From contig JANRJA010000076.1 of NCBI GenBank assembly GCA_033764315.1, positions 1 through 41,098 on the forward strand: a DNA stretch of 41,098 bases, in the 5' to 3' direction. The notes beneath the pieces are model-generated. The model saw only the letters and a program-made list of their open reading frames with translations, had not been told where the DNA came from and did not search any database. This document shows, piece after piece, positions 1 through 41,098 of this stretch. How positions within the stretch are numbered: position 1 is the stretch's first letter; the number at the start of each line of letters is the position of its first letter. The stretch is from Oculatellaceae cyanobacterium bins.114 (lineage in GTDB: Bacteria; Cyanobacteriota; Cyanobacteriia; Elainellales; Elainellaceae). The position numbers and the translations under genes are program-made.

Positions 1-330
1 ACTCAGTCCAAGCACAATCGGCAGGAACCCCGGCAATCTCAGCGGCGGTTGAGAGGGTTGAGCCTGATGCTCAGAAGGGATATAAGCCTTGACTGGTTGA
101 GATGCGATCGCCAGATTACTCCCTAAAAAAATCAGGCTGATCATGAAAACCACCCCACCTAAAAGGGTTTGTGTCATTAATCGGCGGCTAAAAACCTCTG
201 TGTAACCTACTTCTTCAAACCAAAACCTCTCAGCTAACCAAAAACTGACGGTGTTTAGCAGCAGTACACCCCCGACTAACAAGGCGAACCACTTTCTAAA
301 ATAAGCAGGCGATCGCTGTCCAGCAGTCAT
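1..330 (-). CDS. UPF0182 family membrane protein, N-terminal part (runs off the window edge)
   Basis: Not in the ORF track. Manual translation from ATG at 330 is open to position 1: MTAGQRSPAYFRKWFALLVGGVLLLNTVSFWLAERFWFEEVGYTEVFSRRLMTQTLLGGVVF... The WFxEVGYxxVFxxRL motif between TM segments is typical of UPF0182. Confidence 0.75.
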   Translation of the reverse strand, partial: MTAGQRSPAYFRKWFALLVGGVLLLNTVSFWLAERFWFEEVGYTEVFSRRLMTQTLLGGVVFMISLIFLGSNLAIASQPVKAYIPSEHQAQPSQPPLRLPGFLPIVLGLS

Positions 331-866
331 AATTCAATCAGGTGCATCCCAAGCAGAGCGGCCACATCACGAGGAGTCAAATAGCTTGCCTCAATTGTGG
401 CAATTTTCACTCCTTTGCTAACATTTTCATTAGAACGAGAGCGAGGAGAGCCTAATTCAACGTTTTATAAAGCGATGAAACGATATTAAATGGTTTTGGG
501 TGAGCTCAAATTAACAATTAGGGCAATTTGCTCACCCAGTAAAATGATTGGGCGATCGCAAATAAAGACCAAAACTCAGAGAATCAGCTTTTTGTATTCA
601 CAGTTTTAAACATCACACGGCTCTCAATAATTTCTCTTTAAGGCTGATTTCTGACCTAAAATTGATTGATCTCTTGTCAGTTTTGATAAGATTTCATTCA
701 AATGCAAAACCAATTAGAAAAAAATACACTAAAAATCAATGATTAGGGCACTGTAAGGTCAAATCTGCATCTTTTGTGGAAAAACCAAATTAATATTTAA
801 GCAGTAACAGCCCTTGCTTTTTAGCTTCTCCATTGTTGCAAGGCTTTATCGTTGGGAATTTTTATC

Positions 867-3800
867 GTGACTTCTCATAAAGCTCAAATTCAAGCACTGA
901 TTAATGAGATTGATGAAGTATTGAGTAAGCCAAGCCCGCGCTTACCGTGGGTCATGGCGGGTGATGCCGATCAACAGCGTCAGGTTCTAGAACAAACTCG
1001 CAGCTATCTTCTCTCGCTTCAGGAGGAGATTCCTGACCCTGGCAGTGTTGGCTTGCCCAATAGCCCTTTAGCTTACAATCTCGCCTATCCTCAAGGGCAA
1101 GCCCCAGCCGTTGAGTCGGCTCAGCAAGTCTTGCAAGCCGTATTGCAAGAAATGAGCTATTTGCGTGCCAATGTGATGCAGCCCTTGAGACAGGATGTAG
1201 AGCAGTTACAACAACAACGAGAGGCTCTGCTGCTAGAAGTGCGCATGTTAGAGGGACAACGTCAGCAACAGGCATTGCCCCAAGCGCAGGTCAATCAGCA
1301 ACAAATTATTACCGAGTTTTTGCAGTCCTTGATGGGGCGACTGCAAGAAAATTTGACTGGGCAGGTCGCTCAGATGGTTGCCAACCTGGAAGCACAGTCT
1401 ACTCAAGAACGAGCACTTCCCGGAAATATGCCGTTAGACACAGTGCACCCTGAAACTGGAATTTCCTATCAGCCTGTGCTCACGGCTCAACAGCGGCTGG
1501 AACAGATTCAAACACTGCAATCTCAATCTGACCAACTGCTCCTCAAGCTCGACTCCACATTGCGGGTTATTTTTGAGTCACTACAAAGCAACATTCAAAG
1601 CTATCAAGACTCTTTGAGCCAAGGTCTTGATAAGATGCACAACCTGGGGCAACAGGGCGAAGCCATGTTTGCGGCGTTAGTTAATCGGTTGGCGCAACAG
1701 CTCGGCAGAGAAGCCTCTACCTATTTGCAATCCTCCCTACAAACGGATTGGGAGGCGGCAGGTCGTCCTTTGCCTGCGACTGTGAAAACCCCTGAAGGAG
1801 CACAGATTCCGCAAGGGTCGCCCTTTGTGCTCGATCTGGCACCGATCGCCGACAGCGATGAAGATGTATCTGATGACCAGATTGATCTCTTGCTAAATGA
1901 ACTGCAAGCAGACGAACCTGCTACAAGCATTCAATTACCCATTACTTCAATTCAGCCCCCCGCTCAAAGCCCATCTGAGCTTAATTTTGATGACCTTGAT
2001 CTCGATGATTTAGGGCTACAGTTGCCCACAATGCAAAGCGGTTCCTCTGGGGTAACTGACGCAGATCCTTTAAATCAGGGTTTTCCAGCGTTTCAAGTTG
2101 ATGATGACATCACTTTCTTTCAGGTCGATCAGCCATTGACCTCATTTCAGGTCAGTGATGATGAGATGGCTCAACTACAAGCTGATTTAGATGCAGCCGT
2201 TCAGATTCCAGAAGATGAAAGGTTTGTCGAATCAGAGTTTGAAGAAAGAGACTCAGCCCTCGACTTATTAAATCAACTCAGTGCCGAGTTGCAGCCTGAT
2301 GAGACTGAGGCTCAACCAGAGATTGGAGTCGTTGATGTTGAATCAGCGGCAACAATGCCTTCTAGTCAAGAGGGCTATGACGATGACATGAGTGAGCTAT
2401 ATGAGAGCTTGTTTGGTGCTGCGGCAGTTCACTCGGCAGATGGGTTAGACCCTACGACAGAACCTGTAGATCAGCATGTTGCCGATGCCACGCAAGAACC
2501 ATCTGAGGCGGCTATCTCTGCGCTAGAACCCTCGGAGTTAGAACCCTTTGAAACGATGGCCGCTTTAGAGCCGCCGCTTCAAGTAGAGGTCAGCTCAGAT
2601 GCCCCATCGCCAGAGGTGACTGATGCATTAGTGGAAGAACTGTTTGATGGATTGGTAGATCCTGCTCAGACTGAGACCATTGCTTTAGCAGACAATCTTG
2701 CGAGTGAACCTTCTAACTCATTAGAAGACTTACTGGGAGAACCCCTGTTACTAGAGTCAGAGTTGGCGGTTGGCGATAGTGTTAGTGGTTGGCAAGACGA
2801 GGCGAGTCTTGAGGGTGATATCCCCAGCGATGTCGATATGATTACCAGTCTGTCTGACTTGACCACAGAACCTAGATTAGAGTCTGCCTCTGACGTAACA
2901 GATGAGTTTTCTGCTGATGCTTCAGGCTCACAACTGGATGAAGATATCTTTGTGCCTGCTGCACCTGATGAGGTGTTACTGGTCTCTGAGGACGAGCTAA
3001 CCCCTGAAGTTCGGGCTGATCTAGATCTGGGTGACACGATTTTGAGCCAACTCACCACCGATCTGTCAAACCTAGAAGATCAGAGAGGTGACGTTTCATT
3101 TGAGCCTGACCTGTTAGAGTCTGACTTGTTAGGATCTGACTTGTTAGAGCCTGACTTGTTAGAGCCTGACTTGCTAGAGCCTGATCTGTCAGCCCTCGAC
3201 GAAGTTGATATTGACTTGGAACAAGACCTGTCAGCGATCGCCCCTGACATTGATTCCATCCCACAAGACGCAAGCAGTTCAGACGAGCCTCAACTTCCTC
3301 CCTACAACACTTACTTCTCAGATGAGTTGCAACCTCCCATTGATTTGTTTGACGAGGCTGCATCAGGAGATCTGTCCCTATCTCAAAATCAGTTTGAGCC
3401 TTCCTTGGTTGACGCTGATCCACCGTCTGATTCTGCCCCATCCAACAGCTGGCAAAGCTTACTAGATGATCTGGCGACGACCTCTGACCCAGTTGTATCT
3501 TCTGAAACTACACCAGAAGAATTGTGGGCAGTTCTGGAAAACTCCTCTCCTGAAACCCCCAACTCACTTGATTTATCCACAGAGCTTCAAGAACTGTCTT
3601 TGGATGATCAAAATACTTTAGATCCGCCGCTAGAGCCTTTATCAGACACGGCCTTGCTGAATATGTTCTTACAGGAACCGACATCAGAGGTCGCTAATTC
3701 AGAACTTATATCCACTGAGCCAGACAATCCTCTCATCCAAGAAACGGCCTTTTTGGATAACTTGTTTTCAGAACAACCCAGTGAAGCAACGGTTGAAGAC

Positions 3801-6800
3801 AGTACCCGTGAGGTGATGCCAAGTAGTTTCCCGGATGGGGTAATAGCTGCCTCAGAGCAACAGGTTGATGCTGATATTGCAGCTAGCTCTGAGACCTCAA
3901 GCAATCAAGCTTCGCTTAATTCGCTGCCTTCAGAGTTGTTGGATGAACTATTCCCTCCTGACCCTGCAAGTACTCCGACTGAGCCGTTACAACCCGATCT
4001 TCAACCAACCCCACTAACTCCACTAACTCCTGCTTCAGCGGCTCTTTTGGCGACTGATACGGCACTCCCATCGGTGTCAATTCCGCTCGAAGACGATGCC
4101 ACTCTGGATGATATTTTTGCCACAGTGCCACCGTTACCAACTGATCTTGACGATGCCCTCAGCCCTCTAGCTTCTACCTCTGATGAAACGCCTTTCTTAG
4201 ATGATTTGTTTGGCAGCGCACCACCCATCGATATTGCTGCTGTAGATTTGCCAACTAGACCCTCATCTGGTTCCACAACACCCGCTCCGACTCCAGCCAC
4301 AGAAACTCATGACCCGGTTGAAACGCTGTCAATCGCATCTCTTCCAGTTAGAGAAACATCGAGTAAAGAGATTGAGACCAATGCGTTTACGTTAGAGGGG
4401 TTGGCAGAGAGTCTGTTTGAAGACGCGCCCGACCTCAATTCGATGGATCTGGGTGAGCCGACCTTTCAACCAGAATCAGAAGATTGGACGTTAGAAGGGG
4501 CGTTTGGAGATTTAGGGCAAGCTCCGCCACTTCCTCCTGAGTTTGGAGAACCTGAAATTCCCTCATTAGACCCTATTTCAGCTGTAGAGGACGCTGAAAA
4601 AAAAAAGACTCTAGACCCAGAAACGAATTTTGAAGCGGTTCTCCAAACTAATTTTGAGACGGTCACTGACCCAACTGATGTTGTGGAGGTTGGGGGCGAT
4701 GTGTCTGCCTCAAACCAGTCACTCCCAGAAGGTCATTCAGAGTCTACTGAACTCTTGCTCGACGAACTCTCCCTTCATCACGAGCTTGATCAACTCTCTG
4801 TTGAAACCAACACCGCTGAACGAGATGAGGTAGAGGAGACAAACGAGTTAGATGAATTAGATGAATTAAATGAGTCTGACCTATTCTCAATTGCTTCATC
4901 AGAGGCAGATCTGCCAACTGCAAATCTGGCGGCAGAATCAAATGACTTGGGTATTGACCCTGCGGATCGGTCTTTAGAGTTTCTTGATCTGAGTTTGCCT
5001 GAAACCAACGCTGCCGAGTTGCCTGCTCCGATACCTCAACCCGACCCTGCCGTTGCAGGAGATCCATCAATTGCCTCAGAACAAGCCGTCGACGTGTCTC
5101 TGCCAGAGTTGAGCGAGTTAGCGTTAGAAGATCTGGAGTTAGAGGATTTAGAGTTGGGCGAGTTGGAGCCAGAGTCTTTGGAATCTTCTCAATCCCCAAC
5201 CACCTCTGATTTCAGAACGGCTGAGCTACAAACTTCTGATTTGCTGGAGTTATCGGAAGACCTGGGAATTGATGCCCAAGAACTGCAAGCCCTGTTAGAA
5301 ACTGATTTTGCTGCAGAGGAGTTTTCACCTCCCCCACCCTATCCCCGCTTTGATGCTGCACCTAAAGTGTGGTATCTCGGTATTGATTTTGGAACAACTG
5401 GAATTTCGGCGGTGCTGCTTAATCGGGTGAGTTTAGAGTTGTATCCTCTGTACTGGTGCATGGGTACTCAACCCGACTCCCCCGTTGATGAAAGTGCTTC
5501 GCATCGCAATTTGGGTGACAAACAATTTCGATTGCCCACGATTGTCTATCTATCGCCTAGCGATCGCCCCTCGAATATGCCCGATTTTGCAATGGATTTC
5601 ATGGGGCAAAGCAATTTGGTGACAGTAACGTTTCCTACCGCTCATCCCCAGGGGGCTAGTCACCCATCGGTCATGGCTGATCCTTCAAAGCGGTTATTAC
5701 GAGACGCTAAACCCTATCTCAATGTTGGCATTCCCCATTACTCTCCTGAAACCGCCCAGTGGGAGCCTGTCTTACAGTGGTCTAATCAATCGCTCTCTCT
5801 AAGTGCTGTTCATCAAGCGGTGCGAACTTTGCTATCCACGCTCAGCATCACTGAGGAAGATATTGCCGATGCTACTACCCCAACCTGTGCCGTTTTAGGA
5901 ATGGAGGAGAGCAGCTTTCAGACGGCACTGCGGCAACTAGCAGGAGTGGTGGTCGGCTGCCCGGTGGGATGGGCTGATACCTTTAGCTTTAACATCCGGG
6001 AGGCGATCTTGGGAGCACGCCTGGTCAATCGTCCTGATCAAATTTTTGTCGTTGAAGATGCGATCGCCACTTTGCTGTCAGGGCTACCCAGTGCCGATGC
6101 CCGTCCCTTGACTTTGCCTCAAGGCATTGCCCAAAACCCTGATTTACACAACATGGATTGGGATGGTCCTACGTTGGTGATTAATGCCGGGGCAACTGTC
6201 ACCGATATGGCATTGGTCAACCTTCCCCAAGATTTGCAAACCCTGACCTATCAAGACTTTCATCTCCGCAGTCTGGCTTATGCTGGCAATGCCCTCGATC
6301 AAGATATCATCTGTCACTTAATCTATCCGGCATGGCTCCAGCGATTACCCCAGGGGGGAAATAGTTCTGCATCGCGCCAATCGACACCCCCTACCGATGG
6401 CACTTCGTTGAACTATACGTTTGGGTCAGGGAATGGGGCTAAATCAGGTACCTTTGTAGATGGCTGGAACTGGCAACCCAGTGATGCAGAGCCTCCCAGT
6501 GAGCAAAATTGGCGCAATCTGGGGCTAGATAATTTGTCATTTCCTCTGGTGGGTGAACCGGATGTGCAAAATCGCTTTGCCCTGCAACAACGCCTATCCA
6601 ACTCCCCAATAGGGCAGGGATTGCTAGAAGCGGCCAGACACTTAAAGCTAGTCTTACAACAACAAGACCGATTTGTGCTGCAACTGGGGGATCAACAGTT
6701 AGCGATCGCCCGCCAAGATTTGGCAAGTGGTGTCTTTTTACCTTACATTCAACGGCTCAACCGAGAGTTGAATGCGTTGATGAATCAAACCGGAATAGCC

Positions 6801-7409
6801 GCCCTCAATATCAATCAGGTGATGTGTACTGGAGGCACTGCTTCTCTAGCGGCGATCGCTCGTTGGCTACCGCAAAAATTTCCCAATGCGACAATTATTC
6901 AAGATACCTATGGGGGCGATCGCACCTCGTCTCCCTTTAGCAACTGTCTGCCCATCTGTAGTCGGGTTGCCTATGGGTTAGCCACACTGCCTCTTCACAC
7001 CAACGTGCTTGACTTAGCGCGGCAACAATATAGTCCCTATTTCTTGCTGCTTGAGCTATTGCGGGCATTTCCTGATCAACCATTGTCAGTGGGGGCTGTG
7101 ATGCAGCTGTTAGAGCGTCGAGGCATTAATACACAAGTCTGTCATCAACAAATTTTGTCTCTGCTCGAAGGCCAACTCCCCCCCGGTCTGGTGCCGACTG
7201 AGAAGTATGCTTACTTGCTCACACCCGAATCAGCTCAAAACCCGGATTACCGCCTGTTGCTCTCAGCTCCTTTATTCTCAAAACAAGGCAGCCAGACCTA
7301 TCGTCTCAACTACGAGCAGTGGAACCATTTTCGCCGTTATCTTGGGACGTTAATGACCAGCACTTACCAAAAGCTGGCAGAACCTCTTGCTCTAAGTCTC
7401 AGCCTTTGA
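867..7409 (+). CDS. Large hypothetical protein: N-terminal Gln-rich coiled coil, long acidic low-complexity region, C-terminal Hsp70/actin-like ATPase fold
   Basis: ORF 852-7409; likely start GTG 867. C-terminal motifs are YLGIDFGTT (phosphate 1), LVINAGATVTD (phosphate 2-like), AGNALDQDI and CTGGTASL (adenosine). Confidence 0.8.
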   Translation: MTSHKAQIQALINEIDEVLSKPSPRLPWVMAGDADQQRQVLEQTRSYLLSLQEEIPDPGSVGLPNSPLAYNLAYPQGQAPAVESAQQVLQAVLQEMSYLRANVMQPLRQDVEQLQQQREALLLEVRMLEGQRQQQALPQAQVNQQQIITEFLQSLMGRLQENLTGQVAQMVANLEAQSTQERALPGNMPLDTVHPETGISYQPVLTAQQRLEQIQTLQSQSDQLLLKLDSTLRVIFESLQSNIQSYQDSLSQGLDKMHNLGQQGEAMFAALVNRLAQQLGREASTYLQSSLQTDWEAAGRPLPATVKTPEGAQIPQGSPFVLDLAPIADSDEDVSDDQIDLLLNELQADEPATSIQLPITSIQPPAQSPSELNFDDLDLDDLGLQLPTMQSGSSGVTDADPLNQGFPAFQVDDDITFFQVDQPLTSFQVSDDEMAQLQADLDAAVQIPEDERFVESEFEERDSALDLLNQLSAELQPDETEAQPEIGVVDVESAATMPSSQEGYDDDMSELYESLFGAAAVHSADGLDPTTEPVDQHVADATQEPSEAAISALEPSELEPFETMAALEPPLQVEVSSDAPSPEVTDALVEELFDGLVDPAQTETIALADNLASEPSNSLEDLLGEPLLLESELAVGDSVSGWQDEASLEGDIPSDVDMITSLSDLTTEPRLESASDVTDEFSADASGSQLDEDIFVPAAPDEVLLVSEDELTPEVRADLDLGDTILSQLTTDLSNLEDQRGDVSFEPDLLESDLLGSDLLEPDLLEPDLLEPDLSALDEVDIDLEQDLSAIAPDIDSIPQDASSSDEPQLPPYNTYFSDELQPPIDLFDEAASGDLSLSQNQFEPSLVDADPPSDSAPSNSWQSLLDDLATTSDPVVSSETTPEELWAVLENSSPETPNSLDLSTELQELSLDDQNTLDPPLEPLSDTALLNMFLQEPTSEVANSELISTEPDNPLIQETAFLDNLFSEQPSEATVEDSTREVMPSSFPDGVIAASEQQVDADIAASSETSSNQASLNSLPSELLDELFPPDPASTPTEPLQPDLQPTPLTPLTPASAALLATDTALPSVSIPLEDDATLDDIFATVPPLPTDLDDALSPLASTSDETPFLDDLFGSAPPIDIAAVDLPTRPSSGSTTPAPTPATETHDPVETLSIASLPVRETSSKEIETNAFTLEGLAESLFEDAPDLNSMDLGEPTFQPESEDWTLEGAFGDLGQAPPLPPEFGEPEIPSLDPISAVEDAEKKKTLDPETNFEAVLQTNFETVTDPTDVVEVGGDVSASNQSLPEGHSESTELLLDELSLHHELDQLSVETNTAERDEVEETNELDELDELNESDLFSIASSEADLPTANLAAESNDLGIDPADRSLEFLDLSLPETNAAELPAPIPQPDPAVAGDPSIASEQAVDVSLPELSELALEDLELEDLELGELEPESLESSQSPTTSDFRTAELQTSDLLELSEDLGIDAQELQALLETDFAAEEFSPPPPYPRFDAAPKVWYLGIDFGTTGISAVLLNRVSLELYPLYWCMGTQPDSPVDESASHRNLGDKQFRLPTIVYLSPSDRPSNMPDFAMDFMGQSNLVTVTFPTAHPQGASHPSVMADPSKRLLRDAKPYLNVGIPHYSPETAQWEPVLQWSNQSLSLSAVHQAVRTLLSTLSITEEDIADATTPTCAVLGMEESSFQTALRQLAGVVVGCPVGWADTFSFNIREAILGARLVNRPDQIFVVEDAIATLLSGLPSADARPLTLPQGIAQNPDLHNMDWDGPTLVINAGATVTDMALVNLPQDLQTLTYQDFHLRSLAYAGNALDQDIICHLIYPAWLQRLPQGGNSSASRQSTPPTDGTSLNYTFGSGNGAKSGTFVDGWNWQPSDAEPPSEQNWRNLGLDNLSFPLVGEPDVQNRFALQQRLSNSPIGQGLLEAARHLKLVLQQQDRFVLQLGDQQLAIARQDLASGVFLPYIQRLNRELNALMNQTGIAALNINQVMCTGGTASLAAIARWLPQKFPNATIIQDTYGGDRTSSPFSNCLPICSRVAYGLATLPLHTNVLDLARQQYSPYFLLLELLRAFPDQPLSVGAVMQLLERRGINTQVCHQQILSLLEGQLPPGLVPTEKYAYLLTPESAQNPDYRLLLSAPLFSKQGSQTYRLNYEQWNHFRRYLGTLMTSTYQKLAEPLALSLSL
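3102..3188 (+). repeat. In-frame 15-bp tandem repeat, about 6 copies, encoding (EPDLL)n
   Basis: GAGCCTGACTTGTTA-like units read directly from the sequence. Confidence 0.9.
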
Positions 7410-7530
7410 CCATTGAACCGTTGTGGGTCAATCGTCAATCATCCAGGGAAAGTCTCTCAAGATTTGGTTAATTTAGCCCATTATTGACGATAATTGCATT
7501 GCCACGAGTATTGCCACGACGAGGACTTCT

Positions 7531-7920
7531 ATGGCTTTTGACTACCCTGATGATTTGAAATATTTGGATTCTCACGAATATACTCGGCTTGAAGGAGAGA
7601 TTGCTACGATTGGCATTACTGCCTTTGCGGTTGATCAACTCGGTGACATTGTGTTTCTGGAATTACCAGAAGTAGGCGATGCCGTTAAAAAAGACGAAAA
7701 ATTTGGCACGGTTGAATCCGTCAAAGCCGTTGAAGATTTGAATTCTCCTGTCACCGGCACTGTGATCGAGCGCAATGAACCCATTTTGGATAACCCTGAG
7801 CAATTAGCTGAGGATCCCTACGGTGAGGGATGGCTGCTAAGAGTGCGAGTCAACGATCCTGGTGATTTGGATGACACTCTTTCAGCAGATGAATACCGCA
7901 GCCAAGTTGAAGGAGAGTAG
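7531..7920 (+). CDS. gcvH: Glycine cleavage system H protein
   Basis: [19 protein letters not shown], lipoyl-lysine motif [23 protein letters not shown] upstream. Confidence 0.97.
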
Positions 7921-7955
7921 GGAATAGGGAATAGAGGGTGGAGAAGGACTGAGAG

Positions 7956-8053
7956 GGGTTGAGTTTTTAGGGTTGAGTTCTTAGGGTTGAGTTTTTAGGG
8001 TTGAGTTTTTAGAGTTGAGTTTTTAGAGTTGAGTTCTTAGGGTTGAGTTTTGA
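7956..8053 (+). repeat. 14-bp tandem repeat, 7 copies (GGGTTGAGTTTTTA)
   Basis: Counted directly. Confidence 0.95.
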
Positions 8054-8069
8054 ATTTGATACCTTCACC

Positions 8070-8279
8070 CAAAACTTACCCTTCAAAACTCATCCTTCAA
8101 AACTCCCCCTTCAAAACTCCCCCTTCAAAACTCACCCTCCCAAACTCATCCTCCAAAACCCATCCCTCAAAACCCATCCCTCAAAACTCATCCTTCAAAA
8201 CTCACCCTTCAAAACTCCCCCACCAAAACTCATCCTCCCAAACTCATCCTTCAAAACTCATCCTTCAAAACTCCCCCTC
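8070..8279 (+). repeat. 14-bp tandem repeat, 15 copies (CAAAACTCAYCCTT), roughly the reverse complement of the preceding array
   Basis: Counted directly; unit period is exactly 14. Confidence 0.95.
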
Positions 8280-8375
8280 CCACCCTTACTCAGAAGCAGA
8301 GCCGTCTCAAGAGCTACTGACCATTTGTTGCAGAATGTTGCAAAATAGTCAGAATAAGTTACGCTTCTCTTTTTG

Positions 8376-11300
8376 ATGTATCGTTCCGCTATTGAACTTG
8401 CTATGTCATCAGATCTCTCTGTCTATCCGCCTACAGCATCTGACTATCACGGAAACGTTCAGGGTTCAACCGTTTCTCAGGCGTCGGTTAAATCTGCTGC
8501 TACGACCCCTAACCCCGTTGCAGCAGATTCAAGTAACAATGGGGCACTTGCCCCTCAAGACGATTTCCAACGTCGCCACATTGGTCCCAGTGATAGCGAT
8601 ATTCAGCAGATGTTGAGTGTGTTGGGCTTGAGTACTCTAGAGGATCTGATTGACAAAGCTGTTCCTCAAGCGATTCGAGTGCAGCAACCCCTACAACTCG
8701 GAGCAGGGCAGAGCGAATATGAACGGTTAATGGAGTTGAAGGCGATCGCCTCTAAAAATCAGATCTTTCGCTCCTTTATTGGTATGGGCTATGCCAACTG
8801 CATTACCCCGACCGTGATTCAACGCAATATTCTAGAAAACCCTGGTTGGTATACCCAATACACCCCCTATCAACCTGAGATTTCGCAAGGGCGACTAGAA
8901 GCACTGCTCAACTTTCAGACGGTGGTGATCGACTTGACAGGGATGGCGATCGCCAATGCTTCTTTATTAGATGAGGGCACTGCTGCCGCCGAAGCCATGA
9001 CGATGAGCTATGGCTTATACAATGGCACCGCATCAGCCTTTTGGGTGTCTGAGGCTTGCCATCCTCAAACCATTGATGTGATTCAAACTCGTGCTAAACC
9101 TCTGGGAATTGAGGTGATCATTGGCGACCACCGCACAGTAGAGTTTGACCAACCGATCTTTGGTGCACTGCTGCAATATCCCGCTACGGATGGCGCAATT
9201 TACGACTATCAAGCCTTTGTCGATCGCGCTCATGCTGCTGGGGCTTTGGTCACAGTCGCCGCTGATTTGCTGAGTCTTACCTTACTCACCCCCCCAGGAG
9301 AATTTGGGGCAGATATTGTGGTGGGTAACACGCAGCGATTTGGTGTGCCTCTGGGCTATGGCGGCCCTCATGCGGCCTACTTTGCTACTAAGCTCGACTA
9401 TAAACGGCAAATTCCCGGACGGTTAGTGGGTGTTTCTAAAGACACTGCCGGACACCCTGCCTTACGTTTAGCATTGCAAACTCGTGAACAACACATTCGT
9501 CGTGAAACCGCGACAAGCAACATCTGCACCGCCCAAGTCTTGTTAGCGGTAATGGCAGGCATGTATGCCGTCTACCACGGCCCCACAGGTTTAAAGCGGA
9601 TTGCCACACGAGTTCATCAGTTAACCCAGCTACTGGCACAAGGCTTGCAACAACTGGGCTATAGCCTGGGAACGGCTCCCTTCTTTGATACCCTGCGGGT
9701 CGAAGTGGGAGATCAACGGGCAGAAATTTTTAAGAGAGCGATCGCCCATCAGATCAACTTACGTCCTCTGGGAACAACTGCGATCGGCATCACGCTAGAT
9801 GAAACTACTCGTCCTCAAGATGTGCTTGATTTATTGCGCTTGTTTGGAGGTGACACTTCCAATGGCAGCAGTGCACGCCAACCCTTGAGCCTGGATGATT
9901 TGATCATTCAACAAGATGCTCTCCCCACATCCTTGACTCGCACCACTCCCTATCTCACCCATCCAGTATTTAATACTTACCAGTCAGAAACTGAGTTGCT
10001 GAGATATATTCACCGCTTGCAAGCCAAGGATTTGTCACTCACGACGGCCATGATTCCACTCGGCTCCTGCACGATGAAGCTAAACGCAACATCAGAAATG
10101 GTGCCTGTCACCTGGGCAGAATTCACCCAAATTCATCCTTTTGCCCCACTAGAGCAGACCCAGGGCTATCAAATCTTGTTTCAGCAGTTAGAGGCATGGC
10201 TAGCAGAAATTACCGGATTCGCGGCTATCTCTCTGCAACCCAATGCGGGGTCTCAGGGAGAATACACCGGATTGTTGGTGATTCGGCAATATCATGAGCA
10301 ACGCGGCGAAGCCCACCGAAATGTATGTTTGATTCCTCAATCGGCTCATGGCACCAATCCCGCTAGTGCCGTGATGGCAGGGATGAAAGTGGTCGCGGTT
10401 GCTTGTGATGACGAGGGCAATATTGATGTAGCCGATCTCAAAGCCAAAGCAGAGAAATATAGCGATCGCCTCTCTGCCTTGATGGTGACTTACCCCTCGA
10501 CCCACGGGGTATTTGAAGAGGCCATTCAAGAGATTTGTGCGATCGTCCACACTAACGGTGGGCAGGTCTATATGGATGGGGCAAACCTCAATGCTCAAGT
10601 GGGGCTGTGCCGACCTGGAGATTTTGGCGCAGATGTCTGTCACCTCAATCTCCACAAGACTTTTTGCATTCCCCACGGGGGCGGTGGTCCTGGTATGGGG
10701 CCGATTGGGGTGGCAGCGCACTTGGTGCCCTTTCTGCCCGGTCATGTCGTGGTCAACCTGGATGGAGCCACTCCTCAAGGTTCTAGAATTGGCGCAGTGT
10801 CCTCTGCTCCCTGGGGCAGTGGCTGCATTCTGCCAATCTCATGGATGTACATCGCTCTAATGGGTACCACAGGCTTAACCAAAGCAACTCAGGTCGCTAT
10901 TCTCAATGCCAATTACATCGCTAAGCGACTAGAGGAACACTATTCCATTCTCTATAAAGGCAAGCATAGCTTAGTCGCACATGAATGCATCCTTGACTTG
11001 CGACAGTTTAAAAAATCTGCGGGTATTGAGGTCGATGACATTGCTAAACGTCTGATTGATTATGGATTCCATCCCCCAACCGTTTCCTGGCCTGTTGCCG
11101 GAACGGTCATGGTGGAACCCACCGAAAGCGAATCAAAACAGGAATTGGATCGCTTCTGTGATGCCATGATTGCGATTCGTCACGAAATTCGCGAGATCGA
11201 AGAAGACAAAGTCGATCGTCACGATAACTTGTTGAAAAATGCGCCCCATACGGCGGCTAGCCTGATGGTTGACGAGTGGAAGCATCCCTACTCTCGTCAT

Positions 11301-11429
11301 CAAGCGGCCTATCCTACTCAATGGACTCGCGAGAACAAATTCTGGGCAAACGTCGGACGAATTGACAACGCCTATGGCGATCGCAACTTAGTATGCTCCT
11401 GTCTCCCAATGGAAGCGTATGAAGAGTAA
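8376..11429 (+). CDS. gcvP: Glycine dehydrogenase (decarboxylating), P protein
   Basis: [25 protein letters not shown]-lysine motif [28 protein letters not shown]. Start uncertain (8376 or 8403). Confidence 0.97.
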
Positions 11430-11473
11430 AGAGGAAAGAGAAAAGAAAAAAGAGTAAAGGATGAATCTTTTTT

Positions 11474-11602
11474 GGCGTTGCTGAATCCAGGTATGATTCA
11501 TGGACGCTGATCAGGGTAGCAGGGGCGTTTTGCGAAATGCCTAGTGAGTTTGAGGGCGAAGCCCCTGCACCCTGTCCTAGCCAACTCTTCAGTTGCCACA
11601 CC
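11474..11602. repeat. Degenerate MITE/REP-like palindromic element downstream of gcvP
   Basis: Begins GGCGTTGCTGAA and ends in an imperfect inverse (TTCAGTTGCCACACC). Internal inverted repeat CAGGGTAGCAGGGGC (11512-11526) / GCCCCTGCACCCTG (11561-11574). Confidence 0.5.
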
Positions 11603-11902
11603 ACAGGACAAGGGTTGGGATGAGGGTTAAATGAGTTGCAAATTGCGTAATTACTGATTGTAGATTTACTGACTCCCCTACCAAATCTTCAGATGTTTCA
11701 AGAGCAAAGTTCAGTAGATGCTCCAAGGTGGTTACCCCCTCTAAAAGATGACAATGAGATCACTTCTGGAGAACGCATGTAGCGAATCAGCGGCTAGGGG
11801 GCAATTAAGCCGTTGGTTTGTTATCAGGAAAGCGTTTTTACAGGTATGATTGCTTGACCTTGGGGGCTTATAGGGTCAAGCAATTTTTTTGTCTATTTAG
11901 GG

Positions 11903-12715
11903 CTAAAACATCCATTCCAGGCCAATCCCAAAACGACTATCTTTGCTCTCGTGTGCGTTTTGTCGTTGCAAGTCAGTTGAGACTCGCATCGTGTGAGTGA
12001 GCGCATAACCAAACGAAAGCGTTGTCAGCCCGACTTCATCCTCGTTTCCAGGGTTAACCCAACTTTGGCTCAGTGAGATATCCGCTGCTCCAGTGCGAGA
12101 CAATGCCAGCATTAACCGTATCCCTACATTCACTCCTTCAGTCGTATAGTCATCGGTTTCTAAATGACGGTAGCCCACTAGAGGAGCCATGTTGATCGAG
12201 CTACCCAGCGGTCGGATGTAATACCGTAAATCTCCTCCATAGGATTGGCGATCGCCCTCAAAGGCTTGTTGATAGTCTCCATTGACCGTTAAGCCTGTGC
12301 GCCCGATAAATACATCTTCAACCCCAACATAAACCCCCTCATCTGGCTCTGTAGAGGGCAACTGCGTATAGCCGACCCTGGCCCGCGTCCGAAAGGCAGG
12401 ATCATGCCGAAGTTGCGATCGCACATCGGGGATTTCTTCTAACCAGCGTTGCAAGACGGGACTGTCCTCAATGATTTCTGGATCAACAAGTGTTTCAACG
12501 GGTGGAGACGGTGCAGGACTGGGGGAAACCTGAGCCAGATCAGTTGCAGATTCGGTAACGTTTAAGGTTTCCAAGGCTGTCACCCGAAAAGGCATTATTG
12601 CTGCAAGGCTTAGCCCCAACGCCAACACCCCTAAACTCGCCAATTTAGATCTCCGATTTCTTTGAAAAACTGGAAATTTAATCTTGATAGAGATTAATGA
12701 TTGACCCTTAATCAT
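11903..12715 (-). CDS. Hypothetical exported protein, probable outer-membrane beta-barrel
   Basis: Signal-like basic plus hydrophobic segment, alternating amphipathic strands, and terminal FGIGLEWMF ending in Phe. Start uncertain (ORF open to 12823). Confidence 0.65.
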   Translation of the reverse strand: MIKGQSLISIKIKFPVFQRNRRSKLASLGVLALGLSLAAIMPFRVTALETLNVTESATDLAQVSPSPAPSPPVETLVDPEIIEDSPVLQRWLEEIPDVRSQLRHDPAFRTRARVGYTQLPSTEPDEGVYVGVEDVFIGRTGLTVNGDYQQAFEGDRQSYGGDLRYYIRPLGSSINMAPLVGYRHLETDDYTTEGVNVGIRLMLALSRTGAADISLSQSWVNPGNEDEVGLTTLSFGYALTHTMRVSTDLQRQNAHESKDSRFGIGLEWMF

Positions 12716-12856
12716 GAACGATTGACCGCCAACAAATAGCCATTGCCAGTTTAACGAAATTGGTAGCGGCATTCTGTGATTTGTCCTGACAAAACGATAT
12801 AAAAAAGCGGCTCTGTTATACACAGAACCGCCACACCTGAGGGGTGGATAGAGAAA

Positions 12857-13933
12857 TTAACGAGCTTTACCTTGAATTGAGGCAGTGTCAATCGGCTTCA
12901 TGAAATAAAGCCGCACTAAATTTGCACCAATCGCCGCAATCGAAGGCAATTTTTGGAAGAACTTCACCACTGAAGGAGCCTTAGAAGTGGCGATCGCAGC
13001 CAACTTTTGATTGGCTTCAGTAGAGCGATCTAACAGCTTAAAGAAATCAGGGTGATCAACATTGAGAATCACCGGAAACACTTTAGCTGACGTTTCGTTG
13101 GTTTTGCGAATCACGTGGATGTCATATTCCCGCGCATCTAAGCCTAACGTTGCGTAGAAGCCTGATCGCTGAATATCGTTTAGATACATCGTGGCAAACA
13201 CCGACAGCAAGAAGAATCGGCTCCACAACCTTGCCTTCCAATCGTTTAAGAACTGGGGTTGTGCCTGCATGATGGCATCAAAGAAATCACCATGCCGATT
13301 TTCGTCTTGGCACCAGTTTTCAAAGAACCGGAAGATGGGGTAAACCCGGTTTTCGGGGTGAGCTTCTAAATGGCGATAAATCGTGATGTATCGCCAATAG
13401 CCAATCTTTTCAGAGAGGTAGGTCGCGTAGAAAATAAATTTTGGCTTAAAGAAGGTGTAGCTGCGGCTCTTGGTTAAAAAGCCCAGATCTAACGACAAAT
13501 TGAAGTCAGATAGAGCCTTGTTTAAGAAGCCAGCATGACGGGCTTCATCCCGCGACATCAGGTTAAAACACTCCGCCAGCAAAGGGCTTTTGTCTTTGAG
13601 ACGACGACCTAGCTCTTTGTAGAGTAAAAATCCAGAGAACTCAGCGGTGCAAGAACGCTCTAAAAACTCAACAAAGAGGCGTCGAGTTTCACCGTCGAGA
13701 TGATCCCAGGATTGTTGGAACTCATCATCGCGGACAAAGTGGTGACGGTTGTAGTCAACTCGAAACTCTTCTAAAATCGCCCGCAGTTCATCTTCATTCA
13801 CGGAGATGTCCATTTGCGCCATCTCGTCGAAATCCGTTGTGTAGAAACGGGGAGTCAGAATTGTCTCTTTTGCCGGGACTTTGATTCCCGGTTGCATTTC
13901 TTCAAAATTGGGTTTCTTGAGGGAATCTACCAT
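12857..13933 (-). CDS. acsF: Mg-protoporphyrin IX monomethyl ester oxidative cyclase
   Basis: [25 protein letters not shown], diiron motifs DEARH and [16 protein letters not shown]. Confidence 0.97.
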
Positions 13934-14153
13934 TGCAGTTTTATGCGTTTCTACGTCTGCTGTTAAATCTGCGTTGCCAACATGAGGATATTAATCAACC
14001 CTATGCTCAGGCGATCGCACCGTCTTCTTCGTCATCAAGTCTATCAATCTATAGAGCGTAGGAATACTTCGACGTGTTAAGAGTTGCAACACAGCATCAG
14101 CTTTTGTAACAAATCAAAATATTGTCGCACCCCTTTTCTAGACAAAAGCGAGA

Positions 14154-14162
14154 TGCTATAGT
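14154..14162 (+). promoter_or_regulatory. Putative extended -10 promoter element for the parM-like gene
   Basis: TGcTATAGT about 50 bp before the ATG; AGGGAG RBS just before 14215. Confidence 0.4.
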
Positions 14163-14214
14163 ACAAGGGTACTAGTGGGGACAAACTTGTACAGATGTAT
14201 CCAAAGGGAGCGAT

Positions 14215-15237
14215 ATGACTACAGCTACCAGACAACGACGACCTAGTAAAGACTCTAACATTCCTTCGGCAACGACTCGCGTGTTAGCTCTAGATGCGGG
14301 TAACTATGACCTCAAGTTCTACGATGGTGTGGGTCATCCCAAAGCAATCCGCTCAGTTCGTTACCAATTACCGCAGGGGCGCGATCCGGTTCGTTATACA
14401 GATGCATCTCCCTTAATTGAACTGCCCGACGGTACTCGCTATCACTTTGGTGCTCAAGCTTATAAATACAGACGCCAACAACAAACGGTTATTGAAAACA
14501 AAGTGGAGCTATCTCGGTTACATCTTTATGCTTGTTTAGAACCGTGGAATGGCTCGACTGAGTTTGCCATGCACCTTTATGCCAGCACTCCAGAACCCAA
14601 CAAAAACGATGAAGCCATTCGCAAGCAACTGCTGGGAATGCATGAATTTAAGCGTAATGACATCGACTATCGTGTCATGGTCGAGCAAGTTGAGGTCGAG
14701 CGTGAAGGCATGGGTGCCTATCGCTATGCCAAACAGATGGGATTGATTCCCGATGGGGGTTACACGATTGTGATCGATATCGGAGGCGGCACCTGGCTAA
14801 CTCGCTTAGTAGACGCAGAAGGGGAAGTGATTGATGAGAATGTCATGGATCGGGGTGGTGCTTATGAACTAGCCACTTCTATTAGCTTTGACAAACGCTT
14901 GACCAATGCGATCGGAACGACAGCCGACCCTAGTTTGGTGATGGATGGTTTTCGAGTTGAGCACACTTACGCCGATACAGGTATTTCCTGGAGTGGTTGG
15001 TTAGATGAGCATCTAGAACCCTGGTTTAAGGGCATTTTTCAAACTGTGAAAGCACAATATACCCCCTACATGGCGCGAGTCACTCGGTTTTTAGTAACAG
15101 GGGGTAGCACTCACTTGATTTCTGAGCGATTGGCAGGTCGCAAGTTGTTTGCGGTTATGGGAGATCCTCAGTTCGCTAATGTGCGGGGTTTGTTCCTTCT
15201 CTCAACGGATGTGCAACTATGTATGACAACAAAGTAA
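14215..15237 (+). CDS. ParM/StbA-family actin-like ATPase, chromosomal
   Basis: Actin-fold motifs LALDAGNYDLK, EGMGA, VIDIGGGT, VTGGSTHL and DPQFANVRG; 340 aa. Confidence 0.88.
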   Translation: MTTATRQRRPSKDSNIPSATTRVLALDAGNYDLKFYDGVGHPKAIRSVRYQLPQGRDPVRYTDASPLIELPDGTRYHFGAQAYKYRRQQQTVIENKVELSRLHLYACLEPWNGSTEFAMHLYASTPEPNKNDEAIRKQLLGMHEFKRNDIDYRVMVEQVEVEREGMGAYRYAKQMGLIPDGGYTIVIDIGGGTWLTRLVDAEGEVIDENVMDRGGAYELATSISFDKRLTNAIGTTADPSLVMDGFRVEHTYADTGISWSGWLDEHLEPWFKGIFQTVKAQYTPYMARVTRFLVTGGSTHLISERLAGRKLFAVMGDPQFANVRGLFLLSTDVQLCMTTK

Positions 15238-15494
15238 GACTCAGCCAAGATGTGATTGAAAAAGCCGAGCAGATTGCCAATGAGTGGGGCTTAAAAAATG
15301 CTCGCGCCGCCGTAGAAGCTGTATTTCGTCGCTACTCAGATGAGTATCTACATGGACGCGATCGCTTTGAAGATAACCCCACTCATTTTCCAGGAGCAGG
15401 GGCAATTGCCCACCATGTCCAAGCTAAGGCTCAACAGTGGACTCAAAACGGATGCGAAGCTCTTGATGCATTGGATGATCTGCTGGCAATGTAG
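15219..15494 (+). CDS. ParR-like small adaptor protein (ribbon-helix-helix-like N-terminus)
   Basis: Overlaps the parM-like gene by 19 bp. KVRLSQDVIEKAEQIANEWGLKNARAAVEAVFRRY fits strand-helix-helix; short C-terminal helix ALDALDDLLAM. Confidence 0.7.
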   Translation: MYDNKVRLSQDVIEKAEQIANEWGLKNARAAVEAVFRRYSDEYLHGRDRFEDNPTHFPGAGAIAHHVQAKAQQWTQNGCEALDALDDLLAM

Positions 15495-15510
15495 GGGGAT
15501 TTGATTGAGA

Positions 15511-15532
15511 GAGACGCGATTAATCGCGTCTC
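15511..15532. repeat. Perfect 22-bp palindrome (REP-like), possible bidirectional terminator between convergent genes
   Basis: GAGACGCGATTAATCGCGTCTC. Confidence 0.75.
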
Positions 15533-15559
15533 CCCTAAAACTATTTTCCTCAGCTCCCT

Positions 15560-16027
15560 TTACGGGTCACAGCGAATCTCGACCAGCAAACCATCCGGGT
15601 CATAAAAATAAATTCCTCGACCGGTAGGACGGTTGACTGGGCCGTGATCGATCGGAATCTGGTTAAACCGAATCACCTCCACCGCCTGATCAAACAGATG
15701 AGGCGCAATATCAAATGCTAGATGCCCCATGCGGGTAAAACTTTGTGCTGGATCGATATGAGGAGGTTCTAGTTCAGGTTTCCAAAACAGATCAATTACC
15801 GTGCCATCGGGGGTAACAAAGTTAGCGGCTTCACCCGCTTCAAACAACGCCTTCAAAGTCTCTGGTACTTCGTCACCTTGCAATTCTCGTAACCCCAACA
15901 CCACTCCATAAAAATAACGGGATACTTGTAGGTCTTTCACATTCAGGGCAATGTGATGAACCCGACGCAGCATTCCCGTTGAGAGGAGTGGTTGAATTGG
16001 TTTGTGAGGAGAAGAAAAGCTGACCAT
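15560..16027 (-). CDS. VOC (glyoxalase/bleomycin resistance) family protein
   Basis: VHHIALNVKDL, GHLAFDI, GIYFYDPDGLLVEI. Confidence 0.92.
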   Translation of the reverse strand: MVSFSSPHKPIQPLLSTGMLRRVHHIALNVKDLQVSRYFYGVVLGLRELQGDEVPETLKALFEAGEAANFVTPDGTVIDLFWKPELEPPHIDPAQSFTRMGHLAFDIAPHLFDQAVEVIRFNQIPIDHGPVNRPTGRGIYFYDPDGLLVEIRCDP

Positions 16028-16071
16028 AGAAGAGGGTTAACTGAGCTAGCTATCAGAATAGCGCAGCCAGC

Positions 16072-16221
16072 TTAATTCTCGTAATCGCGTTTCTTTAGGG
16101 ATGCAAGCATCTGCTGTTTAACTTCCTTTGCCCATAAATCAAAGTTAAAGTTTTCGTTACTGACGGGTGGAGTCGTTTCTGAGGAATTGTTTGGTTGGCT
16201 TTGTCTTGAATTCGCTTTCAT
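16072..16221 (-). CDS. Small hypothetical protein, 49 aa
   Basis: Below the ORF track cutoff. MKANSRQSQPNNSSETTPPVSNENFNFDLWAKEVKQQMLASLKKRDYEN; co-oriented, 44 bp upstream of the VOC gene. Confidence 0.6.
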   Translation of the reverse strand: MKANSRQSQPNNSSETTPPVSNENFNFDLWAKEVKQQMLASLKKRDYEN

Positions 16222-16282
16222 TGCTCGAGGTTGAAGTAGATAAAGATTCTAAGTTGTTTGAGAAACATGACAACTCAAAACC

Positions 16283-16296
16283 GTAGCATAAGCTAC
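16283..16296. promoter_or_regulatory. Putative NtcA binding site
   Basis: GTAGCATAAGCTAC = GTA-N8-TAC, palindromic. A second near-match, GTGAAATTAGCTAC, lies at 16380-16393. Confidence 0.6.
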
Positions 16297-16436
16297 AGAA
16301 TCATAGTTGTAATTCTATCGCTCTGCCCATCATCCTTGGGTTAAGTTTTGACGAGGCTTTTATTAAAGTTCCCTAGAGAGTGAAATTAGCTACAGCCATA
16401 GTTAAATAGGTAGGGAGCGATCGCCCCCTACCCACC

Positions 16437-16496
16437 TTCAGCCACTGTCTTAACAGCCACTGTATTAATAGCCCTAGTGTTAACAGCCGTGGTATT
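16437..16496 (+). repeat. 15-bp degenerate tandem repeat, 4 copies
   Basis: AACAGCCACTGTATT-like units directly after the thioredoxin stop. Confidence 0.8.
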
Positions 16497-16504
16497 AACT
16501 GCTT

Positions 16505-16822
16505 CTAAACCAGGGTCTGCAAATGCTGAATGAGTTGATCGGCTCTTAGCACGCCTTCAATGCGATCGACGGGTTGCCCTTGCTTGAACAAAACCAGTGT
16601 CGGCAAAGCATGAATTTGATATTGAGTTGCCAAATCGGGGTAGTTGTCAGTGTTGATCTTGACCACCCGAAGTTGCTCTTTCATCTGGGCGTTGACCTGC
16701 TCTAAAATCTTCGCCATCATCTGGCAGGGACCACACCAGGGAGCATAAAAGTCGATCAACAAGGGCATGTCAGATTCTGCAATCATTTCTTGAAAGCTGC
16801 TGTACTCTTTTTTGACTGCCAT
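16505..16822 (-). CDS. Thioredoxin (resembles y-type/TrxQ)
   Basis: DFYAPWCGPC active site; MAVKKEYSSF N-terminus. Confidence 0.93.
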   Translation of the reverse strand: MAVKKEYSSFQEMIAESDMPLLIDFYAPWCGPCQMMAKILEQVNAQMKEQLRVVKINTDNYPDLATQYQIHALPTLVLFKQGQPVDRIEGVLRADQLIQHLQTLV

Positions 16823-16911
16823 AAGACTAGAGGAGTTAGGGACTGTAGCTTCATCCTAATTCAAATTTTTGGGTTCAACTGGGGTGACACAAATGGCTTA
16901 ATATGATCTAG

Positions 16912-17691
<780 letters not shown>

Positions 17692-17750
17692 TCAGTGCAA
17701 AGTTGTCCACAATTAAATATTGATCGCTCGATGCAGAAGGTTTCAGCATT

Positions 17751-17930
17751 ATGGTGAGCAGTTTCCTAGCGGTCAAAGTGCCTCACGGGTTAACCGTCAC
17801 TGAGAAGCAATTCCGGCGGTTTATCGCGGCAAATCCTGATTTGCGGATGGAGCGCACAGCCCAAGGAAAGCTCATCGTTATGTCACCGACTGGAAGTGAA
17901 GACGGCAATCGCAACGCTGAATTAAGTGAA
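17751..17930 (+). pseudogene. Truncated Uma2 (DUF820) family endonuclease, N-terminal ~60 codons only
   Basis: QFRRFIAANPDLRMERTAQGKLIVMSPTGSEDGNRNAELS is a typical Uma2 N-terminus. Similarity stops at the attC site and the PD-(D/E)xK core is absent. Confidence 0.8.
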
Positions 17931-17934
17931 ACGA

Positions 17935-18021
17935 TGCTAACGGCTCAAATCAGCGGCGGTAAGTACCCTCGAACTCAGCACCAGCAGTTCTCACCCGTCC
18001 GCTGCATTTGAATTGTTGGGC
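17935..18021 (-). other. attC recombination site (87 bp)
   Basis: Minus strand: R'' GCCCAAC, 6 nt, L'' AAT[G]CAGC, GG[A]CGG ... CCGCC, L' GCTGATT, 6 nt, R' GTTAGCA. Confidence 0.82.
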
Positions 18022-18036
18022 TGTGAAGTGTATAAC
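18008..18036 (+). promoter_or_regulatory. Putative sigma70 promoter for the TA operon, with its -35 inside attC
   Basis: TTGAAT-N17-TATAAC. Confidence 0.5.
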
Positions 18037-18082
18037 AGAATATGTAGTACAAACTAGCAGGCTGCACAAAAGAGGATTTAAG

Positions 18083-18403
18083 TTGAAACAACAGTTGAAG
18101 ATTCAGCTTCCCCAGCCAGAGCTTGCAGCCTTCTGCCAAAAGTGGAAGATTAAAGAAATGTCCTTCTTTGGCTCTGTTTTACGGGAGGATTTTCGCTCAG
18201 ATAGTGATATTGATATCATAGTAAACTTTGAGGGCAATTCAACTTGGGGAATTTTAGAGCTTGTTCGCATGAAACGCGAATTAAAAACGCTGCTAGGACG
18301 TGAAGTTGACTTAATGACCAAAAAATCAATTGAGCAAAGCCACAATTGGATTCGTCGGCAAGAAATTTTAGGAACTGCTCAAATTGTTTATGTCGCGGGA
18401 TAA
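18083..18403 (+). CDS. mntA: Minimal nucleotidyltransferase (MNT) antitoxin
   Basis: FGSVLREDFRSDSDID (GS-x10-DxD). Likely TTG start at 18083 after AGAGGA. Confidence 0.9.
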   Translation: MKQQLKIQLPQPELAAFCQKWKIKEMSFFGSVLREDFRSDSDIDIIVNFEGNSTWGILELVRMKRELKTLLGREVDLMTKKSIEQSHNWIRRQEILGTAQIVYVAG

Positions 18404-18731
18404 TGCGTCACTACTTGATGTTGTTCAGGCAGGGCAATTAATTCTTCAATTTGCTCAGGGACTCAGCCGTGATCAACTAGCATCGGATTTACGAACACAA
18501 TCTGCAATTCTTTATCAAATTGCAATTATGGGAGAGGCAACCAAACAATTGTCTCGTCAATTCCGGGAACAACACCCAGAAGCCCCTTGGGATGATATCG
18601 CAGGGATGCGAGATATTGTTGCCCATCAATATGATCGAATCGATTTAGACATTGTTTGGCAAGTCATCCAACGAAATATTCCTGAACTGTTGAATGTATT
18701 AGTAACTCTACTACCAACTCAAGACACCTAA
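18390..18731 (+). CDS. hepT: HEPN (DUF86) RNase toxin
   Basis: MRDIVAHQY (Rx4HxY), IMGEA and PW motifs; overlaps the MNT gene. Confidence 0.9.
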   Translation: MSRDNASLLDVVQAGQLILQFAQGLSRDQLASDLRTQSAILYQIAIMGEATKQLSRQFREQHPEAPWDDIAGMRDIVAHQYDRIDLDIVWQVIQRNIPELLNVLVTLLPTQDT

Positions 18732-18793
18732 ACGATCGCTTTATGTACTCAACAGAAGCGATTTGAGTACTGTCCAAACTGAGAACTTAAGCA

Positions 18794-18879
18794 GCCCAAC
18801 GTTCCAAATTAGCGGCTGCTAGCATCTCCAACTCAGCACAGGTGTCTCTCGACAGTCCGCTGCATTTGGGTTGTTAGCC
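18794..18879 (-). other. attC recombination site (86 bp)
   Basis: Minus strand: R'' GGCTAAC, 6 nt, L'' AAT[G]CAGC, GG[A]CTG ... CAGCC, L' GCTAATT, 6 nt, R' GTTGGGC. Confidence 0.82.
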
Positions 18880-19312
18880 AGCGCTCAACGGCGATCGCCC
18901 CCACCCATCTCTCCCAACCTCTCACCTCCCACAACCACCGCCATTGTACTCAACCTTTCACTGAACACAGAAAATATTTCGGGTCTTTTAACGTTGGCAG
19001 AAAGCTTTGCTATGTCTAACCTCTAGTTTGGGGGCGATCGCTCTCCCACCGTCATCCTTCAAACCACGGTTCGGAAAGCATTAACTCAACGGCGATCGCC
19101 CCCTGACACCTGTTGGGACACTCAACTGTGACCCAGATTGTTGATGAACTCAACCTCTCGCTGGAGGCGATAACGCTGTGAGACTGGACACTGGGGCGAT
19201 TGCCTCGATGAACTCAACCTCTCGCTTGGGGGGCGATCGCACACACACCGATACCGTTGAAGTACCGGGATCTTCAACCTCTCAACCACTCGGTAACCCT
19301 ATTGCGAAAGCG
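18880..19312. repeat. Gene-less cassette body, copy 2
   Basis: Colinear with 19399-19799; no convincing ORF. Confidence 0.75.
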
Positions 19313-19398
19313 GGCTAACGGTAAAGCTCAACGGCTGCAAGCAATCTTCGCCACGCCACTAGCACTCACCAACAGTCCGTTGCAGCGCAGTGTTAGCC
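19313..19398 (-). other. attC recombination site (86 bp)
   Basis: Minus strand: R'' GGCTAAC, 5 nt, L'' GCT[G]CAAC, GG[A]CTG ... CAGCC, L' GTTGAGC, 6 nt, R' GTTAGCC. Canonical 5/6 spacing. Confidence 0.85.
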
Positions 19399-19799
19399 TG
19401 CGCTGTTGGGCGATCGCCCCCACCCATCTCTCCCAACCTTCCACCTCCCACAACCACCGCCATTCTACTCAACCTTTCGCTCAAAACAGAAAATCTTTCG
19501 GCACGCTTAACATTGAGGCAAAACCTCGAAGGACTACACCTCTGTTTGGGGGGCGATCGCCAACCACACCAACACTTTTCAACCACGGTTCGCAAAGCGT
19601 TAACTCAACGGCGATCGCCCCCAGACACCTTTTGGAACTACGAACTCTGATCAATATCGTTGTTGAACTCAACCTCTCACTTACGGCGATCGCATTCTGA
19701 GTCTTGTCACTTTGAGCGTTAACTCTTGCTGACTCAAACTCTCGCTTTGGGGGGCGATCGCACACCCCACAGAACACTCAGAAACACCGAAACGTAGCG
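19399..19799. repeat. Gene-less cassette body, copy 1
   Basis: Colinear with 18880-19312. Confidence 0.75.
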
Positions 19800-19822
19800 G
19801 GCTAACTATTGTTTAGCCTGCT
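19796..19822 (-). other. attI-like tyrosine recombinase core site
   Basis: Inverted arms AGCGGGCTAA / TTAGCCTGCT around a 7-bp spacer. Minus strand reads GGCTAAACAATAG|TTAGCC. Confidence 0.62.
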
Positions 19823-19836
19823 TTCTTATCCTTTAG

Positions 19837-20057
19837 TCTGTCTAACATCTCTAATTTGGGTGATTAGACAGATCCAAAGTTGAATATCTCCTGCTCTACG
19901 GGAGTTAGGCTGACAAGTTCTCAGCCTAACTCCCCAAAATGGGGTGTTATACAGATCAAGATTGGGCTATCTCCCTTAAGAGCTAGATAACTATCCTAAA
20001 TAGGTGTTTAGCCAGCTCTTGCTCTGCATAATAGCCTTGCTACGAGGTGTTATACAG
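19837..20057. repeat. Array of about 5 short palindromic units (TAA-N17/18-TTAKNCAG-like)
   Basis: TTA boxes at 19864, 19905, 19947, 20008 and 20050. Perfect 14-bp inverted repeat at 19900-19934. Confidence 0.65.
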
Positions 20058-20163
20058 GTAGCTTCAGCAAATCTTCAGCGTCAATGCTAAGGGGGGCAGC
20101 GTGCTCAATTCTCACCTTTTTACCCTTATATACATCCACTTGCCAAAGCACTAATTCAACTTT

Positions 20164-20244
20164 GGTAGTCCTCTAAAAGTAATGATTTTTGAGTCAGGAT
20201 ATGCTGTGCAGAGCGCGGCATATCCTGACTTGTTTAGGACTACC
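20164..20244. mobile_element. 81-bp MITE (family A)
   Basis: TIR GGTAGTCCT/AGGACTACC; 7-bp flanking direct repeat CAACTTT (20157-20163, 20245-20251); internal hairpin; second copy at 40894. Confidence 0.8.
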
Positions 20245-20363
20245 CAACTTTCATCAGCCATAATCTTAAGATTTGGTGTTAGAAGGTACGATCGCCTCGT
20301 TGGTTCCCAAAGGGGTAATCGCCCCTGATAATAGATCAACAGCGACGTAGCAGAACAAGGCGC

Positions 20364-21452
20364 ATGGGTAGTACATTTGGGCAATTATTTCGAGTGACCA
20401 CCTTTGGTGAATCTCATGGAGGTGGGGTGGGGGTTGTGATTGACGGGTGCCCACCGCGATTAGAGATTTCCATTGACGAGATTCAGTTTGAACTCGATCG
20501 CCGTCGTCCGGGGCAGAGCAAAATCACCACCCCCCGCAAAGAAGAAGACAAGTGCGAGATTCTCTCTGGCATCTTTGAGGGCAAAACGTTAGGAACGCCG
20601 ATCGCCCTCTTGGTACGCAACAAAGATGCGCGATCGCAAGACTACGACGAGATGGCACAAAAATATCGTCCTTCTCACGCCGATGCGACCTACGATGCCA
20701 AGTATGGCATTCGCAACTGGCAGGGGGGTGGGCGTTCTTCAGCACGGGAGACGATTGGACGAGTTGCCGCAGGGGCGATCGCCAAAAAGATTCTCAAACA
20801 GGTCGCTGGGGTTGAGATCATCGGCTATGTTAAGCGCATCAAGGATTTAGAAGGTGTGGTTGACCCCAACATCGTCACGTTGGAGCAAGTTGAGAGCAAC
20901 ATTGTTCGCTGCCCCGATAAGGAGTGTGCCGATCGCATGATTGAGTTGATTGAGCAAATTGGGCGATCGGGCGATTCGGTCGGTGGTGTTGTGGAGTGTG
21001 TTGCGCGATCGGTTCCAAAAGGGTTAGGAGAGCCTGTGTTTGACAAACTAGAGGCAGACTTGGCAAAAGGGATGATGTCTCTGCCTGCTAGTAAAGGCTT
21101 TGAGATTGGCTCTGGTTTTGCAGGAACGCTGATGACTGGAATTGAGCACAACGATGAGTTTTATATCGATGAGCAGGGTGAGATTCGCACTGTGACTAAC
21201 CGCTCTGGCGGTATTCAGGGAGGAATTGCTAACGGTGAAAACATTATTTTGCGGGTGGCGTTTAAGCCGACTGCGACAATTCGCAAAGAACAACGCACTG
21301 TGACCAAAGAAGGCGAAGAAACCGTTTTAGCGGCCAAAGGACGGCACGATCCTTGTGTCCTTCCAAGAGCAGTGCCGATGGTGGAGTCGATGGTGGCACT
21401 GGTGTTGTGCGACCACTTGTTGCGACATCATGGCCAATGCGAGTTGTTTTAA
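20364..21452 (+). CDS. aroC: Chorismate synthase
   Basis: [31 protein letters not shown]. Confidence 0.98.
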
Positions 21453-21522
21453 ATGAAAGGATGAAGGATAAAGGTTGAAATACAGTTTTATTGTTATCCT
21501 TTAGCATTTAGCCTTCTCTCTT

Positions 21523-22104
21523 ATGGCTCTGACGGCTTCCACAATGTTGCCCCTTGGCACACTGGCTCCTGACTTTCAACTCACAGATGTGGGGTCGGGC
21601 AAATCAATTTCCCTTGCAACATTTGCCGATAAAAAGGCATTGCTGGTGATGTTTATTTGTCGCCACTGTCCGTTTGTGAAACATGTTCAACAGCAATTGG
21701 CACACCTGGGACACGATTATGTAACTCAATCTTTAGGGATTGTGGCTATCAGTGCTAATGACGCTGAGAAGTATCCCGAAGATGCACCCGATCGCCTCCA
21801 AGACATGGCAAAAACTCTGGGCTTCACATTTCCAGTCTGTTATGACGAGAGCCAGACTGTTGCCAAAGCCTATACCGCTGCCTGTACTCCTGACTTCTTT
21901 GTGTTTGATGGCGATCGCCACTTAGTCTATCGGGGGCAACTTGATAGTAGTCGTCCTGGGAACGGTGCACCTGTAACGGGCAAAGACTTGAGAGCGGCGA
22001 TCGATGCTGTATTGGCAGATCAGGTTGTTTCGGTGGAACAACAGCCCAGCATTGGTTGCAACATCAAGTGGAAAGCGGGCAATGCACCGAATTATTTTGG
22101 CTAA
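21523..22104 (+). CDS. Thioredoxin-fold AhpC/TSA (redoxin) family protein
   Basis: APDFQL, FICRHCPFV, AACTPDFF, YRGQLD, SIGCNIKW. Confidence 0.9.
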   Translation: MALTASTMLPLGTLAPDFQLTDVGSGKSISLATFADKKALLVMFICRHCPFVKHVQQQLAHLGHDYVTQSLGIVAISANDAEKYPEDAPDRLQDMAKTLGFTFPVCYDESQTVAKAYTAACTPDFFVFDGDRHLVYRGQLDSSRPGNGAPVTGKDLRAAIDAVLADQVVSVEQQPSIGCNIKWKAGNAPNYFG

Positions 22105-22107
22105 ATT

Positions 22108-22271
22108 AACCTGAGTTCGGGATCAGGATTTTGGGGGTTGAAACCGCTGCTATACAAGCAAAACAACCTGCATCGGTTCAGTCAACCTTTGATTTTGGTA
22201 GTCCGCGACGGCGGACTTCGCTCTGGTAGCCGTGAATTTATTCGCTGGGCTGCTTAAACCGAACTGACGTT
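22108..22271. mobile_element. ~164-bp MITE (family B)
   Basis: TIR AACCTGAGTTCGG/CCGAACTGACGTT; flanking AAATT duplication; inverted second copy at 40958-41098. Confidence 0.8.
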
Positions 22272-23676
22272 AAATTAAGGGGCGATCGCAACCCGTAGAA
22301 GCAAGGGGCACTGTAAACCAAAACGTTGCTCCTGCGTTGGGTGCACTGTTGACCCCCATGCGCCCGCCATGTGCTGTAATAATCTGTTTACACAAATGTA
22401 GCCCCAACCCCAGACCCGGCAGATAACGGGCGCGGCGACCTTTGGCATAGAGGTCAAACAACTGTCGAGATTGTTGGAAGGTCATCCCTACCCCATCGTC
22501 TTGAACTGAGCAGCGAAGCGATTTGCCTTCGACTTTGGCATCTAACGTGAGATGAATGCCAGGAGGGTTATGTTTGATAGCATTTGAAATCAGATTATTA
22601 AAAACCCGACCTATTTGAACCGGATCAACCTGAATCGGAGGCAAATCGTCTCGAATTTTATTGGTCACTGAGACTTGACTTTTAGCCAGCAACGGTTCCA
22701 TCTCTGTCAGCGTCGCTTGCAAAAAGGGTTGGAGATGAATTGACTCACGCTGCAATAAAAAGCTGTGAACATCGCAGGAATGAGCTTCTAATAACGAGTT
22801 CAACAAGCTCATCTGGCGATCGCTGCCCTGCAACATGCGCTCTAACATGTAGCGATTGACCGTGATGCGCTCATCGGAGGTTTTGAGCAAGCTTTGCAAC
22901 ACCATAGACGCGCCCATTACTGGGGTTCGCAGGTCATGCGTCACTGTGTTCATAAAGACTTGCAATTCTCGCTGAGACTCAAACTCAGTCCGTTGCAACC
23001 GCTCATAAAGATAAACCGCTAAATCACAGATCAGGCAAAACCAGAATAAATATAAAAATACAGAGGAACTATAGATCGATTCTCCATCAAAGGTTGTGGT
23101 GAGTCCTAATAGGGGATAAACCGTCAAGTAATAGCCGATCGCCCCTAACTGAGAAAGTAGGTGTAACCACCATCGCACCGGAATCAGGGTTGCCTGGGTC
23201 AAAAACACTAACGACCAACTCAACAACTCAGGGCAGGGAAACCCCCAAAGAGTCATGATAATTTGAGGAACCAGGGTAATTGACCAAGACAAACTCAAAA
23301 AAATAACGTTGGGATGACGTTTGCCCCAACGTGTTTTGAGTAGAACCAGACAGGTCAACAATGAGACGGCCATTACCCCATTGATCAGGGGAAACAAATT
23401 TTTTAAGGACTGAGGCAACTTTGCCATCTCTTCCAGATGAAAGACAGCATCATAGGTATCTCGAACAATAAAAGTTAATAGACAAATGAATGCGAGCCAC
23501 AAACCCAGCTTGAGGCGATCGCGCAAAAAGCGGAGTTTCCAGGCTCGATAGTCGGCTGATTCAAAGGGGGGCTTTAATTGCTCAAATCGGCTCAGGCAAG
23601 ATTGAATTCTAAAATTCGCCTTTTGCCATACCATACTCGTTTCCCTCGCTAGTGCCGCAAAAAACATGTTTCCCAT
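22270..23676 (-). CDS. Membrane sensor histidine kinase
   Basis: Multiple TM helices, THDLRTP H-box, NLISNAIKH, DDGVGM, GLGLGL. Start uncertain (alternative ATG near 23634). Confidence 0.92.
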   Translation of the reverse strand: MGNMFFAALARETSMVWQKANFRIQSCLSRFEQLKPPFESADYRAWKLRFLRDRLKLGLWLAFICLLTFIVRDTYDAVFHLEEMAKLPQSLKNLFPLINGVMAVSLLTCLVLLKTRWGKRHPNVIFLSLSWSITLVPQIIMTLWGFPCPELLSWSLVFLTQATLIPVRWWLHLLSQLGAIGYYLTVYPLLGLTTTFDGESIYSSSVFLYLFWFCLICDLAVYLYERLQRTEFESQRELQVFMNTVTHDLRTPVMGASMVLQSLLKTSDERITVNRYMLERMLQGSDRQMSLLNSLLEAHSCDVHSFLLQRESIHLQPFLQATLTEMEPLLAKSQVSVTNKIRDDLPPIQVDPVQIGRVFNNLISNAIKHNPPGIHLTLDAKVEGKSLRCSVQDDGVGMTFQQSRQLFDLYAKGRRARYLPGLGLGLHLCKQIITAHGGRMGVNSAPNAGATFWFTVPLASTGCDRPLI

Positions 23677-23821
23677 TATTCAGACGTTTTTTGATTGGAT
23701 TGGCACTACCAACAGCCCGCTCTAGACGCTTCGGTATATTTCCAATCGATACTTTTACGGTAGGTCAGACTACAATTGACACCTTCCTCCATCTGACTCA
23801 CTTTGACGTCACCCAATGAGG

Positions 23822-24084
23822 TGAAGAGAAGGAGAGGAAGAGAGAAAAAAGAAGAAAGAAAAAGGAAAGCCTAGTGGAGTGGGGGGAGTAGAGCGAAGGA
23901 AAAACCTGTCTCTACACAAAATTTGGAACATCCCCTCCCAATTAATGATTCACTTCTCTTTGCTCCTTTACTCCTCCACTCCTCTACCCCTTTACCGCTT
24001 TAACCCTCTTCTATTTCTTATCCTTCATCCTTCATCCTTCATCCTTTTACGTCTTTTCCCTCTTCTTTTTTCCTTCTTCTCTCT
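23822..24084. repeat. Low-complexity purine-rich then pyrimidine-rich short tandem repeats (STRR-like)
   Basis: GA-rich tract followed by (TTCATCC)n and CT-rich tracts. Confidence 0.6.
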
Positions 24085-25989
24085 TCAATCTTCTCTTTTG
24101 CCCAAATATCCACGGGGTGTAATCATCCAATCGGCATGGGTGCGGGTGCTCTGATTACCAATTAAGACCGTCGTTAGCATGTCGATGGGGGTATCTAGCA
24201 GCTTTTCTAAAGTCGTCAGCAGGATCTGCTCGTCTGGGCGATAGGCAGACCGGACGAGCGCAACGGGAGTTTGAGGGTCGCGGTGCTTAAGAAAGATCTG
24301 TTGAGCGATCGCAATTTGTTGGGTGCGAGTTTGCGATCGTGGGTTGTACAAGGCTGTGACAAAATCTGCGGCGGCGGCTGCCGAGAGTCGCTTTTCAATC
24401 ACATCCCAAGGAGTCAACAAATCACTTAAGCTAATGGCACAAAAATCATGCATGAGTGGTGTGCCGACCCGCGAGGCGGCGGCTTGCAAAGCTGTAATTC
24501 CGGGAAACACTTGAATCTCAGGAGTGTGCCCATCCCAACCTAAAACCTGCAATTCTTCTAGCACTAGCCCTGCCATGCCGTAAATGCCAGAGTCACCAGA
24601 CGACACAACTGCCACTGTTAGCCCCCACTGTGCCAGGGCGATCGCCCGTTGTGCCCGTTGGCGTTCTTGGGTGATGGGGAGTGCTTCAATGATTTGTCCT
24701 GGTCGCAGCACCGGACGGATTAAGTCAATATATAAGCCATAGCCAATCACCGCATCGGCTTGAGAGACAGCGGTTTGAGCGGCTGGAGTCATTTGGTCGA
24801 GGTTTCCAGGGCCAGTGCCAATCAACCAGAGTTTGCCCGTGTGCCCGATGTATTCTCGATCGGCTTGAGCGATCGCCACCGTAACGGCTCCTGGTTCCCC
24901 TTCCAAGCGAATGATTTTTTTGGGAACTCGTAACGTTGAAACGGTTTCATCACTTACAGATTGAGCGGCTAATAGGGCAGCGGCTTCTGCGACGCTGGGC
25001 GTTCCCACCTCAGCGTTAACTATTGCAGATGGATTGGGCACCTTGACGGATCGCAGTGCCTCTGCGGAGTAACATTGCAAGGGCAACTGGCGATCGCGAC
25101 ACCACTCGACTAGACCCACCTCATCCGCTTTGAGATCAATCGTTGCCACCCCTGCGATCGCGGCCTCGGCTAAGTGATTGGCTTGCAAGACTTGTCGAAT
25201 CGCTGTATCAATGACTGCACGAGGGGTTCCCCGCTCGCACCCAACCCCCACCCACACCACACGAGGATGCCACTGCACTCTCGGCATATTTGACTCAGGG
25301 GCAAAGCGCCGTTGAATTGAGCTAATCCACACCCTGGCTTTAGGCTTTGCCAGATCTTCTTTGACCTCAGCACTAAACTCTGGAAACCCAAACTGAAACG
25401 GATGGTCAGTAGGCAAATGCATTTGCCATAGTGTTGAGCCTGCCTCTTGAATCACTTGAACGGGTTCTCGTCGAGCGATCGCCGCACTCACCCCCGTCCA
25501 ATCCCCGGTTCCTCGTTGCCAGCCAAAGGGCACCCCCAAGACGTCAATTCCGGGTAAACCCAACTCATGCGCCCCTCCAGTCAGAACCGGAGTCGCCCCT
25601 AATTGCAGAGCGATCGCTCTGGTCAAGGCGTCGGCTCCTGCCTGATGCCCTCCACAAAGGCTGATGACATGGTCTGCATCTACCACCACCACCGCCGGAT
25701 CAGTAGATTTATCGTTTAGCAGAGGAGCAATCAAACGCACCACGGCTCCAGTTGCTAAACCAAATACAAAGCTATGATAGTCTCCCCAAATGGCGGCTAA
25801 GTGCTCTTTAAGGGAGCCTGAATAGAGTTTGATCGGCAGAGAGTCAGCTAGCAGGGTTTCAAGATTAGGGGCAATCGCCTCTGGCACCCACAGCATGGCC
25901 TCTGCGGATTGACAGAGACGAGAGAGGATCTTGGCACTGCTTGGAGTCGTGGCGATCGCGGCGATCGGTTGAAAAGGTTGGAATAACAA
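24085..25989 (-). CDS. cobJ: CbiG-CbiH/CobJ fusion (precorrin-3B C17-methyltransferase)
   Basis: GAVVRLIAP..DKSTDPAVVV, GVGCERG, SVAEAAA (CbiG); GTGPG, SSGDSGIYGMA, HDFCAISLSDLLTPW, TPRGY (CobJ). Confidence 0.93.
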   Translation of the reverse strand: MLFQPFQPIAAIATTPSSAKILSRLCQSAEAMLWVPEAIAPNLETLLADSLPIKLYSGSLKEHLAAIWGDYHSFVFGLATGAVVRLIAPLLNDKSTDPAVVVVDADHVISLCGGHQAGADALTRAIALQLGATPVLTGGAHELGLPGIDVLGVPFGWQRGTGDWTGVSAAIARREPVQVIQEAGSTLWQMHLPTDHPFQFGFPEFSAEVKEDLAKPKARVWISSIQRRFAPESNMPRVQWHPRVVWVGVGCERGTPRAVIDTAIRQVLQANHLAEAAIAGVATIDLKADEVGLVEWCRDRQLPLQCYSAEALRSVKVPNPSAIVNAEVGTPSVAEAAALLAAQSVSDETVSTLRVPKKIIRLEGEPGAVTVAIAQADREYIGHTGKLWLIGTGPGNLDQMTPAAQTAVSQADAVIGYGLYIDLIRPVLRPGQIIEALPITQERQRAQRAIALAQWGLTVAVVSSGDSGIYGMAGLVLEELQVLGWDGHTPEIQVFPGITALQAAASRVGTPLMHDFCAISLSDLLTPWDVIEKRLSAAAAADFVTALYNPRSQTRTQQIAIAQQIFLKHRDPQTPVALVRSAYRPDEQILLTTLEKLLDTPIDMLTTVLIGNQSTRTHADWMITPRGYLGKRED

Positions 25990-26215
25990 CGAAGGTTAGA
26001 AAAAGAAAACTTGGAACAGATTCATTATCGATTTAAGTTGCATCTTTGACACGTTTTGTAGGTTGCAATCATTAAATGTCAAGGGTCAATCACCTCAGGG
26101 GCAACTTTTGTGTCAAAAATCACGCAGGTGAACGAGCTAAAGCCAGATTTGTTTCGCTTTGACCCTCGCGCATAAAGGTGATGACTCGCACTCCTCTTGT
26201 TCTCTCTTCTCATCC

Positions 26216-27013
26216 TTAATAATCGTAAGGATTTTTCGGTTCCTCAATCTGCTCAAGTTGATTGGCTGCAATCACCAACTGACGCTGATTACTCAGGGTT
26301 TCGGTGGTCATCTTGCCCTGCACGCGCAGCCAGGTATCGGGTGGATAGGGAGTCTGCCCTTGACTCAGTTGGACGGGCAAACCCACAGGATAAACGTCAG
26401 CCGCGCAACAGGTGATCACAAAACGGGCGATCGTAAAGTAGCCGCTAGGCAAATCTGGCGACGCAATCACAAAGCCTTCTACATTCACGTCTTGTCCTTT
26501 ATAGGCATCGGGTTCTGGATAAACATTGAGCGTTCGTACCCATTCCACCAGCGATCGCTCTCCGGGTTGTGTCCCACCTCGAAAGGCTTGTGGGCGCGAT
26601 CGCGTCATGGTTAGGGTGTCAGTCACACCTCGTGCTAGAGCCGTCTCACTGGCAAAGGGTTGGGGGGTAAATTGCAATCCCAACAAGGCTACTAGCAATA
26701 ACAACCCCGCACTCCAACTGCGAGGCAACATCGAGAAGTGCTGCAATGTTGATCCGGTTAACCCCCGCGATCGCGTCAGTTGAATCACTTGCCAAGCTCG
26801 TAACCCCGCCAGAACCAAAAAAATTGCCCCCGTGGAATAGGCTAACCACATGTAATCTGGGTGCAGCAGAATGTTGAGTTTATTGGTCAGCCAATATTTC
26901 AGTAGCAACACGCCCCAAGCCAAAATTGCGGCAATATCCAGCCATAACACCCAGGATGAATAGCCCAAATCTTGAAATCGGAACGAAGCAGAGGGTCGCG
27001 ATCGCTTTGACAT
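26216..27013 (-). CDS. TIGR03943/DUF1980 family putative permease subunit (YcgQ-like)
   Basis: LLHP, three TM segments, ARFVITCCAAD, PKNPYDY. Confidence 0.88.
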   Translation of the reverse strand: MSKRSRPSASFRFQDLGYSSWVLWLDIAAILAWGVLLLKYWLTNKLNILLHPDYMWLAYSTGAIFLVLAGLRAWQVIQLTRSRGLTGSTLQHFSMLPRSWSAGLLLLVALLGLQFTPQPFASETALARGVTDTLTMTRSRPQAFRGGTQPGERSLVEWVRTLNVYPEPDAYKGQDVNVEGFVIASPDLPSGYFTIARFVITCCAADVYPVGLPVQLSQGQTPYPPDTWLRVQGKMTTETLSNQRQLVIAANQLEQIEEPKNPYDY

Positions 27014-27041
27014 AGAGATTCAATAGGCTGAAATTAAAATT

Positions 27042-28076
27042 TCAACTGAGATAGGTATTGACTAACAAAGCCAAGACAAAGGTAAGTTGAGCGGCGATCG
27101 CAAACAGATAAACAATCGCTCGACCCCGAAAAATGGAGAGCAGCAAGGCAATGTTTTTCAGGTCAATCATCGGTCCCAACACTAGGAAGGCCAATAATGA
27201 TCCGGTGGTAAAGATCGAGGCAAAAGACAGGGCAAAAAAAGCATCCACTGTAGAGCAAATCGACACAATCGTTGCCAGCAGCATCATTGCCAAGATAGAC
27301 GTGACCTGGTCCTGCCCCAAACTCAACACCCATTCCCGTGGAATCGCTACCTGTAAGACTGAGGCGATCGCCGCTCCAATGACTAACACCCCCCCTAACT
27401 CACGCAACTCTTGCAACACATTCTCTAACATCAATTGCAATCGGGTTGCTAGCGGTTTCGATAACACCGAACTGCTCACTAGCGTCTCCTGAATTAATCC
27501 GTCAAATCGCAGCGGTTGACCCGATTGACCCAATAAAAATGTCCCAGGTTGCAGCAGAGCTGAAACAGGTTCCTCACCCATAAAGCTACTGGGTTTGCTA
27601 GATGACTTAGGTGGAGCAGGCATGACACGGGCGATCGACGGTTGCATCAAGGGACGCAGATCAGTTTGGGTGCTAAAGATCCAACCTATAATCGTGGCAA
27701 TCAATAACGAACACCCCAACCGCAGAAACACGATTTCTGGTTGATCTCGAAAGGCAGTGTAGGTCGCCCAAAAAACAATGGGGTTAACCGTGGGGGCCGC
27801 TAACAAGAAGCCGATTGCCATCGCTGAAGGGGCACCCTGCACTAATAACCGTCGAGCGACAGGCACATTGCCACATTCACAAACGGGAAACAGACACCCA
27901 ATCAAACTGCCCGTCAAGGCCGCCAGTGCTGGGTTTTTGGGGACCATTGCCACTAATCTGCGTTCATCAACAAACAACAGCAACACACTTGAAAACAGCA
28001 CTCCCAATAACAAAAACGGCATTGCCTCCACCAGCAAGCTAAAAAATAGAGTTAAGACGTTGTTGAATTGGCTCAT
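27042..28076 (-). CDS. DUF318 family permease (YcgR-like)
   Basis: EAMPFLLLG, PVCECGNVP, SICSTVDAF, GPMIDLK. Confidence 0.9.
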   Translation of the reverse strand: MSQFNNVLTLFFSLLVEAMPFLLLGVLFSSVLLLFVDERRLVAMVPKNPALAALTGSLIGCLFPVCECGNVPVARRLLVQGAPSAMAIGFLLAAPTVNPIVFWATYTAFRDQPEIVFLRLGCSLLIATIIGWIFSTQTDLRPLMQPSIARVMPAPPKSSSKPSSFMGEEPVSALLQPGTFLLGQSGQPLRFDGLIQETLVSSSVLSKPLATRLQLMLENVLQELRELGGVLVIGAAIASVLQVAIPREWVLSLGQDQVTSILAMMLLATIVSICSTVDAFFALSFASIFTTGSLLAFLVLGPMIDLKNIALLLSIFRGRAIVYLFAIAAQLTFVLALLVNTYLS

Positions 28077-28416
28077 GCAGTCGGTTTATTGCCTATGGGG
28101 TGAAAATTCGTTGCAGTTGTTAATATGACAAGCCATTCTACCGGATTAATCGCACGATGTGAGGGTGACAAAACAAAGCGATCGCCAATAGTTGCCCGGA
28201 TCTACGTAATTAGGTTAAATTTAATTAAGATTCTTTCTCAGAAAAGGAACTTCTCTATCTAACCCTCAATAAGCCTACTTCCATCCATTGAGGGCTAGCA
28301 TTGAAGCATTGGGCATAAACTGCACCAGATGTTTATGAGTGAAAGGTTTAAGAATTTAAGCAAGTGTGTCTTGCTGATTTATTAACTGCTGCTGTATCTA
28401 GAGGCAATTTGACGTT

Positions 28417-30303
28417 ATGAAATTTTCCTGGAGAGTTATTCTGCTCTGGACGGTGCCAGCCCTGGTAATAGGGTTTTTCTTCTGGCAAAGCGCATTTTCC
28501 ACATCTCCGATGGATATGGGACGCAACACGGCTAGTACTCGCATGACCTATGGTCGGTTTTGGGAGTATTTAGATGCGGATCGTGTGACCAGTGTTGATC
28601 TTTATGATGGCGGACGGACGGCCATCGTAGAGGCAATTGATCCAGAGCTAGATAATCGAATCCAGCGATTGAGAGTCGATTTGCCGGGAAATTTGCCTGA
28701 TCTCGTGACTCGTCTGCGCAAGGAAGGGATTAGCTTAGATTTCCACCCTCCTCGCAATGACGGAGCCATTTGGGGTGTGTTGGGCAACCTCATCTTCCCG
28801 ATCTTGTTGATTGGTGGTCTCTTTCTTTTGTTCCGCCGCTCTAGCAATGTGCCTGGGGGGCCAGGTCAAGCCATGAATTTTGGTAAATCGAAGGCTCGTT
28901 TTCAAATGGAAGCCAAAACGGGTGTCAAATTTGATGACGTTGCTGGAATTGAAGAAGCTAAAGAAGAACTGCAAGAGGTCGTCACCTTCTTGAAAAAGCC
29001 AGAACGATTTACAGCGGTGGGTGCCAAGATTCCCAAAGGAGTTTTGTTGGTGGGGCCTCCTGGAACGGGTAAGACCTTACTAGCGAAGGCGATCGCCGGT
29101 GAAGCAGGTGTTCCTTTCTTTAGCATCTCTGGTTCTGAGTTTGTTGAGATGTTTGTTGGTGTTGGGGCGTCTCGGGTTCGAGATTTGTTTAAGAAAGCCA
29201 AAGAAAATGCTCCTTGTATCATCTTTATCGATGAAATTGATGCCGTAGGACGGCAACGGGGGGCAGGTATCGGTGGTGGTAACGACGAGCGGGAACAAAC
29301 GCTGAACCAGTTGCTGACTGAAATGGATGGTTTTGAGGGCAATACCGGAATCATCATCATTGCCGCTACCAACCGTCCGGATGTGCTTGACTCGGCGTTG
29401 TTGCGTCCCGGTCGTTTTGATCGTCAGGTAACGGTTGATGCTCCTGACATCAAAGGTCGGTTGGAAGTGTTGCAGGTTCACGCTCGCAACAAGAAGTTGG
29501 CTCAAGAAGTCTCGCTAGAGGCGATCGCCCGTCGAACTCCTGGTTTCACAGGGGCAGACCTGGCAAACCTGTTGAATGAAGCTGCCATTCTCACTGCTCG
29601 TCGTCGCAAAGATGCCATCACTATGCTAGAGATTGATGATGCGATCGACCGGGTCGTTGCTGGCATGGAAGGCACGCCTCTGGTAGATAGCAAGAGCAAG
29701 CGACTGATTGCGTATCACGAGTTGGGACATGCCATTATCGGCACCCTGGTCAAAGACCACGACCCTGTGCAAAAGGTGACGTTGATTCCACGTGGGCAAG
29801 CTCAAGGGTTAACCTGGTTTATTCCTAATGAAGATCAAGGGTTAATCTCTCGGGCGCAAATCATGGCTCGGATTACTGGAGCCTTGGGGGGTCGTGCTGC
29901 TGAACATGTCATCTTTGGAGATGCTGAAGTGACTACAGGGGCAGGCAATGACTTGCAGCAAGTCACCACAATGGCACGCCAGATGGTCACTCGATTTGGA
30001 ATGTCTGACTTAGGGCCGCTCTCGCTCGAAAGCCAAACGGGTGAAGTGTTCTTGGGGCGCGACTGGATGACTCGCTCAGAATATTCTGAAGAGATTGCCG
30101 CTCGGATTGATGCTCAAGTGCGTTCTATCGTAGAGCGTTGCTATGACGAGGCTTGTCGAATCGTGCGAGAAAACCGAGTCGTGATCGATCGCCTGGTCGA
30201 TCTGTTGATCGAGAAAGAGTCGATTGATGGGGAAGAGTTCCGGCAGATTGTGGCGGAATACACCACAGTTCCCGATAAGGATCGCTACGTGCCTCAGATC
30301 TAG
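28417..30303 (+). CDS. ftsH: ATP-dependent zinc metalloprotease FtsH (FtsH2 type)
   Basis: [19 protein letters not shown] region, HELGH zinc motif, GLTWF. Confidence 0.97.
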
Positions 30304-30607
30304 AACTTTAGATCTAGAACAGAGCTTAAGGGATGAGGGATAAACGCCTACGGGCTTTCCTTCATCCTTTTGTTTGAATGCTATTTCTAGCTTAAGTCGC
30401 ACTTGCCCCACTCATCTTGAGCTTTGTTTACCTTTTTTCATCCTTTAGTCTTCAGCCTTTATCTTCGTTTTCTGATTACACTGGAAATGTGTTAAGACTG
30501 TTGACATTAGCCGTTCCAGTTCACCGGAGTCTGAACAAATTGGTTAGGCTATTCACAGAATCTACTGCTGCTTACCTCTCTTACACCTCAAAAGGAAAAA
30601 TAGAGTC

Positions 30608-31411
30608 ATGGGACTATTTGACCGTGTTAGCCGAGTCGTTCGGTCTAATCTGAATGCTGCTGTTAGCTCCGCTGAAGATCCAGAAAAGATTTTGGAGCAA
30701 GCGTTGATTGATATGCAGGAAGACTTGATTCAGTTGCGTCAAGCAGTGGCAAGTGCGATCGCCAGCCAAAAGCGAGTACAACAGCAACACAATCAAGCTC
30801 AATCAGAAGCTAATAATTGGCAGCAGAGAGCACAACTGGCTTTGCAAAAAGGGGATGAGAGCTTAGCACGGGAAGCATTGAGCCGTCGCAAAGTTCAACT
30901 TGAGACAGCCACTGCTTTAAAGACGCAGCTCGATCAGCAAACTACTACCGTGGATACGCTGAAGCGCAACCTGATTGCCCTAGAAGGCAAGATTGCGGAA
31001 GCCAAGACTAAGAAAGATATGTTGAGAGCACGGGCTAGTGCGGCTAAAGCGAATGAGCAGTTGCAAAGCACCGTTAACAGCATGGGCACCAGCAGTGCAA
31101 TGGCAGCATTTGAGCGGATGGAAGAGAAAGTGCTGCAAATGGAAGCTCGCTCGCAAGCTGTTGCTGAGTTGGCAGGTGCTGATTTAGAAAGCCAATTTGC
31201 TGCGTTAGAATCTGGCAGCGATGTGGATGCCGAACTAGAAGCGATGAAAGCTCAACTTTTGGGTGGAGCCTCGGCTAACCAGGCGCAATTGCCTGCTACT
31301 CCTGCTCCTCAGTCGGCTGCTACGTCTCCATCAACGGGCACCCCTGCTAGTCCAGATCCAACCGTTGATGCTGAGTTAGAAGCCCTTAAAACTCAGTTAG
31401 ATCAGCTTTAA
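30608..31411 (+). CDS. vipp1: PspA/IM30 family protein with C-terminal extension (VIPP1)
   Basis: MGLFDRVSRVVRSNLN, EDPEKILEQ, AFERMEEKV, linker plus final helix VDAELEALKTQLDQL. Confidence 0.92.
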   Translation: MGLFDRVSRVVRSNLNAAVSSAEDPEKILEQALIDMQEDLIQLRQAVASAIASQKRVQQQHNQAQSEANNWQQRAQLALQKGDESLAREALSRRKVQLETATALKTQLDQQTTTVDTLKRNLIALEGKIAEAKTKKDMLRARASAAKANEQLQSTVNSMGTSSAMAAFERMEEKVLQMEARSQAVAELAGADLESQFAALESGSDVDAELEAMKAQLLGGASANQAQLPATPAPQSAATSPSTGTPASPDPTVDAELEALKTQLDQL

Positions 31412-31438
31412 GAGCAACGTTTACAACATTACTTCTAG

Positions 31439-31489
31439 TCGAGAAGGTGTGGAGAAAGTCAACTCTTTCCTCTATGCCTTCTCGATTTT
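31439..31489 (+). terminator. Probable intrinsic terminator hairpin
   Basis: TCGAGAAGG ... CCTTCTCGA followed by TTTT, between convergent genes. Confidence 0.6.
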
Positions 31490-31511
31490 GATGTGGGTTC
31501 TAGGTTCATGC

Positions 31512-32108
31512 CTAAACCGGATTGAGTAACCCTGCCCGCTCTAAAATTAATTTTGTAGGAAAGGACTGCATCCAAGCTGGAGTCTGACGGAAGCTGTCGT
31601 TACTGGGTTTTGAGGTGTAAAGCAGCAAGCACTGATTTTGTTCGACCGTGACACTGGTTTCGGTCAGGGCAAACTGCTCAGGCACAGGAGCAATGACAGG
31701 AGGCTCGATGAAAATTAATTGTTGGGAAGAGTTGACTTGATCCACGGAGGCATCAATCAACAAAGTAGAGTTGGCGATCGACACCAGGATACCCAAGTGA
31801 CCTGTCCACCGACTAGCATTGCCCATGCCAAACCCTAACCCAACGGAACAGGAATTATCTTGCTGATTCCACATTTCTAACTCATTGCCCTGTGGGAAGC
31901 GACCCATACGATGAACATTAGCTGCATAGGGTTGGTTCATTACAAGAGCTGTATTGGGGATGGGACGAGCTTGAATTCCTAGCTCGTTAAAGACTTGGAG
32001 CAAATATTTGCTAGTAGCAATACAGGACTCTCGAACATAGCCCCGCAAAATTTCTTCTCTAACTAGACGAGAAATTGATGTAAGAGATTCTAAGCTGACT
32101 GTTCTCAT
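31512..32108 (-). CDS. Hypothetical protein, possible transglutaminase-like Cys-His-Asp fold
   Basis: SCIATSKYL..LGIQARP, WTGHLGIL, LLIDAS; AAGGA RBS upstream. Confidence 0.6.
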   Translation of the reverse strand: MRTVSLESLTSISRLVREEILRGYVRESCIATSKYLLQVFNELGIQARPIPNTALVMNQPYAANVHRMGRFPQGNELEMWNQQDNSCSVGLGFGMGNASRWTGHLGILVSIANSTLLIDASVDQVNSSQQLIFIEPPVIAPVPEQFALTETSVTVEQNQCLLLYTSKPSNDSFRQTPAWMQSFPTKLILERAGLLNPV

Positions 32109-32599
32109 GACAAAGATGTGTCCTTGTAACCATTACCCTGATGCCTACTCTGATGGAGCGATCGCCCAGCTCTGTAACTAGAAGTAGCTTAAGCGGTCTT
32201 TGAGGCACTTAAACAATGGGCAAGTGCAACAAAGTTAATCTTAGCGTTTACAGAATTTAACACGGTGTGATAATTCACAAAAATGGTGAACATTAGTGTG
32301 CCTGAAATAGGATGGCGATCGCGTCTATCTGGAGACCGAATGCGCAACTTTTCTATACATTTGCCAAAAAGGTTAAATAGCAAAGCGATCAGATTTTCCG
32401 ACGATTGGGCGATCAAGCCAGGTAAGCTAGAGATATCGATATCAAAATATCAAACGTAAGGGCGTTGCTCGATTTTGGGATAGGTTTGGCTAAAAAAACC
32501 AGGTCTCCATAAAGCAATACCAACTCGTAACAAATGAGTAACGATTAATTCCGTCGAACGGATCTGGCTTCAGTTCTGTGATCTCAATAGTGATTTCTC

Positions 32600-32935
32600 A
32601 TGAGTAGCGTCGTCCTTAATCTTTCCGATTCCGAGTTTGCTACAGAGGTGCTGAGTGCAAAGCAACCTGTCCTGGTTTATTTTTGGGCACCTTGGTGCGG
32701 CCCTTGTCGTTTAATGGCTCCTGCCATTGATTGGGCAGCCAATTACTATGGCGATCGCCTTAAGGTGGTCAAAATGGAGGTTGATCCCAACCCTGAAAGT
32801 GTGGCTCGTTGTAATGTGCAAGGAGTTCCCGCTTTAGTGGTGTTTAAAGAGGGTGAACCCGTTGAAACCATTGAAGGTGCGATTAACAAACAAAAATTAG
32901 AGGAACTGTTGAGCCAACAGTTAACAGTTGTCTAG
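32600..32935 (+). CDS. Thioredoxin (resembles x-type)
   Basis: VLVYFWAPWCGPCRLMAP, KMEVDPNP. Confidence 0.92.
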   Translation: MSSVVLNLSDSEFATEVLSAKQPVLVYFWAPWCGPCRLMAPAIDWAANYYGDRLKVVKMEVDPNPESVARCNVQGVPALVVFKEGEPVETIEGAINKQKLEELLSQQLTVV

Positions 32936-32967
32936 TTAACAGTTGTCTAAAGAAGAGTGAGGCGTCC

Positions 32968-34140
32968 ATGCAATTTGCAAAACGACTAGAACCCCTGCAA
33001 GCCAATGTTTTTGCCGATATGGATCGAGCTAAAGCAAAGGCAAGGGCAGCGGGTCTAGAGGTGATTGATTTGTCGTTGGGGTCTTCTGATTTGCCAACCC
33101 CACCGCATGTCTTAGAGGCGATCGCCCAGTCGTTAGACGATACCACGACGCATGGATACCTGTTATTTCACGGCACTCGGTCGTTCCGGCAAGCCGCTGC
33201 CCACTGGTATACCCAAAAGTTTGGGATTGCGGTTGATCCAGAGACAGAGGTGTTACCTCTGATTGGCTCTCAAGAGGGGACAGCCCATTTGCCTCTGGCG
33301 GTGATTAATCCAGGGGATTTTGCTTTGTTACAAGATCCGGGCTATCCCTCTCACGCGGGTGGGGTCTATCTTGCCAGTGGGCAAATTTATCCTATGCCGC
33401 TCACCGCTGAGAACCATTTTTTGCCCGTGTTTGAGGATATCCCGACCCCTGTTTTGGCGCAGTCGCGAATGATGGTGTTGAGCTATCCGCACAATCCTAC
33501 AACGGCGATCGCCCCTCTTTCATTTTTTCAACAAGCCGTTGCGTTTTGCCAACAACACAACCTGGTTTTGGTGCACGATTTTCCCTATGTTGATCTGTAT
33601 TTTGCGGGAGAAGCACCGCCCTCAGTGTTGCAAGCTGATCCTGACAAAAGCGTCTCCATCGAATTTTTTACCATGTCGAAGTCTTACAACATGGGTGGTT
33701 TTCGAGTCGGGTATGCGATCGGCAATGCCGATTTGATTCGAGCACTGCGGCAGGTCAAAGCAGCCGTTGATTTCAATCAATATCAAGGCATTCTAAATGG
33801 GGCGATCGCCGCTTTAACCCAATCTCAGGAAGGCGTAGATATGGTGGTTGATACCTTTCGTCAGCGGCGTGATGCCTTTATTCATGCCTTGCATCAGATT
33901 GGCTGGCAAGTTCCCACTCCCACTGCGACGATGTACGTGTGGGCAAGGCTTCCAGAACCCTGGGTCACTGATTCCATCCAGTTTTGCACCCAACTTGTAG
34001 AAGCAACTGGAGTTGCCGTTTCTCCGGGGGCTGGGTTTGGCAAATCTGGGGAAGGGTATTTGCGCTTTGCTTTAGTGCATGAGCCAGCGGTTCTGACAAC
34101 AGCGGTCAAACGGATTGCTCAATTTATGGAAATTCGGTGA
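32968..34140 (+). CDS. Class I/II PLP aminotransferase (LL-diaminopimelate aminotransferase-like)
   Basis: GSQEG, DPGYP, YPHNPT, SKSYNMGGFRVG. Confidence 0.88.
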   Translation: MQFAKRLEPLQANVFADMDRAKAKARAAGLEVIDLSLGSSDLPTPPHVLEAIAQSLDDTTTHGYLLFHGTRSFRQAAAHWYTQKFGIAVDPETEVLPLIGSQEGTAHLPLAVINPGDFALLQDPGYPSHAGGVYLASGQIYPMPLTAENHFLPVFEDIPTPVLAQSRMMVLSYPHNPTTAIAPLSFFQQAVAFCQQHNLVLVHDFPYVDLYFAGEAPPSVLQADPDKSVSIEFFTMSKSYNMGGFRVGYAIGNADLIRALRQVKAAVDFNQYQGILNGAIAALTQSQEGVDMVVDTFRQRRDAFIHALHQIGWQVPTPTATMYVWARLPEPWVTDSIQFCTQLVEATGVAVSPGAGFGKSGEGYLRFALVHEPAVLTTAVKRIAQFMEIR

Positions 34141-34202
34141 TTGCGGAGTATTCTAGGAGGTAAACTTTACAGCACCCATCTTTAATTCATCTTTCTAAGG
34201 TT

Positions 34203-35228
34203 ATGACCGCATCCCAACCAAATCTTCTAGAGCTTGCAAAACAGGGAGATGCCACTGCGATCGCTGCCCTGATGAATCGTCATTTGCAACCCAAAGGGGT
34301 AACTGCAACGGCAACCTTAGAAGATGGTTGTTTGCAAGTTGCTCTAGAGTCTCAACAAGTGCCCAACCAGCCCAGTTTGACTGAGTTCATTCAAAAGGGC
34401 GTGACTAATTTGGGCGTCGATGTGATCAAGCGGGTCAGGGTCTATGGGGTGCAAACTGGAAAAATTACACCTGTTTGGGAACAAGATATTCTTTTGAAGC
34501 CCTATGCAGCGGTGCCAGACTTGCCACCGATTGAGGCACCTCTGCCAGCTGCTGAAGAGATTGTTCCTTCAATGCCGGATATGGATGTGGACGTATTAAA
34601 CGATGGCTCTGGCTCTAGCTCTGAGCAGAAACCAGGAGTTGGAACTTTTCTCAGCCGACATTGGAAAGTGATTCCCATGATGGTGATTGCTGCCCTGATT
34701 GGGTTTGCAGCCGTTGTGTTTATTTTAAGCCGAAGTCAGCGATCGCCCGACCCCGTGGCAGACTCTCCTACCCCTGCGGCAGATCCGGCTACAGCTTCTA
34801 CGTCACCCGTTCCTACGTCACCCGTTCCTACGTCACCTGCTCCCACGACTGCTAGCCCAGCCGCTCCTACAGGTACTCCAAGCCCATCCCCCTTGGTTAA
34901 TGCGGCTTCTCCACCTCCAACGACCAGTATCCCTGCCTCCCCTGGGGCGATCGCCACCTCGCCAGCAACTACAGCTAGCCCCACTACAGCAGCGACTCCC
35001 TATCAACAAGCATTAGAGGTTGGCTACTCGGCTGCGGTCAAAACTCAAGACGCCAGAACGCGATCGCAGTGGAGTGCCGTTGTCTCTGAGTGGCAGCAGG
35101 CGATCGAGTTGCTGGGTAGTGTGCCCTCAACGAATACTAATTACGCCACAGCCCAACAAAAAATCACAGAATATCAGCGCAATCTGAGCTATGCTCAGCG
35201 GCGTTTGCAAGAGACAACGGCTCCATAA
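34203..35228 (+). CDS. Hypothetical bitopic membrane protein with a Pro/Thr-rich linker
   Basis: N-terminal LLELAKQGDATAIAALMN domain, one TM helix, PTSPV repeats (15-bp x3 at 34798-34842), helical C-terminal domain. Confidence 0.8.
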   Translation: MTASQPNLLELAKQGDATAIAALMNRHLQPKGVTATATLEDGCLQVALESQQVPNQPSLTEFIQKGVTNLGVDVIKRVRVYGVQTGKITPVWEQDILLKPYAAVPDLPPIEAPLPAAEEIVPSMPDMDVDVLNDGSGSSSEQKPGVGTFLSRHWKVIPMMVIAALIGFAAVVFILSRSQRSPDPVADSPTPAADPATASTSPVPTSPVPTSPAPTTASPAAPTGTPSPSPLVNAASPPPTTSIPASPGAIATSPATTASPTTAATPYQQALEVGYSAAVKTQDARTRSQWSAVVSEWQQAIELLGSVPSTNTNYATAQQKITEYQRNLSYAQRRLQETTAP

Positions 35229-35269
35229 GCTCAGACTAAAGGATGCTAAGAGAATGGCGTTTAAAGACG

Positions 35270-35665
35270 CTATAGCAATCCTTCTAGTCGTCTGCGAATG
35301 GCATCTAAATCATTAGATGATAAGTCGGCTGGTTCTTCTTTTTCGTCGAGGTCAACTGTGGGCGATCGCTCACCCTCTGCTTGCCAATCAGTTTGCTCCA
35401 CATTGGTTTCAGGGGGCACCGCTAACATGCCTTCTGGCACCATTTGGCATTCATAATTGGCACTCTCGCAAAACTCTTTGATTTCCTCTGATTCAAATGC
35501 CTCAACTGTGGGGTTTCCCATGTCCTGAGCCTCTAGCATCAAGCCAAAGCGAGTGGCATCATCTTCGGTCTCAAACATTAAGACAACATTGCGATCGCCC
35601 ACTTTTAACGTATGGATTCCCTCATTATCAGTGCGGGCATTAAACAGCAGAACAAACACACGCAT
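35270..35665 (-). CDS. DUF3110 family protein
   Basis: MRVFVLLFNARTDNEGIH, FETEDDATRF, LDAIRRRLEGLL; likely start ATG 35665. Confidence 0.85.
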   Translation of the reverse strand: MRVFVLLFNARTDNEGIHTLKVGDRNVVLMFETEDDATRFGLMLEAQDMGNPTVEAFESEEIKEFCESANYECQMVPEGMLAVPPETNVEQTDWQAEGERSPTVDLDEKEEPADLSSNDLDAIRRRLEGLL

Positions 35666-35838
35666 AGGACAAACTAAAAAATTCACGAAACATTTCAGCA
35701 ATCTTACTGCGTCTATCGTAGTGGGGATCGGCCCTAATCACTCAACATAAATTTTGAATCAATGCTGACTTCATTAAGCCGTTGTAGAAGACTAAATTTG
35801 ATGCGCTATAGTCTTTTCGGTGAGACTGTGAGGGCAAT

Positions 35839-38800
35839 ATGACCAATTCCCCAAACCCAGAGAGAGAGCCTAGACCTGCTGTTAACCGCCGTCGCCGGAG
35901 ATTGTGGGTTCGGGTTGGGCTGGGGGTCGGTGCGGTTGCCTTTGTTGGCGGGGTGATTGGGGCCCGTCAAGCGTGGCTTTTTATTAATAATGATCTGGCT
36001 CCTTTGATTGAGCAAAATTTGGGTCAAACGCTCAATCGTCCGGTCAATTTAGGCACAGTAGAGAGCGTTTCACTGGGGGGCTTAAGATTTGGGGCATCGG
36101 AGTTGCCACCGACCGCAAGCGATCGCGACCAGGTAAAACTAGAAGCTATTGAAGTTCAGTTTAATCTGTTAGAGCTGCTGTGGACGCGCACCCTGCGATT
36201 AAGTCTCACGTTAGTAGAGCCAGTCTTATTTGTTGACCAAGCCGAAGACGGAGCCTGGATCACTACCCAACTGCAATCTGAAGAAAAAGAGGGGTTCATT
36301 AAAACTGAACTGGATGTGATTCGGATTCAAGATGCCACGTTGGTGTTAGAACCTGCTCCTCAACTGACAACCGAGTCAGGAGAACCTGCTGGATTTGAAG
36401 AAACCACCAAACGTCAAGTCACATTACAAAATATCAACGGGACAGCAAACTTTAGCGAACGCAACAAACGAGTCGCATTTGACACGACTAGCGTGCTGCT
36501 CACAGGCGGAGATCTGCGGTTACGCGGAGAAGCCGATCTCAACACCCAACAAACCAACTTGGTTGTGATGGCACAAGACTTGTCTGCTGCTGATATTAGT
36601 TCTCTGTTGCCCTTACCTTTGATTCTTCAAGAGGGGCGATTGGCGGCCAACCTGGAGGTGCAGTTGCATCCCGATTCCCCACTGGCCATTCAAGGGGTCG
36701 CTCGATTTCGCGATGTCAACGCCATTATTGTAGATGTGCCCAATCGCTTTACCCAAGCCAATGGGCAGTTACGGTTTGACGGTCAGATGATTGCCCTAGA
36801 AGATGTGAGGGCACGCTATGGGCTGGTTCCGGCTCAGGTCAGTGGCACTCTGCACACTCAAAATGGTTACAACATAGCGGCGCAGGTTCGATCGGTCAGT
36901 GTGACTGATCTGCTCAAAACCTTTGATCTAAATCTGCCTGTGCCAGCTAGTGGTGCCCTCAATGCTGACCTGCGCTTGACTGGGGCACTCACCCAACCGC
37001 TGATTACTGGGGTGGCTTCTAATAACGGTATTGTGAGGGTCGATCGCGTTAATATTTCAGAGCTGCAAACGCGATTTAATTTAACCCCTCGTGCGCTCAC
37101 GTTTGAGACAGTCGATGTAACGCCAACCGAGGGAGGAGCCATCACAGGGGGCGGTCAGCTTGCTTTTGGTGAGGCGGGGGGCTTGGATTTTGCCTTTCAA
37201 GCGAGAGACTTGCCGGGAGATGCGATCGCCCGACCCTATGGGTTAAATTCTCCAAGCATCACTCTGGGGCGTCTGGCCGCCGATGTTAAAGTCACAGGGC
37301 CAGTTGATAATTTTCAAGCGGTGGTGCAATGGCGAGCACCCAACGGCACCTATCCAGGGCAGGGTGACATCATCATCACCCAAAATCTGACCCGGTTTGA
37401 AAACACTAACTTGCGGGTGGCCGGTGGCACTGCTACCGCCAGTGCACAGATTGCCGAGGGGCGATGGCAAGCCGTAGTCAATGCTGCCAATATTCGCCTC
37501 AACGCATTTTCTCAAGAATTGCGGGGCTTGTTTAGTGGCGACTTGCGGTTGTCAGGCAGTTTAGCTCAACTCACCCCAGCCGGGGTGCGAGCCGAGGGAC
37601 AAGTTCGGCTTTCAGAGGGGGTGGCGATTTTAGAGCGACCGCTCACCGCTTCTATTGCTTGGACGGGCGATCGCTTGTTAGTTCGTCAAGCCACGGCTCC
37701 CGGCTTTAGTGCCAACGGATTTCTCTTAGCGCAGTTACAGGGAGAAGGTGCTCCGGCTCTGACGGGCTTAAATCTCAATGTCAACCTGCAAGACTACAAC
37801 GTTGCAGATTTGCCAATCCCAGTTCCCCCCCAATTTCAACTGCGAGGACAAGCCGATTTTAACGGCCAAATAACTGGGACTCCGACTGCCCCAGTCGTAG
37901 ATGGGCGGCTGGGTCTAAATCGATTAGCCGTTAATGATCTGCGATTTGAGTCCCCGCTACGGGGCACCTTCCGCTATGCCGGAGGGCAGGGCTTAAACTT
38001 GAATGTCGCAGGTGAAGAGGATCAACTGATTGCCCGGTTAGATGGCACCAATCGCCCAACTTATTTCTTAGTCCGCCAAAATAATTCTCTGGTGGCTGAG
38101 CAATATGGCATTGAGGATGGAGCCTTGTTTGCAGAGGGAACAGGGCAAGGCAATAATCGCCTCAATGTAACGGTTCGCAATTTACCGTTAGAGACGCTGA
38201 ATCTAAGTGCAGGTGAAGGATTTGGGGAATTAAGAGGGTTGGCAAATGGCACTTTTGACATCAACTTAGCTAACCTCAATAACCCGATCGTAGTGGGCAA
38301 TGTGGCGATCGCCCGTCCTGCTCTGGGTTACATCAACGCCAACACCACACGAGGACAGCTCAACGAAGTTACGGGACAGTTTCGCTATGCGGATGGAGTA
38401 GCAACAATCCTATCTCCGTGGGAGTTTCGTCGCGGCAACAGTGTCTATCAAATTACATCAGGCAGCTTCCGTGTGGGGGAAGGGGCTCAATTTGAAAGCA
38501 CCATCAATATTCAAAACGGGGATATTCAAGATGTTTTAACTGCCTTTCAATGGTTTGACTTAGAAGATCTGGGTCGAGGTCTTGAGGCACCCACAGCTTA
38601 TAGGGCAGGAGTCCTGAATACAGTGGCGATCGACACGTTTGGAGACACGATCCTCAATCAGCTACGACGTTACTCCGAGATCGTTGCCCTTTTAGAACAA
38701 CAACGGGAGGTAGAAGACATGTCTAATCTGCCTGACCTGGAAGATTTAAAGGGAAATTTTACGGGCAGCATTACTGTCTCTAGCACTCCTCAAACGGGGT

Positions 38801-40881
38801 TGAATGCAAATTTCAACATATCTGGTCGAGAATGGACTTGGACCCGCTATGGCATCGATTGCGTCATTGCCGATGGTGACTTTACAAACGGGGTTTTAAC
38901 CTTGCGACCCTTCCGACTGCAAGGGTTAACCTATCGCAACATCGGACTGTTGCCAAGGCGTGAACCGTCTGCTCCGGTTGGTACCACCCCAGATAGTAAT
39001 CCGACCAGTGACCCGACCACCCCTGCCACCTCTGATCTCTGCGTGAATCAACCTGGTTCAGCCTTCCTGGCGTTTTCAGGGCAGGTTGGTGGGGCACAAC
39101 AAAATGGTCAACTCCAGGCGCAGAATGTTCCCGTTGAAGCCCTGCGTGACTTCTTTGAACTTCCTGTCGATCTGACGGGTAACCTCAATGCGATCGCCAC
39201 CTTGGCAGGGAGTCTGCAAAACCCTCAAGTGGATGGTGAGGTTGGGGTAACAGATGCGACCCTCAACCGAACCAACGTTCAAGAAGCAGGTATTCTTTTT
39301 GGTTACAACAATGCCAGATTATTGTTTAGTGGCAGAGTTGTCGTTGCAGAACCACAACCCCTCACCCTCAGTGGCAGCATTCCTTATCGCTTTGCCTTCA
39401 TGGATGAAAATCTGAATCCCGGTGAGGATATTAAGCTGAATGTAGATGTTCAAAATGAGGGATTAGCCCTGTTAAACCTGTTAACTCGTCGCCAATTGGT
39501 GTGGGATGGGGGGCAGGGAAACGTGCAACTACGAGTTGATGGCACTCTCTCTCAACCACGGGCAACTGGAATTGCCACCTTTGAGAATGCCCAGTTTTCG
39601 GCACAAGCTTTGCCAGAGCCATTAACCAACGTCAACGGCAGAATTTTATTTAACACGGACAGCATTCAAGTAGAGAAATTAGAAGGTCAATTTAGTAATG
39701 GGCGGATTGAGGCTCTGGGAGTCTTGCCTATCTTTAGAGCTGCTAACGCTCTGCCCCCGACTCCAACCCCAACAGCCCTGCCAACAGCCCCTCCTGAGAC
39801 ACCCGTTCCATCTTCTTCACAACCCCTGACAATCAGCTTGACAGGGTTAGCACTCAATCTTAAAGGCATTTACAATGGTGGCGTTAATGGTCGGGTTGTC
39901 TTGACTGGTAGTGCTCTGGCTCCTCGCATTGGTGGCGGCATTATCCTGAGCCGGGGTCAAGTCTTTTTGCCTGAGACGTCTCAAGCAACGGCCCCTATTA
40001 GTAGCTCATCTCCTGAAACCAATCAAGGGTTTGCCACCGTCCCTCCACAACTCAATAACCTGCGGCTAACGTTGGGCGATCGCCTCCTGATTACCCGTGA
40101 ACCCATTCTCAACTTTGTGGCAACGGGTGATCTTTTTATCAATGGCACAGCCGGAAATCTGCGTCCTAAAGGCGTGATTCGCTTACAAAGTGGGCAAGTG
40201 AACTTGTTCACCACTCAATTTAACCTGGCCCGCGGATACAATAGCCAAGCAACGTTTACCCCCAATCGCGGACTTGATCCCTTTATTGACGTCCGTTTAA
40301 GTACCTCAGTGATTGAGGTGACTCGCGCCCCAGCCGTCTTTCAAACGGCAGCTCCCTATGCTCAATCTGAAGTAGCTGACGTGCCGATCGGTGATTTTGG
40401 AGCCTTTCAAACTGTTAGAGTTCAAGCTAGTGTTCGTGGACAGGCAAGTGAATTGTTTGATAATTTGGAACTCTCTAGTAGCCCTAGACGCAGCGAAAAC
40501 GAGATCATTGCTTTGTTGGGCGGCAGTTTTATCAACACCCTGGGACAAGGAGATAGCACATTAGCGATCGCCAACTTGGCCGGATCAGCCCTCCTCACCA
40601 ATGTGCAAAACATCGTCAGCAATGCACTGGGTTTAAGCGAGTTTCGTCTATTTCCTACTACCACTGTTGATGAAGACCGAGCATCTAGCTTTGGGTTGGC
40701 AGCCGAGCTTGGAGTCGATATTACCGACAATCTCTCCACATCTGTCCTGCAAATTTTGACCGATGAAGTTCCCACCCAATTCAACGTCCGCTATCGCCTC
40801 AACGAAGAATTTTTATTGCGGGGGTCAACTAACCTCTCAGGCGACAATCGTGCTGTGCTCGAGTTTGAGAGACGATTTTAG
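35839..40881 (+). CDS. tamB: Translocation/assembly module TamB (DUF490) family protein
   Basis: N-terminal TM anchor, long beta-taco-like repeats, C-terminal LSSSPRRSENEIIALLGG ... LEFERRF. Confidence 0.88.
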   Translation: MTNSPNPEREPRPAVNRRRRRLWVRVGLGVGAVAFVGGVIGARQAWLFINNDLAPLIEQNLGQTLNRPVNLGTVESVSLGGLRFGASELPPTASDRDQVKLEAIEVQFNLLELLWTRTLRLSLTLVEPVLFVDQAEDGAWITTQLQSEEKEGFIKTELDVIRIQDATLVLEPAPQLTTESGEPAGFEETTKRQVTLQNINGTANFSERNKRVAFDTTSVLLTGGDLRLRGEADLNTQQTNLVVMAQDLSAADISSLLPLPLILQEGRLAANLEVQLHPDSPLAIQGVARFRDVNAIIVDVPNRFTQANGQLRFDGQMIALEDVRARYGLVPAQVSGTLHTQNGYNIAAQVRSVSVTDLLKTFDLNLPVPASGALNADLRLTGALTQPLITGVASNNGIVRVDRVNISELQTRFNLTPRALTFETVDVTPTEGGAITGGGQLAFGEAGGLDFAFQARDLPGDAIARPYGLNSPSITLGRLAADVKVTGPVDNFQAVVQWRAPNGTYPGQGDIIITQNLTRFENTNLRVAGGTATASAQIAEGRWQAVVNAANIRLNAFSQELRGLFSGDLRLSGSLAQLTPAGVRAEGQVRLSEGVAILERPLTASIAWTGDRLLVRQATAPGFSANGFLLAQLQGEGAPALTGLNLNVNLQDYNVADLPIPVPPQFQLRGQADFNGQITGTPTAPVVDGRLGLNRLAVNDLRFESPLRGTFRYAGGQGLNLNVAGEEDQLIARLDGTNRPTYFLVRQNNSLVAEQYGIEDGALFAEGTGQGNNRLNVTVRNLPLETLNLSAGEGFGELRGLANGTFDINLANLNNPIVVGNVAIARPALGYINANTTRGQLNEVTGQFRYADGVATILSPWEFRRGNSVYQITSGSFRVGEGAQFESTINIQNGDIQDVLTAFQWFDLEDLGRGLEAPTAYRAGVLNTVAIDTFGDTILNQLRRYSEIVALLEQQREVEDMSNLPDLEDLKGNFTGSITVSSTPQTGLNANFNISGREWTWTRYGIDCVIADGDFTNGVLTLRPFRLQGLTYRNIGLLPRREPSAPVGTTPDSNPTSDPTTPATSDLCVNQPGSAFLAFSGQVGGAQQNGQLQAQNVPVEALRDFFELPVDLTGNLNAIATLAGSLQNPQVDGEVGVTDATLNRTNVQEAGILFGYNNARLLFSGRVVVAEPQPLTLSGSIPYRFAFMDENLNPGEDIKLNVDVQNEGLALLNLLTRRQLVWDGGQGNVQLRVDGTLSQPRATGIATFENAQFSAQALPEPLTNVNGRILFNTDSIQVEKLEGQFSNGRIEALGVLPIFRAANALPPTPTPTALPTAPPETPVPSSSQPLTISLTGLALNLKGIYNGGVNGRVVLTGSALAPRIGGGIILSRGQVFLPETSQATAPISSSSPETNQGFATVPPQLNNLRLTLGDRLLITREPILNFVATGDLFINGTAGNLRPKGVIRLQSGQVNLFTTQFNLARGYNSQATFTPNRGLDPFIDVRLSTSVIEVTRAPAVFQTAAPYAQSEVADVPIGDFGAFQTVRVQASVRGQASELFDNLELSSSPRRSENEIIALLGGSFINTLGQGDSTLAIANLAGSALLTNVQNIVSNALGLSEFRLFPTTTVDEDRASSFGLAAELGVDITDNLSTSVLQILTDEVPTQFNVRYRLNEEFLLRGSTNLSGDNRAVLEFERRF

Positions 40882-40893
40882 AGAAACAAGAAA

Positions 40894-40957
40894 GGTAGTC
40901 CTCTAAAAGTAACGATTTTTGAGTAAGGATATGCCGTGCGGAGCGTGACATATCCTT
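40894..40957. mobile_element. MITE family A, second copy, interrupted
   Basis: Near-identical to 20164-20227. Confidence 0.75.
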
Positions 40958-41098
40958 AGTTCGGTTTAAGAGCCTAGCGAATAAATTCGCGGCTATCAGA
41001 GCGAAGTTCGCCTTCGCGAACTACAGAAAATCAAGGGTTGAGTGAACCGACGCAGGTCGGTTTTGCTCCTGTAGTTGCGGTTTCAACCGCCAAAATCC
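40958..41098. mobile_element. MITE family B, second copy (inverted, runs off the window edge)
   Basis: Reverse-complement match to 22128-22265. Confidence 0.78.

Follow-up and report, generated by a model that had tools for sequence, protein, structure and literature searches.

How has an array of integron gene cassettes come to lie in a cyanobacterial genome with no integrase gene beside it? This question is raised by a short segment of the window, by which we mean the whole stretch of 41,098 nucleotides analyzed here (contig JANRJA010000076.1 of Oculatellaceae cyanobacterium bins.114). The initial annotation had described an attI site followed by three attC cassettes with no adjacent integrase. 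This description was upheld, as a profile search for IntI (TIGR02249) found it absent from the entire 41-kb contig and the attI region is homologous to one beside an intI gene. The contig has three attC sites and no TIGR02249 match, in keeping with a CALIN, i.e., a cluster of attC sites that lacks an integrase. We consider it highly probable that the segment is such a CALIN, made of integron cassettes and still bearing attI. The array is a well-documented example of this published class and not a new kind of element. The arrangement of a complete integron, in which intI adjoins attI and cassettes, is not present at the array; intI sits on another contig (C16), joined to a third (C183).

Layout and contents of the array

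The features of the array and its surroundings are given in Table 1. The cassette limits proposed previously were identical on re-reading.

Table 1. Features of the array and adjacent DNA, in coordinates of the window.
Feature	Position	Strand	Description
Uma2-family N-terminal remnant, ~58 residues	17751..17924	+	Pfam Uma2 profile positions 3-43 of 172; broken at array start
Lineage-specific segment, 2372 bp	17922..20293	.	Stands in place of 1065 bp at the sister-species locus
attC site C	17935..18021	-	R'' 18021-18015, R' 17941-17935; 87 nt; R1 91.4 bits, R2 70.6 bits
Cassette 3	17941..18799	-	Predicted toxin-antitoxin cassette, its genes antisense to the array
MNT-type nucleotidyltransferase (antitoxin-like)	18008..18403	+	Pfam NTP_transf_2, E 5e-16
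HepT-like HEPN ribonuclease (toxin-like)	18384..18731	+	Overlaps MNT gene; Pfam HepT-like, E 3e-26; R-x4-H motif
attC site B	18794..18879	-	R'' 18879-18873, R' 18800-18794; 86 nt; R1 85.7 bits, R2 67.5 bits
Cassette 2	18800..19318	-	ORF-less, HIP1-rich; no Pfam match, no conserved frame; paralogues in C183, C223, G003, G008
attC site A	19313..19398	-	R'' 19398-19392, R' 19319-19313; 86 nt; R1 82.2 bits, R2 71.7 bits
Cassette 1	19319..19805	-	ORF-less, HIP1-rich; paralogue of cassette 2 (~78% identity)
attI-like core	19800..19818	-	Inverted repeat GGCTAAAC-AATA-GTTAGCC; crossover G19806|T19805; layout and alignment to attI beside intI
Putative attI-proximal / intI-promoter remnant of integron platform	19819..20077	-	Aligned to C16/C183 and C155; intI absent

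The R''/R' pairs read GGCTAAC/GTTAGCC in site A, GGCTAAC/GTTGGGC in site B, and GCCCAAC/GTTAGCA in site C. The AAC that ends R'' and the GTT that begins R' were invariant, or nearly so, in 16 sites of this genome and in 36 sites from elsewhere, as is expected of inverse core sites, and the purine/pyrimidine pattern RYYYAAC/GTTRRRY was followed only loosely at sites A to C.

Cassette 3 begins with TTGGGCTG and has CAGCCCAAC as its own R'', and cassettes 1 and 2 both begin with TTAGCC and have GGCTAAC as R''. Circular permutation was scored over 17 consecutive pairs of sites by comparing the 8 nt that follow G|TT to the R'' extension of the next site. At least 7 of 8 positions matched in 7/17 next-site pairs versus 0/17 for the own site and 2.0% of 698 unrelated pairs (binomial 2e-8), and across the genome these units are circularly permuted in the manner of integron gene cassettes. 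In the window, the match between a cassette start and its R'' that had been noted earlier was recovered from B to C, where GTTGGGCTG and CAGCCCAAC agree at 6/8 positions versus 4/8 for the own site.

Among metagenome contigs, occurrence of the same unit in another context was seen for cassette 3 only, in a search of sequencing runs each holding at most 16% of the sampled words, in which uncovered parts of the segment are uninformative. Copies ~98% (97.7%) identical to it were present in four metagenomes with different flanks. A 5663-nt contig of run X1 matches 17936-18804 with 20 mismatches and 1 gap; past 18804 is a loose end of unlike sequence, and past the 17936 end ~3.8 kb of the contig is unaligned. 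Loose ends in runs X4, X10, and X12 fall at 17937, 17950, and 18800/18801. These copies of cassette 3 end within 5 nt of the G|TT crossover points; the initial annotation had named boundaries lying elsewhere than G|TT in other genomes as an outcome that would refute its reading, and that outcome did not occur.

Pairs of the HepT/MNT kind are recognized by adjacent, overlapping MNT and HEPN genes and by the motifs G-S-x(n)-D-x-D and R-x4-6-H. The translations from cassette 3 contain GSVLREDFRSDSDID and RDIVAH, and the cassette is predicted to encode a HepT/MNT (HEPN-nucleotidyltransferase) toxin-antitoxin pair. The real start of the MNT gene is likely the in-frame TTG at 18083, behind AAGAGGA. 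No resistance gene is carried by the locus, which is without medical bearing.

Two of the three cassettes have no ORF, an observation that we counted against the explanation preferred here. Paralogues of cassettes 1 and 2 elsewhere are 76-84% identical to them, and the ORF-less, HIP1-rich cassette has five copies in this genome and is also present in two other genera. The order of the two ORF-less types in C183 is reversed compared to the window, and in a related genome (G003) such a cassette is second in its array, not first. Whether these cassettes are a universal platform component was considered and rejected, with no match in other cyanobacterial IntI loci (L014-L018, L037-L116). A promoter and terminator scan of 17700-20400 returned 3 sites versus 2.7 in shuffles; a TACAAT-like block conserved in the ORF-less cassettes was not called by the scan, and a promoter role is thus unsupported. 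In a structured-RNA test of these cassettes the covariation term was 0.1 kcal/mol, and the long helices consist of invariant HIP1 motifs and are hence uninformative.

The attC fold and its distribution in cyanobacteria

That the three sites are palindromic attC sites of 86-87 nt on the minus strand, as first proposed, is backed by covariation and by covariance models that find all three. In an alignment of 16 copies from this genome, 89% of cells were paired and 14/22 pairs showed compensatory change; none of 500 shuffles reached the observed pairing, and slid controls were 25-46% paired. RNAalifold, applied to the same copies, independently gave the fold of our hand-derived structure. In both, the AAC arm carries two bulges of one base each, G followed by A, at alignment columns 23 and 30; 6 pairs separate them, which is the AAC-arm and 6-bp-stem arrangement of PMC5027507. 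The distance from R'' to the first bulge is 8 nt in site A and 9 nt in sites B and C, in agreement with the 6-nt spacer earlier assigned to two sites. The accompanying statement that a second extra A lies two bases beyond the first extra base stands if counted from the end of an 8-nt L'', and does not otherwise.

The proximal L'' bulge is G on the top strand (C on the bottom) in 16/16 sites of this genome and 35/36 sites elsewhere, and the distal bulge is A on the top strand (T on the bottom) in 16/16 and 32/36, respectively. In published attC sites, as described in the part of PMC5027507 consulted, the proximal extrahelical base on the bottom strand is usually G and the distal T is conserved. 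Because that source says "usually", we regard the bottom-strand C as a deviation rather than a failure; it is nevertheless among the points that we counted against the preferred explanation. Compared with the mobile-integron sites attC-aadA7 and attC-oxa2 described there (Nivina et al. 2016, PMC5027507), sites A to C share the inverse core sites AAC/GTT, bulges on the top-strand AAC arm with a 6-bp stem between first and last, the distal T on the bottom strand, and a length (86, 86, and 87 nt) inside the 57-141 bp range of attC sites. They differ in the proximal C, in a spacer that is mostly paired (3 unpaired nt per arm), and, in two of the three, in having the first bulge at position 17, not 16.

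We built two attC covariance models, R1 and R2, the latter trained on 36 sites beside IntI genes of other cyanobacteria with this genome excluded. The lack of any covariance-model hit had been named as grounds for abandoning the attC reading; both models match the three sites. R2 scored them at 67.5-71.7 bits (E about 1e-16) and at 16-22 bits on the opposite strand, and elsewhere in the 41 kb it found nothing below E 0.6. Sites A to C are the only R1 matches within the window and, at 82-91 bits, are among the better scorers in a genome-wide range of 30-99 bits. Folded as single DNA sequences, the sites had energies within the shuffle range (z -0.95 to -1.83, and z -0.2 to -1.8), and for sites A and B the fold of lowest energy differed from the canonical hairpin; the attC structure is visible through comparative analysis only. 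When 15000-23000 was compared with Rfam, allowing E values up to 1, the only matches were two at chance level, to a CRISPR repeat model and rhtB.

The search for further copies recommended at the outset returned 43 R1 matches on 23 contigs of this genome, many of them single. R1 sites were present in 40/41 related genomes, and the family appears to be nearly universal among the cyanobacteria sampled. An IntI match was obtained in 26/41 relatives, and all 15 relatives with no such match still have R1 sites; the relatives are rich in IntI fragments and in IntI genes with internal stops. Absence of IntI from the lineage would likewise have told against the array, and IntI is present both in this genome and, above the TIGR02249 cut-off, in 20/41 relatives. 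We also scanned 80 IntI loci of named cyanobacteria with R1. Upstream DNA of 1 kb or more was available for 42 loci, and 28 of these had a match. All 36 matches lie upstream of intI and none downstream. The strand of 35 of them points away from intI, and the remaining match is a reverse read of one of those 35.

The integrase, related platforms, and history of the locus

The genome-wide search for intI, also proposed by the initial annotation, located an intact IntI on C16 (C16:150-1127, 325 aa; TIGR02249 482 bits versus a cut-off of 265). The protein aligns end to end with VchIntIA (PDB 2a3v) at E 2.7e-94, and comparison with residues 6-318 of IntI4/VchIntIA showed no large gaps and included the ALERKYP-type stretch and the segment ending ...IYTHV. 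Judged by its sequence, the gene is apparently intact and the sole intact integron integrase gene of the genome. On C183 there are an attI and five attC sites that belong to the family seen in the window and have canonical geometry. What links intI to this array is an overlap of 141 nt, in which C16:1-141 and the reverse complement of C183:1-141 are identical, within a 251-contig draft assembly that is 90.7% complete. C112 shares the first 171 nt of C16 (IntI codons 1-7) and then runs into a transposase, and C155 has a 40-residue IntI fragment with a stop.

The attI site of an integron is a double-stranded simple site with inverted L and R boxes ending in GTT, and is bound by the cognate IntI. 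An attI-like core layout precedes the first cassette in 9/9 platforms examined. The core in the window has the array-head position and homology to attI regions beside intI or intI remnants; adjacency to intI is absent. The remnant at 19819-20077 contains several motifs of the TCTGTCTAA type and, at 20062-20077, an isolated 16-mer. A stringent local alignment between platform and window recovered only a 16-mer; MAFFT gave a usable alignment in which the three platforms of this genome (window, C16/C183, and C155) align with each other. The attI region of the window is a diverged paralogue of the C16/C183 platform, but in the window the integrase gene is missing. The L box reads CTAAAC in the window versus CTACTT beside the intact intI, and recognition of attI sites is said, in the part of PMC2095811 consulted, to be by the cognate integrase only.

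At the corresponding locus of a sister species (G001), fabG, an intact Uma2 orthologue of 198 aa, 639 bp, and aroC follow one another with no R1 match. Because Uma2 is intact and attC is missing there, the array represents a lineage-specific insertion or replacement. On the left side, DNA homology to the sister species stops at about 17921-17924, and the junction with Uma2 lies 11-13 nt past R', not at G|TT, which indicates that the array was not simply inserted there by IntI. The position of the break, and the lack of an evident GTT at the corresponding point of the sister-species orthologue, led us to lean against the possibility that IntI inserted the array into Uma2 by way of a secondary site.

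Origin of the array and comparison with known integrons

We prefer to describe the element as a CALIN left by an integron platform after loss of its intI, rather than as a purpose-built satellite. We propose that a platform consisting of an attI paralogue, an attI-proximal region of ~190 bp, and then three cassettes ended up between fabG/Uma2 and aroC in this lineage, and that it is now without intI. The bottom strand of each attC (the window + strand) is able to form the canonical hairpin, with R box, partly paired spacer, L box with a bulged base, 6-bp stem, bulged T, and variable loop. The C16 IntI, when expressed, may excise the window cassettes by attC x attC recombination, and excised cassettes could be reinserted at attI, in the window or beside intI. 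Such service in trans by an IntI encoded elsewhere is plausible. The distal HepT/MNT cassette, whose genes are antisense and would have a promoter of their own, may act as an addiction module that penalizes loss of the array; both this role and the route of intI loss are inferred.

A different possibility, which we consider open but doubtful, is that the array is an inert relic, a decaying former integron that is no longer recombined and is kept by the cost of losing HepT/MNT or because too little time has passed. The loss of intI and its promoter region at this locus is consistent with a relic, as are the further decayed platforms (C155, C112), the divergence of the window attI from the attI beside the intact intI, the decay of IntI among relatives (26/41 with a match, 20/41 above cut-off), and the persistence of R1 sites in all 15 relatives with no match. 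Against it, sites A to C score 82-91 bits (genome 30-99) with their pairing intact, and an apparently intact IntI is encoded in the genome. In addition, the cassettes stand in another order than in C183, and cassette 3 recurs at ~98% identity in different surroundings, which points to recent mobility of these units, although not necessarily in this genome.

Explanations in which the array is not a separate integron-derived locus fared less well. A chimeric join of the assembly at repeated attC sites or cassettes, with the array truly part of the main integron, has in its favor the 251-contig draft, the breakage of the main array itself at repeats (C16, C183, and C112 share ends), and the 76-84% identical paralogues of cassettes 1 and 2 elsewhere. 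However, that identity is too low for assembly collapse, the window attI region is unlike those of C183 and C155, and both flanks are unique and syntenic with the sister species, so that two false joins would be required; we therefore consider an artefact very improbable. That the palindromes belong to a dispersed repeat of cyanobacteria, similar to REP or MITE elements and resembling attC only in appearance, is extremely improbable. Their dispersal (43 matches on 23 contigs, 40/41 relatives), the many single matches, and the lack of an Rfam match would suit such a repeat, but 35/35 distinct sites (36 matches) lie upstream of and point away from intI, the R''/R' permutation is cassette-specific, the 6-bp bulge spacing and bulged T are canonical, and unit boundaries fall at G|TT in other DNA.

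A broader proposal, which we rate as rather unlikely, is that the filamentous cyanobacteria of this group run "distributed" integrons, with scattered attI platforms, most of them without intI, served in trans by one SOS-controlled IntI that reads a lineage-specific attC (L'' extrahelical C, not G). The ORF-less, HIP1-rich cassette would then be a functional non-coding module, e.g., a promoter, protein-binding unit, or folding unit, and not junk.

Taking the array as a CALIN with its attI retained, its origin can be set beside those proposed by Cury et al. 2016 (PMC4889954), whose relevant passages describe intI loss or rearrangement and possible mobilization by an integrase elsewhere. According to the same passages, 95% of CALINs have no nearby intI pseudogene, and attI was not searched in such elements. 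Like CALINs described there, the window array shares its genome with a complete integron. What sets the present case apart is that attI and a portion of the platform are retained, with demonstrable homology to the attI next to the intact intI, and that the empty site in the sister species dates the arrival of the array. To the Vibrio cholerae superintegron, as presented in the part of Richard et al. 2024 (PMC13108822) consulted, the likeness lies in a homogeneous, lineage-specific attC family with a long conserved variable region and in toxin-antitoxin cassettes with their own promoter, and the C16 IntI aligns with VchIntIA (2a3v) over its full length. In contrast to that superintegron, this genome has small arrays, of 3 and 5 sites, and several scattered platforms; on the bottom strand the first extrahelical base is C instead of G, and the toxin-antitoxin pair is predicted to be HepT/MNT.

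Ghaly et al. 2021 (PMC8352920), who provide a covariance model for cyanobacterial attC, established that the chromosomal attC sites of cyanobacteria are a recognizable taxon-specific family; the words extrahelical, EHB, and logo do not occur in their main text. The earlier comment that integrons are little studied in cyanobacteria is fair, except that integrons and a cyanobacterial attC model have already been published (PMC4889954, PMC8352920, in the parts consulted). Among the matches listed, no paper was devoted to native cyanobacterial integrons, and the same two surveys mention them.

The locus provides a clean natural example of CALIN origin, in which a retained attI, an empty sister site, a cassette present elsewhere, and an intact integrase come together in one case. 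This combination allows the question of Cury et al. 2016, whether CALINs still exchange cassettes in trans with integrons, to be put to a direct test within a single organism. Of more minor interest are the conserved ORF-less, HIP1-rich cassette family and the C in place of G as proximal extrahelical base, which is conserved in this cyanobacterial family and departs from the textbook base.

Structure of the array and its attC sites

The initial annotation described the minus-strand region 19822-17935 as an integron-like array consisting of attI and attC cassettes. Its coordinates and lengths were right, and the observation is confirmed. The reading as attI plus attC cassettes is supported as to identity.

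Features of the cassette array in the window
Feature	Position	Strand	Role or basis
Inverted-repeat core GGCTAAAC-AATA-GTTAGCC	19818-19800	minus	head of array
Cassette 1 (487 nt), ending in palindromic site A	site A 19398-19313	minus	sequence
Cassette 2 (519 nt), ending in site B	site B 18879-18794	minus	sequence
Cassette 3 (859 nt), ending in site C	site C 18021-17935	minus	sequence

Sites A to C each open with a 7-mer whose last bases are AAC and close with one whose first bases are GTT. The bases TTGGGCTG, which follow G|TT at the end of site B, are complementary to R'' of site C (CAGCCCAAC) and not to site B's own R''; this is the pattern that a row of integrated circles would give. In 17 consecutive pairs with canonical ends in this genome, the 8 nt following G|TT were set against the R'' extension of the next site; three pairs with non-canonical ends, which scored 3/8, were left out. 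At least 7 of the 8 nt matched in 7 of the 17 next-site comparisons, versus none of the 17 own-site comparisons and 2.0% of 698 unrelated pairs. Judged from these comparisons, the signature of circular permutation is general in the genome.

BLAST and a first covariance model turned up further members of this site family at other places in the genome. In an alignment of 16 copies, 89% of cells were paired, with changes on both sides in 14 of 22 pairs; this level of pairing was reached by none of 500 column shuffles, and sliding the partner by 1-3 columns left only 25-46% pairing. Unguided RNAalifold returned the same hairpin, which has two single-base bulges (G and A) on the AAC arm with six pairs between them. 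Single-sequence folding energies of the sites showed no excess over shuffles. Within the 41-kb window, the covariance model R1, whose training set included the window's sites, matched these three sites and no others (82-91 bits). Because those sites had trained R1, a second model, R2, was built from 36 sites beside IntI genes of other genomes. R2 found the same three sites (67.5-71.7 bits, E about 1e-16), scored their reverse strand at 16-22 bits and gave nothing else below E 0.6 over the 41-kb window.

The published attC sites, as described by Nivina et al. 2016 (PMC5027507), likewise carry their bulges on the top strand, in the AAC arm, and the plus strand of the window would therefore be the recombined bottom strand. 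The 6-bp stem between the bulges and the distal bottom-strand T are also shared. The sole deviation from that description is the proximal bulge, which would be a C on the bottom strand, where G is usual. This C was present in all 16 sites here and in 35 of 36 elsewhere, the latter in an alignment fitted to the model.

Four lines of evidence indicate that the window's sites are integron sites: the circular-permutation signature, the attC geometry, the position of the family beside IntI genes across cyanobacteria, and the integrase of this genome with the site family next to it. In a survey of 80 IntI loci (63-77% IntI identity) from named cyanobacteria, including Nodosilinea, Leptolyngbya, Pseudanabaena, Pleurocapsa, Chamaesiphon and others, R1 gave 36 matches, 35 of them on the strand opposite intI and the 36th a reverse read of one of these 35. 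All lay upstream of intI and none downstream, and a match was present in 28 of the 42 loci having at least 1 kb of upstream DNA (counted by hand from tables). IntI relatives of 63-69% identity were also noted in MAGs labelled Chloroflexota/Anaerolineae, Gracilibacteria and Poribacteria (L054, L078, L081, L097, L105, L106, L108, L112 and L113), with R1 matches in L054, L078 and L108; these may represent binning error or inter-phylum transfer.

The intact integrase and the decayed platforms

The sole full-length integron integrase of the genome is encoded on another contig (C16:150-1127, 325 aa). It scores 482 bits against TIGR02249, whose cut-off of 265 was reached by none of 14 control genomes, and aligns end to end with VchIntIA (2a3v; E 2.7e-94). 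Contig C16 begins 149 nt upstream of intI; over its first 141 nt it is identical, in reverse complement, to the start of contig C183, which has an attI-like core at 233-243 and five attC-family sites on the strand directed away from intI. The C16/C183 arrangement is canonical integron geometry. Toxin-antitoxin (TA)-like pairs were seen by eye in both orientations on the C183 array. Between 1284 and 4584 of this contig (L006) we noted a BrnT/BrnA-like pair in sense, a PIN/antitoxin-like pair in antisense, a 377-aa S1-domain-like protein and a small membrane protein (all by-eye names). A perfect palindrome of the type TAGTAC-N4-GTACTA lies at ~122-137 of C16 (L013/L001), just ahead of the intI start at 150. 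It resembles the cyanobacterial LexA box, which would be consistent with SOS regulation of intI. The IntI remnant on contig C155 is preceded by a diverged copy, and the window's platform lacks the palindrome.

A profile search of the whole window contig gave no IntI match. The attI-proximal region of C183/C16 can be aligned with the 190 bp that precede cassette 1, as can a third platform, on C155, and this alignment takes in repeated TCTGTCTAA-type motifs and the core before the crossover. The window's attI region is the most diverged of the three; upstream of ~19990 its sole stretch in common with C16 is an isolated 16-mer (20062-20077, C16:75-90). When the first-cassette junction was predicted from the R'' of the first attC in nine platforms of this genome, its sister species G001 and the related genome G003, it fell at GTT after the same kind of inverted repeat in all nine.

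The C155 platform retains a 40-residue IntI fragment with a stop. Positions 3300-5365 of this locus (L035, C155:30000-36500) hold the IntI N-terminal fragment with its stop, the attI core and a 1.5-kb first cassette with a MerR-like gene (antisense), a 330-aa NAD-dependent epimerase/dehydratase-like gene (by-eye names) and an attC at its end. On contig C112 (L033, 1-1400), the first 171 nt are as in C16 (99.4% identity; attI side and IntI codons 1-7) and are followed by a split DDE-type transposase; this is either a second, IS-interrupted platform or a sign that the population is heterogeneous at intI. With C16 intact, a fragment on C155, a transposase on C112 and no intI in the window, the genome therefore has one intact and several decayed platforms. 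The complete genome G003, from the same family, carries on its contig C1 three attI regions that are nearly identical (L025, L026 and L027, at ~3.585, 1.686 and 1.964 Mb). The first two adjoin only a C-terminal IntI fragment and the best IntI copy has an internal TAG; as G003 has 47 R1 matches, it possibly combines many attC sites with no working integrase.

Arrival of the array and distribution of its site family

The only other species of the genus compared, G001, is syntenic with the window on both sides of the array. Its locus reads trx-fabG, a complete 198-aa Uma2 gene, 639 bp and then aroC, and has no R1 match. Homology ends at ~17921-17924 and restarts at ~20294-20300, so that the window's genome has 2372 bp in place of the 1065 bp of G001. 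Its Uma2 is truncated at around residue 58 (the Pfam match covers profile positions 3-43 only), the break lies 11-13 nt past the R' of site C, and no target duplication is visible at the segment ends. The lineage-specific segment has at its aroC-side edge a dispersed palindromic repeat of ~85-95 nt (20160-20250), which is MITE-like; it has more than 80 copies in the genome at 75-97% identity, including one at 40894-40971 of the window. The locus would be most simply explained if part of it had been replaced, in this lineage, by a fragment of a platform or by a complete integron from which intI was subsequently lost. Service of the window array in trans by the C16 IntI, its putative partner, is plausible.

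This genome has 43 R1 matches at E < 1e-3 on 23 contigs, 27 of them outside the training set. Of 41 related genomes searched with R1, 40 contain the family, at up to 88 matches each. IntI was above the cut-off in 20 of the 41, and fragments or stop-bearing copies also occur in many. The family is also present in each of the 15 relatives that gave no IntI match at E 1e-30 (G006, G008, G010, G012, G016, G018-G020, G023, G026, G029, G032, G033, G037 and G039), with 1-64 matches per genome. Cury et al. 2016 (PMC4889954) define CALINs, of which 279 were found, report that cyanobacteria encode integrons, propose intI loss, rearrangement and secondary-site insertion as CALIN origins, and name mobilisation in trans as a possibility. 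A cyanobacteria-specific attC model was built by Ghaly et al. 2021 (PMC8352920). As CALINs and such a model are already published, the window locus belongs to a known kind of element. It contributes an attI that can be demonstrated in the absence of intI, a sister species with the empty site for comparison, a cassette also seen in different surroundings, an extrahelical C in place of G, and a family of ORF-less cassettes.

Cassette contents

Cassette 3 encodes an MNT nucleotidyltransferase whose gene overlaps one for a HepT-like HEPN protein (Pfam), both on the plus strand and antisense to the array. Cassettes of TA genes with their own promoters are known, are enriched in chromosomal integrons and have been proposed to penalise cassette loss, according to Richard et al. 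2024 (PMC13108822). We found cassette 3 in contigs of four metagenome runs from four studies. A 5663-nt contig of run X1 matched 17936-18804 with 20 mismatches and one gap, had unlike sequence past 18804 (a loose end) and continued for ~3.8 kb unaligned beyond 17936; loose ends in runs X4, X10 and X12 fell at 17937, 17950 and 18800/18801. Judged by these contig ends, the cassette 3 unit stops within the conserved R' cores, no more than 5 nt from either crossover point.

Cassettes 1 and 2 are paralogues (~78% identity) that lack a conserved reading frame and gave no match in Pfam. Their 1006 nt hold nine HIP1 octamers; the genome average is 1.6 per kb, and there are none in cassette 3. Further copies of the ORF-less cassettes are present on C183 (two, in the opposite order), C223 (one) and C21 (part), and in G003 and G008; a search of IntI loci from other cyanobacteria (L014-L018, L037-L116) detected none. 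Neither a promoter scan nor a covariation test supported a promoter or structured RNA within these cassettes. The ORF-less cassettes (window 18800-19805; L006 238-1276; L007 833-1340) were observed to contain about five GAGAGGTTGAG-type motifs and four 12-mers with HIP1, which form two nested inverted pairs. The 10-mer GAGAGGTTGA occurs 36 times in the genome, four of these in the ORF-less cassettes.

What the first reader, a model, noticed from the sequence alone, without database searches (positions are those of the whole stretch)
18880..19799. Two homologous gene-less cassettes made of internal repeats and HIP1 sites
Seen: two ~400-430 bp colinear bodies with conserved blocks (CCCCCACCCATCTCTCCCAACCT; AACCACGGTTCGxAAAGCxTTAACTCAACGGCGATCGCCCC). 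They have a recurring ACTCAACCTYTC motif (GTTGAGT on the minus strand, fitting GTTRRRY), 4-5 HIP1 sites each and strong C/A strand skew. Several differences fall at every third base (TTVRKALTQRRSPPDT is kept), yet no frame is cleanly open in both copies. Inference: a cassette family acting as RNA, promoter/spacer or protein-binding DNA, or a selfish non-coding cassette. They occupy the two positions next to attI.
Basis: partly seen in the sequence, partly recalled or inferred. Interest (0 to 1): 0.7.

Follow-up and report, generated by a model that had tools for sequence, protein, structure and literature searches.

The report
Gene-less integron cassettes in a cyanobacterium
Two neighbouring 0.4-kb stretches are mobile integron cassettes that carry no gene, only a conserved scaffold of cyanobacterial HIP1 palindromes and a promoter-like box, and they belong to a cassette family shared by related cyanobacteria whose role is still unproven.

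Summary
Bodies A (18881-19311) and B (19400-19802) are 79% identical and lie 519 bp apart. Each follows an attC hairpin. B abuts a true attI remnant whose integrase gene is deleted.

They belong to an ORF-less cassette family. I found 15 full-length copies and 18 fragments in Leptolyngbyaceae-type cyanobacteria and metagenomes. All 15 full-length copies abut at least one attC. One copy (body plus attC) is 90% identical to a copy in a genome whose aroC is only 76% identical to this genome's, and its neighbours there are unrelated. So the cassettes move as units.

There is no shared reading frame, no period-3 signal, no Pfam or Rfam match and no covarying RNA fold.

What is conserved:
- an internal duplication of a ~200-nt unit
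- four invariant G/C-extended HIP1 sites in alternating orientation at fixed spacing (about 143, 58 and 141 nt)
- a TAnAAT box on the array's sense strand about 65 nt before the cassette's own attC

Best guess (about 0.35): a cassette-borne outward promoter. Main rival (about 0.25): a HIP1-carrying DNA element that promotes its own spread. There are no expression data.

The attI-proximal position holds here and in three other arrays, but fails in four. This is a new variant of a known kind, of moderate interest.

The parts
17934..18022 (+). attC site of the MNT-HepT cassette. The + strand is the recombinogenic 'bottom' strand. This is the last attC of the array.
   Evidence: Model R1 scores it 92 bits on the + strand.
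18008..18731 (+). Third cassette from attI: a nucleotidyltransferase (MNT) and HepT toxin-antitoxin pair, inverted relative to the array.
   Evidence: Pfam NTP_transf_2 (5e-16) and HepT-like (3e-26).
18793..18880 (+). attC site belonging to cassette A.
   Evidence: R1 80.4 bits on the + strand. The hairpin has bulges on the 3' arm.
18881..19311 (-). Body of ORF-less cassette A, second from attI. It consists of two homologous ~200-nt units.
   Evidence: 1-12 stops in all frames. ORFs 18871-19026 (+) and 19122-19289 (-) have no Pfam match.
19312..19399 (+). attC site belonging to cassette B.
   Evidence: R1 86.6 bits on the + strand. 96% identical to the attC of the C183a cassette.
19400..19802 (-). 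Body of ORF-less cassette B, first from attI. About 35 nt shorter than A at the attI end.
   Evidence: ORFs 19257-19700 (+), 19481-19777 (-), 19359-19595 (-) and 19390-19650 (+) have no Pfam match.
18891..18902 (.). Extended HIP1 site 1 of A (octamer followed by a C run). The matching sites are site 2 at 19030-19041 (G run then octamer), site 3 at 19092-19103 and site 4 at 19228-19240. In B the octamers start at 19410, 19553, 19611 and 19754, with an extra HIP1 at 19686.
   Evidence: Positions. The sites are invariant in 14 copies and include the longest invariant run (12 columns; null maximum 9). Spacing is 139-146, 57-58 and 138-143 nt.
18943..18948 (-). -10-like hexamer TACAAT on the array's sense strand in A, pointing through attC 18880-18793. 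B has TAGAAT at 19462-19467.
   Evidence: TAnAAT in 19 of 26 copies and fragments, TAnnnT in 23 of 26. Four of the six positions have 0 changes; position 3 has 5 changes.
18970..18982 (-). Conserved quasi-palindrome (CCGAAAnATTTT on the - strand), 21 nt upstream of the hexamer.
   Evidence: Present in 10 of 14 copies in alignment A4. Its function is inferred only.
19063..19078 (.). The most conserved block outside HIP1 (CCACGGTTCGGAAAGC). It lies in the fixed 58-nt segment between HIP1 sites 2 and 3.
   Evidence: 0-1 changes per column apart from two columns with 3. Its function is unknown.
19797..19822 (+). attI core: the junction GGCTAA|C followed by a short inverted repeat.
   Evidence: It aligns with the attI junction of G045, which lies next to an intI remnant. 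The terminator scan picks it up as a hairpin.
19823..20100 (+). Remnant of the attI-to-intI intergenic region. It holds the attI hairpin motif at 19837-19872 and a 16-nt block at 20062-20077. The intI gene itself is missing.
   Evidence: 75% column identity to G045. Both motifs occur in this genome only at C16/C183, C112, C155 and here. tblastn with IntI finds nothing in the window (best E = 0.10).

Best explanation
**What it is (about 0.9 sure).**
- A and B are the first two cassettes of a chromosomal integron that lies between fabG and aroC. The integron keeps its attI and the upstream region of intI, but the intI gene is lost.
- The array reads on the - strand, from attI at 19797-19822 leftwards. 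The order is B, A, then an inverted MNT-HepT toxin-antitoxin cassette.
- Each cassette is a ~0.43-kb gene-less body plus its own attC. They belong to a family confined, as far as sampled, to Leptolyngbyaceae-type cyanobacteria.
- The genome's one intact integron integrase, on another contig, can presumably excise and reinsert them through the folded + (bottom) strand of the attC sites.

**How it works (inferred, about 0.35).**
- The body acts in cis as DNA, not as a protein or a folded RNA.
- Near its attC-proximal end, on the array's sense strand, it carries a -10-type promoter box (TAnAAT). A conserved quasi-palindrome lies 21 nt upstream. There is no -35 box.
- Transcription would start about 55-60 nt before the cassette's attC and run through it into the next cassette. 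It would give either expression of (or antisense to) the downstream cassette, or a short attC-ended RNA.

**What this does not explain.** The four fixed, extended HIP1 sites are the strongest conserved feature, and the promoter reading does not account for them.
For: **Identity**
- attC model and covariation.
- The orientation rule, attC '+' meaning attI and intI lie to the right, holds at C183 to C16, at C155, at four arrays of G045 and at two of G057.
- attI homology.
- Intact IntI at C16:183-1124, 482 bits against a cut-off of 265.
- The family HMM finds 15 full-length copies, all abutting an attC.
- Cassette C183a (body plus attC) is 90% identical over 525 nt to a copy in G061. The neighbours there are unrelated, and aroC is only 76% identical between the two genomes.

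**Non-coding**
- Stops in all frames.
- No period-3 signal, and gaps mostly not in threes.
- 0 of 6 ORFs match Pfam.

**Constraint**
- 101 invariant columns against 51 expected under a Poisson model.

**Promoter**
- TAnAAT in 19 of 26 copies and TAnnnT in 23 of 26. Position 3 varies freely (5 changes) while four positions never change.
- The same end module, with TAGAAT, sits at the 3' end of a protein-coding cassette on contig C34.
- In the complete integron, the C183a box lies about 300 nt upstream of a co-oriented brnT-brnA pair.
- Precedent: ORF-less cassettes with working promoters, and cassette-borne promoters in large arrays. I read passages of review PMC8876359 (section 2.4.3) and of PMC2945992.
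Against: - There are no transcript data. No public run holds the bodies.
- There is no -35 box, and the sigma-70 consensus scan finds no promoter in the bodies.
- The hexamer lies inside a repeated motif (GGTTGAGT...). Its other two copies in the body read TTCATC, so the -10 likeness could be incidental.
- 3 of 26 copies lack TAnnnT (G045, L042, C251).
- In the window, and in G057, the next cassette downstream is inverted. The transcript would then be antisense.
- The best-conserved features are the four extended HIP1 sites and their fixed spacing. A promoter needs none of them.
Confidence: 0.4

Rival explanations
1. HIP1-scaffold DNA element. On this reading, the selected payload is the set of four G/C-extended HIP1 sites.
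- They may act as 12-13-bp inverted repeats in folded single strands, as protein-binding sites, or as uptake and recombination signals.
- The cassette, and the HIP1-poor array DNA linked to it, would then be taken up and recombined better during natural transformation.
- Incoming single strands could be captured at attI.
- In effect it would be a self-promoting cassette.
For: - HIP1 density is 9.7 per kb in five bodies (21 sites in 2164 nt). It is 0.6 per kb in 33.1 kb of other array DNA and 1.6 per kb genome-wide.
- The 12-nt extended form occurs 291 times in the genome, and 18 of those lie on contigs C55 and C183.
- The four sites are invariant, alternate in orientation and keep their spacing. 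The 57-58-nt spacing holds in 12 of 12 copies where both sites are intact.
- Run lengths shrink together at paired sites in L035 (all four sites) and C223 (sites 3 and 4).
- The cassettes cross genera at higher identity than aroC.
- Literature: methylated HIP1 raises natural transformation, and HIP1 has been proposed as an uptake signal. I read only the abstracts of bioRxiv 10.1101/2024.09.10.611283 and PMC13756078.
Against: - The function of HIP1 is itself unsettled (passages of PMC5861425).
- Uptake would not need fixed spacing, alternating orientation or the G/C runs.
- HIP1 sites are conserved genome-wide for unknown reasons, so their invariance here is not specific evidence.
- The paired sites never vary enough to test pairing. 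The RNAalifold covariation term is about 0.
- Unmatched run-length changes also occur, in L032, G045 and L042.
- Bringing the attC sites closer by folding would matter little: cassette length affected excision only from about 1500 bp (passages of PMC5371416).
Confidence: 0.25
2. Functionless passenger. On this reading these are empty cassettes built by duplication of a repeat. Their similarity reflects recent spread between arrays. The HIP1 sites are kept by the same genome-wide process that keeps HIP1 everywhere.
For: - No ORF, no RNA family and no covarying fold.
- Truncated and mosaic fragments are common: 18 fragment loci, 6 of them without an attC.
- The position in arrays is not fixed.
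- Vibrio non-coding cassettes have been discussed as possibly selfish (passages of PMC1382264).
Against: - Copies only 55-65% identical still share invariant blocks outside HIP1, and nearly constant length and spacing.
- Paralogues within this genome (60-77% identical) are older than several cross-genome pairs (83-93%). The family has therefore persisted through long divergence.
Confidence: 0.2
3. Structured non-coding RNA, or a structured single-stranded DNA element other than the attC, encoded by the body.
For: - The folded single strand is more stable than shuffles: z = -3.2 for the + strand and -2.5 for the - strand, with attC sites included.
- An integron-encoded sRNA is known in Xanthomonas (passage of PMC8876359).
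Against: - Rfam gives nothing at gathering score. The best hit in a body is 18.9 bits against a gathering score of 43.9.
- RNAalifold on 14 copies finds only the invariant HIP1 pairs on either strand. Covariation terms are -0.01 and -0.19 kcal/mol.
- No terminator-like site lies in the bodies.
Confidence: 0.08
4. Decayed protein-coding gene.
For: Long chance ORFs occur on the C-rich strand, up to 147 aa at 19257-19700.
Against: - 1-12 stops in every frame of 9 copies, with the longest ORF in a different frame in each copy.
- The longest interval open in all 14 copies is 137 columns on the + strand and 92 on the - strand, even when any frame is allowed per copy.
- No period-3 signal.
- 0 of 6 ORFs match Pfam.
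- The body is an internal duplication of a 200-nt unit.
Confidence: 0.02
5. A dispersed MITE or satellite that merely landed in integrons, and is not a cassette family.
For: - Each unit is bounded by 12-13-nt inverted repeats about 143 nt apart.
- A few fragments lie outside attC arrays: C251, L013, L008 and L010.
Against: - In this genome, 9 of 12 such inverted pairs with 132-146-nt spacing are the family's own units.
- The HMM finds no full-length copy away from an attC.
- Body and attC travel together.
Confidence: 0.03

Closest known systems
Non-coding (ORF-less) cassettes of Vibrio chromosomal integrons (Boucher et al. 2006, PMC1382264; passages read)
   Same: - attC-bounded and without an ORF.
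- Paralogous within one array.
- Close homologues only in related species, conserved along their whole length and without a codon pattern.
- The authors likewise left open whether they are selfish or useful (promoters).
   Different: - A different phylum and unrelated sequence.
- Here the body is a nested duplication carrying four fixed, extended HIP1 palindromes, a cyanobacterial feature.
- Copy number per genome is low: 5 full-length copies among at least 41 attC sites, against up to 45 in V. vulnificus.
Promoter-containing ORF-less cassettes of oral Treponema integrons, and cassette-borne promoters of large arrays (review PMC8876359 section 2.4.3; PMC2945992; passages read)
   Same: - A gene-less cassette with a sigma-70-like element.
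- It could drive neighbouring cassettes, including from the first array positions.
   Different: - Promoter activity there was measured. Here there is only a conserved -10-like box without a -35.
- The review describes antisense promoters facing intI in Treponema. The box here faces away from attI.
sRNA-Xcc1, an integron-encoded small RNA of Xanthomonas (cited in PMC8876359; passage read)
   Same: A non-coding product from an integron cassette.
   Different: No Rfam match, no conserved fold and no terminator.
CALIN, a cluster of attC sites lacking an integron integrase (Cury et al. 2016, PMC4889954; passages read)
   Same: The window holds three co-oriented attC sites and no intI. The genome encodes IntI elsewhere.
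   Different: A recognisable attI and the intI-upstream region survive. This is a decapitated integron rather than a stray cluster.
HIP1 (GCGATCGC) of cyanobacteria, and DNA-uptake sequences of naturally transformable bacteria
   Same: - Short palindromes, here at 6 times the genome density.
- HIP1 is reported to raise transformation (abstracts read).
- From recall, uptake sequences in other bacteria often occur as inverted pairs.
   Different: No evidence here for uptake. The G/C extension, fixed spacing and cassette setting have not been described in the papers I searched.

Membership tests
Integron gene cassette | Bounded by an attC site: an imperfect hairpin with inverse core sites, paired L boxes and bulged bases on one arm | tested here: met
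   In the alignment of 14 sites, 6 of 16 pairs show compensatory changes and the bulges lie on the 3' arm. Model R1 scores the window sites at 80-92 bits on the + strand. Opposite-strand scores elsewhere are at most 26 bits.
Integron gene cassette | Lies in a co-oriented array that starts at attI next to intI | tested here: met
   attI and the intI-upstream remnant lie at 19797-20100. intI itself is absent from the window but intact on contig C16. In the complete integron (C183 to C16), the first two cassettes are also family members.
Integron gene cassette | Moves as a unit (body plus attC) between contexts | tested here: met
   C183a against G061: 90% over 525 nt, spanning body and attC, with unrelated flanks.
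Integron gene cassette | Excised and inserted by IntI | not testable with these tools
   Needs an excision or insertion assay.
ORF-less / non-coding cassette (definition of Boucher 2006) | No ORF longer than 150 bp, and no protein match | tested here: inconclusive
   Chance ORFs longer than 150 bp exist on the stop-poor C-rich strand. None is conserved and 0 of 6 match Pfam. No BLASTX-type search of a protein database was run.
ORF-less / non-coding cassette (definition of Boucher 2006) | Homologues conserved over their whole length without a synonymous-site pattern | tested here: met
   Alignments of 14-15 full-length copies. Period-3 test P = 0.51.
Promoter-bearing ORF-less cassette | A functional promoter | not testable with these tools
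   Only a conserved TAnAAT box. The consensus scan finds no -35/-10 pair in the bodies. No RNA data.
Known RNA family (Rfam 15) | Match at gathering score | tested here: not met
   No match reaches a gathering score in 17600-20400.
CALIN (Cury 2016) | At least two attC sites and no integron integrase nearby | tested here: met
   Three attC sites. No IntI similarity anywhere in the 41-kb window.
MITE | Many dispersed copies with terminal inverted repeats and target-site duplications | tested here: not met
   The HMM finds copies only in or beside attC arrays, apart from four fragments. No excess of such inverted pairs elsewhere in the genome.
Protein-coding gene or pseudogene | A shared reading frame or codon-position pattern | tested here: not met

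The most novel reading that the evidence does not exclude
The family is a 'signal cassette'. It would be a gene-less integron cassette whose payload is a fixed array of methylatable, extended HIP1 palindromes.
- These would mark otherwise HIP1-poor cassette DNA for uptake and recombination during natural transformation.
- Incoming single strands would fold their attC sites and be captured at attI.
- Integron cassettes would thereby hitch-hike on the cyanobacterial uptake system, and the cassette would promote its own spread between genera.
Probability: 0.15. Interest if true: 0.75.

Novelty: new variant of a known kind. Interest (0 to 1): 0.5.

Why it matters
Gene-less cassettes make up a sizeable share of some integron arrays (6-49% of cassettes in the vibrios tabulated in PMC1382264), and their role is largely untested.

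This family offers a compact test case outside the Proteobacteria:
- about 430 nt long
- a clear conserved scaffold
- copies in a complete genome record of a named strain (Leptothermofonsia sp. ETS-13)
- an intact cognate integrase in the same genome as the window

If the -10 box fires, it shows that mobile promoters exist in cyanobacterial integrons. If the HIP1 scaffold matters, it ties the unexplained HIP1 palindrome to cassette exchange. That would bear on two open questions at once: what HIP1 does, and how cassettes travel between species.

If neither holds, the family is a clean example of a persistent selfish cassette.

Tried and rejected
1. **Expression data.** The look-up of sequencing runs found no run holding even half of the sampled words of 17700-20400 (best share 0.17). 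I laid X17, X19, X20 and X1. Their contigs cover the MNT-HepT cassette and short scraps, but not the bodies. This gives no information on transcription of A or B.
2. **Rfam at a permissive threshold.** Nothing.
3. **RNAalifold on both strands.** Only the invariant HIP1 pairs.
4. **Tandem Repeats Finder.** No rows. The internal repeats are too diverged for it, and were shown instead by HMM.
5. **Positional rule ('the family always sits next to attI').** It holds where the attI end is visible or inferable:
   - window: ranks 1 and 2 of 3
   - C183: ranks 1 and 2 of 5
   - G045: rank 2 of 5
   - G057: rank 2 of 5

   It fails in G029 (rank at least 5 of 5), G005 (at least 4 of 5), G006 (after the last attC) and C223 (its own attC is cut by an IS110-family element). 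Three further cases lie at contig edges and are uninformative. I rejected it as a family rule.
6. **Folding that shortens the distance between attC sites, as an excision aid.** Rejected as weak, because the published length effect starts at about 1500 bp.
7. **Fragment boundaries at HIP1 sites as evidence for HIP1-mediated recombination.** By my hand count, about 16 of 30 boundaries lie near a site, against about one third expected. Local alignments tend to end at conserved blocks anyway, so I did not use this.
8. **Earlier notes of this scan.** None exist for this genome, sequence or topic.
9. **Not done.**
   - A protein-database search with the chance ORFs was not run, because the ORFs are not conserved.
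   - The three paper searches on integrons and HIP1 listed no paper on HIP1-rich or cyanobacterial ORF-less cassettes.
   - Subscription-journal papers and supplements were not seen.
Full report
**Observation.** The two bodies are real and related.
- The repeat finder gives direct repeats of 131 nt (79%) and 125 nt (86%), both 519 bp apart.
- The pairwise alignment is 79% identical per column. blastn of A against B gives E = 3e-75.
- The ACTCAACCTYTC motif occurs 6 times in the bodies, all on the + strand (5 exact, 1 with one mismatch). The whole window has 7 matches at up to one mismatch, against 0.35 expected.
- HIP1 occurs 4 times in A and 5 times in B, against 1.6 per kb in the genome.
- GC skew is -0.13 to -0.30. 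AT skew is small.

**Setting.**
- The window is a whole 41-kb contig of a 6.6-Mb cyanobacterial draft genome.
- Around the finding lie fabG (16936-17691), a Uma2 fragment, an MNT-HepT pair (18008-18731), the two bodies, about 560 nt without a gene, and aroC (20364-21452).
- Three hairpins at 17934-18022, 18793-18880 and 19312-19399 are attC sites. I aligned them with 11 others from this and related genomes. They share a fold in which 6 of 16 pairs show compensatory changes and the bulged bases lie on the 3' arm.
- A covariance model built from that alignment scores them at 80-92 bits on the + strand. It finds at least 41 sites on about 22 contigs of this genome. Only 150 of 1502 candidates were scored, so the true number may be higher.

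**Orientation and attI.**
- The genome has one intact integron integrase, at C16:183-1124 (482 bits; family cut-off 265).
- The first 141 nt of C16 are identical to the end of contig C183. C183 carries five attC sites.
- In that joined locus, attC sites matching the model on a given strand have attI and intI on their 3' side. The same holds at the intI remnant on C155, at four arrays of complete genome G045 and at two arrays of G057.
- From recall, the canonical rule places the extrahelical bases on the recombined strand. On that rule the window's + strand is the 'bottom' strand, and the array reads on the - strand starting at the right.
- The right flank confirms this. Positions 19796-20100 align at 75% column identity with the segment of G045 that runs from its attI junction to an internally deleted intI.
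- Two motifs occur in this genome only at C16/C183, C112, C155 and here: a hairpin at 19837-19872 and a 16-nt block at 20062-20077.
- tblastn with IntI finds nothing in the window (best E = 0.10).
- So this is an integron that has lost its integrase gene. B is cassette 1, A is cassette 2, and the inverted MNT-HepT pair is cassette 3.

**Family.** An HMM built from six copies finds the following.
- In this genome: A, B, two copies at array ranks 1 and 2 on C183, one on C223, and fragments on C21, C34 and C251.
- In the same taxonomic family: DNA matches in 10 of 56 other genomes.
- In genome contigs: a conserved 36-nt pattern hit 15 loci. All 9 cyanobacterial loci match the HMM, and none of the 6 non-cyanobacterial loci does. 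The record titles name Leptolyngbyaceae, Elainellaceae, Synechococcales, one MAG titled only Cyanobacteria, and Leptothermofonsia sp. ETS-13.
- In metagenome contigs: 10 of 12 loci match the HMM.
- Of 15 full-length copies:
  - 9 have an attC on both sides.
  - 2 have an attC on one side and attI on the other.
  - 1 has an attC and a contig end.
  - 3 have an attC on one side only. One of these, on C223, has its own attC cut by an IS110-family element.
- Of 18 fragment loci, 12 abut an attC and 6 do not.
- One fragment, L015, is a single unit lying between two attC sites.

**Mobility and age.**
- Cassette C183a, body plus attC, is 90% identical over 525 nt to a copy in G061. The neighbours there are unrelated.
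- aroC is 74-77% identical between this genome and G061, G057, G045 and G059.
- In a tree of 14 copies, this genome's five copies fall into three clades, each with nearer relatives in other genomes. Paralogues are 60-77% identical (winA and C223, both in clade 1, 85%). Cross-genome pairs reach 83-93%.
- The cassettes therefore either move between genomes, or are held under constraint, or both.

**Not a gene, and not a known or evidently structured RNA.**
- Every frame has 1-12 stops in each of 9 copies. The longest ORF sits in a different frame in different copies.
- Column variability over 14 copies has no period-3 power (P = 0.51; 12 windows all above 0.18). 133 of 166 gap runs are not multiples of three. 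The longest interval open in all copies is 137 columns, on the stop-poor strand. L041 was dropped from this test because it is 98% identical to L042.
- Six ORFs from A and B have no Pfam match.
- Rfam gives nothing.
- RNAalifold on either strand predicts only pairs between the invariant HIP1 sites. Covariation terms are -0.01 and -0.19 kcal/mol.

**Anatomy.**
- Each body is an internal duplication. An HMM of the second ~200-nt unit matches the first unit in 14 of 14 copies (E from 1e-10 to 1e-24) and 0 of 70 shuffled controls.
- Within units, a shorter repeat recurs. It is the motif GATGAACTCAACCTCTCGCT followed by a G run and HIP1 (family D4, 64-nt spacing).
- Four HIP1 octamers extended by 3-5 C or G alternate in orientation. 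Their spacing is 139-146, 57-58 and 138-143 nt (with one 128). The 57-58-nt spacing holds in 12 of 12 copies where both sites are intact.
- Substitutions are unevenly spread. There are 101 invariant columns against 51 expected under a Poisson model. The longest invariant run is 12 columns, against a null maximum of 9. The invariant runs fall on the HIP1 sites, on CACGGYTCGGAAA in the 58-nt segment, and on a hexamer described below.
- HIP1 density is 9.7 per kb in the bodies, but only 0.6 per kb in 33 kb of other array DNA.

**Promoter-like box.**
- On the array's sense strand, about 65 nt before the cassette's own attC, the bodies carry TAnAAT.
- Four of its positions never change, position 3 changes five times, and position 6 changes twice.
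- Counting fragments as well, 19 of 26 copies have TAnAAT and 23 of 26 have TAnnnT. From recall, TAnnnT is the minimal cyanobacterial -10 element.
- A quasi-palindrome lies 21 nt upstream in 10 of 14 copies.
- There is no -35 box, and the consensus scan reports no promoter.
- The hexamer is part of a repeated motif whose other copies are not -10-like.
- On C34 the same end module closes a protein-coding cassette.
- Published ORF-less cassettes with promoters provide a precedent.

**Position.** The family fills ranks 1 and 2 here and on C183, and rank 2 of 5 in both G045 and G057. It is distal in G029, G005, G006 and C223, and lies at uninformative contig edges in G059, G060 and G061.

**Verdict.**
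- The identity is secure. These are two paralogous ORF-less cassettes at the head of an integrase-less integron, members of a mobile and constrained cassette family.
- The function is not shown. I rank the readings as follows:
  - outward promoter: 0.35 within a 0.4 best explanation
  - HIP1-scaffold DNA element: 0.25
  - functionless passenger: 0.2
  - structured RNA: 0.08
  - MITE: 0.03
  - decayed gene: 0.02
- Non-coding cassettes are known from Vibrio, Treponema and Xanthomonas. The cyanobacterial setting, the nested duplication and the fixed extended-HIP1 scaffold are the new elements.

Noticed in passing
window 17936-18804: The MNT-HepT toxin-antitoxin cassette is itself mobile. A 5.7-kb contig of a soil metagenome run (X1) matches from attC to attC with 20 differences and one gap, then diverges on both sides. 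RNA-library contigs from three studies also carry parts of it.
   Followed up: partly
window 20161-20251 (second copy at 40894-40971): A ~85-nt palindromic MITE-like element lies between the attI remnant and aroC. It has on the order of a hundred copies at 75-97% identity across the genome's contigs. It may mark the deletion that removed intI.
   Followed up: no
G000 contig C16, about 15 nt upstream of the intI start (locus L061, about 115-135): A palindrome, AGTACATGGGTACT, sits just upstream of the intact integron integrase gene. From recall it resembles the cyanobacterial LexA box type. This would fit SOS control of intI. Cambray et al. (PMC3108266, passage read) did not assess cyanobacteria because their LexA motif differs.
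   Followed up: no
G000 contigs C16/C183, C112, C155, C44 and the window: The genome holds at least four attI-type regions but only one intact intI. C155 and C44 keep only the first ~38 and ~21 codons. At least 41 attC sites are spread over about 22 contigs. It is a many-array, mostly integrase-less integron landscape.
   Followed up: partly
L053 (G000 contig C223) 1285-2817: An IS110-family transposase gene (1636-2817, - strand) lies next to a family cassette whose attC is cut right after its first core site. This fits an attC-targeting IS110/IS1111-type insertion (the target preference is recalled).
   Followed up: no
C21 fragment, L009/L027, and L042/L041 (at two sites); also C223:2148: A ~24-nt hairpin-forming insert sits inside the centre of HIP1 octamers in several family copies. 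In L042 it is in two of the four sites. Only 2 copies of that version exist in this genome. It may be a tiny element that targets HIP1.
   Followed up: partly
L011 722-922; flanks of the attC sites at C21:21763 and C136:463: Other short C/A-rich, gene-less cassettes carry similar motifs (CGATCGCC cores, ACTCAACC, CAAACCAC) but fall below the family HMM threshold. They suggest a wider superfamily of non-coding cassettes.
   Followed up: no
window 17751-18011: An 86-aa ORF with a weak match to the Uma2 N-terminus (E = 4e-4, below the Pfam cut-off) runs into the last attC. It is probably a truncated cassette gene at the distal end of the array, next to fabG.
   Followed up: no
attC left flanks on C99:1862, C136:463, C251:132 and G045 (L007 about 1350-1410): A subclass of attC sites shares a conserved ~60-nt flank (AAATTGCAGAACTCCCTCAC...CACGGCTTCA) across contigs and genomes. 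I have no explanation for it.
   Followed up: no
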